From: Pseudomonadota bacterium | GTDB lineage: Bacteria > Pseudomonadota > Gammaproteobacteria > Xanthomonadales > Rhodanobacteraceae | DNA length: 64,000 bases | Assembly (NCBI GenBank): GCA_021794575.1 | Contig: JAJYQO010000079.1 | Span: forward strand, 15,006-79,005 | Direction of reading: 5' to 3' | Shown: positions 1 through 64,000 of the stretch, piece after piece | Layout of the letters: every line of letters starts with the position of its first letter | Position numbering within the stretch: position 1 is the first letter of the stretch | The notes under the pieces: model-generated | Told to the model about the DNA's origin: nothing | Seen by the model: the letters and a program-made list of their open reading frames with translations, nothing else | Database searches by the model: none | Translations under genes and position numbers: made by a program

Positions 1-1348
1 CCACAGCCTGCGGGATGGCTTCGAGCAGCCGCGCCCCCCCCAGGGCCATATGCCGATGGATGTTTTCCACTACCACGATGGCGTCATCGACCAGGATGCC
101 GATCGAGAAGATCAGCGCGAATAGCGAGACGCGGTTGATGGTGAAGCCGATCGCCCATGAGGCGAACAGGGTGATGCCCAGAGTCACCAGCACCGCCGAG
201 CCGACCACGATTGCCTCGCGCCACCCCAGTGCCAGCAGCACCAGCAGCACCACTGAGACCGTGGCCAGCAACAGGTGGTCCATCAACTCGCTGGCCTTGG
301 CGTCAGCGCTGTGGCCGCTGTCGCGGGTGATCGCGACGTGTACGTCGGCCGGAATCTCGATGTTCTTCAGCGCCTTCAGCCTCGCGCGCACGGCGTCGGT
401 GATGTTGATGGCGTTCTCGCCCTGCTTCTTGGCAATGGCGATGGTCACTGCCGGCGCCAGACCCGTGGCGGCACCGCCTTTGCCTGCGGGCGTGCCATAG
501 AAGGCGTAACTGGTGGGGTAATTGGCCCCGCCGACTACCTCGGCGACATCGGAGAGGTAGATGGGCTTGCCACCGGAAAGGCCGATGACCAGGTTATGCA
601 CCTGGTCGACATCCATCAGCAGCGTGCCGGCCTTGACCGGGTAATCGGTATTGTTGTCGTACTCGTCGCCGGCATCGGCCGCCACGTTGGCTGCCTTCAG
701 CGCACCCGCCAGTTCGCCGACGGTCATGTTGTAGGCGGCCAACTTTCCCGGGTCGAGTTTGACCATCACTGCGCGCTGCGGCGCGCCCACCGTGTAGACA
801 TCGCGCGTGCCCGGCACGCGTTTGAGCGTGGTCTCCAACGTGCGCGCCACCTCGGACAACTGCACGCGGTCGGCGTGGTCCGACCACAATGTCAACGTCA
901 TGATGGGCACGTCGTTGATACCCATGGCGTTGATGATCGGTTGCCCGACGCCAAGGTTGGATGGCGCATAGTCGAGGTTGGAGTAGACCTTGTTGTAGAG
1001 CCGGATGATCGCGTCCTGGCGCGAGACACCGACACGGAATTCGGCGGTAATGATGGCGACGCCGGGCTGGCTCACCGAGTAGACGTGCTTGATTCCGCGG
1101 ATCTCGGAAACTTTCTGCTCCAGCGGAAACGCCACCAGATTTTCGACATCGCGCACATCGGCACCGGGAAACGGCACCGTGATCGTGGCCATGGTGACCT
1201 CGATCTGCGGATCCTCTTCGCGCGGCGTGATGATGGCGGCTGCAACGCCCAGCAGCAGGCCGACCAACGCCAGCAGCGGAGTGATCTGCGAAGTCTGGAA
1301 CGCGCGCGCGATACGCCCGGAGATGCCAAGCGGCTTGTTGCCGGTCAT
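1..1348 (-). CDS. RND efflux permease (AcrB/AcrD/AcrF family), N-terminal part; runs off the window edge
   Basis: Manual translation from ATG at 1348: MTGNKPLGISGRIARAFQTSQITPLLALVGLLLGVAAAIITPREEDPQIEVTMATITVPFPGA..., a typical RND TM1 plus 'PREEDPQI' motif. Lies directly downstream of an MFP gene. Missing from the ORF track because it has no stop in the window. Confidence 0.9.
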   Translation of the reverse strand, partial: MTGNKPLGISGRIARAFQTSQITPLLALVGLLLGVAAAIITPREEDPQIEVTMATITVPFPGADVRDVENLVAFPLEQKVSEIRGIKHVYSVSQPGVAIITAEFRVGVSRQDAIIRLYNKVYSNLDYAPSNLGVGQPIINAMGINDVPIMTLTLWSDHADRVQLSEVARTLETTLKRVPGTRDVYTVGAPQRAVMVKLDPGKLAAYNMTVGELAGALKAANVAADAGDEYDNNTDYPVKAGTLLMDVDQVHNLVIGLSGGKPIYLSDVAEVVGGANYPTSYAFYGTPAGKGGAATGLAPAVTIAIAKKQGENAINITDAVRARLKALKNIEIPADVHVAITRDSGHSADAKASELMDHLLLATVSVVLLVLLALGWREAIVVGSAVLVTLGITLFASWAIGFTINRVSLFALIFSIGILVDDAIVVVENIHRHMALGGARLLEAIPQAV

Positions 1349-1352
1349 GTGC

Positions 1353-2426
1353 TCAGGTTCCCCTGCCCTGGTGTCGATTCACCAGCCAGGCCACCGCTTG
1401 CAGCGGATCACGCGCGATGCGCTCGCCGGGCACGAGGCCGGAGATCACCTCGACCTCGCCGCCAAAGCGATGCCCAAGGCGAATCTGGCGCAAGGCGACC
1501 TGGTCGCCATGCACCACGTAGACGCCCGTGATCTCACCACGACGCAGCAACGCAGACTCGGGAATCATCAGCCGCGATCGCGCGCCGACCATGAAGGCCA
1601 CCCGCACCACCTCGCCGGGATTGAGGCTGGTGTCGGCCGGCGGCAGTTCCAGGCGCACGGTGAAAGTGTGCGTAGCGGGATCGGCGTAGGGAAACACGAT
1701 GACCCGGGTCGCCTCGATGCGACGCGCGCCGCCATCCAGCACCAGCCAGCCGCGGGCATACCTGCGGATGGCCGCCACATCCGACTGCGGCACCTGCGCT
1801 TCGACGCGCAGCTGGTTCAGGGAAATCCCGGCGATCAGCGGCTGGCCGGGCCGTACCGCCTCGCCGACCTGCACGAAGCGTTGCGTGACGATGCCGGCGT
1901 ATGGCGCGCGCACCACGGTGTAATCCTGGCTTTGTTGAGCGGCACGGAAATTCTGCCGGGCCGCATCCAGCGCGGCCTTGGCCGAGTCGGCGCTGGCCCG
2001 GGCCTGGTCGTATTGCGCCTTCGACACCAGCCTGCGCGCGTACACCGCTGCGATGCGCTGATACTGCGCTTCGGCATCTCTGTAGGCCGCCTGCGCCACG
2101 CGCACCTGCGCCATTGCCGAGTGCGCTGCGGCGCCCTGCTCGACGTCGGTCAGCCGCGCAACCACGGCGCCTTTCGGCACGTAATCATTGACGTCATAGG
2201 GCAGTTCGACAATACGCCCCGAGGTTTGCGCCGACAGCGTGGCACGGTTGACTGCCTGTACGGTGCCGTCCCACACGTGCTCGCGCGGCACCATCCGCTC
2301 GGCCAGCGTGATCACCGGCACCGGCGGCGCTGGACGCGCGCCGGCCTGCGGTTGCGGCGATCGGCCACAGCCCGCCAGCATCAGCAGGACAGCGGCGACG
2401 CTCAGAGGCCTGCGCAGATTGGACAT
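1353..2426 (-). CDS. RND efflux periplasmic adaptor (MFP), lipoprotein
   Basis: MSNLRRPLSVAAVLLMLAGC lipobox; GTVQAV..ATLSAQTSGRIVELPYDVNDYV and VRAPYAGIVTQRFVQVGEAV lipoyl motifs; helical hairpin. Confidence 0.92.
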   Translation of the reverse strand: MSNLRRPLSVAAVLLMLAGCGRSPQPQAGARPAPPVPVITLAERMVPREHVWDGTVQAVNRATLSAQTSGRIVELPYDVNDYVPKGAVVARLTDVEQGAAAHSAMAQVRVAQAAYRDAEAQYQRIAAVYARRLVSKAQYDQARASADSAKAALDAARQNFRAAQQSQDYTVVRAPYAGIVTQRFVQVGEAVRPGQPLIAGISLNQLRVEAQVPQSDVAAIRRYARGWLVLDGGARRIEATRVIVFPYADPATHTFTVRLELPPADTSLNPGEVVRVAFMVGARSRLMIPESALLRRGEITGVYVVHGDQVALRQIRLGHRFGGEVEVISGLVPGERIARDPLQAVAWLVNRHQGRGT

Positions 2427-2434
2427 ACGCACCT

Positions 2435-2638
2435 TCAGCGGAACGCGCAGCCGGCCGGCAAACCGAGCCTGCGCAGCAGCATCGCCAGCGGACAGAAGCC
2501 GGTGAACGCCGACTGCAGCAAGTTCAAGCCGACAAAAGCCGCCAGCAGCAGCCAGGCAGGCGCCACAAAGTAACCCAGCAGCAGGCTGCTCAGGATCATG
2601 GAGCCGGCAAACGCGAAGATGATGCGATCGATGTTCAT
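2435..2638 (-). CDS. DUF2892 / YgaP-like small membrane protein
   Basis: 67 aa, two TM helices, C-terminal SAFTGFCPLAMLL motif. Confidence 0.88.
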   Translation of the reverse strand: MNIDRIIFAFAGSMILSSLLLGYFVAPAWLLLAAFVGLNLLQSAFTGFCPLAMLLRRLGLPAGCAFR

Positions 2639-2689
2639 GGCGGTAACACTCGTGGTTGATATGCAAAACCGGGCATCCTGCCGCCTGAT

Positions 2690-3063
2690 TCAAAGCGGCT
2701 GCATGCCAGCAAACGGGCGCGGCAAAGCCGCACCACTTTTGTCGCGACCAGCACTCGCGTGCCAGTTATCGTAAGGCGGCTCCTTGCCGTCGCGCGTGAC
2801 CGGCAGGTTCTGCTCGGCGCCGATCTCGGTAACGGCCGTGTCGATGCAGGCGATAGTTCTTGCGCGCCAGATTGCAGCCGACTTCCAGCACCACGTCACC
2901 GGCCTTGCGCCACTCCACGCTGACCCACACGGTGGACGGCGTAAACGAGAATCCAGTGCCATCGCCGACCGCGGCACGCAGCGCTCCTTGCCCAGATACG
3001 CACGCAACTCGTACACCGCAGTCATACCGCCGAAACCAGTGTCCAAAATAGTGTTTTGGCCAT
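2690..3063 (-). pseudogene. sqr: Frameshifted, truncated sulfide:quinone oxidoreductase (SQR) N-terminal fragment
   Basis: SQR-like segments lie in three frames: MAK (ATG 3063), GFGGMTAVYELRAYLGKE, GDGTGFSFTPSTVWVSVEWRKAGDV, IACIDTAVTEIGAEQN..TRDGKEPPYD. They match the type I SQR pattern GAGxGG..AYE / F.F.PSNPWV.VGW / D..YDYL. Only about 100 codons remain. Confidence 0.8.
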
Positions 3064-3116
3064 GATCGATCTCCGCTCGTGCTCGGCGCCGTGGCGCAGG
3101 ACACGCAACACAAATA

Positions 3117-3146
3117 TTAGCATTGTCTAAATTATATTATACTTAT
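3117..3146. promoter_or_regulatory. AT-rich divergent promoter/operator between sqr and the ArsR gene
   Basis: TTAG-CATTGT-CTAA inverted repeat (3117-3130) next to ATTATATTATA, which reads TATAAT on the minus strand; strongly AT-rich against a GC-rich background. Confidence 0.5.
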
Positions 3147-3218
3147 GTTGTCAACACCCAAAGTTCCGGCGTTACAGCTACAGTAGCGGACAGACCTGCT
3201 TCACGTTCAGAGTGCCAC

Positions 3219-3626
3219 ATGCCAAAAAAGATAGCGGGTTCCGCAAAACCGTCCGCACGCGCTGTGCACGCGAGGGCTGCGTCCTCCTACCCCGAATTCG
3301 ACATCGAGGGCATGCAGCGCAACGCTGACGATGCGGCGCGCATGCTGCGTGCGCTGGCCAACCCGCAGCGCCTGCGCATCTTGTGCCTGCTGGTAGGCGG
3401 CGAAATGTCGGTGGGTCAAATCAACGAACGCGTGGACTTGAGCCAGTCGGCACTCTCGCAGCATCTCGCGGTGCTGCGCGAGGAGCGTTTGGTGTCCACT
3501 CGCCGCGAGGCGCAGACCATCAACTACGCGTTGGCAAGCGGCCCGGCGCAGGTCATCATCGAAACGTTGCACGGCATCTACTGCAAGCCAAGGGCCCGCA
3601 GCAGGACCGCACTATGCGCATCCTGA
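3219..3626 (+). CDS. ArsR/SmtB family repressor, BigR/SqrR/YgaV-like persulfide sensor
   Basis: LRALANPQRLRILCLLVGGEMSVG...SQSALSQHLAVLRE...LHGIYC; both sensor Cys positions of BigR/SqrR (helix 2 'ILCLL' and C-terminal 'IYC') are present. An alternative start is at 3312. Confidence 0.88.
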   Translation: MPKKIAGSAKPSARAVHARAASSYPEFDIEGMQRNADDAARMLRALANPQRLRILCLLVGGEMSVGQINERVDLSQSALSQHLAVLREERLVSTRREAQTINYALASGPAQVIIETLHGIYCKPRARSRTALCAS

Positions 3627-3641
3627 GCGATGCGGCGGCGG

Positions 3642-3956
3642 TCAAGCCCAGGAGAACCCAGGTGCTGGTGCGGCGACTTGCGACTGTTCGTGTTCACGCT
3701 TGAAACCGGCCGCGATGCGACGCATGCGCTCGAATGACTCCACCAGTTCGCGCGCATGACGCACCAACTCGCGACCTGCCGGAGTGACGCGCACACCGCC
3801 GCGGCTGCGCTCGAAGCATTCCACGCCTAGATAGCCTTCGAGTTTGCGCAGTTGGATGCTGAGCGTGGACTGCGTGACGTGGCAACGTCGCGCGGCCTCA
3901 TGAAAGTTCAGGCAGTCCGCCACGGCGATCAGGTAACGGAAATCACGGATGCTCAT
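3642..3956 (-). CDS. LysR-family (OxyR-like) HTH-only protein; possibly a truncated pseudogene
   Basis: MSIRDFRYLIAVADCLNFHEAARRCHVTQSTLSIQLRKLEGYLGVECFER; 104 aa, stops after the linker helix, no effector-binding domain. Confidence 0.75.
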   Translation of the reverse strand: MSIRDFRYLIAVADCLNFHEAARRCHVTQSTLSIQLRKLEGYLGVECFERSRGGVRVTPAGRELVRHARELVESFERMRRIAAGFKREHEQSQVAAPAPGFSWA

Positions 3957-4224
3957 GGGCGGGCTCCATGGAAGGCTTGCGATGCATGCTGTGCCGGACC
4001 GAGGCCATTGTCCAAGCGATTGTCGCGATGGATGGCATCGAGGCCGTCTATTTCCGGGCCAACCGCTACTCAGCAGCCGCGTGTCTACTCCTTGAGGCGG
4101 TCCAACTTCTTTGCACCGAATCGCGCGCGGCCAGTCGTTCGTGGGAGACACGCGGGAGAAGTCCTCCTAGCCCTTAGGCGACTAAAGCGTGGGCGGTCTC
4201 GTACCGCCCACGCCAACTTCATCT

Positions 4225-5064
4225 TTAGAACGCGTATTTGGCTGACGCACCCAACCCATAACCGGGACTTCCGCTGGAGAGGCCGCCGAGCACGTAGCCT
4301 TGCAGTGTCCACGCGGTATTGACTTTGTGGTTGTAGTACAGCGTGGCTTCCTGCCGAGAGTAGCCTGATGCGGACGGCCGTTGCTGGTAGAAGAAATACA
4401 GGCCCGCGCTGTCGTCTTGATCCATCGCGTAATTGACGCCCACGTTGGCCGACCAGACGTTGCGAAGCTGAATATAGGCCGAGCTGCCGAGGTCGGTGTA
4501 GCCCACCCCGCCAAACGCGGTCCATGCAGAGCCAAGGCCCTTGTAGGCGTCAACTTCTGCGCCGTAGTCGTTCTGTCCGGTACCCAAGCCTTCATTTGCG
4601 CTGGCCGTGCCGAAGTTGACCCGACCACTTACATCAAGCACGAATTGCGACGCCGTGTCGTTGACCACATGGTAGGTCGCCTGGGCCATGACATCGCCCA
4701 ATCCCGATGCGGTACCCGAGGTTGTCGCTCCAGGTGTCGTCCCGCCGACACCAAGCAGCCGGCCGAGTCCTCGCCCCAGCGGGTTGTGGTTTTGGACCAC
4801 GCCAATACCGGGAATCACATTGGGGGGGCCTGACACTCGTATCCAAGGCACGGTCACGCGGAACGACCAATCCTGGCCGCTGTAACCGGCCGTGAAGGGC
4901 ACGTCCCAGATCGTGGTGTTGATCGACTGGCCGTACTTGCCGCTGCTGTAATCAAAGCCGGTGCTCGCATAAAACGAGCCGTTGCCGTCGGCCTGAGCCG
5001 CAGGAATACAGAGTGCAAGCAGCGCCAAGGCACAAGAAAGGCGCAGCAGTTGATCTCTCTGCAT
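4225..5064 (-). CDS. Outer-membrane beta-barrel protein, uncharacterised (possibly COG4313/Phenol_MetA_deg-like)
   Basis: Signal peptide (ALCIPAAQA), alternating aromatic beta-strands, SGLGDV motif, C-terminal KYAF (BAM signal Phe). Confidence 0.7.
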   Translation of the reverse strand: MQRDQLLRLSCALALLALCIPAAQADGNGSFYASTGFDYSSGKYGQSINTTIWDVPFTAGYSGQDWSFRVTVPWIRVSGPPNVIPGIGVVQNHNPLGRGLGRLLGVGGTTPGATTSGTASGLGDVMAQATYHVVNDTASQFVLDVSGRVNFGTASANEGLGTGQNDYGAEVDAYKGLGSAWTAFGGVGYTDLGSSAYIQLRNVWSANVGVNYAMDQDDSAGLYFFYQQRPSASGYSRQEATLYYNHKVNTAWTLQGYVLGGLSSGSPGYGLGASAKYAF

Positions 5065-5137
5065 GGAGATTCTCCTGTCGAAGTGAACCGGGCAGGCGCA
5101 TCGCCCGCCCGGTAGGCGAGATTGAAACCGCGGACGA

Positions 5138-5863
5138 TCAGCCGCCGCCGACACCGATGTGCACAGGGAGATTCGGGCGCACCACAGCCGGAATATTGGG
5201 CCGCTGTGGCAGGTTCACGCGGGTAGGCAGTACCGCGTGCAGCGAGGCATTGGCCGCCCCATCAGCAGAAGCGGTCATGCCGGTGGCCTTCACGTTAGCG
5301 CGCACACCGGCCTGCCCCTGCATGCCGGCCCTGCTGTTACTTGTTTCGGAGGTGCTGACCAGATCTCCAAGGTTGTAACCGAGACCCTTGGCAATCTGAC
5401 CCCAGCCTTGGCCCTGCTGGCGCATCGCTAGCACTCCACCAACAGGTACAGAGCCCGCGGCCGTAGCCAGCGTGCCGCCATCGAGTACCGCCTGGATTTG
5501 TTGCGGCGTCGGGTTGGTGATTCCCTGCTTGGATAGCGCCGCCGCCGCCAGCGACAATGCGATGTTGACCTCGCCATAGCCCATGGCTTTGCCGACAGGC
5601 GTGATGGTGGTCTGAGTCAGTGCACCTGCAGCATCGGTCGAGCTCAGTACGAAAGATGAACCTGAACGCAGCCCGGCCACCAGAGCAGCGGCGTTGCTCG
5701 CGGATCCCGCAAAGTCGGTGTAGCGACTGACGAGCCGGGCGGTCTCGGTCGAAGTGGCAGTGGCCGAAGCCGCTGCGCTGCCGCCGGCAATAGCGAACGG
5801 TGCGCCGAAGGCTGCCAGAGCAGCGGTACAGGACAGTGCAAGCATGCGACGATGGAACGTCAT
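5138..5863 (-). CDS. Secreted Ala/Gly/Thr-rich hypothetical protein (MGYGEV...GWGQIAKGLG motifs)
   Basis: 241 aa ORF with AGGAGG RBS upstream of ATG 5863 and a signal peptide. Confidence 0.75.
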   Translation of the reverse strand: MTFHRRMLALSCTAALAAFGAPFAIAGGSAAASATATSTETARLVSRYTDFAGSASNAAALVAGLRSGSSFVLSSTDAAGALTQTTITPVGKAMGYGEVNIALSLAAAALSKQGITNPTPQQIQAVLDGGTLATAAGSVPVGGVLAMRQQGQGWGQIAKGLGYNLGDLVSTSETSNSRAGMQGQAGVRANVKATGMTASADGAANASLHAVLPTRVNLPQRPNIPAVVRPNLPVHIGVGGG

Positions 5864-6159
5864 AGGAACCTCCTACGTTGATTGGATCAACTCGAACTGA
5901 TGAACCACTGATTCCAGGCACTCATCCCTGGTCGACTGCAAGGATCGGGAGCGCCCGATCGAAACTTTTGCACTTTGTGTAAGCAGGATGCAACACATAC
6001 GCAACCGTTCATCGCCGACCGAAGGCTTATCGCGACAGTTGGTTTAGATGTCGTTTACGAATCAAGTGTGTTATCAGCACTTCACATTGCGCGCGGTGCG
6101 GTGTCGGCGGCAGGCGATCGACGGTCTGCTAGCCTTTCGTTTTCGCATTCCGCATCTGC

Positions 6160-7317
6160 ATGCCTGACGCGCGCCGCTATCACCGTCTGCCCTCGCCGTT
6201 TCTCATGAAGCGCGGCGGCGAACTGCACAGCGCCGACCTCGCTTACGAAACCTGGGGAACGCTCTCGCCACATGCCGACAATGCCGTGCTGGTGCTGCCG
6301 GGGCTGTCACCCAGCGCACATGCCGCTTCGAACCGGCACGATCCCAGCGATGGCTGGTGGGAGGCCATCATCGGTCCCGGCAAGGCCATCGATACCGGCC
6401 GCTGGTTCGTGATCTGCATCAACTCGCTGGGCAGTTGCAAAGGTTCCACCGGACCCGCTTCGAATAACCCGGACTCCGGCAAGCCCTATGGCATCGAATT
6501 TCCCGAACTGACCCTTGAAGATGCCGCCAATGCCAACCAGTGTCTGCTTGATGCCCTCGGCATCAAGCGTCTGGCCTGCCTGGTGGGCTGTTCAATGGGC
6601 GGCATGACCGCGCTGGCGCAGATGCTGCTGCATCCGGGATGCACCCGCGCGCACATCAGCATTTCCACCGCACCGCAGGCGCAGCCTTTCGCCATCGCCA
6701 TCCGCTCATTGCAGCGCGAAGCCATCCGCCTCGACCCCAACTGGAACGACGGTGACTACGACGAGGCGCACTATCCCGAGGCCGGCATGCGCATCGCGCG
6801 CAAGCTTGGCGTGATCACCTACCGCTCCGCACTGGAGTGGAGCGGCCGCTTCAGCCGTATCCGCCTGGATAGCGGCGCGCGCGAGGGCGATCCCTTCGCC
6901 GCCGAGTTCGCCGTGGAGTCGTACCTCGAGGCACACGCGCGGCGCTTCGTGCGCACCTACGACCCCAACAGCTACCTCTACCTCAGCCGCGCCAGCGACT
7001 GGTTCGACGTGGCCGAGTACGGTGATGGCAGCGTGGCGGACGGGTTGCGCAGAATCCATATCGAGGATGCACTGGTGATCGGCGTCGAGACCGACATCCT
7101 GTTTCCGATCGAGCAGCAGAAAGCCGTCGCCGACGGCCTCGCAGCCTCCGGCGCGCGCGTGCGCTTCGAGGCACTCGACTCACCGCAGGGCCATGATGCG
7201 TTTCTGGTGGACACCGAACGCTTCGGCGCCGCCATACGTGCGTTCCTCGACACCCTGCCCAGGACGGACAGCATCGGTAGCTGCGTGGTGCCGCTGCCGC
7301 AGCACCACGAAAACTGA
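6160..7317 (+). CDS. metX: MetX-family acyltransferase, serine O-succinyltransferase type
   Basis: AYETWG, GLSPSAHA (in place of HALTG), VGCSMGG nucleophile elbow, SPQGHDAFL catalytic His. The GLSP..HA variant is typical of the Xanthomonas serine-acylating subgroup. Confidence 0.85.
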   Translation: MPDARRYHRLPSPFLMKRGGELHSADLAYETWGTLSPHADNAVLVLPGLSPSAHAASNRHDPSDGWWEAIIGPGKAIDTGRWFVICINSLGSCKGSTGPASNNPDSGKPYGIEFPELTLEDAANANQCLLDALGIKRLACLVGCSMGGMTALAQMLLHPGCTRAHISISTAPQAQPFAIAIRSLQREAIRLDPNWNDGDYDEAHYPEAGMRIARKLGVITYRSALEWSGRFSRIRLDSGAREGDPFAAEFAVESYLEAHARRFVRTYDPNSYLYLSRASDWFDVAEYGDGSVADGLRRIHIEDALVIGVETDILFPIEQQKAVADGLAASGARVRFEALDSPQGHDAFLVDTERFGAAIRAFLDTLPRTDSIGSCVVPLPQHHEN

Positions 7318-7380
7318 CTTGGCGCAGTGCCCGAGTCTCGACCCAGTGCGGCGATTCGCGCATACTGCGCGGCCTGCACG

Positions 7381-7467
7381 GCCGAAGTGGCGGAATCGGT
7401 AGACGCAGCGGACTCAAAATCCGCCGCCCTTAAAAGCGTGAGGGTTCGAGTCCCTCCTTCGGCACCA
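7381..7467 (+). tRNA. tRNA-Leu (CAA)
   Basis: GCCGAAG acceptor stem, D-loop GGAATCGGTAGAC, anticodon arm GCGGA-CTCAAAA-TCCGC, long variable arm, GGGTTCGAGTCCC T-arm, 3' ACCA. Confidence 0.97.
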
Positions 7468-7484
7468 ATGAATCAGCGCACTTT

Positions 7485-7509
7485 CACTGCACAGGCTGTG
7501 CAGTGTTTT
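7485..7509 (+). terminator. Rho-independent terminator after tRNA-Leu
   Basis: CACTGCACA-GGC-TGTGCAGTG followed by TTTT. Confidence 0.75.
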
Positions 7510-7537
7510 GTGCAGTTGATACCGGCCCCTACGCGGC

Positions 7538-7930
7538 TCAGCGGTACGGCTGGTAGGACTTCTCTTCGACCAGGCGCGAACCCAGCTTGAGGTTGATGGC
7601 GCGCTTGATGGCGGCGCGCTCGTCGTTGCGCACGTACACGGCGCGCGCGAGCTCGATGAATCCGGCATCGAAGTCCTGCGCTTTCTCCAGCATTCGAATC
7701 CGGTCCTCGATGTCCCACAGCGCCGCGTTGACCCGCTTCAGCGCGGCCCGTTCGGTGGCGATGTCGGCACGCGCGGCCGGATGCGCCTGCCAGGTTTGCT
7801 CCAGCAGGGCCAGTTCGTCGCGCACGTTGGCCAGCTTGGCGGCGTCGGTCATGCGCTCGGACTTGATCTCGAGGATGGTGATCTTGTCCAACAGCTCGCC
7901 GTAGGAGACGGGGACGTGCAACAGACTCAT
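7538..7930 (-). CDS. DUF6165-like conserved protein
   Basis: [23 protein letters not shown]...LWDIED.IR...[18 protein letters not shown]. Confidence 0.75.
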
Positions 7931-8499
7931 GACGCGGCTTCCCCATTGGCCGGGCGCGCCGCGAAAGCGCCCATGGCGGCGCGGTAGTGGCGTAGCTCGC
8001 GGATGGAATCGTGGATGTCGCTGAGCGCGGTGTGCGCGGAATCCTTCTCGAAGCCCTTCAGCAGCTGCGGTGCCCAGCGTCGCGCCAGTTCCTTGAGCGT
8101 GGACACATCCAGGTTGCGGTAGTGGAACCAGCGCTCCAGCCGCGGCATCTGCCGTGCCAGAAAACGGCGGTCCTGACAGATCGAGTTGCCGCACATCGGC
8201 GACTGGCCCGCCGGCACCCATTGCTGCAGGAAAGCCAGCGTGGTGTCCTCGGCCTCGAGTACGCCGGTGCGGCTTTGCAGCACCCGGTCCCACAGCCCCG
8301 ACTTGCGGTGCTGATTGCGGTTCCACTCGTCCATAGCCAGCAACCGAGCTTCATCGTGCCGGATGGCCAGCACCGGACCTTCGGCCAGCACGCGCAGTTC
8401 GGCATCGGTAACCACGCTGGCGATCTCGATGATGCTGTCGTTGAGCGTGTCCAGACCGGTCATTTCCAGATCGATCCAGACCAGGTTGTCCTCGGGCAC
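7927..8499 (-). CDS. orn: Oligoribonuclease
   Basis: [50 protein letters not shown] (DEDDh); GTG start at 8499. Confidence 0.96.
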
Positions 8500-8597
8500 G
8501 GCGCTGTTCCGTCGGTAAAGACGCAGTCTAACAAAGCGCCCCGCTAGGCAAGTCCGCCGGCGCATGCCAAGGTGGCAGCTTTCCGGGACATCCGCCG

Positions 8598-9332
8598 ATG
8601 CACGGCAGCCTTTGCGACGCCGCTTTCGTAGCGCACGATCACGGTGCCGGCGGTACGCGCCTCCGCTACCGCACCTGGCGATCGCCGCAGGCAGATGCTC
8701 ACGCCAAGGTGCCGGTACTCCTGTTCCTGCATGGCTCGGGCGAGCGCGGCGACGACAACCGCGCACAGACGCGGGTCGGACTAGGCCCGACATTGCTGCG
8801 CGATCCGCCGCCATGGCCGCTGTTGGCGGTGTTTCCGCAACTGCCCGAGGGCGCGCGCTGGAGCGGCACCTACGCCCACGACGCGATCGCGATCCTCGAG
8901 GACGCCTGCATGCGCGCGGGCGGCGACCGCGCGCGGGTGGCGCTGACGGGCCTTTCGCGCGGAGGTTACGGCGTATGGGAACTGGCGCTGCGATGGCCGC
9001 GACGCTTCCGCGCGCTGGCGCCGGTGTGCGGCGGCATCACCGCGCCGCCGCACGATGCGGCACTGCACATCGCCGTGCTGGCGGATGCGGCCGATCCCTT
9101 CGCCACCGCCGCAGCGCGCTTGGCGCATCTGCCCTGCTGGCTCGTGCACGGTGCGCGCGATGCGGTGGTTCCGGTGGAACAGTCGCGGCGCATGGCCGCG
9201 GCACTGCAGGCCGCTGGCGCGCCGGTGCACTACTGCGAGCTGCCTAAGGCCCAGCACAATGTCTGGAATGCGGCCTATGCCGACCCGACGCTGTGGCGCT
9301 GGCTGGCGCGGACGCTCGACGAGGAGACTTGA
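8598..9332 (+). CDS. Alpha/beta hydrolase (predicted peptidase/esterase, COG4099-like)
   Basis: [22 protein letters not shown] nucleophile elbow, [13 protein letters not shown]; start uncertain. Confidence 0.8.
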
Positions 9333-10792
9333 TGGGCACCGCCGGCTTCTACTGGCACGACTACGAAACCAGCGGCGCCGATACCGCGCGCGACCGGCCG
9401 CTGCAGTTCGCCGGGCTGCGCACCACGCTCGAGCTCGAACCACTCGGCGAGCCCGAGGTGGCGTACTGCCAGCCCGCACCGGATGTGCTACCGCATCCCG
9501 ATGCCTGCCTGCTGACCGGCATCACGCCGCAGCAGGCGCAACGCGAGGGCCTGCCGGAACCGGCATTCGCCGCGTACGTGCAGGAGCGTCTGGGTGCGCC
9601 GGGCACCTGCGGCGTGGGTTGGAACTCGCTGCGCTTCGACGACGAGATCACGCGCCAGTTGCTGTACCGCAATTTCTTCGATCCCTATGCGCGCGAGTGG
9701 CAGCAGGGCAACAGCCGCTGGGATCTGATCGACCTGGCGCGCATGGCCTATGCGCTGCGCCCGCAGGGCATCGAATGGCCGCGACGCGAGGACGGCGCGC
9801 CCAGCTTCCGGCTCGAGCACCTGGCCACCGCCAACGGCTGCGCGCCACGACGTGCCCACGACGCGCGCAGCGATGTCGAAGCGCTGCTGGGCCTGGCGCG
9901 TGCGTTGAAAGCGGCCCAGCCGCGACTCTGGGACTGGTACTACGGCCTACGCCGCAAGCCGCAGGCGGCAGCGCTGCTGGACTACGCGCAGATGACGCCC
10001 GTGCTGCACGTCTCGCAGCGCTACCCGGCTGCGCGCGGCTGTCTCGCAATCGTCGCGCCCCTCGCCGCGCATCCGCTACAGCCGAACAAGGTGATTGTGG
10101 CCGACCTTACGCCGGAACCCTCGGCGTGGATGAACCTGGATGCCGACGATCTGGCCGAGCGCCTGCTCACCGCGCGCGCCGACCTACCCGACGGGATCAC
10201 CCGCGTGCCGCTGAAGACCGTCAGCATCAACCGCGCACCGGCACTGGCACCGCTGCAGGCGCTGCAGGGCGTGGATACCGCGCGCATCGGCCTGGACGTG
10301 GAGTCCTGCTTGGCGCACGCCGCGACGCTGCGCGCCTGCACCGGCCTCGCCGAGCGCGTACGCGTGCTGTATGCGCACCAGACTCGTGTCGAGCCCGTCG
10401 ACGCCGAGCTGGCGCTGTACGATGGTTTTCTGCCCGATGCCGACAAGCCCTTGCTGGCGCAAGTACGCAGCGCGCCGCCGCCAGAGCTGCAGCCGCTGCA
10501 GGCGCGCTTCCGCGACGCGCGCTACCGCGTACTGCTGCAGCGCTACCGCGCCCGCCACCATCCCGATACGCTGTCCGCGCCGGAGCGCGCGCACTGGGAC
10601 ACGTTCCGGCGCCAGCGCCTGACCGAGGCCGGCGCGCTCGCCACGCTGACGCTGCCCGACTTCTTTGCGCTGATCGTGCAGCGCCGCGCCGAACCCGGCC
10701 GCAGCGGGTCCGATCGGGCACTGTTGGACCAGTTGGAAGCCTGGGGCTGGCAGCTTGCAAACGAAATCGACTGGAATCCTCACCATGCCTGA
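9332..10792 (+). CDS. sbcB: Exodeoxyribonuclease I
   Basis: FYWHDYETSG..RDRPLQFAG, GWNSLRFDDE, HDARSDV. Confidence 0.95.
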   Translation: MGTAGFYWHDYETSGADTARDRPLQFAGLRTTLELEPLGEPEVAYCQPAPDVLPHPDACLLTGITPQQAQREGLPEPAFAAYVQERLGAPGTCGVGWNSLRFDDEITRQLLYRNFFDPYAREWQQGNSRWDLIDLARMAYALRPQGIEWPRREDGAPSFRLEHLATANGCAPRRAHDARSDVEALLGLARALKAAQPRLWDWYYGLRRKPQAAALLDYAQMTPVLHVSQRYPAARGCLAIVAPLAAHPLQPNKVIVADLTPEPSAWMNLDADDLAERLLTARADLPDGITRVPLKTVSINRAPALAPLQALQGVDTARIGLDVESCLAHAATLRACTGLAERVRVLYAHQTRVEPVDAELALYDGFLPDADKPLLAQVRSAPPPELQPLQARFRDARYRVLLQRYRARHHPDTLSAPERAHWDTFRRQRLTEAGALATLTLPDFFALIVQRRAEPGRSGSDRALLDQLEAWGWQLANEIDWNPHHA

Positions 10793-11474
10793 TTCGCCGC
10801 ACTTCACGCCCGCCGCGTTCACCTTCCTGCGCCAGCTCGCGCGCCACAACGAGCGCACCTGGTTCAAATCGCACCAGGCGTCCTACGAACGCGACGTGCG
10901 CGAACCGTTTCTGGCCGTGATCGCAGCGCTGCAGGTACCGCTGGCGTCGATAAGCCCGCGTTTCCGGGCCGATCCGCGCAAGGTCGGCGGCTCGCTGTTC
11001 CGCGTCCAGCGCGACACGCGTTTCGCCGCCGACAAGCAACCCTACAAGACCTGGGCCGGTGCGCGTCTGTTTCATGAACGCCATCGCGAACGGCCGGCGC
11101 CCTCGTTCTACCTGCATATCCAGCCGGGCGAGTGTTTCGTCGGCGCCGGGCTCTGGCACCCCGAATCCGCCACGCTGAAGCGAATCCGCGCGTTCATCGC
11201 CGACAATCCGGCTGCCTGGCGCCGCGCCGCACACGGCCGGGACTTTGCCGCACGCTACGAGTTCTGGGGCGAGAAGCTGACGCGCGCGCCGCAAGGTTAC
11301 ACGCCCGACCACCCGCTGATCGAGGATCTGAAGCTGAAAAGCTACGCCGCCGGCTGCGCGCTGGACGACGCGCTGGTGCTGTCGCCACGGCTGGTGGCGG
11401 AAGTGGGCGCCCACCTGCACCGGTTGGCGCCGCTGGTCGATTACCTGTGCGCTGCGCTCGACCTTGAGTTCTGA
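10785..11474 (+). CDS. DUF2461 family protein
   Basis: FLRQLARHNERTWF...FRVQRDTRFAADKQPYKT...YLHIQPG. Confidence 0.88.
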   Translation: MPDSPHFTPAAFTFLRQLARHNERTWFKSHQASYERDVREPFLAVIAALQVPLASISPRFRADPRKVGGSLFRVQRDTRFAADKQPYKTWAGARLFHERHRERPAPSFYLHIQPGECFVGAGLWHPESATLKRIRAFIADNPAAWRRAAHGRDFAARYEFWGEKLTRAPQGYTPDHPLIEDLKLKSYAAGCALDDALVLSPRLVAEVGAHLHRLAPLVDYLCAALDLEF

Positions 11475-12642
11475 CGCGCTCGCCGCGTCGCAACAGGAGC
11501 ACCGCCTGCCCTACGCGCGGCTGGCGGCGTTCTACTTCGCCTATTTCGCGGTGATCGGCGGCTACACGCCCTACTTCAGCGTGTTCCTGCATAGCCGCGG
11601 CATCGACGCGCGCAGCATCGGGTTGATCCTCAGCCTGTGGTACGGCACGCGTGTATTCGCGCCTGGACTGTGGAGCTGGCTGGCCGGACGCGGCGCGCGC
11701 GGCGTGCGCTGGCTGCGCGCCGGCGCACTGCTGATGACGCTGGGATTCGCGCCGCTGCTGTGGCCGCTGCCGCACGCCGGCATCGTACTGAGCCTGGTCG
11801 TGTTCGCCTTTTTCGCCAACGCCATCGCGCCGCAATTCGAGGCCATCGTGCTCTCGCACCTGCCCGGCCGCAGCGAGCGCTACGGCAGACTGCGCGTGTG
11901 GGGCTCGATCGGCTTCATCGCGATCGCGCTGGGCTACGGCCTGCTGCTGGATCGCCTCGATGCGCACTGGCTGCCGGCATTGATGCTGCCGTGGATGCTG
12001 CTGGTATGCGTGCTCGGCTTCAGCCTCGACTATGGCCCCGGTCACCACGCGGCGCCGGCGGCCTCGATGGGCGATCTGCGCGTGGCGCTGCGCAGCCGCG
12101 AGGTGTGGGGCTTCTTCGTGCTGATGCTGCTGATGCAGATGGCCTTCAGTCCGTACCACATGCTGTATTCGCTGTATCTGCACCAGCACGACTACAGCAG
12201 CAGCGCCGTCGGCGGGCTGTGGGCGGCTGGCGTGGGCATCGAGATCCTGACCTTTTTCAGCATCGCGCCGGTGCTGCTGCGCCATGCGCCGCGCACGCTG
12301 ATGCTGGCCGGACTGGGCAGCGGCGTGCTGCGCTGGCTGGCCATGGCGCTGCTGCCGCAGTACGGCTGGGTGATGCTGCTGGCGCAGTTGACCCACGCGC
12401 TGAGCTTCGCGGCGTTCTACGCGGCGGCCATGCGCCTGCTGGCACGCTATTTCCCCGGCCGTCTGATGGGCTACGGCCAGGGCATCAACTCCAGCTTCGC
12501 CTCCGGCTTCGGCGGCGTGCTGGGCGCACTGGTCACTTCCAGTCTGTGGCCACTGGGCGATGGCCGCGCTGCCTTCCTGGCCTCCGGCGCGCTATGCCTG
12601 GCCGGCGCCTTGCTGGCGCTGCGCGTACTGCCGCGCACGTGA
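11464..12642 (+). CDS. MFS transporter (HcaT / MFS_1-like)
   Basis: About 12 hydrophobic segments; YFAYFAV.G...PY, YGRLRVWGSIGF, E..EI..F motifs. Confidence 0.88.
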   Translation: MSSDALAASQQEHRLPYARLAAFYFAYFAVIGGYTPYFSVFLHSRGIDARSIGLILSLWYGTRVFAPGLWSWLAGRGARGVRWLRAGALLMTLGFAPLLWPLPHAGIVLSLVVFAFFANAIAPQFEAIVLSHLPGRSERYGRLRVWGSIGFIAIALGYGLLLDRLDAHWLPALMLPWMLLVCVLGFSLDYGPGHHAAPAASMGDLRVALRSREVWGFFVLMLLMQMAFSPYHMLYSLYLHQHDYSSSAVGGLWAAGVGIEILTFFSIAPVLLRHAPRTLMLAGLGSGVLRWLAMALLPQYGWVMLLAQLTHALSFAAFYAAAMRLLARYFPGRLMGYGQGINSSFASGFGGVLGALVTSSLWPLGDGRAAFLASGALCLAGALLALRVLPRT

Positions 12643-15600
12643 GCCCAGCGGCGCCAGCGCGCCGAACAGGATCGGCGCGAGGCCCAGCGACATCAGGATC
12701 GACAGCAGCAGGCCGCCCATCACCGCGATAGCCAGCGGGCGCAGCAAATCGGTGCCGCGGCCGATGCCGATCGCCAGCGGCAGAAAGCCCAGCACGTCGG
12801 CCAACATGGTCATCAGGATCGGGCGCAGGCGCTGGCGCGCGGCCAGCGCCACCGTGGCGACACGCGGTGCGCCGCCGGAGAGCTGGCGCGCGCGCGCGAA
12901 GATCAGGATGACGTTGTTCACCGCAATGGCGAACACCAGCAGCATGCCGAGGAACGCGGTGCTGTCCAGATCAATGTGCATCAGCCACAGCGCCAGCAGC
13001 GCGCCGGGCGCGGCCAGCGCGATCGCCAGCATCGCCGCGATGCCGGCGCGCTGGCTGGAAAACTGCAAGCCAAGCAACACCAGCAGCGCACCCAGCGCGG
13101 CGGCCAGGATGATCGCCATCTGCCGGAAGCTGCGCGACTGCTGCCGGTAATAACCGCCGATCACGCTGCTGATCGAAGTCGGGAAATGCATCGTCGCCAG
13201 CACCGCGCGCGCATGCGCTGCGGCTTGCGCCAAGCCCTCACCGGCGCGCGGCTGCAGCCACATGTAGGCATACGGCACCAGGTTCTGGTGGGTGACATAA
13301 GGCACCACGCCGTGTATCTGCACGCGTGCAAGATGGTCCAGCGGCACCTGCTCGCCGTCGGGCAGGCGCAGTGGCAAGGCCGCGACCGCACCCGGCGCCG
13401 GGGTCGGCGTGGTGACCAGCACGCGCAGCGGCAGAATCTGCTCCCCGTGCAGCAACATGCCGGCCTTGCGTCCCCACAGCCGCGCCTCGACTTGCTGGCT
13501 CAGCATCAGCGGGGTCAGTCCGTACAGATTGACCTGGGCCCGCGGCGTCAGCGCGATCTCCGGCCCGGCCGATGGCGACTTGAAGGCCACGCTGCGAAAC
13601 ACGCCGCTATGTTCGAGCGCCAGGGCGAGGCGTTCGCCAGCGGCGTGCAGCAGCGCCGAATCCGAGCCGAATAGATAAATTTCCAGCGGTGCGTGCGCTC
13701 CGGATAGATCACCTAGGCGATTGACCATCACCTGGGTGGCGTTCAGCGCCAGCAGGCTGGGTACCGCCTGATGAAACGCGACGGTCAGTTGCTGCATCAC
13801 CGTGCGCGTGCTGGCGCCGCGTTTCTGCTTCAGTACGATCGCCAGCGCGCCCTTGTTGGACGTGGCGTAGGCGTTGGAAAAACCGCGTCCGCCGACCAGC
13901 GAGGCGCGCGCCACCGCGGGATTGCGCAGCGCCACGTGCAGCAATTCGCGGCCGACCGCGGTGGTCTCGGCCACACTGCTACCCACCTGCGTGCGGAACG
14001 GCATCGAGATCACACCCTCATCCCAGCGTGGCAGAAACGCCGTCGGCAGCGCGCGCAGCGTGATCCAACCGAGCGCGCCCAGCACCAGCACCACCGGGAT
14101 TGCCAGCCACGCGCGGCGCATGCCGGCGATCAGCCAGCGCCCATAACGCCGCTGCGCGCGCTGCTGCCTGCGCGAGGCAACGGGCGCACGCACGCGCCCC
14201 GCCAGCCACAGCGCCAGCACCGGTGTCACCAGCAGCGCCATGAGTTGCGACACCAGCAGCGCGATGACGATGGCCACGGCCATCGAGCGAAACAGCAGGC
14301 CCAGCGTGCCGGCCAGAAAAATCAACGGAACGAACACCAGGCACGAAGTCAGCGTGGCCATGCTCATGATCGGCAGGATTTCGCCGATGCGCTGCAGCGC
14401 TTGTGCGCGGCGCTGCTCGCGCTCGCCGCTGAGATCGTGTAACCCGCGCTCGATCACCACGATGGCGTGATCGACCAGCGCGCCGATGGCCGCGGCCAAT
14501 CCGCCAAGGGTCATGATGTTGAGGCCGTAGCCCAGCGCATGCAGCGCCAGGAACGCGGCGGCCAGCGACAGCGGCACCACGGTCATTACCGCCAGCGCGC
14601 CATCCACGCGCCCGAGAAACAGCAGCACCACCAGCAGCGCGATCACGCTGCCCAGCCCGAGCGCGATCCACACGTCGCGCAGACTGCCACTGATCAGCCC
14701 GCTCAAGTCGTAGATGCGCACCAGTTTCACACCCGCCGGCAGTTGCTTGCGCAATGTGGCGATGCGCGCCCGCACGGCATGCGCCACGGCCACCTCGTCG
14801 GCGCCGGCCTGGGCCTTGATGTCCACCACCAGCGCGTGGCGCCAGCCGGCGACGGCGGCATCGCGTCGCAGTGGCGGCGGCGCCAGCGTCACCGTGCCCA
14901 ACGCGCCGAGGGCGATGGGCATGCGGCTGCCATCCGCGCCCACCGGTCCGAGCGGCAGCATCAGTTGCTCGAGTGCGGCAGCCGTAGCCGGGCGCGGCGT
15001 TGTGGCCACCACGAACTGCTGGTTGTAGGCCTGCAGCACGCCGGAAAAATACGGCCCCTGGGCGGCCTGCAGCGCGCTCACGACCTGGGCCGCGGTCAAA
15101 TCATGCTCGGCCAGACGTCGCGCATTGAGCAGCACGTGCACCTCAGGCCAGCCGCGCCCGGTCCAGTTCACCCGATACACGCCATTGATGCCGAGCAGCA
15201 TGGGGCGCAGATGAAACGCGAAATAGGGCATCAGCGCCGAGCTGTCGAGTCGGTTCGACACCAGCGCGTATTCGGCGAAGGGATACACGTTGGGCGTCAT
15301 CAAGTGCACCGACATCGTCGCCCCTGGCGGCAGCGCGATATGCGCCAGCCGCGCCTGCAGCATCAGATACGCCGTTTGCGGATTGACGCCCTGATCGAAA
15401 TACACATGTAGCTTGGACAAGCCGTAGCCGGTCTGCGAGCGCACCAGGCGCACGCCGGGCTCGCCCTTTGCGGTTTGCTCCAGCGGCAGCGTGACCACGT
15501 CCTCCATCGCTCGCACCGGCAGGTTGCCGGCATTGACCAGCACCGTGACCATGGGAAAATCGATGTCGGGAAAAATGCTCTCGGGCAGCGTGCGCAAGGC

Positions 15601-15684
15601 ATACCAGCCGGCACCCAGCAGCAGCAGCGCGGACAGGATTACCGACCAGCGATTGAGCCACAGAAACGCGAGATAGCGCCTCAT
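12592..15684 (-). CDS. RND efflux permease (~1030 aa)
   Basis: LPESIFPDIDFP, NIMTLGGL...GALVDHAIVVIE, RQRLRPILMT..ADVLG..PLA; 3' end overlaps the MFS gene convergently. Confidence 0.9.
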   Translation of the reverse strand: MRRYLAFLWLNRWSVILSALLLLGAGWYALRTLPESIFPDIDFPMVTVLVNAGNLPVRAMEDVVTLPLEQTAKGEPGVRLVRSQTGYGLSKLHVYFDQGVNPQTAYLMLQARLAHIALPPGATMSVHLMTPNVYPFAEYALVSNRLDSSALMPYFAFHLRPMLLGINGVYRVNWTGRGWPEVHVLLNARRLAEHDLTAAQVVSALQAAQGPYFSGVLQAYNQQFVVATTPRPATAAALEQLMLPLGPVGADGSRMPIALGALGTVTLAPPPLRRDAAVAGWRHALVVDIKAQAGADEVAVAHAVRARIATLRKQLPAGVKLVRIYDLSGLISGSLRDVWIALGLGSVIALLVVLLFLGRVDGALAVMTVVPLSLAAAFLALHALGYGLNIMTLGGLAAAIGALVDHAIVVIERGLHDLSGEREQRRAQALQRIGEILPIMSMATLTSCLVFVPLIFLAGTLGLLFRSMAVAIVIALLVSQLMALLVTPVLALWLAGRVRAPVASRRQQRAQRRYGRWLIAGMRRAWLAIPVVLVLGALGWITLRALPTAFLPRWDEGVISMPFRTQVGSSVAETTAVGRELLHVALRNPAVARASLVGGRGFSNAYATSNKGALAIVLKQKRGASTRTVMQQLTVAFHQAVPSLLALNATQVMVNRLGDLSGAHAPLEIYLFGSDSALLHAAGERLALALEHSGVFRSVAFKSPSAGPEIALTPRAQVNLYGLTPLMLSQQVEARLWGRKAGMLLHGEQILPLRVLVTTPTPAPGAVAALPLRLPDGEQVPLDHLARVQIHGVVPYVTHQNLVPYAYMWLQPRAGEGLAQAAAHARAVLATMHFPTSISSVIGGYYRQQSRSFRQMAIILAAALGALLVLLGLQFSSQRAGIAAMLAIALAAPGALLALWLMHIDLDSTAFLGMLLVFAIAVNNVILIFARARQLSGGAPRVATVALAARQRLRPILMTMLADVLGFLPLAIGIGRGTDLLRPLAIAVMGGLLLSILMSLGLAPILFGALAPLGSRARQYAQRQQGAGQA

Positions 15685-16700
15685 GGCCGCACCGCGACCG
15701 CCACCCCGTCCTGCAAGCGCGTACTGCCGGCGACAATCACCTGCGCGGGGTTGCCCAGCGCGCCGCGCACCCAGCTCGCACCCGCGCGCGCCGCCAGCAC
15801 CTGCACCGGCACCGCCCGCGCATGACCGTTGCGCAGCACGAACACCTCGCTGTGCGCTCCGCGCCACACCACCGCCGCATCGGGCACGCGCCATGCTGGC
15901 GCGCGCGGCAGCGCGAAGTACAACCTCAGCCACTGCCCCGGCAGCAGCGCGCTGGACGCCGGCAGGGCCACGTACACCGGCACCATGCCGGCGCTGCGTG
16001 CACTCTGCCCCAACGAACGCACCACGGCACTGCCGCGCAGATCACCGGCATGCCAGAGCACCGTCATGCCCGGTGTCACATGACGCGCTTGGCGCGGGGT
16101 CAACTCGGCGCGCGCCCACGGTTGCCCGCGTCCCAGCAGGGTGGCCACCGGCGTGCCGCGATACACCACCGTGCCGGCGCTGACCAGATAACCCAACGTA
16201 CCCGCGAACGGCGCGCGCAAGACGGATTGCGCGTCCTGCCGCTGCAAGGCACGCAGCGCGGCATCGGCCTGCTGCAACTGCACCCGCGCCCGGTCGAGAC
16301 TTTGCCGCGCGACCAGCCCGCGCCGAGCCAGATGCTGCTGCCGGCGCAGGTCAGTCGCGGCCAGCGCCGCGTTGGCCTGCGCGGCGTGTATCTCCGCCGG
16401 CAGGCCCGGCACCGCCACGCGCGCGACGATCGCACCCGCGGTCACCTCGCCCGGCGCCAGAAACGGGCCCACCACCCGCCCGGTCAACGGAGCCGCCAGC
16501 GTGGTGTGGTCGGCGCTCTCCACGCGCGCCAGCACGCGCAGCGTGTCCTGCCAGGGCGCCGCGACGATGGTCCGCACATGGACAGGCACCGCCGCCGTAG
16601 GTTGTGCCGCGAAAGCCTGGGTCGCCAGTACCGCCAGCAGCAGTCCCGCCAGACGCGCCTTACCTAGTTTGCGCATCGATGCAGCATTCGACATTGTCAT
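15681..16700 (-). CDS. RND periplasmic adaptor (MFP)
   Basis: Signal/anchor, lipoyl motifs (APLTGRV, LRAPFAG), helical hairpin; 4-nt overlap with the permease; start 16700 or 16676. Confidence 0.85.
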   Translation of the reverse strand: MTMSNAASMRKLGKARLAGLLLAVLATQAFAAQPTAAVPVHVRTIVAAPWQDTLRVLARVESADHTTLAAPLTGRVVGPFLAPGEVTAGAIVARVAVPGLPAEIHAAQANAALAATDLRRQQHLARRGLVARQSLDRARVQLQQADAALRALQRQDAQSVLRAPFAGTLGYLVSAGTVVYRGTPVATLLGRGQPWARAELTPRQARHVTPGMTVLWHAGDLRGSAVVRSLGQSARSAGMVPVYVALPASSALLPGQWLRLYFALPRAPAWRVPDAAVVWRGAHSEVFVLRNGHARAVPVQVLAARAGASWVRGALGNPAQVIVAGSTRLQDGVAVAVRP

Positions 16701-16909
16701 GTCCGTTTCGACAGTGCAGCCCGCGCAGCGTTGTCCAAAAACGTCTCGCGATCGAATTACGCATCAGTAATAAATGGCTGATCATGAGGCCTGCACGCAG
16801 CGCAGCCTTACTAAAAAGTGATCAACTTGCATGCGCACGCGCACTATCAGGCATGCGCGGCATGCCTCTGATCTGCGCCAGAATCCGGCCGTCAATGGGG
16901 AGAAGGTCC

Positions 16910-17530
16910 ATGCGCCGCATCCTGATTGCCCTCGTGTTCGCGCTGTCCATGCTGGGTGGCATCCCGGCGGCGCGGGCGGGCGGCGGCCCGCTTGGCATCG
17001 ACCATCGCCTCGGCTACGACAACGGCGGCATCTGGAAGCGCAGCTACCAGGTCGATCTCGCCTACTGCGAGGCGCTGTGCACGCTGGCCGCGGCCAGTTT
17101 GGAAGGCGGCAAGACGCGCTTCGGCCGCACGCTGTGGCAATCCGTGGATGCGATGGCGTTCTCCTCGCTAGCGTCGCAGGGGCTCAAATGGACTTTCGGC
17201 CGCGAGCGCCCCAGCTACAGCGCGGACCCCAATCTCTGGTTCCACGGCGGCGCCAGCTTTCCCAGCGGCGAGGTCACCGAAGCCACCAGTTTCGTGACGC
17301 CGTTCATCGCCGAATACCAGCACGATCATCCATGGGTGTGGGCACTGGCGGTGATCCCCGCCTACGATGCCGAGGCCCGCATGAAAACCTGGGGCCACTG
17401 GCAGACCGACGTGCTGGCCGGCGCCGCGCTGGGCACGGCCTTCGGCATCTGGGCGCACGACCGCAAGCAACCGCTGATCCTGTCGTGGCTGCCCGGCGGC
17501 TTCATGGTCGGCTATGCGCACCGCTTTTGA
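16910..17530 (+). CDS. PAP2-family phosphatase with signal peptide
   Basis: KWTFGRERP (C1), SFPSGE (C2 variant), RMKTWGHWQTDV (C3). Confidence 0.82.
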   Translation: MRRILIALVFALSMLGGIPAARAGGGPLGIDHRLGYDNGGIWKRSYQVDLAYCEALCTLAAASLEGGKTRFGRTLWQSVDAMAFSSLASQGLKWTFGRERPSYSADPNLWFHGGASFPSGEVTEATSFVTPFIAEYQHDHPWVWALAVIPAYDAEARMKTWGHWQTDVLAGAALGTAFGIWAHDRKQPLILSWLPGGFMVGYAHRF

Positions 17531-17547
17531 AGCGGCAGCGATGGCGT

Positions 17548-18855
17548 TCAATCGCGCGCACGCCGCTCGCGGCGCTCCTTCCGCGCATCGTGCCACTGCA
17601 GCCATGCGTAGTGCGCCTGCGCGGCCAGCAATCCCCACGGACGCAGCGCGGAGTCCAGTCCGTAGCGACCGAACTCGCGCCAGGCGCCATCGCCCTGACC
17701 GATCGCGGCCGCGAGCAGCTCGCCGGTCACTGCGGTCGGCGCCAGGCCGTGACCGCCGAAGGCTTGCGCCCACCACAAGCCTTTGCCATCGCCGCCGATC
17801 TGCGGCATCTGATGGCGCGCGTAGCTCATCAATCCGGACCAGCCGTAGTCCACGCGCACGCCGCGCAACTGTGGAAACACCCGCAGCATGTCTTGGTACA
17901 GCAAGCGGCGGATGCTTTCGGCATCGCGCTGGCGCACGTCGATGCGGCCGCCCCACAGCAAGCGCGTGTCGGGCAGTGGGCGGTAGTAGTCGAACGCGAA
18001 ACGCGTGTCGTATACCGCCGCCGCAGTGGTGAGGCACTCGTACAGGCGTGTACCCAGCGGCTCGGTGACCATCACGTAGGTGGCAATGGGTAACACCGCG
18101 CGATCGACACGCGGCGCCAACCCGCTGAGATAGCCGCCGCAGGCCAGCAGCACCTGGCGCGCGTCCAGTCGACCGCCGCCGGTGTGCAGGCGAAACCCGC
18201 CGCCTGACCGGCGCCCTAGCTTCAGCACGCGCGAGGTTTCGCGCACTTCCACGCCTTGCTGCGTCGCCGCGTGCGCCAGACCGCGCGCATAGGCCAGAGG
18301 ATCGAGATGCATGGCGTTGGGCTCGTACAACGCGCCGTGGTAGCGGCTGCTGCACACCCATTCGCGCAGTGTATCGGCGTCCACCGGCTGCCACTCGGCA
18401 CCCAACCGCGCCAGCAGCGCGCGGCGCTGTTCCAGCACGTGCGCATCGCGGAACCAGTTGGTCCACAACACGCCGGCGTCGGCCAGGTCGCAGCCGATGC
18501 CGTAGCGCTGCACGCGCCGCCGCACCAGGTTCACGCCCTGCATGGTGGCCTGGTACAGCGCGCGCGCGCGGTCCTCGCCCAGTTGCCGCAGCAGCGCCTG
18601 TTCGCCCAGCGAGTAGCCGGCGAACACGAAACCGCCATTGCGCCCGGAAGCGCCGAAGCCGATGCGCTCGGCTTCCAGCAGGACGACGCCTTTCTGGCCG
18701 CGCTCGGCAAGACCCAGCGCCGTATTCAACCCCGCGTAGCCGCCGCCGACGATGGCCACCTCGGCCTCGCATTGGCCGGTCAGCGCCGGATACGCCGGCA
18801 CCGCCGCGGCACGCGCCTCGTAGTAACTGGCCGCCGGCAGCGCCGCGCGTCTCAT
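17548..18855 (-). CDS. FAD-dependent amine oxidoreductase (PuuB/OrdL, DAO family)
   Basis: SYYEA, VAIVGGGYAG, GFGASGRNGG, DTRFAFDYYR, AFGGHG. Confidence 0.88.
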   Translation of the reverse strand: MRRAALPAASYYEARAAAVPAYPALTGQCEAEVAIVGGGYAGLNTALGLAERGQKGVVLLEAERIGFGASGRNGGFVFAGYSLGEQALLRQLGEDRARALYQATMQGVNLVRRRVQRYGIGCDLADAGVLWTNWFRDAHVLEQRRALLARLGAEWQPVDADTLREWVCSSRYHGALYEPNAMHLDPLAYARGLAHAATQQGVEVRETSRVLKLGRRSGGGFRLHTGGGRLDARQVLLACGGYLSGLAPRVDRAVLPIATYVMVTEPLGTRLYECLTTAAAVYDTRFAFDYYRPLPDTRLLWGGRIDVRQRDAESIRRLLYQDMLRVFPQLRGVRVDYGWSGLMSYARHQMPQIGGDGKGLWWAQAFGGHGLAPTAVTGELLAAAIGQGDGAWREFGRYGLDSALRPWGLLAAQAHYAWLQWHDARKERRERRARD

Positions 18856-20033
18856 GCCGGCGCTCCGCTGGCGCGCAAGGCCTGTTCCAGGTCGGCGATC
18901 AGCACATCGCTGTCTTCCAGCCCGATCGACAGGCGGATCAGCTCCGGTGGCGCGCGCCCCAACTTGTGCTGCAGCGGTGCGCCTTCCGGCAGGAACGCCA
19001 CCAGCGGGCACACCAGCGATTCGTAGCCGCCCCAGGACACCGCCAACAGGAAGCGCCGCAGCGCATTGCAGAAACGCTCGATGGCGGCGCCATCGGCGGC
19101 CTTCAGCGTGAAGGACAGCAGTCCCGATGGCGCGCGCAGTTGCTTTTCGACCAACGCACGCTGCGGATGGTCGGGTTGGTACGGATACCACACCCGCGCC
19201 ACGCGCGCATGCGCAGCCAGGAACGCGGCTACGCGCGGCGTGGTCTCGGCGATGCGCTGCATGCGCAGCTTCAGCGTGCGCAGTCCGCGCAGCAGCAGTG
19301 CGGCGTCGTGTGGACTAGGCACCGCGCCCAGCGTCATGAACGGACCGCGGAACACACGCTCGATCAGCGCGCGTGTTCCGCACAATGCCCCGGCCACCAC
19401 GTCGCTGTGGCCGCCGATGTACTTGGTGGCCGAATGCGCCACCAGGTCGATGCCCAGCGCCAGCGGCGATTGGTTGAGCGGACTGGCGTGACTGTTGTCG
19501 CAAAGGGTCAGGATGCCGCGCCGCCGTGCCAGCGCGGCGATCGCCTCGAGATCCTGCAGCTCGTAGGTGAGCGAGTTGGGCGATTCCAGCACGATCAACC
19601 GCGTCTCTGGCCACAGCGCCGCCTCGACCTGCGCGGTGTCGACGGCGTCCACGAAGCTGTGCGCCACGCCGAAGCGCGCCAGCAGATCGGTCAGCAGCGC
19701 GCGCGTCCAACTGTAGGGTTTCTGCACGCACACCACGTGATCGCCGGCGCCCGTGCAGGCGACCACGGCGGCGGCGATGGCCGCCGCGCCGGAGGCGAAC
19801 ACCAGACACTCCTCCGCGCCCTCCAGCGCCGCCAGTTTGCGGCGTAGGATCTGCACGGTAGGGTTGTTGCCGCGCGTGTAGAGCGGGGCGTCCATCTCGT
19901 GCAGCGCCGCCTCGCGCATGGCCGCCACCGTGGGGAAGGTGAAGATCGAGCTTTGCAGGACCGGCGGCACCACTGCGCCGAAATACCGCTGGCGCTCCTC
20001 GCCCAGGTGGTTGAGGATCCAGTCCAGGTCCAT
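18852..20033 (-). CDS. PLP-dependent trans-sulfuration enzyme (cystathionine gamma-synthase/beta-lyase family)
   Basis: YTRGNNPT, FASGAAAI, ESPNS, DNSHASP, HSATKYIGGHSD (PLP Lys), RLSIGLED. Confidence 0.9.
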   Translation of the reverse strand: MDLDWILNHLGEERQRYFGAVVPPVLQSSIFTFPTVAAMREAALHEMDAPLYTRGNNPTVQILRRKLAALEGAEECLVFASGAAAIAAAVVACTGAGDHVVCVQKPYSWTRALLTDLLARFGVAHSFVDAVDTAQVEAALWPETRLIVLESPNSLTYELQDLEAIAALARRRGILTLCDNSHASPLNQSPLALGIDLVAHSATKYIGGHSDVVAGALCGTRALIERVFRGPFMTLGAVPSPHDAALLLRGLRTLKLRMQRIAETTPRVAAFLAAHARVARVWYPYQPDHPQRALVEKQLRAPSGLLSFTLKAADGAAIERFCNALRRFLLAVSWGGYESLVCPLVAFLPEGAPLQHKLGRAPPELIRLSIGLEDSDVLIADLEQALRASGAPA

Positions 20034-20896
20034 CAGCCGGACGCCGCACGCACCAGCGGCGCCAGTTCCGGATCTTCCAGCGCCAGCGCCAGCGTGGCGC
20101 GCACCAGGCCGGCCTTGGTGCCGCAGTCGAAACGCGTGCCTTCGAAGCGGTAAGCCAGCACCTCGCGCTCGTGCAGCAGCGCCTCGATGGCATCGGTAAG
20201 CTGGATCTCGCCGCCACTGCCCGGCGCGGTGGTGCGCAGCAACTCGAAGATGCGTCCGGGTAACACATAACGGCCGACGATGGCGAGGTTGGAGGGCGCC
20301 TCCTCGGGCCGCGGTTTTTCCACCACATAGCGCAGCCGCGCGGCCCGCTCGCTGACCGGCTCGGCGTCGACGATGCCGTATTGGTGCGTCTGCGTGCGCG
20401 GCACCTCCTCCACGGCTACCACCCCGCAGCCGCGCACGGCGGCCAGTTCGGCCATCTGCTTCAGCGCGCCGGCGTGCGGCGTACGGATCAGATCGTCCGG
20501 CAGAATCACGCCGAAGGGCTCATCGCCGATCACCGGTGCCGCGCACATCACGGCGTGGCCCAAGCCGCGCGCCTCCGGCTGGGTGACGAACACACAGCGC
20601 ACGTGCGCTGGCAGCACACTACGCACGATCTCCAGCAGATCGGTCTTGCCGGCCTCGGCCAGCTTCTGCTCGAGCTCATAGGCAGCGTCGAAGTAGTCGG
20701 CGATGGCGTGCTTGTAGCGATTGGTGACGAACACCAGAGTGTCGGCTCCTGCCTCCACCGCCTCGTCCACCGCGTACTGGATCAGCGGCCGGTCCAGCAC
20801 CGGCAGCATCTCCTTGGCCACCACCTTAGTGGCCGGCAAGAAGCGCGTGCCCAAGCCGGCCACGGGAAACACCACCTTATGCAGATGACGGCTCAT
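20033..20896 (-). CDS. galU: UTP--glucose-1-phosphate uridylyltransferase
   Basis: VFPVAGLGTRFLPATKVVAKEMLP, GLGHAV, VEKP, GGEIQLTDA. Confidence 0.95.
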   Translation of the reverse strand: MSRHLHKVVFPVAGLGTRFLPATKVVAKEMLPVLDRPLIQYAVDEAVEAGADTLVFVTNRYKHAIADYFDAAYELEQKLAEAGKTDLLEIVRSVLPAHVRCVFVTQPEARGLGHAVMCAAPVIGDEPFGVILPDDLIRTPHAGALKQMAELAAVRGCGVVAVEEVPRTQTHQYGIVDAEPVSERAARLRYVVEKPRPEEAPSNLAIVGRYVLPGRIFELLRTTAPGSGGEIQLTDAIEALLHEREVLAYRFEGTRFDCGTKAGLVRATLALALEDPELAPLVRAASG

Positions 20897-22797
20897 GCCG
20901 GATCTCCATTGTCGACACGCGTGAAGGGCAGCACGGTACCAACCGTCGCGGCCGGGTTGGGTATGAAGCTGGGCAGCAGCGTCTGCAGCACGCTTTCCAG
21001 GGCGGTTTCGTCGAACGCGGCTACGGCCTCGGCAGCGCGCGCCAGCTGTGCGTCCAGCAGTTCGCGGCTGATCGCGCGCGGCGCCGCCAGAAACAGCTTG
21101 GGATGCGCGGTGGGCGCATAGTTTTCGCGCGGGTGGAACAGTTCCTCGAACAGTTTCTCGCCCGGCCGCAGGCCGCTGTAGACGATTGCGATGTCGCGCC
21201 CGGGCCGCTTGCCGGAGAGGCGGATCATCTGCTCGGCCAAGTCGTGGATACGCACCGGCTCACCCATGTCCAGCGCGAAGATGTCACCGCTGTGCCCTTG
21301 CACCGCCGCCTGCAGGATCAGCTGACTGGCCTCGGGAATGGTCATGAAATAGCGCGTGACTTCGGGATGGGTGACCGTCACCGGGCCACCGCGCGCGATC
21401 TGCTCGCGGAACAGCGGCACCACCGAGCCAGCCGAATCCAGCACGTTGCCGAAACGCACGGTCACGAAATCGCAGGCGGGCACGCGCTGCGCCTCGGCCA
21501 GGCATGCCATCTCGGCGATGCGCTTGCTGGCGCCCATGACGCTGGACGGGTTCACCGCCTTGTCGGTGGAGACCAGCACGAAACTGGTCACGCCGGCCAC
21601 GCCGGCAGCCTGCGCCAGCGTGCGCGTGGCCAGCACATTGTTGCGCAACGCCTGGCGCGTCTGGTTTTGCAGCAGCGGCACGTGCTTGTAGGCGGCCGCG
21701 TGCAGCACGACCTGCGCATGCGAAACGGCCAGCGCGTTACGCACTGCGGCGGGGTCGCCGCAATCGCCGAGCAGTGGGCGCAACAGCAGATCGGGAAAGG
21801 TGGACTGCAGCTCGCTTGCGATACGGTAAAGGTTGAACTCGCTGATCTCGAGGATGGTCAGCGAGGCCGCGCCCAGGCGCGCCACCTGGCGGCACAGCTC
21901 GCTGCCGATCGAGCCGCCACCGCCGCTGACCAGCACGTGGCGTCCGACGAAACCGGCGCGCACGCGCTCCCAGTCCAGATCGATGGCGTCGCGGCCAAGC
22001 AGATCCTCGATCGACACCGGCTTCAGTTCGTTGCGCTGCGCGCGGCCGCTGACCACATCTTCCAGACGCGGCAACGTACGGAATGGCAGGCCACTGCGTT
22101 CGCACAGCGCGACGGCGCGACGCATCTGCGCGGCATTTGCCGAAGGCATGGCGATCAGCAGCATCTGCGCGCCGCTGGCTTGTGCAAGCTCGGGCAATTG
22201 CTCGAGCGTGCCCAACACCGGCACGCCCTGCACGCGCGCGCCGCGCAGCTGTGGCGCATCGTCGACACAGCCCACTACCCGGTAGCGCGCGTCGCGGCGC
22301 AGGTCACGCAGCAGGGCGTCACCGGCGCGTCCGGCGCCGATCACCATCACGCGCGTCAACGGCTGTTGGCCGAACAGCTCCAGGCGACTGTCTTTCCAGT
22401 AGCGGTACAACAGCCGTGGCACGCCTAGCGCGAACGCCAGGATCAGCGGATACAGGAACAGCACCGAGCGCGGCACGCCGGCCAAGCGGTCGAGCAGAAA
22501 CAGCGCCACGCCGACTAGCACCGCGCCCAGCGCGCAGGCGCGAGCGATGTTCCACAGGTCCGGCACGCTGGCGAAACGCCACAGCCCGCGATACAGGCCG
22601 GTCCAGGCGAACACCGCGCCCTGCACCGCCAGCACCATCGCCAGCTCGCGCACACCGATATGCATACTGCCCGCGTGCGCCAGCTGGTAACGCAGCAGCT
22701 TGGCCAGCCACCATGCCAGCGCCACCATGCCCAAGTCATGCATGACCACGGCGGCGCGCGGGGGCAGCAAACCCAGACGTAATTCAGACAGACGCAT
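20893..22797 (-). CDS. Nucleoside-diphosphate sugar dehydratase (WbpM/CapD/PglF family)
   Basis: N-terminal TMs, GAGRAG, SGGGGSIGSEL, HAAAYKHVP, STDKAVNP, VRFGNVL, MTIPEA. Confidence 0.93.
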   Translation of the reverse strand: MRLSELRLGLLPPRAAVVMHDLGMVALAWWLAKLLRYQLAHAGSMHIGVRELAMVLAVQGAVFAWTGLYRGLWRFASVPDLWNIARACALGAVLVGVALFLLDRLAGVPRSVLFLYPLILAFALGVPRLLYRYWKDSRLELFGQQPLTRVMVIGAGRAGDALLRDLRRDARYRVVGCVDDAPQLRGARVQGVPVLGTLEQLPELAQASGAQMLLIAMPSANAAQMRRAVALCERSGLPFRTLPRLEDVVSGRAQRNELKPVSIEDLLGRDAIDLDWERVRAGFVGRHVLVSGGGGSIGSELCRQVARLGAASLTILEISEFNLYRIASELQSTFPDLLLRPLLGDCGDPAAVRNALAVSHAQVVLHAAAYKHVPLLQNQTRQALRNNVLATRTLAQAAGVAGVTSFVLVSTDKAVNPSSVMGASKRIAEMACLAEAQRVPACDFVTVRFGNVLDSAGSVVPLFREQIARGGPVTVTHPEVTRYFMTIPEASQLILQAAVQGHSGDIFALDMGEPVRIHDLAEQMIRLSGKRPGRDIAIVYSGLRPGEKLFEELFHPRENYAPTAHPKLFLAAPRAISRELLDAQLARAAEAVAAFDETALESVLQTLLPSFIPNPAATVGTVLPFTRVDNGDPA

Positions 22798-23842
22798 GGC
22801 GAATCCCGTTACTGCGCAGCGCTGCCCGGCAGGCGCTTTTGCCCCACCACCACAGCACGCCGGCCAGCATATAGAGGCCTGCCACCAGCCACCAGCCCAG
22901 GGTCGCATCGCGCGCGGCCAGCACCGCCAGCGGCAGCGCCAGCAGCAAGTTCCAGAGCAGGTAGGTCAGCAGCGGCAGGCGGTGCGAGCGATGCGCGCGC
23001 GCCAGCCACTGGTACAGATGCTCGCGGTGCGGGCGCCACCAGCGGCGGCCGCGCAGCATGCGCCACAGCAAGGTGACGCTGGCGTCCGCGATGAAGGCGG
23101 AGCACAGCAGCAACGCCGCCGGCAACGGCCAGACGCCCTGCACCACGCCCGTCAACGCCAGCGCAGCCAGCATGAAGCCCAGCGCGCCGCTGCCCACATC
23201 GCCCATGAAAACCCGCGCGCGCGGCAGCGGCAGGTTGAACGGGGCGAATCCGGCCACTGCCGCCGCCAGCAACAGTGCGGTGGCGCGCAACGCCACGGCA
23301 TGCGCCGATCCGGCCAGCAGCGCCAAGCCCAGCGCGACCAGCAGTGCCTGCGCGGCCAGCAGGCCATCGCTGCCATCCATGAAGTTGTGCAGGTTGATAG
23401 ACCAGGCCGTGGCCAGTATCAGCAGGCCTGCGGCGGCAACGGCCAGCGGCAAGGCCAGCGCGCTCGCAAGCCAGGGCCACAAGCTCACCGCCAGCAATGC
23501 GCCGGCCAGCAGGTGCCCGGACAGTCGCGGCGCGATGCCCAGACCCCCGTGGTCGTCGCGCGCGCCCAGCAGTGCGGTCAGCAACAGCGCCAACCACCAC
23601 AGCAGCAGCCCGTGCGCGGGCACCGCCACCCCCGTGGTCAACGCGAGCAGGGGCAGGCCCACCAGCAGGGCCAGCACGATGCCGGCGCCGCCACCGCGCG
23701 GGGTAGGCTGCCGGTGCAGGCGGCGCTGGCCGGGATGGTCCAGCAGTCCGCGCCGGCGCGCGTAGCCGATCATCACCGCCACCAGCGACGCCGAAACCAG
23801 CAGCACCAGCAGGAGCAACAGCGCCAGCGGCACGGCTCCCAC
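22784..23842 (-). CDS. Glycosyltransferase family 4 (WbpL/MraY-like undecaprenyl-phosphate sugar-1-P transferase)
   Basis: H..PTPRGGG, NLHNFMDGSDG, VFMGDVGS, HREHLYQ; start approximate. Confidence 0.88.
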   Translation of the reverse strand: MGAVPLALLLLLVLLVSASLVAVMIGYARRRGLLDHPGQRRLHRQPTPRGGGAGIVLALLVGLPLLALTTGVAVPAHGLLLWWLALLLTALLGARDDHGGLGIAPRLSGHLLAGALLAVSLWPWLASALALPLAVAAAGLLILATAWSINLHNFMDGSDGLLAAQALLVALGLALLAGSAHAVALRATALLLAAAVAGFAPFNLPLPRARVFMGDVGSGALGFMLAALALTGVVQGVWPLPAALLLCSAFIADASVTLLWRMLRGRRWWRPHREHLYQWLARAHRSHRLPLLTYLLWNLLLALPLAVLAARDATLGWWLVAGLYMLAGVLWWWGKSACRAALRSNGIRHASV

Positions 23843-23843
23843 C

Positions 23844-25013
23844 TCAGGCACCGGTGGCGCCATGCACCGGGCGCAGCGAACTCCAGCTCTTGCAACTCGG
23901 GCACTGCCAGTGGTGGGCGCGTGCGCCGAACCCGCACTGGGTGCAGCGGTACAGCGCCTGGCCCTCGAGCAGCGCGGCGGTGAGATCGCGCAGCAGGCGC
24001 AGGCTGGCCTCGCTATCGCCACCACCCTCGATGGCGGTGTCCATCAGTTGCACCAGCCCGCGCACCGAGGGACGCTGCCGCAGTTGCGTGCCGAGGAAAT
24101 CGACCGCACGACGCTGGCCGTCGCGCCGCGCGTAGATACGCGCCAGCGCCAGCACCGGCGAAACGCCCTCGTAGCGTGTCACGATGCGGCCCAGTACCTG
24201 CTCGGCGCGCTCCATCTGCTGGGCGCGCGCGTAGGTGTCGAGCAATGCCGGCAGGATCTCAGGCACGTAGTCGATATCCGCGTCCAGGGCCTGCTCGTAG
24301 GCGACGATGGCGTCGGTGTATTCGGCGCTCGCCGCCGCGAAACGGCCGTGCAGCATGTGCGCACGCACGAAGCCCGGAAACGCGGCAAACGCCTGACGCA
24401 GATACTCGCCGGCTTCTTGCGTGGCGCCGTGCGCCTGCGCGCGCTCGGCCAACTCGCAGTAGAAATGGGCGATCTGCAGCGCCTGCACCTCGCCCGAGGT
24501 TTCCTCGAGCCGGCGCGCGTAGAGAATGGCCTTGTGCCAGTCGCGCTCGTGCTGGCAGATGGCGATCAGATGGCGCAATGCCGAGGGCGCCTGCGCGTTC
24601 ATCGCCACCAGATCGGCGAACAGCGTCTCGGCGCGATCCAGCAGGCCGGCGCGCATGTAGTCCTCGCCCAGTTCCAGCAACGCCATGGTCTTGAAGTCAT
24701 CATTAAGGTTGGGCCGCGCGATCAGGTGTTGGTGCACGCGAATGGCGCGTTCGACCTCGCCGCGGCGGCGAAACAGATTGCCCAGCGCCAGATGCGTCTC
24801 GACGGTGTCGCGATTGGCCTCGGCCAGCTTGAGGAACTCCTCGATGGCCTTGTCCGGCTGCTCGTTGAGCAGGTAGTTCAAGCCACGGAAATAGCTCGAT
24901 GAAAGCTCATCGACGCGCGCGCCGGAGTGACGCGCGCCCAGCCTGCGCGCCGTCCACCAGCCGGAAAGGAACGCCACCGGCAGCAGCATGAACAGCAGCA
25001 GCAGCGGATTCAT
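23844..25013 (-). CDS. lapB: LPS assembly protein LapB
   Basis: YFRGLNYLLNEQPDKAI, TPRs, C-terminal rubredoxin CTQCGF..CPSC. Confidence 0.95.
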   Translation of the reverse strand: MNPLLLLFMLLPVAFLSGWWTARRLGARHSGARVDELSSSYFRGLNYLLNEQPDKAIEEFLKLAEANRDTVETHLALGNLFRRRGEVERAIRVHQHLIARPNLNDDFKTMALLELGEDYMRAGLLDRAETLFADLVAMNAQAPSALRHLIAICQHERDWHKAILYARRLEETSGEVQALQIAHFYCELAERAQAHGATQEAGEYLRQAFAAFPGFVRAHMLHGRFAAASAEYTDAIVAYEQALDADIDYVPEILPALLDTYARAQQMERAEQVLGRIVTRYEGVSPVLALARIYARRDGQRRAVDFLGTQLRQRPSVRGLVQLMDTAIEGGGDSEASLRLLRDLTAALLEGQALYRCTQCGFGARAHHWQCPSCKSWSSLRPVHGATGA

Positions 25014-25255
25014 GCCGGATCGTGACCGCCCTGCCCGCGCCGCGCTGCGCCGCGCCGCCGCAGACCGCGCCCCAGCCAGGCGCCGAGCCCGCCCAGCAGC
25101 CAACCCAGCACCAGCACCGCCAGCAGAGTTACACCTTTGGGCAGATCGGCCTCGGTGATCAGGAAATCGTAGTGCACCGGGCCCGCGTTGAGCGCGGCGA
25201 AGCCGGCGCCCAACAAAGCGAAGATCAACAGCAGGGCGGCAATCACGAAGCGCAT
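25010..25255 (-). CDS. lapA: LapA family membrane protein
   Basis: Two TM helices with 'FAALNAGPV', between ihfB and lapB. Confidence 0.8.
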   Translation of the reverse strand: MRFVIAALLLIFALLGAGFAALNAGPVHYDFLITEADLPKGVTLLAVLVLGWLLGGLGAWLGRGLRRRGAARRGQGGHDPA

Positions 25256-25342
25256 GGCATTTCCCTCACCCTCACTTTAGCAGGGCTTGCGCGCGCGGCC
25301 GGCACGCTGCGCGGCATCGCGCATGCACGGTGCGTCCGATGT

Positions 25343-25624
25343 TCAGCCGTTGTTGACGCGCTCGCGCAGTTCCTTGCCGGGTTTGAAATGCGGAACGAAC
25401 TTGCCGGACAGTGCCACCGCCTCGCCGGTCTTGGGGTTGCGCCCGATGCGCGGGGCGCGGTGGTGCAGCGAGAAGCTGCCGAAGCCGCGCACCTCGATGC
25501 GTTCACCCGCAGCCAGCGCTTCGGTCATCTGGTCGAGCACGTGCTTGACGCCGATTTCGACGTCGGCAAGGGCCAGATGCGCCTGGCCGCCGGCCAGGGC
25601 TTCGATGAGGTCGGATTTGGTCAT
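25343..25624 (-). CDS. ihfB: Integration host factor beta
   Basis: [39 protein letters not shown]. Confidence 0.97.
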
Positions 25625-25676
25625 AAGGCGCCAGCGTGGCGGCGGGCCGTGGCCCGCCGCTTGGGTGTGGGACGGA

Positions 25677-27344
25677 TCAACCCTTGTTCATTTGTTCCTT
25701 GAGCAGAGCACCCAGCTTGGTGGTGCCGCCGGTGTTGCTCTGGTACTCGGCCAGCGTTTCCTGCATCTCGGCCTCGTCCTTGGCGCGGATCGACAACTGC
25801 ATCTGCCGGCCCTTGCGATCCATGCCGGTGAACTTGGCCTCGACCTTGTCGCCCACCTTGAGGTACTGGGTGGCGTCCTCGACGCGCTCTTTGGCGATGT
25901 CGTTGGCGCGCACATAACCCTCGACGCCGTCCTCGAGCGCGATCAGGGCGCCCTTGGCGTCCACTTCCTTGACCACGCCGGTGACGACGCTGCCGCGCGG
26001 ATGACCGGCCATGAACTGGCCGAACGGATCCTGCTCCATCTGCTTGACGCCCAGACTGATGCGTTCGCGCTCCGGATCGACTGCCAACACCACGGCCTCG
26101 ACCTCGTCGCCCTTCTTGAAGTTGCGTACCAGGTCTTCGCCGGTGCTGTTCCAGGAGATGTCGGACAGGTGCACCAGTCCGTCGATACCGCCATCCAGGC
26201 CGATGAAGATGCCGAAGTCGGTGATCGACTTGATGGCGCCGCGCACACGGTCGCCCTTCTTGTGGATCGCGGCGAAGGTCTCCCAGGGATTGGCGCGGGT
26301 CTGCTTGATGCCCAGCGAGATGCGGCGACGCTCTTCATCCACGTCCAACACCATCACTTCGCACTCGTCACCCACCTGCACCACCTTGGCCGGGTTGACG
26401 TTCTTGTTGGTCCAGTCCATCTCGGAGACGTGCACCAGGCCTTCGACGCCCGGCTCGATCTCGACGAAGCAGCCGTAATCGGTGACGTTGCTGACCTTGC
26501 CGAACAGGCGGCTGTTGACCGGGTAACGGCGCGCGATGTTGACCCACGGATCGTCGCCCAACTGCTTGAGACCCAGGCTGACGCGGTTGCGCTCGCGGTC
26601 GAACTTCAGTACGCGCACTTCCAGTTCGTCGCCGACGTTGACCACTTCGGAAGGATGACGCACGCGCTTCCACGCCATGTCGGTAATGTGCAGCAGGCCG
26701 TCGATGCCGCCGAGGTCGACGAAGGCGCCGTAATCGGTGAGGTTCTTCACCACGCCCTTCAGCACCGCGCCTTCCTGCAGACGCTCCATCAACTGCTCGC
26801 GCTCGGCGGAGAACTCGCTCTCGACCACCGCGCGGCGGCTGACCACCACGTTATTGCGCTTGCGATCGAGCTTGATCAGCTTGAACTCGAGATCTTTGCC
26901 TTCCAGATACACCGGGTCGCGCACCGGGCGCACGTCTACCAGGGATCCGGGCAAGAACGCGCGCACGTCCTTGATGTCGACCGTGAAACCGCCCTTGACC
27001 TTGCCGGTGATGCGGCCGCTGATCGCGGTGTTGTTGGTGAAGGCCTCCTCGAGATCGTCCCACACCATCGAGCGCTTGGCCTTCTCGCGCGAGAGCTTGG
27101 TTTCGCCGGTGCCGTTCTCGATCGCGTCCAGCGCGACTTTGACCTCGTCGCCGACCTTGATGTTGATCTGGCCCTCGTCGTCGCGGAATTCCTCGATCGG
27201 AATGATGCCCTCGCTCTTGAGGCCCGCGTTGATGACGACGATGTCGGAGCGCACATCGACCACTGTGCCCAGCACGATCGACCCGGGCTTGAGCTTGGTC
27301 AGGGTCTGGCTCTTCTCGAACAGCTCGGCGAAACTTTCAGTCAT
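25677..27344 (-). CDS. rpsA: 30S ribosomal protein S1
   Basis: [10 protein letters not shown], six S1 repeats. Confidence 0.98.
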
Positions 27345-27456
27345 GGGTTTGTCCAGAATGGCTGGCGGCCCGCCACGCAGCGGGAGCAGCCGGTTGTGGG
27401 CGCTTGCGCGCCGTTGAATACCGCCCTCGCGGGCGGGCCTTGCGCGCTGCCGCGGC

Positions 27457-28155
27457 TCAACGCCCCGGCAGCAGCGCCAGAATCCTCGCTACGACTGTCT
27501 CGATCGGCACTCCGGTGGTGTCGAGCATCACCGCATCCGGTGCGGGCTTCAGCGGCGCCACCGCGCGCTCGGCATCGCGCGTGTCGCGCGCCTCAATTTC
27601 CCGCAACAGGTCATCGAGTGTAACCGTCAGGCCCTTGTCCTTCAACTGCTTATGACGCCTGCGCGCACGCTCGGCGGCGCTGGCGGTCAGAAACACCTTG
27701 GTCGCGGCGTCGGGGAAGATCACCGTGCCCATGTCGCGGCCATCGGCCACCAGTCCCGGCGCCGTGCGAAACGCGCGCTGCTTGTCCAGCAGGGCCGCGC
27801 GCACGCCGGGGATGGCGGCGATGGCCGAGGCCGCCGCACCGCAGGTTTCGGTGCGGATCTCGGAGCTGACGTCGACGCCACCCACCAGCACCCGCGTCTC
27901 GCCACCGTCACCCGGATCGCGGAAGCCGATGCAGGTGTGGCCGGCGCAGCGGGTTACGGCCGCGGCATCGGAAAGATCGATGCCCGCCAGCGAGGCCGCG
28001 TAACCCACGGCGCGATACAGCGCACCGGAATCCAGGAGGTGCCAGCCCAGCCGCGTGGCGATCAGGCGACTGATGGTGCCTTTGCCGGAACCCGAGGGCC
28101 CATCGATGGTCAGGACAGGAATGGGCGGAGCGGCTGGCACGCTGACCTCGGGCAC
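27457..28155 (-). CDS. cmk: Cytidylate kinase
   Basis: [32 protein letters not shown]. Confidence 0.97.
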
Positions 28156-28194
28156 AAAACCGCCATAGCTTAGCCAATGTCGGCGCTGCGCCGG

Positions 28195-29166
28195 TCAGGC
28201 GCGCGCGAAGTCGAAAGCCAGCACCTCGCCGATGCGCGCCGCACCGGCCATGCCCATCAGCAGGCGGTCGACGCCCAGCGCGACACCGCTGCTATCGGGC
28301 AGGTCGCCCAGCGCGGCCAGCAGATTCTCATCCCGCGGCATCGCGGGCAAGCCGCGTGCGCGCCGGCGCGCGTTGTCCGCCCGGAAGCGGCGGCGCTGCT
28401 CGGCTGCGTCGTTGAGCTCGTGGTAGCCATTGGCCAGTTCGAACGCACCCAGATACACCTCGAAACGTGCCGCCACCGGCGGATCGCCCGGCCGCACCCG
28501 CGCCAGCGCGCACTGGCTGGCCGGATAGTCGTGGACCACGGTGATCAGGCCGGACGGCAGCAGCGGCTGGATGCGATGGGTCAACAGCAAATCCAGCCAG
28601 TCATCGCGATCCAGCCCTTCGGGGTGTACCTGCAACCCGCCAAGCGCCGCGCGCAGCGTCTGCACATCTGCGCCATGCGCGTCCACGCCCAGCGCGCGCG
28701 CAAACAGTTCCGCGTAGGTCAGCACCTCGACACGCGCGGTCTGCGCGATCGACGCCAGCGCCGCCTGCACCAGTTCGGCCACTTCCAGCGCCAGCCGACG
28801 CGCATCCCAGCCGACGCGGTACCACTCCAATAGGGTGAACTCGGGATTGTGGCGGCTGCCGGCCTCGCCATCACGGAACACGCGGCCCAGCTCGTAGCAG
28901 TCGCCCAGACCCGCGGCCAGTAGGCGCTTGAGCGGAAACTCGGGTGACGTGCGCAGCCAGCGCGTCGCCGGCCCGGCATCGGTATGGCCATGAAAACGCG
29001 TACGGAAGCTGGCAATGTTGGGATCGGTGTTGGCGGCCGCCGAGAGCATCGGCGTTTCCACTTCCAGCACGCCGCGCTGGGCAAAGAACGCGCGGATCAG
29101 CGCGTACAGCCGTGCGCGCAGCACCAGGCGCTCACGCAGTCCCGGCGTGGCCCCGGTGCCACTCAG
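28195..29166 (-). CDS. epmA: EF-P lysine aminoacylase
   Basis: [52 protein letters not shown]; start approximate. Confidence 0.93.
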
Positions 29167-30269
29167 GACGTCACCCGCGACCAAAACGACTTCACGCCGT
29201 CCATGAACGAATGTGCGCGCGGCGAATGCTCGTCGCCGCCGCTGCCGGTCATGCTGGCATCGAACTGCTCCAGCAGCTCGCGCTGCTCGCGGGTCAGGCG
29301 CACCGGGGTTTCGACCGCGATGTGGCACACCAGGTCGCCGGCGCGGCCGCCGCGCACCGAGCGCACGCCGCGGCCGCGCATACGGATGATCTGGCCGCTT
29401 TGCGTCTCCGGCGGCACGCTCAGGTTGACCTCGCCGTCCAGCGTCGGCACGCGGATCTCCGCGCCCAGCGCGGCCTGCACCATGCGCACCGGCACCTCGC
29501 AGTGCAGATCGTCGCCGTCGCGCTGGAACAGCGCATGCGTGCGCACGCGCACCTCGACGTAGAGGTCGCCCGGCGGCAGCCCGCCCGGCCCGGGCTCGCC
29601 CTGCCCGGCCAGGCGGATGCGATCGCCGCTGTCAACACCCGCGGGAATGCGCACTTCGAGTGTGCGCACGCGCTCCACATGGCCTTCGCCGCGACACTGC
29701 GCGCAGGGCGTTTCCACCACGCGGCCGCTGCCGCGGCAATGCGGGCAGGCCTGCTGCACCGAGAACATCCCGTTCTGGATGCGCACGCGGCCCTGGCCGC
29801 GACAGGTCGGACAGACGATGCTGCGGCCATTGGCCGAACCGCTGCCCTTGCAGGATTCGCAGGCGACGATGCCCGGCACCTCGATTGTCTTGCCGCAACC
29901 GGCCACGGCTTCTTCGAGGTCCAGCTCGAGCAGGTAGCGCAGGTCGCCGCCGCGACGCGGGCGGCCGCCGCCGAAGATGTCGGCGAAGATGTCACCGAAC
30001 ATGTCACCCATGTCGCCAAAGCCGGCGCCGGCAGACCCGCCGCCATTGAAGGCGGCATGGCCGTGGCGGTCGTACTGCGCGCGTTTCTGGCCGTCGCACA
30101 GTACCTCGTAGGCCTCCTTGGCCTCCTTGAACCTGTCCTGCGCCGACGGATCGTCGGGGCAGCGGTCCGGGTGGTACTTCATGGCCAGGCGCCGGAACGC
30201 CTTCTTGATTTCGTCCTCGGCTGCGCCGCGGGCAACGCCCAGGACTTCGTAGTAATCGCGTTTGCTCAT
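29163..30269 (-). CDS. dnaJ: Chaperone DnaJ
   Basis: J domain with HPD, four CxxCxGxG repeats. Confidence 0.98.
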
Positions 30270-30299
30270 GCTTTTGGGTCGCGGCGCGGAAACTCGGAC

Positions 30300-30332
30300 G
30301 GAACGGGAAGCCGCAGCGCGGCTTCCCGTTCC
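30300..30332. other. Perfect 15-bp hairpin in the dnaK-dnaJ spacer (attenuator or mRNA-stability element)
   Basis: GGAACGGGAAGCCGC-AGC-GCGGCTTCCCGTTCC. Confidence 0.7.
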
Positions 30333-30347
30333 AGCATGCCCGATGGC

Positions 30348-32261
<1,914 letters not shown>

Positions 32262-32323
32262 GGGTCAGCTCCGGGAAAATTGGATTCTTGAACGGTTGCG
32301 GCCGCTGCCGCGCTGGTTTCGAC

Positions 32324-32349
32324 GTGGGGCTGGCGGGTGCCGATTCAAG
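32324..32349 (-). promoter_or_regulatory. sigma32 (RpoH) promoter for dnaK
   Basis: Minus strand CTTGAA-N14-CCCCAC(GT), matching the consensus CTTGAA-N13-15-CCCCATNT. Confidence 0.8.
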
Positions 32350-32878
32350 CGCCGGTATCGCGCGCCACCGCCACCAGCGCCGGACGCAACAGGCGCTCGT
32401 TGAGCAGGTAGCCCTTCTGCAGCACGGCCACCACGGTGTGCGGCGCATGGCCCGGCGCATCGACCATGCTCATGGCCTGGTGGCGTTCGGCATCGAAGGG
32501 CTGGCCCAGCGGATCGATCGCTGCCAGGCCGTGCGCCTGCATCACGCGCTGCAGTTCCTTCAGGGTCAACTCCATGCCGGCGCGCAGGCTGGCGGCATCG
32601 GCGTTCTCCACCGCCAGGCCGCGCCCGAGCGCGTCGGCCACCGCCAGCAGGTCGCCCAGCACGCGTTCATTGGCGAACTTGCGCGCCTGTTCCAGATCGC
32701 GCTGCAGGCGCTTGCGCTGATTCTCGATCTCGGCGCGCTCGCGCAACATCATCTCGCGCGCGCTGGCGGCGGCGGCCTCGGCCTGGGCCAGGCGCTCGCT
32801 GAGCGCGGCCAGGTCGGCGTCGAGGGCTTCGGACGTGTTCTCGGACGTGTTCTCAGGTGGGGTCTCGGGCGTGGTCAT
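32345..32878 (-). CDS. grpE: Nucleotide exchange factor GrpE
   Basis: RAEIENQRKR, FDAERHQAM, QKGYLLNERLLRPALV. Confidence 0.96.
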   Translation of the reverse strand: MTTPETPPENTSENTSEALDADLAALSERLAQAEAAAASAREMMLRERAEIENQRKRLQRDLEQARKFANERVLGDLLAVADALGRGLAVENADAASLRAGMELTLKELQRVMQAHGLAAIDPLGQPFDAERHQAMSMVDAPGHAPHTVVAVLQKGYLLNERLLRPALVAVARDTGA

Positions 32879-32955
32879 CGGCTGGGCTCGGCAATGCTAA
32901 AGCGGACGCCGCGCACGGCGCGGGCCGCGTACGGGCTCGGGAAAGGACGCGGGTG

Positions 32956-34017
32956 TTATGCGGGCGTGATGATGCGATTCAAGATGCCGCCGAGCAGGTC
33001 GGCGCTGGTCTGCACCACCTGGATCACGCGGTCGTAAGCCATGCGCGTCGGACCGATCACGCCGATGCTGCCCAGCACGCGGCCCTGCGCACCATAGGTG
33101 GCTGTGACCATGGTGCAGCCGGCCAGCGGCGCGAAGCCGCTCTCCTCGCCGATAAACACGCGCACGCCCGGCGCATCGGCGCAGTTCTCGAACAGGGCCA
33201 GCAGTTCGCGCTTCTGCTGGAAGGCTTCGAACAACTCGCGTAGCCGCGTCAGATCCGATAGATCCTGCACGCCCATCAGGTTAGCCTGGCCGCTGACGAC
33301 CATGTCCGGCACGCTCTCCGGACCGGGCTGCACGGCATGCGCGGCCAGCTCGATCGCGCCGCCCAGCGCCGCGCGCAGGGCACCATCGGCGGCGCGCAGC
33401 TCGCGTGCCAGTTGCACGCGGATCTCACCCAGACGCAAGCCGGCGAAACCGTTGTTGAGCAGCGCCGCGGCGCGCTCAAGTTCCCCCGGCTCGGGCCGGC
33501 GGGTCAACTGCAGGATGCGGTTCTGGATGTGCTGGTTGGCGAACACCAGCACCGCCAGCACGCGCTCGCCGGGCAGCGCGACGAACTCGATCTGGCGCAG
33601 CGGCAGGTCATCTTCGCGCGGCACCGTCACCACGCCGACGAATTGGGTCATCGCCGAGAGCAGCGCCGAAGCGCCAGCCGCCAACTCGCGCGAGTCGCCG
33701 GGCACCTGCTGCAGGCCGCGCGCCAGACGCTCGCGATCGGCGGGCGGCAACGGCTTGATCTCGAGCAGGCTGTCGACGAACAGGCGCAGGCCCTGCGGCG
33801 TCGGCACGCGCCCAGCCGAGGTATGCGGCGAGGCTAGCAGACCGGCGTCCTCGAGGTCGGACATGATGTTGCGGATGGTGGCCGGACTGACTTCCAGCCC
33901 AGCCGAGCGCGACAGCGTGCGCGAGCCCACCGGCTCGCCGCCGCTGAGATATTGCTCGATTAGGCTGCGCAGCAGTTGCCGCGCGCGCGCATCGAGACCG
34001 GGAAAATGGGCTGCCAT
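32956..34017 (-). CDS. hrcA: Heat-inducible repressor HrcA
   Basis: YLSGGEPVGSRTL, SPATIRNIMSDLE, SPHTSAGRVPT, GVIGPTRMAY. Confidence 0.97.
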   Translation of the reverse strand: MAAHFPGLDARARQLLRSLIEQYLSGGEPVGSRTLSRSAGLEVSPATIRNIMSDLEDAGLLASPHTSAGRVPTPQGLRLFVDSLLEIKPLPPADRERLARGLQQVPGDSRELAAGASALLSAMTQFVGVVTVPREDDLPLRQIEFVALPGERVLAVLVFANQHIQNRILQLTRRPEPGELERAAALLNNGFAGLRLGEIRVQLARELRAADGALRAALGGAIELAAHAVQPGPESVPDMVVSGQANLMGVQDLSDLTRLRELFEAFQQKRELLALFENCADAPGVRVFIGEESGFAPLAGCTMVTATYGAQGRVLGSIGVIGPTRMAYDRVIQVVQTSADLLGGILNRIITPA

Positions 34018-34046
34018 GGACTGCACCGGGCCGAACTGCAGCATGC

Positions 34047-34073
34047 ATAAGGCCTGCGCGCCGGCCTTGCAAG
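34047..34073 (-). promoter_or_regulatory. Possible sigma32 promoter for hrcA-grpE
   Basis: Minus strand CTTGCA-N15-CCTTAT, a partial match to the consensus. Confidence 0.45.
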
Positions 34074-34145
34074 TCCCGCCGTCGAACTTTGCGGTGCGCG
34101 ACGGCACGCCTAGAATCGCCTGAACGTCATGGCCGCCCGATCCGC

Positions 34146-35816
34146 ATGCTGACCACGCTTTACGTGCGCGACCTCGCCGTGGTCGCCGAAGCCGAGATCG
34201 CGTTTGGCCCCGGTCTGACCGTGGTCACCGGCGAGACCGGCGCCGGCAAGTCGCTGCTGGTCGATGCCCTGCTGCTGCTGGCCGGCGCACGCGCCGACGC
34301 CACGCGGGTGCGCGCGGATGCAGTCCGTGCCGAAGTCAGCGCCGAGTTCGACCTGGGCGACAGCGAGGCCGCACGCAACTGGCTGCTCGCAGAGGCACTG
34401 GACGATGGCGGAGCCTGTCGTCTGCGCCGGGTGATCCAGGCCGAGGGCGGCTCACGCGCGTGGATCAACGGACGCCCGGTGACGCTGGTGCAGCTGCAGG
34501 CGCTGAGCGGGCATCTGCTGGAAATCCATGGCCAGCACGAACACCAAGCGCTGCTGCAACGCGAACAGCAGCTCGCCCTGCTCGATGCCTTCGGCGGGCA
34601 CACCGAACTGCTGTCGCGCGTGCGCGAACTCGCGCAGCGCCTGCGCGACGTGGCGCGCGAAGCCACGCAACTGGGCGACGGCGAGGCGCGAGAGGCGCGG
34701 CTGACCTTGCTCGCGCATCAATGCGCGGAACTGGAGCGTTGGGCGCTGTCACCAGAGCGGTGCGCCGCGCTGGAGGCCGAACAGCGCCGCCTGGGCAACG
34801 CCGAGCGCCTGCTGTCCGGCGCCGGCGCGCTGTCCGAGATGCTCGATGGCGACGACGGACTGCGCGTGCGCCTGGTGCGTGCCGGCACCGAACTGGCCCG
34901 GCTGGCGGAACTCGATCCGCAGCTGCGCGCCTGCTGCGAACTGATCGATACGGCACGTATCCAGATCGAGGAGGCCGGCAGCACGCTCGGCCACTACACC
35001 GAGGCGCGCGATCTCGATCCGCGGCGGCTGGCCGAAGTCGAAACGCACCTGCAGCACCTGCATGACCTCGCGCGCAAGCACCGCACCGCGCCGGACGCGC
35101 TCGAGGACGTTCTCGCCCAACTGCGCGACGAGCACACGCAACTGCTGGGCGCCGGCGCGCGCATCGACGCGCTGACGCGCGAGCGCAAATCGCGGATGCG
35201 CGACTACGAAACCGCCGCCGCCCGGCTTTCGGCTGCACGGGTGCAGGCCGCGCAGCGCCTAAGCAGCGAGGTCGGCATGCTAATGGCGCAATTGGGCATG
35301 CCCGACGGCCGGCTGGAGGTCGCGCTGCAGACCGGTGCAGCGGATGCTTTCGACGTGCAGGGCCGCGAGCGCTGCGAATTCCTGATCAGCACCAATCCCG
35401 GCATGCCGCCGCGGCCGCTGCGCCGCATCGCATCGGGCGGCGAACTGGCGCGCATCAGCCTGGCGCTGGAAGTGGCCATGCTGGGGCTCGACGATGTCGG
35501 TTGCATGGTGTTCGACGAGGTCGACACGGGTATCGGCGGTGCCGTCGCCGAGATCGTCGGCCAGAAGCTGCGCGCGCTGGGACGGGTGCGCCAGGTGCTC
35601 TGCGTGACGCACCTGGCACAGGTGGCCGCGCAAGGCCACGCGCACCTGCAGGTCAGCAAGCACAGTGCCGACGGGCAGACGCACACGCGCATCGCGGTGC
35701 TGGACGTCGGGGGTCGCCATGACGAGCTGGCGCGCATGCTGGGTGGTGTGTCGATCACCCGCGAGACGCGCGCGCACGCGCGCGCCATGCTGGAACGGGC
35801 GCAAGCCGGAGCCTAA
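34146..35816 (+). CDS. recN: DNA repair protein RecN
   Basis: TGETGAGKS, ASGGELARI, VFDEVDTG, VTHLAQVAA. Confidence 0.97.
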   Translation: MLTTLYVRDLAVVAEAEIAFGPGLTVVTGETGAGKSLLVDALLLLAGARADATRVRADAVRAEVSAEFDLGDSEAARNWLLAEALDDGGACRLRRVIQAEGGSRAWINGRPVTLVQLQALSGHLLEIHGQHEHQALLQREQQLALLDAFGGHTELLSRVRELAQRLRDVAREATQLGDGEAREARLTLLAHQCAELERWALSPERCAALEAEQRRLGNAERLLSGAGALSEMLDGDDGLRVRLVRAGTELARLAELDPQLRACCELIDTARIQIEEAGSTLGHYTEARDLDPRRLAEVETHLQHLHDLARKHRTAPDALEDVLAQLRDEHTQLLGAGARIDALTRERKSRMRDYETAAARLSAARVQAAQRLSSEVGMLMAQLGMPDGRLEVALQTGAADAFDVQGRERCEFLISTNPGMPPRPLRRIASGGELARISLALEVAMLGLDDVGCMVFDEVDTGIGGAVAEIVGQKLRALGRVRQVLCVTHLAQVAAQGHAHLQVSKHSADGQTHTRIAVLDVGGRHDELARMLGGVSITRETRAHARAMLERAQAGA

Positions 35817-35824
35817 ACACCCGC

Positions 35825-36445
35825 TCAATGGGTGATCAGGCCGCGCTCGCGCGCGAGCCGGTAAAGATCCAGCTCGGAGCCGGCACCGAGCTTGCCCATC
35901 AGGCTGGCGCGGTGGATGTAGACGGTCTTCTGGCCGATGCCCAGCTCCGCCGCCGCCTGTTTGGGCGTCAGCCCGCGCGCCAGCAGCAGGAACACCTCGT
36001 GCTCGCGTCCGGTCAGGCGCGCCAGCGGGTCGACCTCGCCGCTGGCGCGCCTGCGCGCGATGTCGCTGCTGAGGAACTGGCGGCCGGCCAGCACCTCGTG
36101 CAGACCGGCGATCAGTTCCTCTGCCGCCGCGCACTTGCTGACGTAGCCCCACGCGCCGCGGCGCAGGGCCTCGGAAATGTAGGGCTCGCTGTCGTGCATG
36201 CTCAACACCACTACACGCAGACGCGGGCGCACGCTGAGCAGGTGCTCGAGCAGCGGCAGTCCGCCGCCATTGGGCAGCGACAAATCCAGCACGACCAGGT
36301 CGGCCGCCTGCGCGAGGATGGTTTCCAGCGCTTCCTCGGCGTCACCGCATTCGGCGATGACCTCGAGTCCGGGCTCGGCTTCGATCAGGCGCTTGAAACC
36401 CTCGCGCACGATGGCGTGGTCATCGACCAGCACGATGCGCGTCAT
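35825..36445 (-). CDS. NarL/UhpA-family response regulator
   Basis: VLVDDHAIVREG, VVLDLSLP (phospho-Asp), LTGREHEV LuxR HTH. Confidence 0.93.
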   Translation of the reverse strand: MTRIVLVDDHAIVREGFKRLIEAEPGLEVIAECGDAEEALETILAQAADLVVLDLSLPNGGGLPLLEHLLSVRPRLRVVVLSMHDSEPYISEALRRGAWGYVSKCAAAEELIAGLHEVLAGRQFLSSDIARRRASGEVDPLARLTGREHEVFLLLARGLTPKQAAAELGIGQKTVYIHRASLMGKLGAGSELDLYRLARERGLITH

Positions 36446-36495
36446 GGCGCAACGATAGCAGGCCCGCGCGATTGCGCCGCCTGTACCATGCCGAC

Positions 36496-38094
36496 ATGTG
36501 GCGCAACCCCCTTACCCGGTCCGCGCAGCTCTGGCAGGGGCCGCTGGCCGCGCTGGGGTACGGCGCAGCCTGGTTCGGTCTCTTCCAGGTCTCGCAGTTG
36601 TACTGGTTTCTGCCCGCCGGCCTGCGCTTTGGCGCGCTGTTGCTGGCGCCGCGCCGGCTATGGCCATGGCTGATCGGCGCCGAGTGGTTGACGAGCCTGG
36701 CGCTGCACGGGTTCGGCGCGCACGCGGTACACGACCCACTGCTGCTGGCATGGATGGTTGTGCCGCAACCGCTGGCGATCGCGCTGCTGGTGGCGCTGCT
36801 ACGGCGACGCGGGCTGCCGGTGCTGATCGAACGTCCCGAGCGCACCGCGCGTCTGCTGGTAGGCGCCCTGCTGGCGGCCATGGTGTGTACCGCCATCAAC
36901 GCGCCCATCCTGCCGCAGCTGGTCGGCGCGCCGCTGGCGCACACCAGCAGCGTGCTGGCCAACTTCGCTTTGGGCGACTATCTGGGCATCCTGCTGCTCA
37001 CGCCGCTGCTGGTGATGCTACTGCGCGCACCACCGGACGCCGCGCGGGCGCGCTACCTGCTGACCGACCTAGCCCTGATCCTGCTGCCGACCATTCTGGT
37101 CCTGCTGCTGATGATGGACGCAGGGCCGATACTGGCGCGTTACGCGCGGGTGCTGACCCTGGTACCGGTGCTGTTTTTCGCGTTCCGGCACGGCTGGCGC
37201 GGTGCCAGCCTGTCGATGCTGGCCAGCAGTGCGGCGGTGACCGCCAGCAGCAGCCTGCAGATGAGTCCGGAAGCGCCCGCCGAAGCCCAATTGTTTCTGG
37301 CCGTGGCCGGCACTGGCGCGTTGCTGCTGGGCACTGCCACCGACGCCCTGCGCCTGAGCGGCATGCGCCAAGCCCTGCAGAACGCGCGACTGGCCAACGC
37401 CAACCAGCGTCTCGACCAACTGGCTCGGCAGCTGGAATCGGCTGCGCGGCGCAATCTGCGTGAGGAAGAAGGCGAGCGCAAGCGCATCGCCGCCGAGTTG
37501 CACGATGAATTGGGCCAGAACCTCACCGCCATCCAGATCCGCGTCAAAATCGCGCAGAATCGCCTGGAGAGCGCTGGTCTCGGCGACGTCGCCGCTTCGA
37601 TCAACGACATCGTCGCCACCATGCGGCGCAGCCTGCGCGAGTTGCTGGAATCGCTGCGGCCGGCAGCACTGGGCGAATTCGGCCTGGCGCGTGCGCTCAC
37701 CGAAGGCCCGCTGCGCGAGCTGATCCAAAGCGCTGGCATGGCGTACCACGTCGAAGTGCATGGCGATCTGCGCCCGTTGGACGAGGCTATGCGCAACACG
37801 CTCTACCGCATTGTCCAGGAAGCAGCCACCAACTGCGCGCGCCATGCGCGCGCGCGACGCTTCGACACGCGCCTGCGCATCGGCAAGCGCCACGAGCAGC
37901 TGCTCATCCTGCTGGATGTGCGCGACGACGGCGTGGGTTTGCAGGGCGCCGGCGGTCCGCCTATTGGACTCGGCCGCGGCCTCACCGGCATGCGCGAGCG
38001 CGTGTTGGCGCTGGGCGGCACCTTTCGGCTGACGCACAGCGGTCAGGGCCTGCGCCTGCGTATTCTGCTGCGCCAGCCGCAACCGCCAGGTTGA
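36496..38094 (+). CDS. MASE1-domain sensor histidine kinase (UhpB-like, HisKA_3)
   Basis: Multi-TM N-terminus (WFLPAGLR, GDYLGIL), ERKRIAAELHDELGQ, QEAATN, DDGVG, GLTGMRERV. Confidence 0.92.
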   Translation: MWRNPLTRSAQLWQGPLAALGYGAAWFGLFQVSQLYWFLPAGLRFGALLLAPRRLWPWLIGAEWLTSLALHGFGAHAVHDPLLLAWMVVPQPLAIALLVALLRRRGLPVLIERPERTARLLVGALLAAMVCTAINAPILPQLVGAPLAHTSSVLANFALGDYLGILLLTPLLVMLLRAPPDAARARYLLTDLALILLPTILVLLLMMDAGPILARYARVLTLVPVLFFAFRHGWRGASLSMLASSAAVTASSSLQMSPEAPAEAQLFLAVAGTGALLLGTATDALRLSGMRQALQNARLANANQRLDQLARQLESAARRNLREEEGERKRIAAELHDELGQNLTAIQIRVKIAQNRLESAGLGDVAASINDIVATMRRSLRELLESLRPAALGEFGLARALTEGPLRELIQSAGMAYHVEVHGDLRPLDEAMRNTLYRIVQEAATNCARHARARRFDTRLRIGKRHEQLLILLDVRDDGVGLQGAGGPPIGLGRGLTGMRERVLALGGTFRLTHSGQGLRLRILLRQPQPPG

Positions 38095-38149
38095 AGGCCG
38101 GCCACGCCCAAGTGCAGCGGACCACCCGCGCGTGATCCGGACGCGATTC

Positions 38150-38216
38150 GGGAACTTCCCTAGGAAACTTTCCAATTGCCGCGAACTTCGCAACTTGTTT
38201 ACATGGATTTTATCTT
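38150..38216 (+). promoter_or_regulatory. Tandem palindromic operator-like boxes plus a candidate -10 (TATCTT)
   Basis: GGGAACTTCCC (38150), GGAAACTTTCC (38163), GCGAACTTCGC (38181), then TTGTTTACAT and TATCTT (38211-38216). Confidence 0.6.
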
Positions 38217-38220
38217 TGGG

Positions 38221-38442
38221 GGTGCCGCCATCGGAGCGTGGCGGTCTGGCAGAGGCCGTTGGGGCGGCATCTGTCGAGCGGGTGGTGAACCCGCGGCGCG
38301 GACAGGGATCGCCGTTGCGCGCCGGAGGTCAGGACGATCCCGGCGATACGCCTGGCTTTGGGGAGCCGGGTCCGCGGGCGGCCAAGGAGGCACGCCCGCG
38401 CTTCACTCTCAAACGCCCGCCTCGCGCGGGCGTTATTTTTTT
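38221..38442 (+). ncRNA. Candidate structured small RNA with GGA motifs
   Basis: Upstream promoter-like elements, six predicted stem-loops including a final terminator-like hairpin with T-run, no credible ORF. Confidence 0.5.
38412..38442. terminator. Bidirectional intrinsic terminator at the fur 3' end
   Basis: AACGCCCGC-CTCGC-GCGGGCGTT followed by ATTTTTTT on +; followed by TGAG (TTTGAG including the stem end) on -. Confidence 0.75.
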
Positions 38443-38900
38443 CCGGTGCCGGCGCGCGCGCCGATCTTGCCCGTCTCAGTACCAGCGGCGCGCGGCACGC
38501 GGCGCGGACGCACGTAAAGCACCAGGCTGTGCTCCTCCAACTCGTAACCATGCCGCTGCGCGATCGCGCGCTGCAGGCGCTCGATGTCCTCGTCCACGAA
38601 CTCGATCACCTTGCCGCTATCCAGATCGATCATGTGGTCGTGGTGGCGTCCGCGGTTGAGCTCGAAAACCGCCTGTCCGCTTTCGAAATGGTGCTTGTTG
38701 ACGATGCCGGCCGCCTCGAACTGGGTTAGCACGCGGTACACCGTGGCCAGACCGATGTCCTCATTGTGCTCGACCAGATGCCGGTAGACATCCTCGGCGG
38801 TGAGGTGGCGCGGATGGCCACCCTGCAGGATAGTGAGGATGCGCACGCGGGGATGCGTCACCTTCAATCCGACGCGGCGCAATTCCTGCGAGTGGTCCAC
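38433..38900 (-). CDS. fur: Ferric uptake regulator
   Basis: GLKVTHPRVRIL, GLATVYRVLTQFE, HHDHMI; GTG start at 38900. Confidence 0.96.
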   Translation of the reverse strand: MDHSQELRRVGLKVTHPRVRILTILQGGHPRHLTAEDVYRHLVEHNEDIGLATVYRVLTQFEAAGIVNKHHFESGQAVFELNRGRHHDHMIDLDSGKVIEFVDEDIERLQRAIAQRHGYELEEHSLVLYVRPRRVPRAAGTETGKIGARAGTGKK

Positions 38901-38967
38901 AGCGCACTCCCCGAACCAAACGGCTCGCAGTGTATCATCCGCTCCTTTGAACGCCGGCGCAGGGCGC

Positions 38968-39420
38968 ATGCAAATGATCAATCGCACGTGGACACTCGTG
39001 GCCGCCATCGCGCTGGCTTCCGGCATCGCACTCGGCGGCTGCGGCATCATCTACAAGCCCGACATCCAGCAGGGCAACCTGCTCGAGCGCACCAATGTCC
39101 ATCAACTCAAGCCTGGCATGAGCAAGCGTCAGGTGCTTTCTTTGCTGGGCCAACCTTCAGTGATCTCGCCGTTCGACAGCAACCGCTGGGACTACGTCTC
39201 GACTTTCCAGCATCGCGGTGGCAAGACATTGCAGCGCAAGCTGACGCTGATCTTCAAGAACGACGTACTGGTGCGCACCGAAGGCGAGTACTTCGCCGAG
39301 ACACCGCAGGACATGCTCAAGGCGAGCCAGAGCTTCGAGGGCAACTACAAGCCCAACACCGAGAGCGCCGGCGCAAACGGCGACATGAAGGACGCGCAGC
39401 CTGCCGCCGGAGGCAACTGA
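38968..39420 (+). CDS. bamE: Outer membrane assembly lipoprotein BamE
   Basis: Lipobox LGGC, YKPDIQQGN, GMSKRQV, RWDYV. Confidence 0.95.
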   Translation: MQMINRTWTLVAAIALASGIALGGCGIIYKPDIQQGNLLERTNVHQLKPGMSKRQVLSLLGQPSVISPFDSNRWDYVSTFQHRGGKTLQRKLTLIFKNDVLVRTEGEYFAETPQDMLKASQSFEGNYKPNTESAGANGDMKDAQPAAGGN

Positions 39421-39426
39421 TCGGGG

Positions 39427-39726
39427 TCAGCGCCGCCCGCGCTCGGCGCGGGCGCGGCGTGCCTGCATGGGATGTTGCGCGAGTGCGCGATACACCTCGA
39501 TGCGGTCGCCCTCGTGCAGGGGGTGCTGTGGCGCGACCGGCACGCCGAACACACCCAAATTACCCGCAGCGCGCCAATCGGCGTTCGGATAGCGAACCGC
39601 CAGACCGCTGGCGCGAACTGCGTCGCTGACGCGACTGCCTGCCGGCAGGCGCAACGTGCAGCGGAACACCGTATCGGCCGACGCCGCATAAACGACCTCG
39701 ACGCATAGATCGCCTGCGTCAACCAT
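39427..39726 (-). CDS. ratB: RnfH/RatB ubiquitin-like protein
   Basis: VEVVYA, GVFG, LHEGDRIEVYRAL..PMQARRARA. Confidence 0.9.
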   Translation of the reverse strand: MVDAGDLCVEVVYAASADTVFRCTLRLPAGSRVSDAVRASGLAVRYPNADWRAAGNLGVFGVPVAPQHPLHEGDRIEVYRALAQHPMQARRARAERGRR

Positions 39727-40177
39727 AGACGCGCCGCGCCTCGGCGCAAAAGTCGTTGACCAGCCGGTCGGCCAGTCCCTGAAAGCCCAGACGCAGCGCG
39801 GCACCCCACAGGCGCCCGGCGAATTCGAAACCGAGATCGAGACCGATGCGGCAACCGGCATCACCCAACGCCGTGAACGTGAACACTCCGTCCAGCGCCT
39901 GCAGTGGACCCTCGACCAGCCGCATTTCCAGACGCTCGTGCGGCGCCAGCGTGTTGCGCGTGGTGAAGCTTTGCACCATGCCGGCGAAACGCAGATCCAG
40001 GCGCGCGATCTCGAAGCCCTCGCCACGTTCCAGCACACGCGCGGCGGCGCACCAGCGGAAACGCATCGGGTATCCTTCCACCTCACTGACCAAGGCATAC
40101 ATCTGCGCCGGCTGGAACGGCACGATCGCGCTGCGCTGGATACGGGTCACGGCCTGCCTACTCTGCCCTTGCGGCAA
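39719..40177 (-). CDS. ratA: RatA / Coq10-like START domain protein
   Basis: RSAIVPF.PAQMY.LV..V..YP.F..WC, FTTRN, LVEGP; alternative GTG start near 40150. Confidence 0.92.
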
Positions 40178-40194
40178 TTCCGGATTGTACGGAC

Positions 40195-40680
40195 ATGAAC
40201 AAGCCCAAAGCCAAGAGCACGGGCGGCACCATCGCGCTCAATAAGCGCGCGCGTCACGAGTACCACATCGATGAGCGCCACGAGGCCGGCATCGCGCTGC
40301 AGGGCTGGGAGGTAAAGGCGCTACGCGCCGGCCGCCTCAACTTCGGCGACGCCTATGCACTGATCAGGGGCGGTGAGCTGTACCTGTTCGGCGCCTCGAT
40401 CACGCCGCTGATCAGCGCCTCGACGCACGTGGTGGCCGACGATCGCCGCACGCGCAAGTTGCTGCTGCACCGGCGCGAGATCGACGAACTGATCGGCGCG
40501 GTCGAACGCAAGGGCTACACACTGATCCCGCTGGCGCTGTACTGGAAAGGCCCGCACGTGAAAATCGAGCTCGGTCTGGCGCGCGGCAAGCAGCAGCACG
40601 ACAAGCGCGCCAGTGAGAAAGAACGCGACTGGAACCGCGAAAAGCAGCGCGTGTTGCGCGCGAAAAATCCGCCGGCCTGA
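40195..40680 (+). CDS. smpB: SsrA-binding protein
   Basis: [38 protein letters not shown]. Confidence 0.98.
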
Positions 40681-40753
40681 ACGCCGCCGCACGGCGCGCT
40701 TGAGCTGCCGCCGCCCTGCCCGCATACTGCCGCTGCCATCACGAACCGTTTCC

Positions 40754-41107
<354 letters not shown>

Positions 41108-41138
41108 TCGACTAATTCCAAGTTCGATGAAGTCACCC

Positions 41139-41164
41139 AAGCCCGCGTCCAAGCGGGCTTTTTT
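41139..41164 (+). terminator. tmRNA terminator
   Basis: AAGCCCGC-GTCCAA-GCGGGCTT followed by TTTT. Confidence 0.85.
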
Positions 41165-41260
41165 CTGCATGGGACGCTAGCGCCCGACAGCAAGACCAGA
41201 TTCCATAAACCTTTGTCATGTTTCGGCTCCGAACGTGATCCATTCCGGGCTGTCCCCGTC

Positions 41261-41612
41261 TCAGACAGCCGGCACGTTCACGTGCCCGGTTTTGCCGTAG
41301 TCGGGAATTGCGGTCGCGGGCGACCAGGGTGTAGCCGCCGAAGCGCGCGGTGGCGACCAGCAGGCGGGCCGCCGGTGCATCTTCCTCGCCCATCTCGGTT
41401 GCCCTGGGCTCTTGAGGCATCTCGACGATGTCGCCGAGGCTTTCGCCGGGCCTTTCATGTAGCCGAACAGGCATTGCGCGGTGCCGTCATCGATCGGCAC
41501 GACGCGGACCGCCGGCCTGCCGCGCTGGGTGATCACCAGCGGCGGGTGGGCGGCGGTGACTTCGTCGAGCAGCTTGAGACATTTGGCTGAACTCGGCGGC
41601 GTTGACGTTCAT
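41261..41612 (-). pseudogene. Decayed Phd/YefM antitoxin fused by deletion to a PIN (VapC-like) toxin C-terminus
   Basis: MNVNAAEF then a frameshift to AKCLKLLDEVTAAHPPLVITQRGRPAVRVVP..LFGYMKG; then a PIN C-terminal-like segment (PAARLLVATARFGGYTLVARD / IPDYGKTGHVNV) split over frames. Confidence 0.75.
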
Positions 41613-41808
41613 GGCGGACTCTGATGCCAGTTGCAGTGGTCATTTCAGGGCGGGTCTTAAGGATGATGCAGTTCTCGTGCGTCCCGCATTGTCATAGCGA
41701 TCCACGGCCAGCAATGCCCCCGCTGTGGAGTGCGGCGCCTCGCCCATCTCACCCTCGATGTGCGCGGCCACCTCGAACCCGCGGGTCTGTCTGTCGAGTG
41801 ACGTCCAC

Positions 41809-42288
41809 TCAGGCCGGCAGCGCGAAATCGTGCTGCGCGCGCAGCGTGTGCGGAGCATGTCCCTGCGCCGCCAGATACTCGAGCCAGCGGCTGAGGAAAC
41901 TGGCCATGCGCAGACGGTGACGCAGGATCAGTCGCGGCGGCGCGCGCAGATCCAGAACATCCCAGCGCCCGCGTCCCGGATGGCAGTGCAGCGCTTCGGC
42001 CAAATGCGCATCGGTGTACATGCGAATCTGCGCTTCCGGCGCGCGCCGTCCGGTATCCGGGTCGTTAAATGCGTAGGACAACTCCAGTTCCAGCGTATAG
42101 GCGTGATGCTCGCGCAGGTCCAGACGCACGTCGAGCGTGTCACCCACAGTGGACAGATACACGCCCGGCGCGCGGCGCTGCGGTGCAAACAGGCGCTCCA
42201 GGCGGTGGTAGCTCTCGGCTTGAAGTCCCATCAGCAAACCGAAACGGCCCGGTAGGAGCTTGATGATCTCGCGGGTTTCGAGGTGCAT
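41809..42288 (-). CDS. DUF1249 family protein
   Basis: LMGLQAESYHRLERLF, YTLELELSY, P.AQIRMY.DA..AE, FLSRWLEYL..QGH. Confidence 0.88.
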   Translation of the reverse strand: MHLETREIIKLLPGRFGLLMGLQAESYHRLERLFAPQRRAPGVYLSTVGDTLDVRLDLREHHAYTLELELSYAFNDPDTGRRAPEAQIRMYTDAHLAEALHCHPGRGRWDVLDLRAPPRLILRHRLRMASFLSRWLEYLAAQGHAPHTLRAQHDFALPA

Positions 42289-42349
42289 GATCCGAGCTTA
42301 GCAGCCTGTGCAACGCGGCCATGCCAGCGTCGCGCCGGGTGCGTCGCGC

Positions 42350-43165
42350 TTACAGCAGGTGCCGCTCGATACCCAACTGCGCCAGGATTTTGCTGCCGAT
42401 TTCCTCGATCGAGGTGTGCGTGGTGTTGAGCACCGGAACGCCCTCGCGCCGGAACAACTTGTCGGCTTGCGCCAGCTCCCAGCGGCATTGTTCGAGCGAG
42501 GCGTAGCGGCTGTCGGGACGGCGTTCGGTGCGAATCTGCGTCAGCCGATCCGGCGCGATGGTGAGCCCGAACAGGCGTTGTTTGTGCGCGCGCAGGCGTT
42601 GCGGCAGTTCGGCCAGTTCGAGATCGTCCGGCGTCAGCGGATAGTTGGCTGCGCGCAAACCGAAGTGCAGTGCCATGTACAGGCAGGTGGGCGTTTTGCC
42701 CGAGCGCGACACGCCGACCAGGACCAGATCGGCATCCTTGTAGCCTGGGTCCAATCCGTCATCGTGCGCCAACGCGTAATTGGTGGCATTGATGCGCGCC
42801 TCGTATTTCACGAAATCCACCAGACCATGCGCGCGGTTGACCAGCTTGTGCCGGTGCACACCCAGTTCGGCCTCGAGCGGGCCGATGAAGGGCGCGAACA
42901 CGTCCAGTAGCAGCGCGCCGGTGTCGGAGAGGATCTCGCTGAGCGTGGCATCCACTACGGTGTTGACCACGATCGGACGCAGCCCGCTACGTGCCCAAGC
43001 CGACTTGATGCGCGTGGCGGCGATGTGTGCTTTCTCGGCGTCATCCACGAACGGCAGGCGGTGGGTGTCGAAGCTGACCCCGTCGAACTGGGTGAGAATG
43101 CTGTGGCCGATGGTCTCGGCGGTGATGCCGGTGGAATCGGAGACGAAAAACACGGCGCGTTGCAT
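42350..43165 (-). CDS. ppsR: PEP synthase regulatory kinase/pyrophosphorylase
   Basis: [32 protein letters not shown]. Confidence 0.95.
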
Positions 43166-43343
43166 GGCTGCTCTCGCGTGGGTCCGCGCAGTGTAGCCAG
43201 CGCCGTGCCTCGGACCACTGTCCGGCCGCACCACGGCGGTAATCGTTTGCAGGCGTATCCGCCACCGGGCAGCGCCAGTCAAACGGTTGTTTCAATCCGG
43301 TGCGGGCCGGAAAATAGCCGACTAACCCTTGCGGAGCGCCGTC

Positions 43344-45707
43344 TTGAATTCACCCGTGCTGTGGCTGCATGAGATCGGCCTCGCCGACCACGACCAGGTC
43401 GGCGGCAAGAATTCCTCCCTGGGCGAGATGATCCGCGAGCTTGCCGCCGCGCAGGTTTCGGTGCCGGACGGCTACGCCACCACCGCGCACGCCTTCGAGC
43501 AGTTCCTGGCACAGGATGGCTTGCACCAACGCATCGGCGTGCGGCTGCGCGGACTGGATGTGGAGGACACTGCGGCGCTGGCCGCTGCCGGCGCCGAGAT
43601 CCGCGCCTGGATCATGGCTACGCCACTGCCGGCTGAACTGGAATCGGCGATCCGCGCGTACTACCGGACGCTCAGTGCGGACAGCGGCCAGCAGGCTGCC
43701 GCGGTAGCGGTGCGCTCCTCGGCCACCGCCGAAGATCTCCCCGATGCCTCGTTCGCGGGTCAGCAGGAAACCTTCCTCAACGTGATCGGCGCGGACGCCG
43801 TGGTCGAGAAAGTGCATGAAGTGTTCGCGTCGCTGTTCAACGACCGCGCCATTTCCTACCGCACTCATCACGGCTTCGATCACGGCAAGGTGCATCTGTC
43901 GGCCGGCGTGCAGCTGATGGTGCGCTCGGACCTGGCTACCTCGGGCGTGATGTTCACGCTGGACACCGAATCGGGCTTCCGCGACGTGGTGTTCGTCACC
44001 GCCAGCTACGGCCTGGGCGAGATGGTCGTGCAAGGCGCGGTCAATCCCGATGAGTACTACCTGCACAAGCCCACGCTGCGCGCCGGCCGGCCGGCGCAAC
44101 TGCGTCGCCAGTTGGGCAGCAAGCAGCAGCGCATGGTGTTCTCCGACGTACCTGGCGAACGCGTGCGCGTCGAGCCCACGCCCGAGGCGCTGCGCCGGCA
44201 GTTCTGCTTGAGCGCGGCGGACCTGACCGAACTGGGCCGCCTGGCGCTGGCCATCGAAGCGCACTACGACCGGCCGATGGACATCGAGTGGGGCAAGGAC
44301 GGCAACACCGGCCGCATCTATATCCTGCAGGCGCGCCCGGAAACGGTGCGCTCGCGCAGTACCATCGTCGAGCGGTACACGCTGGCGCGACGCGGCGAGG
44401 TGCTTGCCGAAGGGCGCGCCATCGGCCAGAAGATCGGCGCCGGGCAGGCGCGAGTGGTGGCCTCGGTGGCCGACATCCGGCGCGTGCAGCCGGGCGATGT
44501 GCTGGTGACGGACATGACCGACCCCGATTGGGAACCGATCATGAAAAAAGCCGCTGCCATCGTCACCAACCGCGGCGGACGCACCTGCCATGCCGCCATC
44601 ATCGCGCGCGAACTGGGCATCCCCGCCGTGGTCGGCTGCGGCGATGCCACGCGCCGTGTACGCGACGGTGCCGATGTCACTGTCTCCTGCGCCGAAGGCG
44701 ATACCGGGTTCATCTACGAGGGTCTGCTGCCGTTCGAACGCAACGAGGCGGATCTGGGCACGATGCCGCCGGCGCCGCTGAAGATCATGATGAACGTGGC
44801 CAACCCCGAACGCGCCTTCGACTTCGCCATGCTGCCCAATGCCGGCGTCGGCCTGGCGCGGCTGGAGATGATCATCGCCAGCCACATCGGCGTGCATCCC
44901 AGGGCTCTGCTGGAGTACGACCGCCAGGATGCGGACACCAAGGCGAGTATCGATGCGCGCATGGCCGGCTACGCCAGCCCGGTGGATTTCTACGTCGATC
45001 GCCTGGCCGAAGGCATCGCTACCATCGCCGCCGCGTTCGCGCCCAATCCGGTGATCGTGCGGCTCAGCGATTTCAAATCCAACGAATATGCCAACCTGAT
45101 CGGCGGCAGCGCGTACGAGCCGCGCGAAGAAAACCCGATGATCGGCTTCCGTGGCGCCAGCCGCTATGTCGATCCTGCATTCCGCGACGCCTTCGCGCTG
45201 GAGTGCCGGGCGATGCGCAAAGTGCGCGAGGCGATGGGCCTGGCCAACGCTTGGGTGATGATCCCGTTCGTGCGCACGCTGGACGAGGGTCGCAAGGTGA
45301 TCGAAGTGCTGGCCGGGAACGGCCTGGTGCGCGGCAAGGACGGCCTCAAGGTCATCATGATGTGCGAGGTGCCCTCCAACGCCCTTCTCGCCGACGAATT
45401 CCTGGAGATCTTCGACGGCTTCTCGATCGGCTCCAACGATCTCACCCAGTTGACCCTGGGTCTGGACCGCGACTCGGCCATCGTGGCCGGCCTGTTTGAC
45501 GAACGCGACGCGGCGGTCAAGAAACTGCTGGCCATGGCCATCGCCGCCGCGCGCGCCAAAGGCAAGTACGTCGGCATCTGCGGACAGGGTCCATCGGACC
45601 ACCCCGACCTGGCCGACTGGCTGATGGATCAGGGCATCGAATCGATGTCACTCAATCCCGACACGGTGGTCGATACCTGGTTGCGGCTGGCGCGACGCGG
45701 GCGCTGA
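43344..45707 (+). CDS. ppsA: Phosphoenolpyruvate synthase
   Basis: [34 protein letters not shown] (phospho-His), ICGQGPSD; TTG start. Confidence 0.98.
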
Positions 45708-45712
45708 CCGGA

Positions 45713-46363
45713 TCAGCCCGCGCGCCGCGCCGCACCTGGCGCGGTCAGGCCATAGCTGTAGACCGTGGCCGGCGGCATGTTGCGCCAGGCCATGCCGCAG
45801 CGCCGCGAGGCCAGGCCCAGCCGCGCCCCGAGCGCGCGCGGCACCGGACTCAACGGCCCGTAGGTGAACTGGATCAGGCGTCCGTCCGCCCGCAGCAGTT
45901 GGACGCTGGATTCGATCACGCGCGCCACCACCGCACGCGGCATCGACAGCAGCCCTAGGCCGCTGACGATGGCACCGACCGATCCCGGCGCGATGCCGCG
46001 CCGCGCGGTCAACTCGAGCAGACGGCAGGCATCTGCGCATTCGATCTGCACGTGCGGGAAGCGCCTGCGCAGGATGCCATGCAGCCCGCGGTTGAGTTCG
46101 ACCACCAGCAGGCGCTCCGGCGCGACGCCCGCCGCCAGTAGCGCCTCGGTGAACACGCCGGTGCCCGCACCCAGTTCGATCACTGGGTACGCGGCATGAC
46201 GCACGCCCTCCGGCAATTGCGCCATCATCATCGTAGCCAGTTGCGCCCCCGAGGGCGACATCGCCGCAGTGCGCAGCGGATCGCTGATCCACGCGCGCAA
46301 AAACGCGCGCCATTGCGCTGCAGTACCGGCGTCGCGGACAGGGGCGCTGGGGAAGCTCGGCAT
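45713..46363 (-). CDS. Class I SAM methyltransferase, phospholipid N-methyltransferase (COG3963/PmtA)-like
   Basis: PLRTAAMSPSG..LA, VIELGAGTGVFT, IVSGLGLL, IQFTYG, N.PPA.VY. Confidence 0.85.
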   Translation of the reverse strand: MPSFPSAPVRDAGTAAQWRAFLRAWISDPLRTAAMSPSGAQLATMMMAQLPEGVRHAAYPVIELGAGTGVFTEALLAAGVAPERLLVVELNRGLHGILRRRFPHVQIECADACRLLELTARRGIAPGSVGAIVSGLGLLSMPRAVVARVIESSVQLLRADGRLIQFTYGPLSPVPRALGARLGLASRRCGMAWRNMPPATVYSYGLTAPGAARRAG

Positions 46364-46547
46364 TAGGAAATTTTCCCGTGTGGACACTGGCACGATGCAC
46401 CCTATCCTGCCTGCATTGGCCGCCGATAGCGAGTGACATTTGTTTACATATGAATATCTTGGATCAGCAACTTCGCTGCCGCGCTAGGTCTATCGTGAGG
46501 TCGCTCCGCGGTCCGATCCGCGGACGCATGCAGAAAGGGGATCGATC

Positions 46548-47003
46548 ATGAAGTCCGGCCAATCACGCCGTGCAGGGCGCGCCGCCATCGCGACGCTGCT
46601 GGTTTTCGCGCTGGGTGCGGCGCACGCACAACAAGATTTGGTCGCGCAGGGCGCCGGACCAGCCATCTCGACCAGCGCGACCACCGCGGCTGCGGCACCC
46701 ATCCAGCCCGAGTCGCAATGCCTGGATCCGACCCGGATCCTGCGCTGGAAACGGCTCGACGCGCACACGGTCGCGGTGCTAGCCCGCAACGACCGGTACT
46801 TCGAATTGCGCTTCGCCGCCGATTGCAGCGCCGACCGCAACAAACCCAGTGCCTGGCAGATGTCCAGCCAGGCGCCGGCGCGACTGTGCGGCTACGCAGG
46901 TGAGACCGCCATCAGCGCGCAGGGCGACATGTGCGGCATCGCCTCGATGAAGCGCCTGGACAAGACCCAGTACGAGACCCTGCTCGGCACCGGCAAGGAC
47001 TGA
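46548..47003 (+). CDS. Secreted 4-Cys protein (DUF6491-like)
   Basis: Signal peptide; CLDP..I..W..LD...V, C, RLC, CGI pattern. Confidence 0.6.
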   Translation: MKSGQSRRAGRAAIATLLVFALGAAHAQQDLVAQGAGPAISTSATTAAAAPIQPESQCLDPTRILRWKRLDAHTVAVLARNDRYFELRFAADCSADRNKPSAWQMSSQAPARLCGYAGETAISAQGDMCGIASMKRLDKTQYETLLGTGKD

Positions 47004-47058
47004 TCGACACACGCGACGGCCGCTTGCTGAGCCGGCGTCAGCGCGGCAGTCTGCGCAC

Positions 47059-47766
47059 ATGTCGATGCCGGACTGGGAACCGCTGGGCGAAAGCGCGCTG
47101 CTGCTGCGCTGGGGCCAGCGCATCGACGCCGCACTCAACGCGCACGTGCATGCTGCGGCGGCAGCCATCAGCAACGCGGCTCTGCCGGCGATCGAGGACA
47201 TCGTGCCGGCCTATGCCAGCCTGCTGCTGCGTTTCGACGCGCGCCACTGGAGCCGGGACGGCGCCTGCGACGCACACACGGCGTTGCGCACGTGCATCGA
47301 GCCCTTGCTGCCGACGGCGGCGCCTGATGTGCAGAGCGCGCGCACATTGCGGATTCCCGTGGCCTACGGTGGCGACAGCGGGCCGGACCTCGACGCGCTG
47401 GCACGGACATGCGGGATGGACGCGCAGACGTTCGTGTCACGCCACACCGCACCGCTGTACCGGGTGGCCATGCTGGGTTTCGCGCCGGGGTTTCCGTATC
47501 TGCTCGGCCTGGATGCCGCGTTGTACGCGCCGCGCCGCGCCAGCCCGCGCGTGCGCGTGCCAGCAGGCAGCGTCGCCATCGGCGGCGCGCAAACCGGCAT
47601 CTACCCCAGCGAACTGCCCGGCGGCTGGCAGTTGATCGGACGCACGCCGCTGCGCCTGTTCGACCCTACGCGCACGCCACCGTGCCTGCTGCGCGCGGGC
47701 GATCGCGTGCGCTTCGTGGCGGTACCGGCGGAGGCGCCGGCGCATACCGATCGGGGCGCTGCATGA
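47059..47766 (+). CDS. pxpB: 5-oxoprolinase subunit B
   Basis: DIVPAYASL, IPVAYGG..GPDL, GFAPGFPYL, QTGIYP...PGGWQLIGRT. Confidence 0.93.
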   Translation: MSMPDWEPLGESALLLRWGQRIDAALNAHVHAAAAAISNAALPAIEDIVPAYASLLLRFDARHWSRDGACDAHTALRTCIEPLLPTAAPDVQSARTLRIPVAYGGDSGPDLDALARTCGMDAQTFVSRHTAPLYRVAMLGFAPGFPYLLGLDAALYAPRRASPRVRVPAGSVAIGGAQTGIYPSELPGGWQLIGRTPLRLFDPTRTPPCLLRAGDRVRFVAVPAEAPAHTDRGAA

Positions 47767-48728
47767 GCGTTTCGGTACTCGCGCCGGGCCTCTCCAGCAG
47801 CGTGCAGGACTTGGGGCGCTGCGGTCACGCTGCGCTGGGCGTGGGCCGGGCCGGGGCACTGGATGGCGACGCGCTGCGTCTGGCCAATGCGCTGGTCGGC
47901 AACCTGCCCGGGGCGGCCGGCATCGAGATCACCCTGACCGGGCCGCGCCTGCGCTTCGATGCGCCTGTCGCGTTCGCGCTGTGCGGCGCTGATTTCGAAG
48001 CGCGCCTGGACGGCGCCATCGTGGCCAGCTGGCGCAGCCACGACGCGCCGGCCGGCAGCCTGCTGGAGCTAGGCCACGCACGCAACGGCTGCCGCGCCTG
48101 GCTGGCGCTGGGTGGCGGCATCGCGCTGCCGCGCATACTGGACAGCTGCGCCACCGATCTCAATGCTGCGTTGGGGCCGCTGCCCCGCGTGCTGCGCACC
48201 GGCGATGTGCTGCCGCTCGGCGCCCTGCACGATCCGCCGCGCGCGCACCGTCGGCGCTGGTCGCTGGACCCGCGCCCGTGGTTCGCCGGTGCCGATGTCG
48301 CGCCACTGCGCGTGTTGCCGGGCCGCGATCATGCGCGGCTGGACGCGGCCTCGCGCAGCGCGTTCCATACCTTGCCGTTCCGGGCGACTGCCACTAGCAA
48401 TCGCGTCGGCGTGCGTCTGGACGGCACGCCGCTACGACTCGAGCAGGCATTCGAATGCGTCTCCGAGCCGCTGGTGCCGGGCGTCGTGCAGCTTCCGCCC
48501 AGCGGGCAGCCCATCATCCTGCTCGGCGAACACCCGGTCAGCGGCGGCTATCCGCTCATCGGCCAGGTGGCGGCGGTGGACCTTCCGCGCCTGGCGCAGG
48601 TGCGCCCGGGCACTGCGTTACGCTTCGCACCCATCGACGCAGCGACCGCCGCCGCACTACTGCACGCGCGCCGCCGGGCGCGCGATCAACTGGAGGCGCA
48701 GATCCGCGCGCGCCTGGAGCAGGTATGA
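47763..48728 (+). CDS. pxpC: 5-oxoprolinase subunit C
   Basis: VQDLGR, AN.LVGN, IEITLTGP, SNRVGVRL, GVVQLPPSGQPIIL..HPVSGGYP. Confidence 0.93.
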   Translation: MSVSVLAPGLSSSVQDLGRCGHAALGVGRAGALDGDALRLANALVGNLPGAAGIEITLTGPRLRFDAPVAFALCGADFEARLDGAIVASWRSHDAPAGSLLELGHARNGCRAWLALGGGIALPRILDSCATDLNAALGPLPRVLRTGDVLPLGALHDPPRAHRRRWSLDPRPWFAGADVAPLRVLPGRDHARLDAASRSAFHTLPFRATATSNRVGVRLDGTPLRLEQAFECVSEPLVPGVVQLPPSGQPIILLGEHPVSGGYPLIGQVAAVDLPRLAQVRPGTALRFAPIDAATAAALLHARRRARDQLEAQIRARLEQV

Positions 48729-49480
48729 AACGCATCGATTTCAACTGCGACATGGGTGAATCCTTCGGCGTCTGGCACATGGGCCAGGACGCCGAAGTCA
48801 TGCCCTGGATCAGCTCGGCCAGCATCGCCTGCGGCATGCATGCCGGTGATCCGGCCACCATGCAGGCCACCGTGGCGCTGGCCCGGCGTCATCGCGTGGC
48901 CATCGGCGCGCACGTGTCGCTGCCGGACCTGCAGGGCTTCGGACGCCGCGCGATGGCGATCACGCCGGCGGACCTGCACGCGCTGGTGATCTACCAGATC
49001 GGCGCGCTGGACGGATTCGCACGCGCGGCCGGCATCTGTCTGCGGCACGTCAAGGCGCATGGCGCGCTATACCACCAGGCCAACGCGGACCCCGCCCTGG
49101 CCGAGGCCTTTGCCGGCGCCACGCACGCCGTGGACCCGGCACTGCGCGTAGTGACCCAGCCGGACGGCGCGCTGCAGCGCGCCGCGGCCGCGCACGGGCT
49201 GTCCGTACTGCGCGAAGCCTTCGTCGATCGCGGTTACGGCGCCGATGGCCGCCTGCTGGCGCGCGGCACGCCCGGCGCGCTACTGACCCCGCCGCAGGCG
49301 GCCGCGCAGGCGCTGGCGCTGGCCACCCGGGGCGCGGTCATCGCGCTCAACGGCGCCACAGTGCCGGTATCAGTCGACACCTTGTGCATGCACGGCGATC
49401 GCGACGATGCCGCGACACTGGCGCAGGCCATCCACGCAGTGTTGGTCGGCGCCAACATTGCCATCTCGGCATCGCCATGA
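48725..49480 (+). CDS. pxpA: 5-oxoprolinase subunit A (LamB/YcsF)
   Basis: IDFNCDMGES, IACGMHAGDP, HVKAHGALY, TLCMHGD. Confidence 0.95.
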   Translation: MKRIDFNCDMGESFGVWHMGQDAEVMPWISSASIACGMHAGDPATMQATVALARRHRVAIGAHVSLPDLQGFGRRAMAITPADLHALVIYQIGALDGFARAAGICLRHVKAHGALYHQANADPALAEAFAGATHAVDPALRVVTQPDGALQRAAAAHGLSVLREAFVDRGYGADGRLLARGTPGALLTPPQAAAQALALATRGAVIALNGATVPVSVDTLCMHGDRDDAATLAQAIHAVLVGANIAISASP

Positions 49481-50193
49481 ACGCCTGGCCGCTGTTGGGC
49501 GTGGCGCTGGTGGTGCTGGGTTTTGCGCGACGCTGGAACCCGGTGCCGGTAGTGGTGGCGGCCGGCGTACTCAGTGGATTGCTGGCGGGCTATTCGTTCG
49601 CGCAGATTCTGGCGCTGCTAGGCGACAGCTTCGTGTCCAACCGCGCGCTGCTGCTATACGTGTTGACGCTGCCGGCGATCGGCCTGCTCGAGCGTGCCGG
49701 GCTACGCGAGCATGCGCAGCGCTGGATCGGGCGTTTGCACGGACTCACTTTGTCGCGGTTGCTGATCGGCTATCTCGGGCTGCGCCAGATCATGTCGATG
49801 CTGGGACTGACCAACGTCGCCGGCCAGGCGCAAACCGTGCGCCCGCTGCTGGCGCCGATGGCCGAGGCCGCCGCCCTGCGCGAAACGGCGGACGCCGATG
49901 CGGCCATCGCTGCGCAAACCCGCGAGCAGGTGCGCGCGCTCGCCGCGGCCACCGACAACATCGGCTTGTTCTTCGGCGAAGACGTGTTCATCGCGCTTGG
50001 CGCGGTGCTGCTGATCCACGGGTTTTACGTCGGCCAGGGAATCGACTTGCAACCGTTACATATCGCGCTGTGGGCCTTGCCGACAGCGATCGCGGCTTTT
50101 GTCATCCACGCCGTGCGCGTGCATTTCGTCACGCGCACCGCGCTGCGCGACGCACGCACCGCCCAGGCTGGCGACGACCATGCTGCATCTTGA
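49477..50193 (+). CDS. DUF969 membrane protein (putative pyroglutamate permease subunit)
   Basis: QTVRPLLAPMAEAA, ATDNIGLFFGEDVF, ALWALPTAI. Confidence 0.9.
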   Translation: MNAWPLLGVALVVLGFARRWNPVPVVVAAGVLSGLLAGYSFAQILALLGDSFVSNRALLLYVLTLPAIGLLERAGLREHAQRWIGRLHGLTLSRLLIGYLGLRQIMSMLGLTNVAGQAQTVRPLLAPMAEAAALRETADADAAIAAQTREQVRALAAATDNIGLFFGEDVFIALGAVLLIHGFYVGQGIDLQPLHIALWALPTAIAAFVIHAVRVHFVTRTALRDARTAQAGDDHAAS

Positions 50194-51145
50194 GTGGGCT
50201 TACGCGGCGCTGGCGCTGCTGCTGCTGGGCACCGCGTGGCTGAATCTGCGTCAGCGCCACTGGGCGCAGGCCGCGTTCTGGGCGGTGATCGCGATCTTGT
50301 TCGCCTGCGGCAATTGGGTATTGCGCGCGCAGCAGGCAGGCGATGCAAAACCCGCGCAGATTGCCGGCATCGGCGTGCTGGCACTGGCGCTGCTAGCTCC
50401 GGCAATGCGTCGTGTCGATGCCGCCGAGGCACCGCCGCGATTGCGCCAACTGCGCGCCGGCGTGCTGAAACACTGGCTGTTCATGCCGGCGCTGCTGATT
50501 CCCGGCGTCACCCTGCTGATCGCGCTGTTCGGTGCCGACTTGCGCTGGCACGGCGCGACGCTGTTCGTGGCCTCGCAGCAGACCTTGATGGGGCTGGGCG
50601 TGGCCTCGCTGATCGCACTACTCGCCGCATGGCGACTCACCCGCGCGCCCGCCAGCGCCGTGCTGCATGAAAGCCGGCGCCTGATCGACACGCTGGGCTG
50701 GGCGGCGTTGCTGCCGCTGGTGCTGGCCGCACTTGGCAGCGTGTTCGAGGCGGCCGGCGTGGGGCGCGTGCTGGCAACACTGGTGGGCGATGTCATTCCT
50801 ACCGCCAACTTCGCTGCCTGCGTGCTGGCCTACGGCCTGGGCATGGTGGTGTTCACGCTGATCATGGGCAATGCCTTTGCCGCGTTTCCAGTGTTGACCG
50901 CGGGCGTCGGCCTGCCGCTGCTGGTACGCCTGCACGGCGCCGACCCGGCCGTGGTCGGGTCGCTGGGCATGCTTTGCGGCTATTGCGGAACCCTGCTGAC
51001 ACCGATGGCGGCCAACTTCAATATCGTGCCAGTAGCGCTGTTGGAGCTGAAAAGCCCGTGGTCGGTGATCCGCGCGCAGTGGCCCACCGCGCTGCCTTTG
51101 CTGCTGTTCAATCTGTTCGCGCTGTACTTGCTGGCGATGCGCTGA
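50180..51145 (+). CDS. DUF979 membrane protein (putative pyroglutamate permease subunit)
   Basis: FTLIMGNAFAAFPV, G.CGTLLTPMAANFNIVP.ALLEL. Confidence 0.9.
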   Translation: MLHLEWAYAALALLLLGTAWLNLRQRHWAQAAFWAVIAILFACGNWVLRAQQAGDAKPAQIAGIGVLALALLAPAMRRVDAAEAPPRLRQLRAGVLKHWLFMPALLIPGVTLLIALFGADLRWHGATLFVASQQTLMGLGVASLIALLAAWRLTRAPASAVLHESRRLIDTLGWAALLPLVLAALGSVFEAAGVGRVLATLVGDVIPTANFAACVLAYGLGMVVFTLIMGNAFAAFPVLTAGVGLPLLVRLHGADPAVVGSLGMLCGYCGTLLTPMAANFNIVPVALLELKSPWSVIRAQWPTALPLLLFNLFALYLLAMR

Positions 51146-51204
51146 GCGCGGCATGCGACACTCGCCGCGCTACCATCCCCAGTTTCTCCGTGCACGATGA
51201 CACC

Positions 51205-51834
51205 ATGCCCAAACCCCTGTCCCGCGTATTGCTGACGGGCTTCGACGCCTTCGGTGGCGAGTCCATCAATCCCTCTTGGGAAGCCGTGAGCGCTCTGCAC
51301 GGCGCGCGCATCGCCGGACATCGCGTGATCACGCGGCAATTGCCGACTTCGTTCGCGCGCGCGCCGCGCGTATTGTGCGCCGCGCTGCGCGAACTCGATC
51401 CAGCCGCCGTAATCTGCGTGGGCCAGGCCGGCGGCCGTGCGCAAATTTCCCTGGAGCGTGTGGCCATCAATGTGTGCGATGCACGCATCGCCGACAATGA
51501 CGGCGCCTGGCCACGCGAGCAGCCCGTGATCGCGGACGGCCCGGATGCCTACTTCAGCCGTCTGCCGCTGCAGGCCTGCCTGTCCGCGCTGCACGCCGCA
51601 GCGATTCCCGCCGAGATCTCCAACAGCGCCGGCACCTACGTGTGTAACAAGGTGATGTACGTGCTGCTGCATGCGCTGCGCGCGCGTCGCGCGCTGCATG
51701 CTGGGTTCGTGCACATTCCCTTCGTCCCCGCGCAGGTGCTGGAGCGCCACGGCACACCCAGCCTGGCGCTGGAGCACAGCGTGGCGGCGCTGCGCGTGAT
51801 CGTCGCCGCCACGCTCGATCCGTCAGCCGCGTAG
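51205..51834 (+). CDS. pcp: Pyroglutamyl-peptidase I
   Basis: VLLTGFDAFGGESINPSWE, ERVAIN, S.SAGTYVCN (catalytic Cys), GFVHIP. Confidence 0.96.
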   Translation: MPKPLSRVLLTGFDAFGGESINPSWEAVSALHGARIAGHRVITRQLPTSFARAPRVLCAALRELDPAAVICVGQAGGRAQISLERVAINVCDARIADNDGAWPREQPVIADGPDAYFSRLPLQACLSALHAAAIPAEISNSAGTYVCNKVMYVLLHALRARRALHAGFVHIPFVPAQVLERHGTPSLALEHSVAALRVIVAATLDPSAA

Positions 51835-51921
51835 CGCAGCTCGCGCGCCCCGCGGCGCAAGCACCACTGATGCTTTGGCCGTCACGGTCATACAGCCGGT
51901 GTCGAGCTTGCCTCAGGTCTC

Positions 51922-52302
51922 TCATTCGGAAGTATTGGACTTGCTGCCTTTGACCGTGACTGCGATCGCTGCCGCCTCATCCTCGGGTCGTGTCAAAAGG
52001 ACAATTCCCGTCTCCTTCATGGTCCTGTCGCGAGGCAGGATGATTACTTTCTTGACCTGGTCGCCCGCGATGCCAAAGCGCCTGAAATTGGCAGGCAGCC
52101 ACTGCTTTAACTGCGCCGCATCGGCGGGACCCAGTTTGTCCAACTCTGCGAGCATCGCCTGCACTTGAACCGGACTGGCGAGTTCGCCGGAATAGGTCAG
52201 TCGATAGATGTTGCTCTTGGAGAGGTTGAGGTTTGACGCAGCCACCGCGATCGTTGCGAAAAGCAAGGATGCGACCACACACGATGTGTATCGTGCTTTC
52301 AT
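51922..52302 (-). CDS. Small secreted hypothetical protein
   Basis: GAGG RBS, signal peptide MKARYTSCVVASLLFATIAVAA, 126 aa; codon usage visibly less GC-rich than its neighbours. Confidence 0.65.
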   Translation of the reverse strand: MKARYTSCVVASLLFATIAVAASNLNLSKSNIYRLTYSGELASPVQVQAMLAELDKLGPADAAQLKQWLPANFRRFGIAGDQVKKVIILPRDRTMKETGIVLLTRPEDEAAAIAVTVKGSKSNTSE

Positions 52303-52481
52303 TTCGAGTTCCTCATTCCGCCGACACATATCGGCAAACGCTTCGGTTCGGCGGCGGCGCGGAGCGCCGCGCATGACGTGTCTTGCCGGGCGGTCCGAAT
52401 GGAACGTCCTGCTCTGCATGGAACCCGGGATCGCGCAGCGGATCGCCAAAAAGACGACCCGCTGCGCTTTGGCGGACCTGG

Positions 52482-52844
52482 TCACACACGGATGATGTCG
52501 CGCTTGATCGAATACAGGATGGCGATCACGTCGTTGCGGGTATCCGTATCCAGTCCGTGTTTTTCCATCGTCCCGACGATGTCGTCCATCACCGCCAGAT
52601 ATTCCTGTTCGCTGATATTCATGCCCTTGTGGGCCGCAAGCATGTCCTTGCCCGTGTAGGCCTCAGGCCCACCCGCGCCGGCGCCAAAGAATTCACGCGC
52701 CATGCGCTTGGCATGCTGCATATCCTTGATGTTTTCAAAGCGGGTTTTGACGACGGGATTGACCAGATGCGCGGCGATCACGTCATCGACGAGAGCGGCG
52801 ATGCCGGGTGCGCCGCCCAGACGTTCATAGAGTGTCGTGTTCAT
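52482..52844 (-). CDS. Group I truncated (2/2) hemoglobin
   Basis: LYERLGG, GGP..YTG.DM..AH.GM (proximal His), GGAGG RBS. Confidence 0.9.
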   Translation of the reverse strand: MNTTLYERLGGAPGIAALVDDVIAAHLVNPVVKTRFENIKDMQHAKRMAREFFGAGAGGPEAYTGKDMLAAHKGMNISEQEYLAVMDDIVGTMEKHGLDTDTRNDVIAILYSIKRDIIRV

Positions 52845-53031
52845 GGAGCCCTCCACCCGGGTCGATCAAGTGGTTTGCGTAGATGCCGATCCGCACTGTT
52901 GGCAGAATCCACCGCGCAGAGCCGCGCCGGTTTTCCGCACGCAGCGCCGGTGCCGATGCGCCAATGAGAGAGCGCTGCGTGCGCGCCGACAGCTCTTGCC
53001 GCTGTAAATCGCGCGCTCCTTGGGTCGGCCA

Positions 53032-53051
53032 GCGACACGACATCGTGTCGC
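53032..53051. other. Perfect 8-bp inverted repeat downstream of fapF (possible terminator or operator)
   Basis: GCGACACG-ACAT-CGTGTCGC; no T-tract. Confidence 0.4.
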
Positions 53052-53106
53052 CCGCAGGCGTGGCTTTCGCAACTTGCCGATCACAGAGCACACGCGCTGC
53101 AACATT

Positions 53107-54492
53107 TCACAACACGAACGGTAGCTTGGCGGTGATGCTGAAATCCGGCGCGTCGGGTGTCAGGCCGATGCCGAGATTGCCGACGAAAGTCATGCGTTCG
53201 CTGAGCGCGTAGGTCATGCCGATGCCTAGCGTGGCGGCGTTGCCGTCGCTACCGATGATCCTCTCCCATAGACCAGTGGCGTCGGGGCGGATCCTGGCGC
53301 TGCCATTCAAACGTTGCGCCAGACTCATGCTGAGACTCATGCGTTCGTTGAGCGCAAAGGCCACGCCAATGCCGTAGTTGAAGGCGTTACCGAGGTCGAC
53401 CCTGCCGGGACTGACCGTGTCCGGGCTAGTGTCCAGGTCGGCGAAGTGCCTGGCGAATGTATGGGTTATGCCGACATTGGCGAACAGGATGGCCGGATCG
53501 AGTGTTTTCAGCATCGAGGCACCGAAATTCACGCCCCACACGCCCTGCCCGGTGGGCTGCCGGGTGGGCACGGCGAAACGGATGAAATTGTCGTTGTCGC
53601 GCTCGAGCACGTTCCACGAGATGCCATAGGGCGCTTGTCCGGTGGGGATGCCCACGCTGGCGTTGAGTGCGATTTCCGGCCGCGTCGGAGTCTCGGGAAA
53701 CAGCCGGTAGCTGCTGCTCAGGGTGACATCGCCGACTGCCACGTCACCGCCCACGTTGGCCTCGGCGACAGCCGCGGCCGACCCGCCGGCGCCGCCCTTC
53801 TGGTAGGTGGTCCAGCGCTGCACGAAGGGCACTTCGATGCTGGCCGAGATGTCGCGGGTAATGCCTTTGCGCGCGGCCAGGGTGTAGGTGAAGGTATCGG
53901 AAGCGACACGCTCGACTGCGATCGAGCCCAGGAAGATCGCATCCAGCGCCAGGAAGCCGTTCAACGTAAGTTGTTTGCGGTCGTAACGCGCGTAGTTGAG
54001 TCCCGCCTCCAGCGTCAGCGGCTGGTTGAACAGTACGTGTTGCTGCTGTAGCACGTCTTCGACGCTGCGCGAAGCGGGCTCCTTGCGCGTGCTGCCCTCG
54101 CTGCCGATCAGGGCCTCGGAGCCGCCCATGGGCGCCTGAGCAATCGCGGCGGCGGCCGTGGTGGCGACCGGAGGCGACGATGCCGTTGCTGCAGCGGCGC
54201 CAGCCTGCTGCTGCAGCGCCTGCACGCGCGCCACGCCTTCTTGCGCCTGCACACGCGCGGTCAGCGCCTGCAGGCGGATTTCCAACTCGCGCAGCTTGCG
54301 CACTTCATCGGCATAACGCGATTTGAGTGCTCGCAGTTCGCCGGCCATGGCTTGCACGTCCTGCGCGTTCTCCGCCGCAGCAGCGGTGCCGCCGGCACGC
54401 TGTGCAGCAGTCTGTTGCGCCTGCGCGGACGACTGGACCGCCAGGGCGACCACGACCAGCGCCAGCAGCGCGCCACTGTTGATACGGTGCAT
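53107..54492 (-). CDS. fapF: FapF-like amyloid secretion beta-barrel with N-terminal coiled coil
   Basis: Signal peptide, coiled coil (LKSRYADEVRKLRELEIRL), LNGFLALDAIFLG.I, GDV...SY, PTG..PYG, PTGQGVWG, DPAILF, GLTPDAPDF. Confidence 0.88.
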   Translation of the reverse strand: MHRINSGALLALVVVALAVQSSAQAQQTAAQRAGGTAAAAENAQDVQAMAGELRALKSRYADEVRKLRELEIRLQALTARVQAQEGVARVQALQQQAGAAAATASSPPVATTAAAAIAQAPMGGSEALIGSEGSTRKEPASRSVEDVLQQQHVLFNQPLTLEAGLNYARYDRKQLTLNGFLALDAIFLGSIAVERVASDTFTYTLAARKGITRDISASIEVPFVQRWTTYQKGGAGGSAAAVAEANVGGDVAVGDVTLSSSYRLFPETPTRPEIALNASVGIPTGQAPYGISWNVLERDNDNFIRFAVPTRQPTGQGVWGVNFGASMLKTLDPAILFANVGITHTFARHFADLDTSPDTVSPGRVDLGNAFNYGIGVAFALNERMSLSMSLAQRLNGSARIRPDATGLWERIIGSDGNAATLGIGMTYALSERMTFVGNLGIGLTPDAPDFSITAKLPFVL

Positions 54493-54543
54493 GCCTGCCT
54501 CCTCCCCTGTGTGTGTGATGCACTTGCACCCGCGCGCTGCCGC

Positions 54544-55344
54544 TCAGCGGCCGCCGTGCAGGCCTTGCAGCAAGCCCAGCGACAACGCCACGTTCTGCCG
54601 TAGTTGCAATGCCGCGCCCGTGCTGGGCTGCACCAGCGTGATGCGCAACTGGTTGCCGACGTCATGCCCATCACCGAGCAAGCTGACCGTTTGCAGCACC
54701 GACCCGCCGCCCGAGGCATCGCCGCGGATGATCTGGCGCAGGCTGCCTTGCCCATCCACGCCCAGCGTCACCGCCATGCTGTCCGGTTGCAGCGCTACGC
54801 TGGCGTTGGCATCGCCCACGGCCAGGGCGGTATTGCCGGCGATGCCCGCATCGGAGCTCGCCGGCAAAGTGGTGGTGACGTGCAGTTCGGTGCTGTTGCC
54901 GGCGCTGTTGTGGTCGCCCACTATCTGTATGCCCTGGGCGATGCCGCTGACATTGGCGAGGCCGCTGGCGTCGATGCTGCGCCCGGTGGTGTCCACCAGC
55001 GCGCCGCTGCCGCTGCCCTGCACGATGCTGACTGTGGGTACGAAGGTGACCTGCGGCATGCCCTTGCTGAAATCAAAACTCAACAGCGCACTGCCGCTAA
55101 GCACTCGCCCATCGGGGCTGTGCCAGGTGGATAGCATCTCGACACCGAAGTACAGAATCTGCCCGGTGCCGGTGATGAAGCGTCCGCGCATGCTGTCCAG
55201 CGTGCTGTCGGACACGGGCTGAACATCGCGCGCAGGCTGTGGAATGCGCTCGTCCAGCGTACCCTCCGCCGCACCTACACCGAACGGCGCAAGCGACAAG
55301 GCCAGCAGCAGGACAAGCAGGCGAATTTTGATCGGCTGATTCAT
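54544..55344 (-). CDS. fapE: FapE-like protein
   Basis: Signal peptide, VSDSTLDSMRGRF...ILYFGVEM..TW; position between fapD and fapF. Confidence 0.78.
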   Translation of the reverse strand: MNQPIKIRLLVLLLALSLAPFGVGAAEGTLDERIPQPARDVQPVSDSTLDSMRGRFITGTGQILYFGVEMLSTWHSPDGRVLSGSALLSFDFSKGMPQVTFVPTVSIVQGSGSGALVDTTGRSIDASGLANVSGIAQGIQIVGDHNSAGNSTELHVTTTLPASSDAGIAGNTALAVGDANASVALQPDSMAVTLGVDGQGSLRQIIRGDASGGGSVLQTVSLLGDGHDVGNQLRITLVQPSTGAALQLRQNVALSLGLLQGLHGGR

Positions 55345-55390
55345 GTGATACCTCGCTGTATGCGCCTGTCGTCGCACATTTCGCGCGCGC

Positions 55391-56101
55391 TCAGAACAGG
55401 TCGGCATGGGTGAATCCGAAATCGATCAATTCGGCATCGGTGATCGGTCCCTGGCGGCTGCCCAGCAGGGCGCGCGCGCTGGGTCCGCTGCGCACGTCCA
55501 GCAGCACGGTATTGCGGTCGAAGCCTGATCCGATCACCACGAACACCGCCCTGGATGGCCAGGCCGCCATGAATTCGTCGAACGTGTAGATTTTGTTGCC
55601 CAGCGCCGGGTCAGCGGTGTACACGCGATCGCCCATCACGCGCTTGAGCACCACGAAGTGCTTGTAGCCCTTGCTGTCCAGCAGCACGATGCCGGGCACG
55701 CGCAGACTGCGCAGACGCTGTTCGCTCACCTTGTAGCCGCGGCCGCGCATGCCCAGTCCCTCGACATAGCGCTTGATGTCCAGCATCGAAAAGCCCTGCT
55801 TCTCGACAATGGCCGGATTGGCCTTGGCCAGCATGCCGGCCATCACCGTCCACTCGTCCACGCCGATGCCGTATGCATACTTCAACAGCGTGGCCAGCGC
55901 CGCCGCGCCGCAGCTGAAATCGGTGTTCTGCGGCACGATGTTGCGGAAGCGCGCCTCGCGCAGGCTGGTGACCCTACCGGTATACATCTCGCCTGTAGGC
56001 AGCACATCGCCGAAGCGGATGTCGGCCGCCCGCGCGGAACCGCTGACCGCGAGAACCAGCCAACTCCACAACAGCATCGTGCGTGCGTGGCGAGTATCCA
56101 T
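55391..56101 (-). CDS. fapD: FapD-like C39 peptidase
   Basis: Signal peptide; PQNTDFSCGAAALATLL (Q/C), KHFVVL (H), TADPALG (D). Confidence 0.9.
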   Translation of the reverse strand: MDTRHARTMLLWSWLVLAVSGSARAADIRFGDVLPTGEMYTGRVTSLREARFRNIVPQNTDFSCGAAALATLLKYAYGIGVDEWTVMAGMLAKANPAIVEKQGFSMLDIKRYVEGLGMRGRGYKVSEQRLRSLRVPGIVLLDSKGYKHFVVLKRVMGDRVYTADPALGNKIYTFDEFMAAWPSRAVFVVIGSGFDRNTVLLDVRSGPSARALLGSRQGPITDAELIDFGFTHADLF

Positions 56102-56140
56102 TGAAGGCTGATGCGTGATGGGGTCTCGATACCGGAAAGT

Positions 56141-56164
56141 GCGGGGCGGCGTAGGCCGCCCCGC
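56141..56164 (-). terminator. GC-rich hairpin between fapC and fapD
   Basis: GCGGGGCGGC-GTAG-GCCGCCCCGC, followed on the minus strand by ACTTTCC. Confidence 0.6.
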
Positions 56165-56184
56165 CTGTCACGTCCGTGTCGCGA

Positions 56185-57567
56185 TCACTCGGGAGGCGTG
56201 CCGCCACCGCCGCCCGTGCTGGGCTGCGTCACCGCCAGCGCCAGCGAGTTGGCCTGCTGGTTGCCGGTGCCCGAAGCGATGTTGACGCCGATGTTGCCCT
56301 GCGCGTTCTGCAGCGCCGAGCCGTTCAGCGACGCGGAATTGCTGGACATCACCGCCACGTAGCTGTAGTCGATGACGTAGCCCGACAGTTGCGCGGTCAT
56401 CTCTTCCAGACTGATCTCGCCGTTGTCGTTCATGACCAGCGAGCCGCCATCGTTGCTGGGATCCCCCGGATCGCTGCCCGGCGTGCGGCTGATGTTGTTG
56501 TTGTTGATGTCGGTCAACTGGGTGTTCGTATCCCAGTCGGTATGGCCCAGCCACGGCCCGCTGGTCGGATGCGGCGAGGACGGCGACTCACCCGACGCCT
56601 TGCCCCAGTTGTCGGGGTACATGTTGTAGCGCTGGTCCGAGGTGCCGGTATAGGTGCCATGGATCGAGCCACCCTCGTTACTGCCGGTGATGGTGCCGGA
56701 CAGGCTGATGCCGACGAGATCCACGAAGGTCTGCACGTAGCCCTCGTTGAGCGTGTAGTTGCCGCCCGAATCCTGCTTGCTGTTGACCGAGGCCGTGGCC
56801 ATGCTGTTGGTGCCGGTCGAGGCCACCAGGTTGTTTTGCTGCTGGTTGTTGTTGCCGGCCGCGATATTGACGCCAATGTTGCCCGTCGCGTTCTGCAGTG
56901 CGTTGCCGCCGAGGTTGGCGGTGTTGGTCTGACCGAAGTTGCCGGTAGTGTTGTTGGCATTGAGCTGCTCGACGAACACTTCCGAGTCGGCCATGGTGAA
57001 GGCGAACGAGGCGTCCGCCGCAGCCAGGGCCGCCGCGTTGTGCTGCTGGTTGTTGTCGCCCGCTGCCACGTTCAGACCGATGTTGCCCTGCGCATTCTGG
57101 GCCGCGTCGTCGGCGATCGACGCATCGTTGGCTAGCAGATAGTTTTCACCGCTGTTTTCGACATTGTGCTGGCGGTTGTCGACCACGGCGATGGCGGCGG
57201 AGTCGGTGTTGATGCTGCCGCTGACGGTGGGATCGCCGGTGATGCTGACGTCGGTCAGCAGGCTCAGATCCTTGTTCATGCGCACGCGGCGGATCGAGGT
57301 GTCGCTGTTGACGTCGACGTTCTCGTCGTACACCACATCGCTGTAGATGTAGCTGACCGAGTTCAGCAGGTAATTGCGGATCCAGTCCTGCTGGTCGAGC
57401 GTGTAGTTCAGCGTGGTGTTGTCGGTGTAGGCGTAGTTCAACCATATCGCGCACTGTCCGGCGCCCACGTTGATACCCGTGCAATCCTGTGCGAACGCTG
57501 CCGGAGCAACACCACCCGCGCCGGCCAGAATGGCCAGCGCCAGCAAGTTTCGTTTCAAGTTACGCAT
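56185..57567 (-). CDS. fapC: FapC-like major amyloid subunit, long form (460 aa)
   Basis: Signal peptide; three repeats N.A.(I/L)...A.QNA.GNIG(L/V)N(V/I)A(A/S)G..NQQ.N..A. Confidence 0.88.
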   Translation of the reverse strand: MRNLKRNLLALAILAGAGGVAPAAFAQDCTGINVGAGQCAIWLNYAYTDNTTLNYTLDQQDWIRNYLLNSVSYIYSDVVYDENVDVNSDTSIRRVRMNKDLSLLTDVSITGDPTVSGSINTDSAAIAVVDNRQHNVENSGENYLLANDASIADDAAQNAQGNIGLNVAAGDNNQQHNAAALAAADASFAFTMADSEVFVEQLNANNTTGNFGQTNTANLGGNALQNATGNIGVNIAAGNNNQQQNNLVASTGTNSMATASVNSKQDSGGNYTLNEGYVQTFVDLVGISLSGTITGSNEGGSIHGTYTGTSDQRYNMYPDNWGKASGESPSSPHPTSGPWLGHTDWDTNTQLTDINNNNISRTPGSDPGDPSNDGGSLVMNDNGEISLEEMTAQLSGYVIDYSYVAVMSSNSASLNGSALQNAQGNIGVNIASGTGNQQANSLALAVTQPSTGGGGGTPPE

Positions 57568-57597
57568 TGCTGCATCTCCTGTCGTTGGAATGGACTT

Positions 57598-58224
57598 TCA
57601 ACGGGGTGGCAGATCGATGGCAATGAGCAGGCGGTTGCCCGCTGTGTTGCCCATGCCGGCGATCTGATTGAGTTGCACCACCCCCTCCGCCCCACGCAAC
57701 GCCGTACCCGCAACGGACGCCGAGCGTGGCGAGGAAGATGGATTGACTTGCGAGCGGCCCCCCGTGGCGCCGTTCGTTTGCGTGCCGAGATCCGCCAGTC
57801 TCGCGCTGGTGGACTCCTCGATACCCTGCTGCGCCAGCGCCATCACCACCGCGATGCTGTTCGCTTCGCGATTGCCGATGCCGCTGGCCTGGTTCACGGA
57901 GATCAATCCGCGCGCACCGGAAAGCGCATTGCCGCCGATGCTGGCGATCATCGCGTCGGGTACGCTGGCCGTGAGGGCCTGGATGCGCTGCCGCTGCTCA
58001 ATCTGGACCTGCGCCTGCGCGCCGACGGCGATGGCCTGCGCATTCGATTGCAGGTTGAAATCGCCGGCGGCCAGATTGACCGCGATGACGCCGTTGGCAC
58101 CCGCCAGCGCGTTGCCGTCGATACTGCTGCTGGTGAGGTAGCCCAGCATCTCGGCGTAGGTGACTTGCGCACGTGCCGAGCACGAGCCCAGCAGCAGGAT
58201 GCACAAAGCGAGAAGGCGGGCCAT
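57598..58224 (-). CDS. fapB: FapB-like minor amyloid subunit (nucleator)
   Basis: Signal peptide; three repeats S(I/V).G.AL.GA.G.(I/V).(V/L)N..(A/S)G..N...N. Confidence 0.85.
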   Translation of the reverse strand: MARLLALCILLLGSCSARAQVTYAEMLGYLTSSSIDGNALAGANGVIAVNLAAGDFNLQSNAQAIAVGAQAQVQIEQRQRIQALTASVPDAMIASIGGNALSGARGLISVNQASGIGNREANSIAVVMALAQQGIEESTSARLADLGTQTNGATGGRSQVNPSSSPRSASVAGTALRGAEGVVQLNQIAGMGNTAGNRLLIAIDLPPR

Positions 58225-58724
58225 CAGCCGCCGCCCTTGATCAGGCCCGCGCCCTGCAAGGCGCCGGTAACCTGATTGCCGATGCCGCGAGTAGCACCGC
58301 CCATCGCACCGAGCACGCCGCCGGGTCCGCCGGTCGAAATGGCCGGCGCGCCGCCAACGCCATGCAGACTGCCGTCAAGCAATCCGGCACCTTTCAGCGC
58401 GCCACCGACCGCGTCCCTGGCGAGCATTCCGGCGGGTGCGCCGCTACTGAGCGTGGAAAACGCGGCATCATCGAGTTCGAGATCGCCCAGCATGCCCTGC
58501 ATTTCAGGCCGCACGCTGGGATCGATGATTGTGGCAAGACCAGGCGGCTGTTTGCGAGTGGCGCTACGGTCCGGGACGGCACGTACCAGCACGAACTCCC
58601 CGGGACGGGTGTGGACGCCGCGCCGCACGCCGGCGGCTTCCGCCGGCACGGCCAACAGGCCCAGCACCAGCAGTGCCGCCAACAGCAATACCGAACTGAT
58701 GAATACACGCGGAAACTTGAGCAC
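58224..58724 (-). CDS. fapA: FapA-like accessory protein
   Basis: AAGGAG RBS with GTG at 58724; signal peptide; GEFVLVR.VP, ELDDAAFSTLSSG, Gly-rich C-terminus; first gene of the operon. Confidence 0.72.
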   Translation of the reverse strand: MLKFPRVFISSVLLLAALLVLGLLAVPAEAAGVRRGVHTRPGEFVLVRAVPDRSATRKQPPGLATIIDPSVRPEMQGMLGDLELDDAAFSTLSSGAPAGMLARDAVGGALKGAGLLDGSLHGVGGAPAISTGGPGGVLGAMGGATRGIGNQVTGALQGAGLIKGGG

Positions 58725-58749
58725 GGGTCTCTCCTTAAGCAGGTAGAGA

Positions 58750-58765
58750 AGCACAACCTGTGCCA
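58750..58765 (-). promoter_or_regulatory. sigma54 (-24/-12) promoter of the fap operon
   Basis: Minus strand TGGCACAGGTTGTGCT (GG-N10-GC), ending 25 nt before the fapA start; near-IHF site ATTCAATGCGTTG at 58784-58796. Confidence 0.72.
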
Positions 58766-59225
58766 ACTCATTCATACCCATGGATTCAATGCGTTGCGAG
58801 GCTTCTGGCGCACTCGACATCCCACACGCTGTCGCGTCTGCGATACAGCCGCGCGGGAGTCATACGGAACATTCGTTGTCGGCGCTGGCTTTGCGCGCGA
58901 AAGCGCCTGTTGCAGCGACGACACAACCGTCTTGCCAAAGCCTCACGGGCTCACATGGATCGCGTTCGCGCACGCGTTCCACGGCATCGCGAGGCGCGCA
59001 CCGGCCGATTGCCGGATGGCAACGGACGATGCGTTGGCGCGAGGCGCGGACAACGAATCGGGCGCAGGTGCGCTATTGCCCGGAATCCTGCCGGCGGTCG
59101 CAAGCGCACGGCGCGACCCGTGTCAGCGCTGGTATCCCGAACAGTCGGCTACGGTCCGGTATACGACGGCCGCTAACATGAACAAATCCGCCGTTCTGAT
59201 CACCACAGCGAACTATGCTGTCGTC

Positions 59226-62960
<3,735 letters not shown>

Positions 62961-62964
<4 letters not shown>

Positions 62965-64000
62965 GACTGGCCTCCACTGACTGCGGCGGCGGCGGGCGCG
63001 GTCACGGAACTGGCAGGCGCGACGCTGCCCGAGGTGGACGCCGGTGCCTGCTGCAGCATCGTACCCGCGCCGGACAGCGCGGCCTTGGGTGTGGCCGGCG
63101 CCGTACCGCCCTGCGGCAGCGGCAGGTAGATCAGGTTGCGGCCATTGCTCTCGTCCAGCACCTTGGTGTTGGCGGCCATCACCTGTTCGATGGTTTCCAG
63201 CCACAGACGCTTGCGGGTCACCGCCGGCGCTGCGCGATACTCATCGAGCATCAGCAGGAAGCGCTGCGCGTCGCCCTGGGCGCGCGCCTCGCGCGTCGCC
63301 TCGTAGGCCTGCGCGTCGGCGATGATGCGCGCGGCGTCACCACGCGCTTCGGGAAGAATCTTGCTGGCGTAGGCTTTGGCCTCGTTCTCGATGCGCTGCT
63401 TGTCCTCGCGGGCCTTGTTGACGTCGTCGAAGGCGGCTTTCACTTCGGACGGTGGTGCGATGTTCTGGAAGTTGACCTCGGTGATGGTGATGCCGGCTTT
63501 GTAGCTGTTCAGCAGTTGCTGCAACGCCCGCTGCGTGGCCGCCACCATGGCCGCACCCTCGCCGGACAGGATCGTATCCATGGTGCTGGCGCCGACCACG
63601 CGGCGCACCGAGGCCTCGGCGGCCTGACGCACGGCCGCGTCGGGATCCTGCATCGAAAACAGATACTGCTCGGCGTTGTTGACCTGGTACTGGATGTTGA
63701 AGTCGACCTGCACGATGTTCTCGTCCTTGGTCAGCATCTGCATCTTGTCCGAGACCGAGCGCACCGAGGTCATGTCGACCTTACGCACCGTCTCGATGGG
63801 CCGCGGCAGCACGAAATGGAAGCCCGGCGCCAGGGTACGGTCGTAGGCGCCGAAGCGCGTCACCACGCCCACCTGGCTGGCGTTGATCACCGTCCACGAG
63901 TCGAACAGCAGCCAGGCCAGCAGCAGGGCGATCACGATGGTGCCGATGCCGCCCGCGCCGCCGCCGCCGCCACTGCGCAGGGCGCCAAGACGTTGGCGCA
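62961..64000 (-). CDS. hflK: FtsH modulator HflK (5' end outside the window)
   Basis: GVVTRFG, MLTKDENIV, AFDDVNKARED, A.AYE...A.GDA.RF, TRKRLWLET. Confidence 0.95.

Follow-up and report, generated by a model that had tools for sequence, protein, structure and literature searches.

The analysis supports the reading of positions 53107-58724, on the minus strand of the 64,000-nucleotide stretch of DNA analyzed here (the window), as a fapABCDEF operon with all six genes, carried by a Xanthomonadales genome which, to judge from the names of its 90%-cluster mates, belongs to Metallibacterium (Rhodanobacteraceae). It is very probable that the operon is functional in this species and works as it does in Pseudomonas. 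The original prediction had described six co-oriented genes in the Pseudomonas fap order, and the genes A, B, C, D, E and F were indeed found as a single minus-strand cluster, with intergenic gaps of -1, 30, 83, 46 and 51 nt from fapA to fapF. The search with Fap profiles that it had proposed gave, for every one of the six proteins, its own NCBIfam Fap model as the best or sole match, with E-values of 2e-5 for FapA, 3.5e-26 for FapB, 8e-49 for FapC, 2.4e-74 for FapD (C39_FapD), 1.9e-22 for FapE and 2.4e-110 for FapF, and these matches are far beyond chance. A Sec-type signal peptide was recognized by eye at the N-terminus of all six products, and all six reading frames are open, with catalytic residues and motifs retained. 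Eight related loci from metagenome-assembled genomes, at 45-85% identity, have their six genes in the identical order, and FapF orthologues were found in 11 to 12 of the 15 genomes that represent the genus, as well as in several further genera within the family and order. The Pfam search returned no matches for FapA, FapB, FapC and FapE; the precomputed family PF27129 is annotated on homologues.

The two genes for the predicted fibre subunits bear on the amyloid assignment, which had claimed three repeats in each product. The gene fapC (56185-57567) encodes a protein of 460 aa, assigned as the major amyloid subunit, which is laid out as a signal peptide, an N-terminal region with a Cys29/Cys39 pair, repeat R1 (residues 146-185), linker L1, repeat R2 (215-252), a linker L2 of 154 residues, repeat R3 (407-446) and a Gly-rich tail. 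Its three repeats read GNIG(L/V)N(V/I)A(A/S)G..NQQ.N and fit the published motif (PMC12392863), and the PDB cryo-EM fibril chains of FapC, 9nqd and 9u4u, match the protein with an E-value of 3e-18. The AF2 model shows a three-layer beta-solenoid core over residues 121-295 and 390-447 with pLDDT of 80-89, and the Foldseek search of this model against the PDB returned just two FapC fibril entries, both weak (E 0.013 and 0.04; TM 0.16-0.26). Among the FapCs compared, the cysteine pair is confined to Metallibacterium and its nearest relatives. The gene fapB (57598-58224), whose ATG shares 1 nt with the fapA stop, encodes the minor, nucleator-type subunit, which is a shorter paralogue with three repeats and which, at 208 aa, lies within the length of about 196 +/- 14 aa used to define FapB; the NCBIfam match covers model positions 5-189 of 190. 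The FapB repeats, read from the sequence at residues about 31-67, 92-128 and 167-203, agree with the motifs published for FapB, among them G-psi-psi-Q-psi-N-Q..aGgN for repeat 3 (PMC12392863).

The remaining four genes also showed features of their Fap counterparts. For fapF (53107-54492, 461 aa, outer-membrane secretion channel), which had been anticipated as a coiled-coil and barrel protein, the comparison with the crystal structure 5O65 covers residues 138-459 at an E-value of 4.7e-80 and shows the PTG motif to be kept, and the AF2 model places a long N-terminal helix at residues 36-97, a plug helix at 144-152 and barrel strands after it, with a heptad register in residues 46-87; these features agree with the N-terminal coiled coil, plug helix, 12-stranded barrel and PTG motif by which FapF is recognized. 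The expectation of a C39 peptidase in the fourth gene was borne out for fapD (55391-56101, 236 aa, signal peptide, periplasmic) by a match to Pfam Peptidase_C39 at 4.8e-19. In an alignment with sequences of the PCAT1 peptidase domain (4ry2/4s0f), its sole cysteine, Cys64, falls on the PCAT1 Cys, His148 on the His, and the DP of residues 164-165 (Asp164) on the ADP of the chain; these Cys, His and Asp residues make up the catalytic triad in PCAT1. The gene fapE (54544-55344, 266 aa), assigned as a fibre-associated minor component, starts at an internal Met of a 287-aa open reading frame. Downstream of the FapE signal peptide, residues 52-55 form an MRGR motif which is invariant in 13 orthologues. 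Around it, hydrophobic residues occupy positions -4, -7, -12 and -15 and a Gly occupies -2, resembling double-glycine leaders, and from the sequence this MRGR leader is likely to be the FapD cut site. The gene fapA (58224-58724, 166 aa) encodes a secreted Gly/Ala-rich chaperone-like protein with a signal peptide; its GTG start is preceded by an AAGGAG ribosome-binding site, while a longer ATG-started frame would extend over the sigma-54 promoter described below. The match of FapA to chaperone_FapA is weak (E 2.1e-5) and is its sole NCBIfam match, and six FapA orthologues from related loci likewise match this model only, with E-values of 2e-9 to 5e-3.

Alignment of the upstream regions, and this alone, revealed a sigma-54 (RpoN) type promoter at 58750..58765 on the minus strand, TGGCAC-N5-GTGC, about 25 nt 5' of the fapA start. 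The pattern TGGCAYN5KTGCW has only one match within the 64-kb window, which is the fapA promoter, and TGGCAY-N5-TTGC was found 5' of fapA in the related loci L010, L011 and L012 and, by eye, in L014, L015 and L016, so that the promoter is kept in seven of seven loci when the present one is counted, the -12 element of which is GTGC, not TTGC. The genome carries rpoN, and fapABCDEF was down-regulated in an rpoN mutant of P. fluorescens (PMC8202526). A simple promoter and terminator scan called no sigma-70 promoter, no meaningful terminator and not the hairpin at fapC. This GC-rich hairpin (56131..56166, minus strand) lies directly 3' of the fapC stop, with the stem GCGGGGCGGC/GCCGCCCCGC and a U-rich tail, and has a folding z-score of -2.3; hairpins whose stem sequences differ occupy the equivalent position in L010, L011, L012 and L016. 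The fapC-fapD hairpin is a candidate attenuator or mRNA stabilizer separating fapABC from fapDEF.

The position of the activator gene bears on whether the operon is still in use. A VpsR-type activator, with VpsR, AAA+ (GAFTGA) and HTH domains, adjoins fap in L010, L012, L014-L016 and others, while in the present genome it lies on contig C72 (positions 65373-66725), and a GAF-GGDEF gene and purA occupy its place next to fap both here and in L011. The GAF-GGDEF neighbour was considered as a general conserved regulatory partner and rejected, for it is common to L011 only. As the activator is not adjacent here, its regulatory link to the operon is putative, and one could suppose that a rearrangement parted fap from its dedicated sigma-54 activator and left an intact operon silent or decaying in this lineage. 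We regard this as very improbable, because the six open frames, the catalytic residues and motifs and the sigma-54 promoter are all retained, the unlinked activator shares 91% identity with its fap-linked orthologue, and L011, whose operon is about 80% identical throughout, has the same arrangement, which has therefore outlasted speciation under constraint.

A different objection concerns the product rather than the expression of the operon, namely that FapD and FapF might form a secretion cassette for a non-amyloid, Fil-like adhesin or pilus. This reading could draw on the fact that FapD and FapF also match two models for a putative pilus, FilB (7e-34) and FilC (3.6e-21), that FapC homologues are named 'adhesin' in RefSeq, and that FapF-like paralogues occur in related genera with E-values of 1e-38 to 1e-50. 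The Fap models, however, score far above the Fil models (249 versus 117 bits for FapD and 369 versus 76 bits for FapF), FapA and FapE homologues are present in the cluster, and canonical Fap repeats occur three times in both FapB and FapC, FapC in addition matching the solved fibril chains, all of which makes a non-amyloid cassette exceedingly improbable.

If the operon functions as the Pseudomonas system does, all six products would be exported by Sec, and FapF would form a trimeric outer-membrane channel, with its periplasmic coiled coil holding the trimer together and the plug helix acting as the gate. Secretion would require the periplasmic C39 peptidase FapD, which probably cuts at the invariant MRGR of FapE to remove the propeptide, while premature fibrillation would be held back by FapA. 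Outside the cell, FapB would nucleate and FapC would polymerize into biofilm fibres, in which the three imperfect FapC repeats may stack as cross-beta Greek-key layers. Transcription is expected to start from the sigma-54 promoter just 5' of fapA, with the VpsR-type enhancer-binding protein, unlinked here and fap-adjacent in relatives, as its probable activator, and the hairpin after fapC would probably raise fapABC relative to fapDEF.

The value of the present result lies mainly in annotation, since the six Fap genes are poorly named in Metallibacterium and many other Xanthomonadales. As had been foreseen for annotation pipelines, RefSeq names near-identical proteins 'adhesin', 'hypothetical protein' and 'transporter', and these names arise because the scores fall under NCBIfam cut-offs tuned to Pseudomonas. 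The divergence from Pseudomonas anticipated for this operon was also evident, in that all six proteins score below the cut-offs of the NCBIfam Fap equivalogs (NF058617, NF058557, NF058558, NF058616, NF058559 and NF058560): 24.9 against 110 for FapA, 92 against 190 for FapB, 167 against 195 for FapC, 249 against 330 for FapD, 80 against 250 for FapE and 369 against 700 for FapF, these cut-offs being narrow naming limits and not a definition of the system. The FapF cut-off was reached by none of 61 related genomes, and the FapC cut-off was reached by some other gammaproteobacterial FapCs. Metallibacterium is known from biofilms of acidic mines (acid-mine drainage) and sulfidic caves, so that a Fap fibre could plausibly contribute to the matrix in these places; our literature search found no paper connecting Metallibacterium with amyloid.

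The novelty of the operon had been overrated by the original prediction. Fap operons of Xanthomonadales (Rhodanobacter, Stenotrophomonas) were already published by Dueholm et al. in 2013 (PMC3792158), the S. maltophilia K279a fap operon is in the supplement of the Rouse 2018 survey (PMC6173800), and a GTDB-wide survey of 2025 lists 1172 fap clusters, of which 925 have six genes (PMC12392863). In view of the 2013 report and the 1172 clusters, the present operon is not a new system. It shares with the fap operons of Pseudomonas sp. UK4 and P. aeruginosa PAO1 the six genes and their order, the Asn/Gln/Gly repeats, three per FapB and FapC, the C39 peptidase FapD with its Cys and His, the coiled coil, plug, barrel and PTG motif of FapF, and a plausible dependence on RpoN. 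In comparison to Pseudomonas, FapA is barely recognizable, FapC is 460 aa in contrast to 250 aa in UK4 and has about 85 extra N-terminal residues that include the genus-level Cys pair, and the FapF plug has LF in place of the FF in the 5O65 chain. The operon also resembles those of S. maltophilia K279a and Rhodanobacter, which have the same six-gene order and a long FapC of about 390-560 aa with the pre-R1 block, the L1 block ADASFAFGMADAEVFV, the L2 motif and the AVAQPSTGGGG tail at 48-52% identity; it differs from them in genus, in its unlinked activator and in the GAF-GGDEF gene upstream. Curli (csgBAC/csgDEFG) of Enterobacteria similarly combines dedicated secretion with nucleation of a repeat-built extracellular amyloid and has a major subunit and a nucleator, but its proteins are unrelated, its channel is CsgG instead of FapF, and it has no C39 peptidase and is encoded in two divergent operons.

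The sigma-54 promoter, VpsR-type activator, hairpin, MRGR leader and L2 motif, none of which is special to the present locus, offer testable handles on Fap regulation and on the FapD substrate. The length of L2, 154 residues here, compares with 35 in UK4 and as many as 259 in P. putida F1 (PMC12392863). L2 contains an invariant motif, Y317-x-D-x-W321 ... H333-P ... G-H342-x-D344-x-D346 ... Q350. It could be speculated that the long L2 of FapC, with this motif, is no passive spacer and instead folds into a small module, metal-binding or catalytic, displayed along the fibre; we consider this unlikely. If true, Fap fibres would have a further function, such as binding metals in the acidic and metal-rich biofilms where Metallibacterium lives. 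A homologue search limited to the L2 region of FapC gave 70 candidates from near relatives only, and class-wide searches gave only one possibly Pseudomonas-type FapC, of about 254 aa and without L2. The motif is shared by 98 FapCs from Xanthomonadales and by FapCs from further families of Gammaproteobacteria.

Six co-oriented genes in the fap order occupy 53107-58724 on the minus strand, as the list of open reading frames and the re-read starts showed: fapA (58224-58724; 166 aa, with a GTG start preceded by AAGGAG), fapB (57598-58224; 208 aa, its start overlapping the fapA stop by 1 nt), fapC (56185-57567; 460 aa), fapD (55391-56101; 236 aa), fapE (54544-55344; 266 aa) and fapF (53107-54492; 461 aa). 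All six products carry an N-terminal Sec-type signal peptide, and Pfam matches among them were confined to the C39 peptidase and a MetA-type barrel. When NCBIfam was searched, the respective Fap model was the best or sole match for every protein, with E values of 2.1e-5 for FapA (24.9 bits, cut-off 110), 3.5e-26 for FapB (92 bits, cut-off 190), 8.2e-49 for FapC (167 bits, cut-off 195), 2.4e-74 for FapD (249 bits, cut-off 330), 1.9e-22 for FapE (80 bits, cut-off 250) and 2.4e-110 for FapF (369 bits, cut-off 700); the curated equivalog cut-offs were reached by none of the six. Six FapA orthologues from related loci, for each of which the FapA model was the sole match, lend support to the weak FapA call. 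The original prediction of a complete fapABCDEF operon is confirmed by these results, and its interpretation as a putative divergent extracellular amyloid system is supported.

The three repeats that had been claimed for both FapB and FapC can be read in the sequences, the third one of FapB having the published repeat-3 form (GVVQLNQIAGMGN) and those of FapC being NAQGNIGLNVAAGDNNQQHN, NATGNIGVNIAAGNNNQQQN and NAQGNIGVNIASGTGNQQAN. FapC aligns to the cryo-EM fibril chains 9nqd and 9u4u (E 3e-18), and an AF2 model based on 98 homologues gave a three-layer beta core (pLDDT 80-89) over residues 121-295 and 390-447, with low confidence in the first 92 residues and in residues 300-385 of L2, the second linker between repeats; Foldseek returned for this model only the two FapC fibril entries, both weak matches. 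FapC size is known to vary widely (377 +/- 143 aa) due to the linkers (Dueholm et al. 2013, PMC3792158), and the fapC gene here, at 1383 nt, falls on the last of the length peaks near 750, 1000 and 1400 from a 2025 GTDB-wide search (PMC12392863). Across 98 Xanthomonadales sequences, Y317, H333, H342, D344, D346 and Q350 of L2 were invariant, and D319 and W321 nearly so. The motif in this part of L2 (312-350) reads DQ..N.YPD.W ... HP ... GH.D.D...Q and lies where AF2 confidence is low. Since it also occurs in other gammaproteobacterial families, including FapCs above the NCBIfam cut-off, it is a feature of the FapC family rather than a peculiarity of this locus; no description of it was found in the Fap literature examined. 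An N-terminal cysteine pair (Cys29/Cys39) is restricted to Metallibacterium and close relatives.

The gene predicted to encode a coiled coil plus barrel proved to be fapF, whose product matches the FapF crystal structure 5O65 from plug helix to barrel (E 4.7e-80) with the PTG motif kept and shows a clear heptad register in residues 46-87; the AF2 model (13 orthologues) places a disordered linker between a long helix (36-97) and a short one (144-152), followed by the barrel strands. The C39 assignment of FapD likewise held, in both Pfam and NCBIfam. In an alignment with the C39 domain sequences of PCAT1, its lone Cys64 and its His148 pair with the Cys and His there, and Asp164 with the ADP of the PCAT1 chain; in C39 peptidases these three residues form the catalytic triad. 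In FapE, an MRGR sequence invariant in 13 orthologues lies about 25 residues past the signal peptide (residues 41-55 region), between it and the conserved mature part. With Gly at -2 and hydrophobic residues at -4, -7, -12 and -15, the leader has, as judged from sequence, the spacing typical of the double-glycine leaders that C39 peptidases cleave, and MRGR is a candidate FapD cleavage site, which fits a published indication that FapE lacks its N-terminus in vivo (PMC6173800).

A strong GC-rich hairpin with a U-rich tail lies directly 3' of the fapC stop (56131-56166, minus strand). A hairpin occupies this position in four related loci as well (L010, L011, L012 and L016), although the stem sequence differs, which suggests a device balancing the levels of fapABC versus fapDEF.

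Alignment of the fapA upstream regions identified TGGCAC-N5-GTGC at 58750-58765 (minus strand), the sole sigma-54 pattern match in the 64-kb window. TGGCAY-N5-TTGC precedes fapA in all six related loci covering that region (L010-L012 and L014-L016; at about 5370, 5380 and 5364 in L010, L011 and L012, respectively), so that a sigma-54 promoter, with GTGC here and TTGC elsewhere, stands before fapA in 7 of 7 loci. Besides rpoN, the genome has four genes for full enhancer-binding proteins, and none lies in the vicinity of fap. In most relatives a GAFTGA-bearing activator adjoins fap (L010:2600-3964, L012, L014-L016 and others), and its 91%-identical orthologue here is encoded on a separate contig (C72:65373-66725; L043:3368-4732), between rimO and an aspartokinase/diaminopimelate decarboxylase gene. 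This activator combines a VpsR domain at its N-terminus with an AAA+ sigma-54 interaction domain, GAFTGA intact, and a Fis-type HTH. In the window, as in L011, fapA is instead flanked upstream by a divergently transcribed GAF-GGDEF gene, with purA next in line. The VpsR-type regulator and this neighbour hint at putative c-di-GMP control of fap. In P. fluorescens, fap was reported to be RpoN-dependent (PMC8202526), and a 2018 review regarded fap regulation as still uncharacterised. A rearrangement breakpoint lies directly upstream of the fap promoter. The GAF-GGDEF gene, which encodes a diguanylate cyclase (about 59178-60794, plus strand, start codon uncertain), belongs to a neighbourhood shared with L011 only. 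A secreted 270-aa protein encoded between activator and fapA in the Metallibacterium MAG locus L010 (4135-4947), without a family match, is missing from the window.

By analogy with the Pseudomonas model (PMC6173800), which nothing in the sequence contradicts and which is not demonstrated here, Sec would export all six proteins, secretion would require FapD activity, FapA would modulate fibrillation, and FapB and FapC would act as nucleator and fibre former, respectively.

The near-identical proteins sharing 90% clusters with these products are RefSeq Metallibacterium proteins, and their names, "hypothetical protein" for FapB, "adhesin" for FapC and "transporter" for FapF, bear out the expectation that pipelines would label these genes poorly. 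FapC homologues at 45-65% identity, most of them also named "adhesin", occur in Rhodanobacter, Stenotrophomonas, Luteimonas, Lysobacter/Novilysobacter, Xanthomonas and Pseudoxanthomonas. Of the 15 genomes of the genus, 11 have a FapF orthologue (E about 1e-110) and one more has it as a fragment; such orthologues are also present in six further genera of this family and in another family within the order. Eight MAG loci retain the complete six-gene order, with protein identities of 45-85%. Previously, fapABCDEF was described in Beta-, Gamma- and Deltaproteobacteria, including the Xanthomonadales Rhodanobacter and Stenotrophomonas (Dueholm et al. 2013, PMC3792158), the S. maltophilia K279a operon was listed in the supplement of a 2018 update (PMC6173800), and the GTDB-wide search counted 1172 clusters, 925 with six genes (PMC12392863). 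No mention of Fap in Metallibacterium was found in the literature, and the operon is a further example of an already known system.

A second, weaker class of FapF-like paralogues (E 1e-38 to 1e-50), absent from the genome of the window, occurs in seven genomes of related genera (G018, G022, G025, G026, G028, G029 and G031) and may represent a Fil-type or another FapD/FapF-coupled system. Downstream of fapF by 250 nt lies a truncated-haemoglobin gene (Bac_globin; 52482-52856, minus strand). In the related loci L013 (3851-4264) and L017 (2656-3063), a 75%-identical globin lies between fapE and fapF together with a 135-aa four-helix membrane protein (L013:3401-3802), and in L015 (6277-6684) and L006 (2962-3369) the membrane protein occupies this position without the globin.
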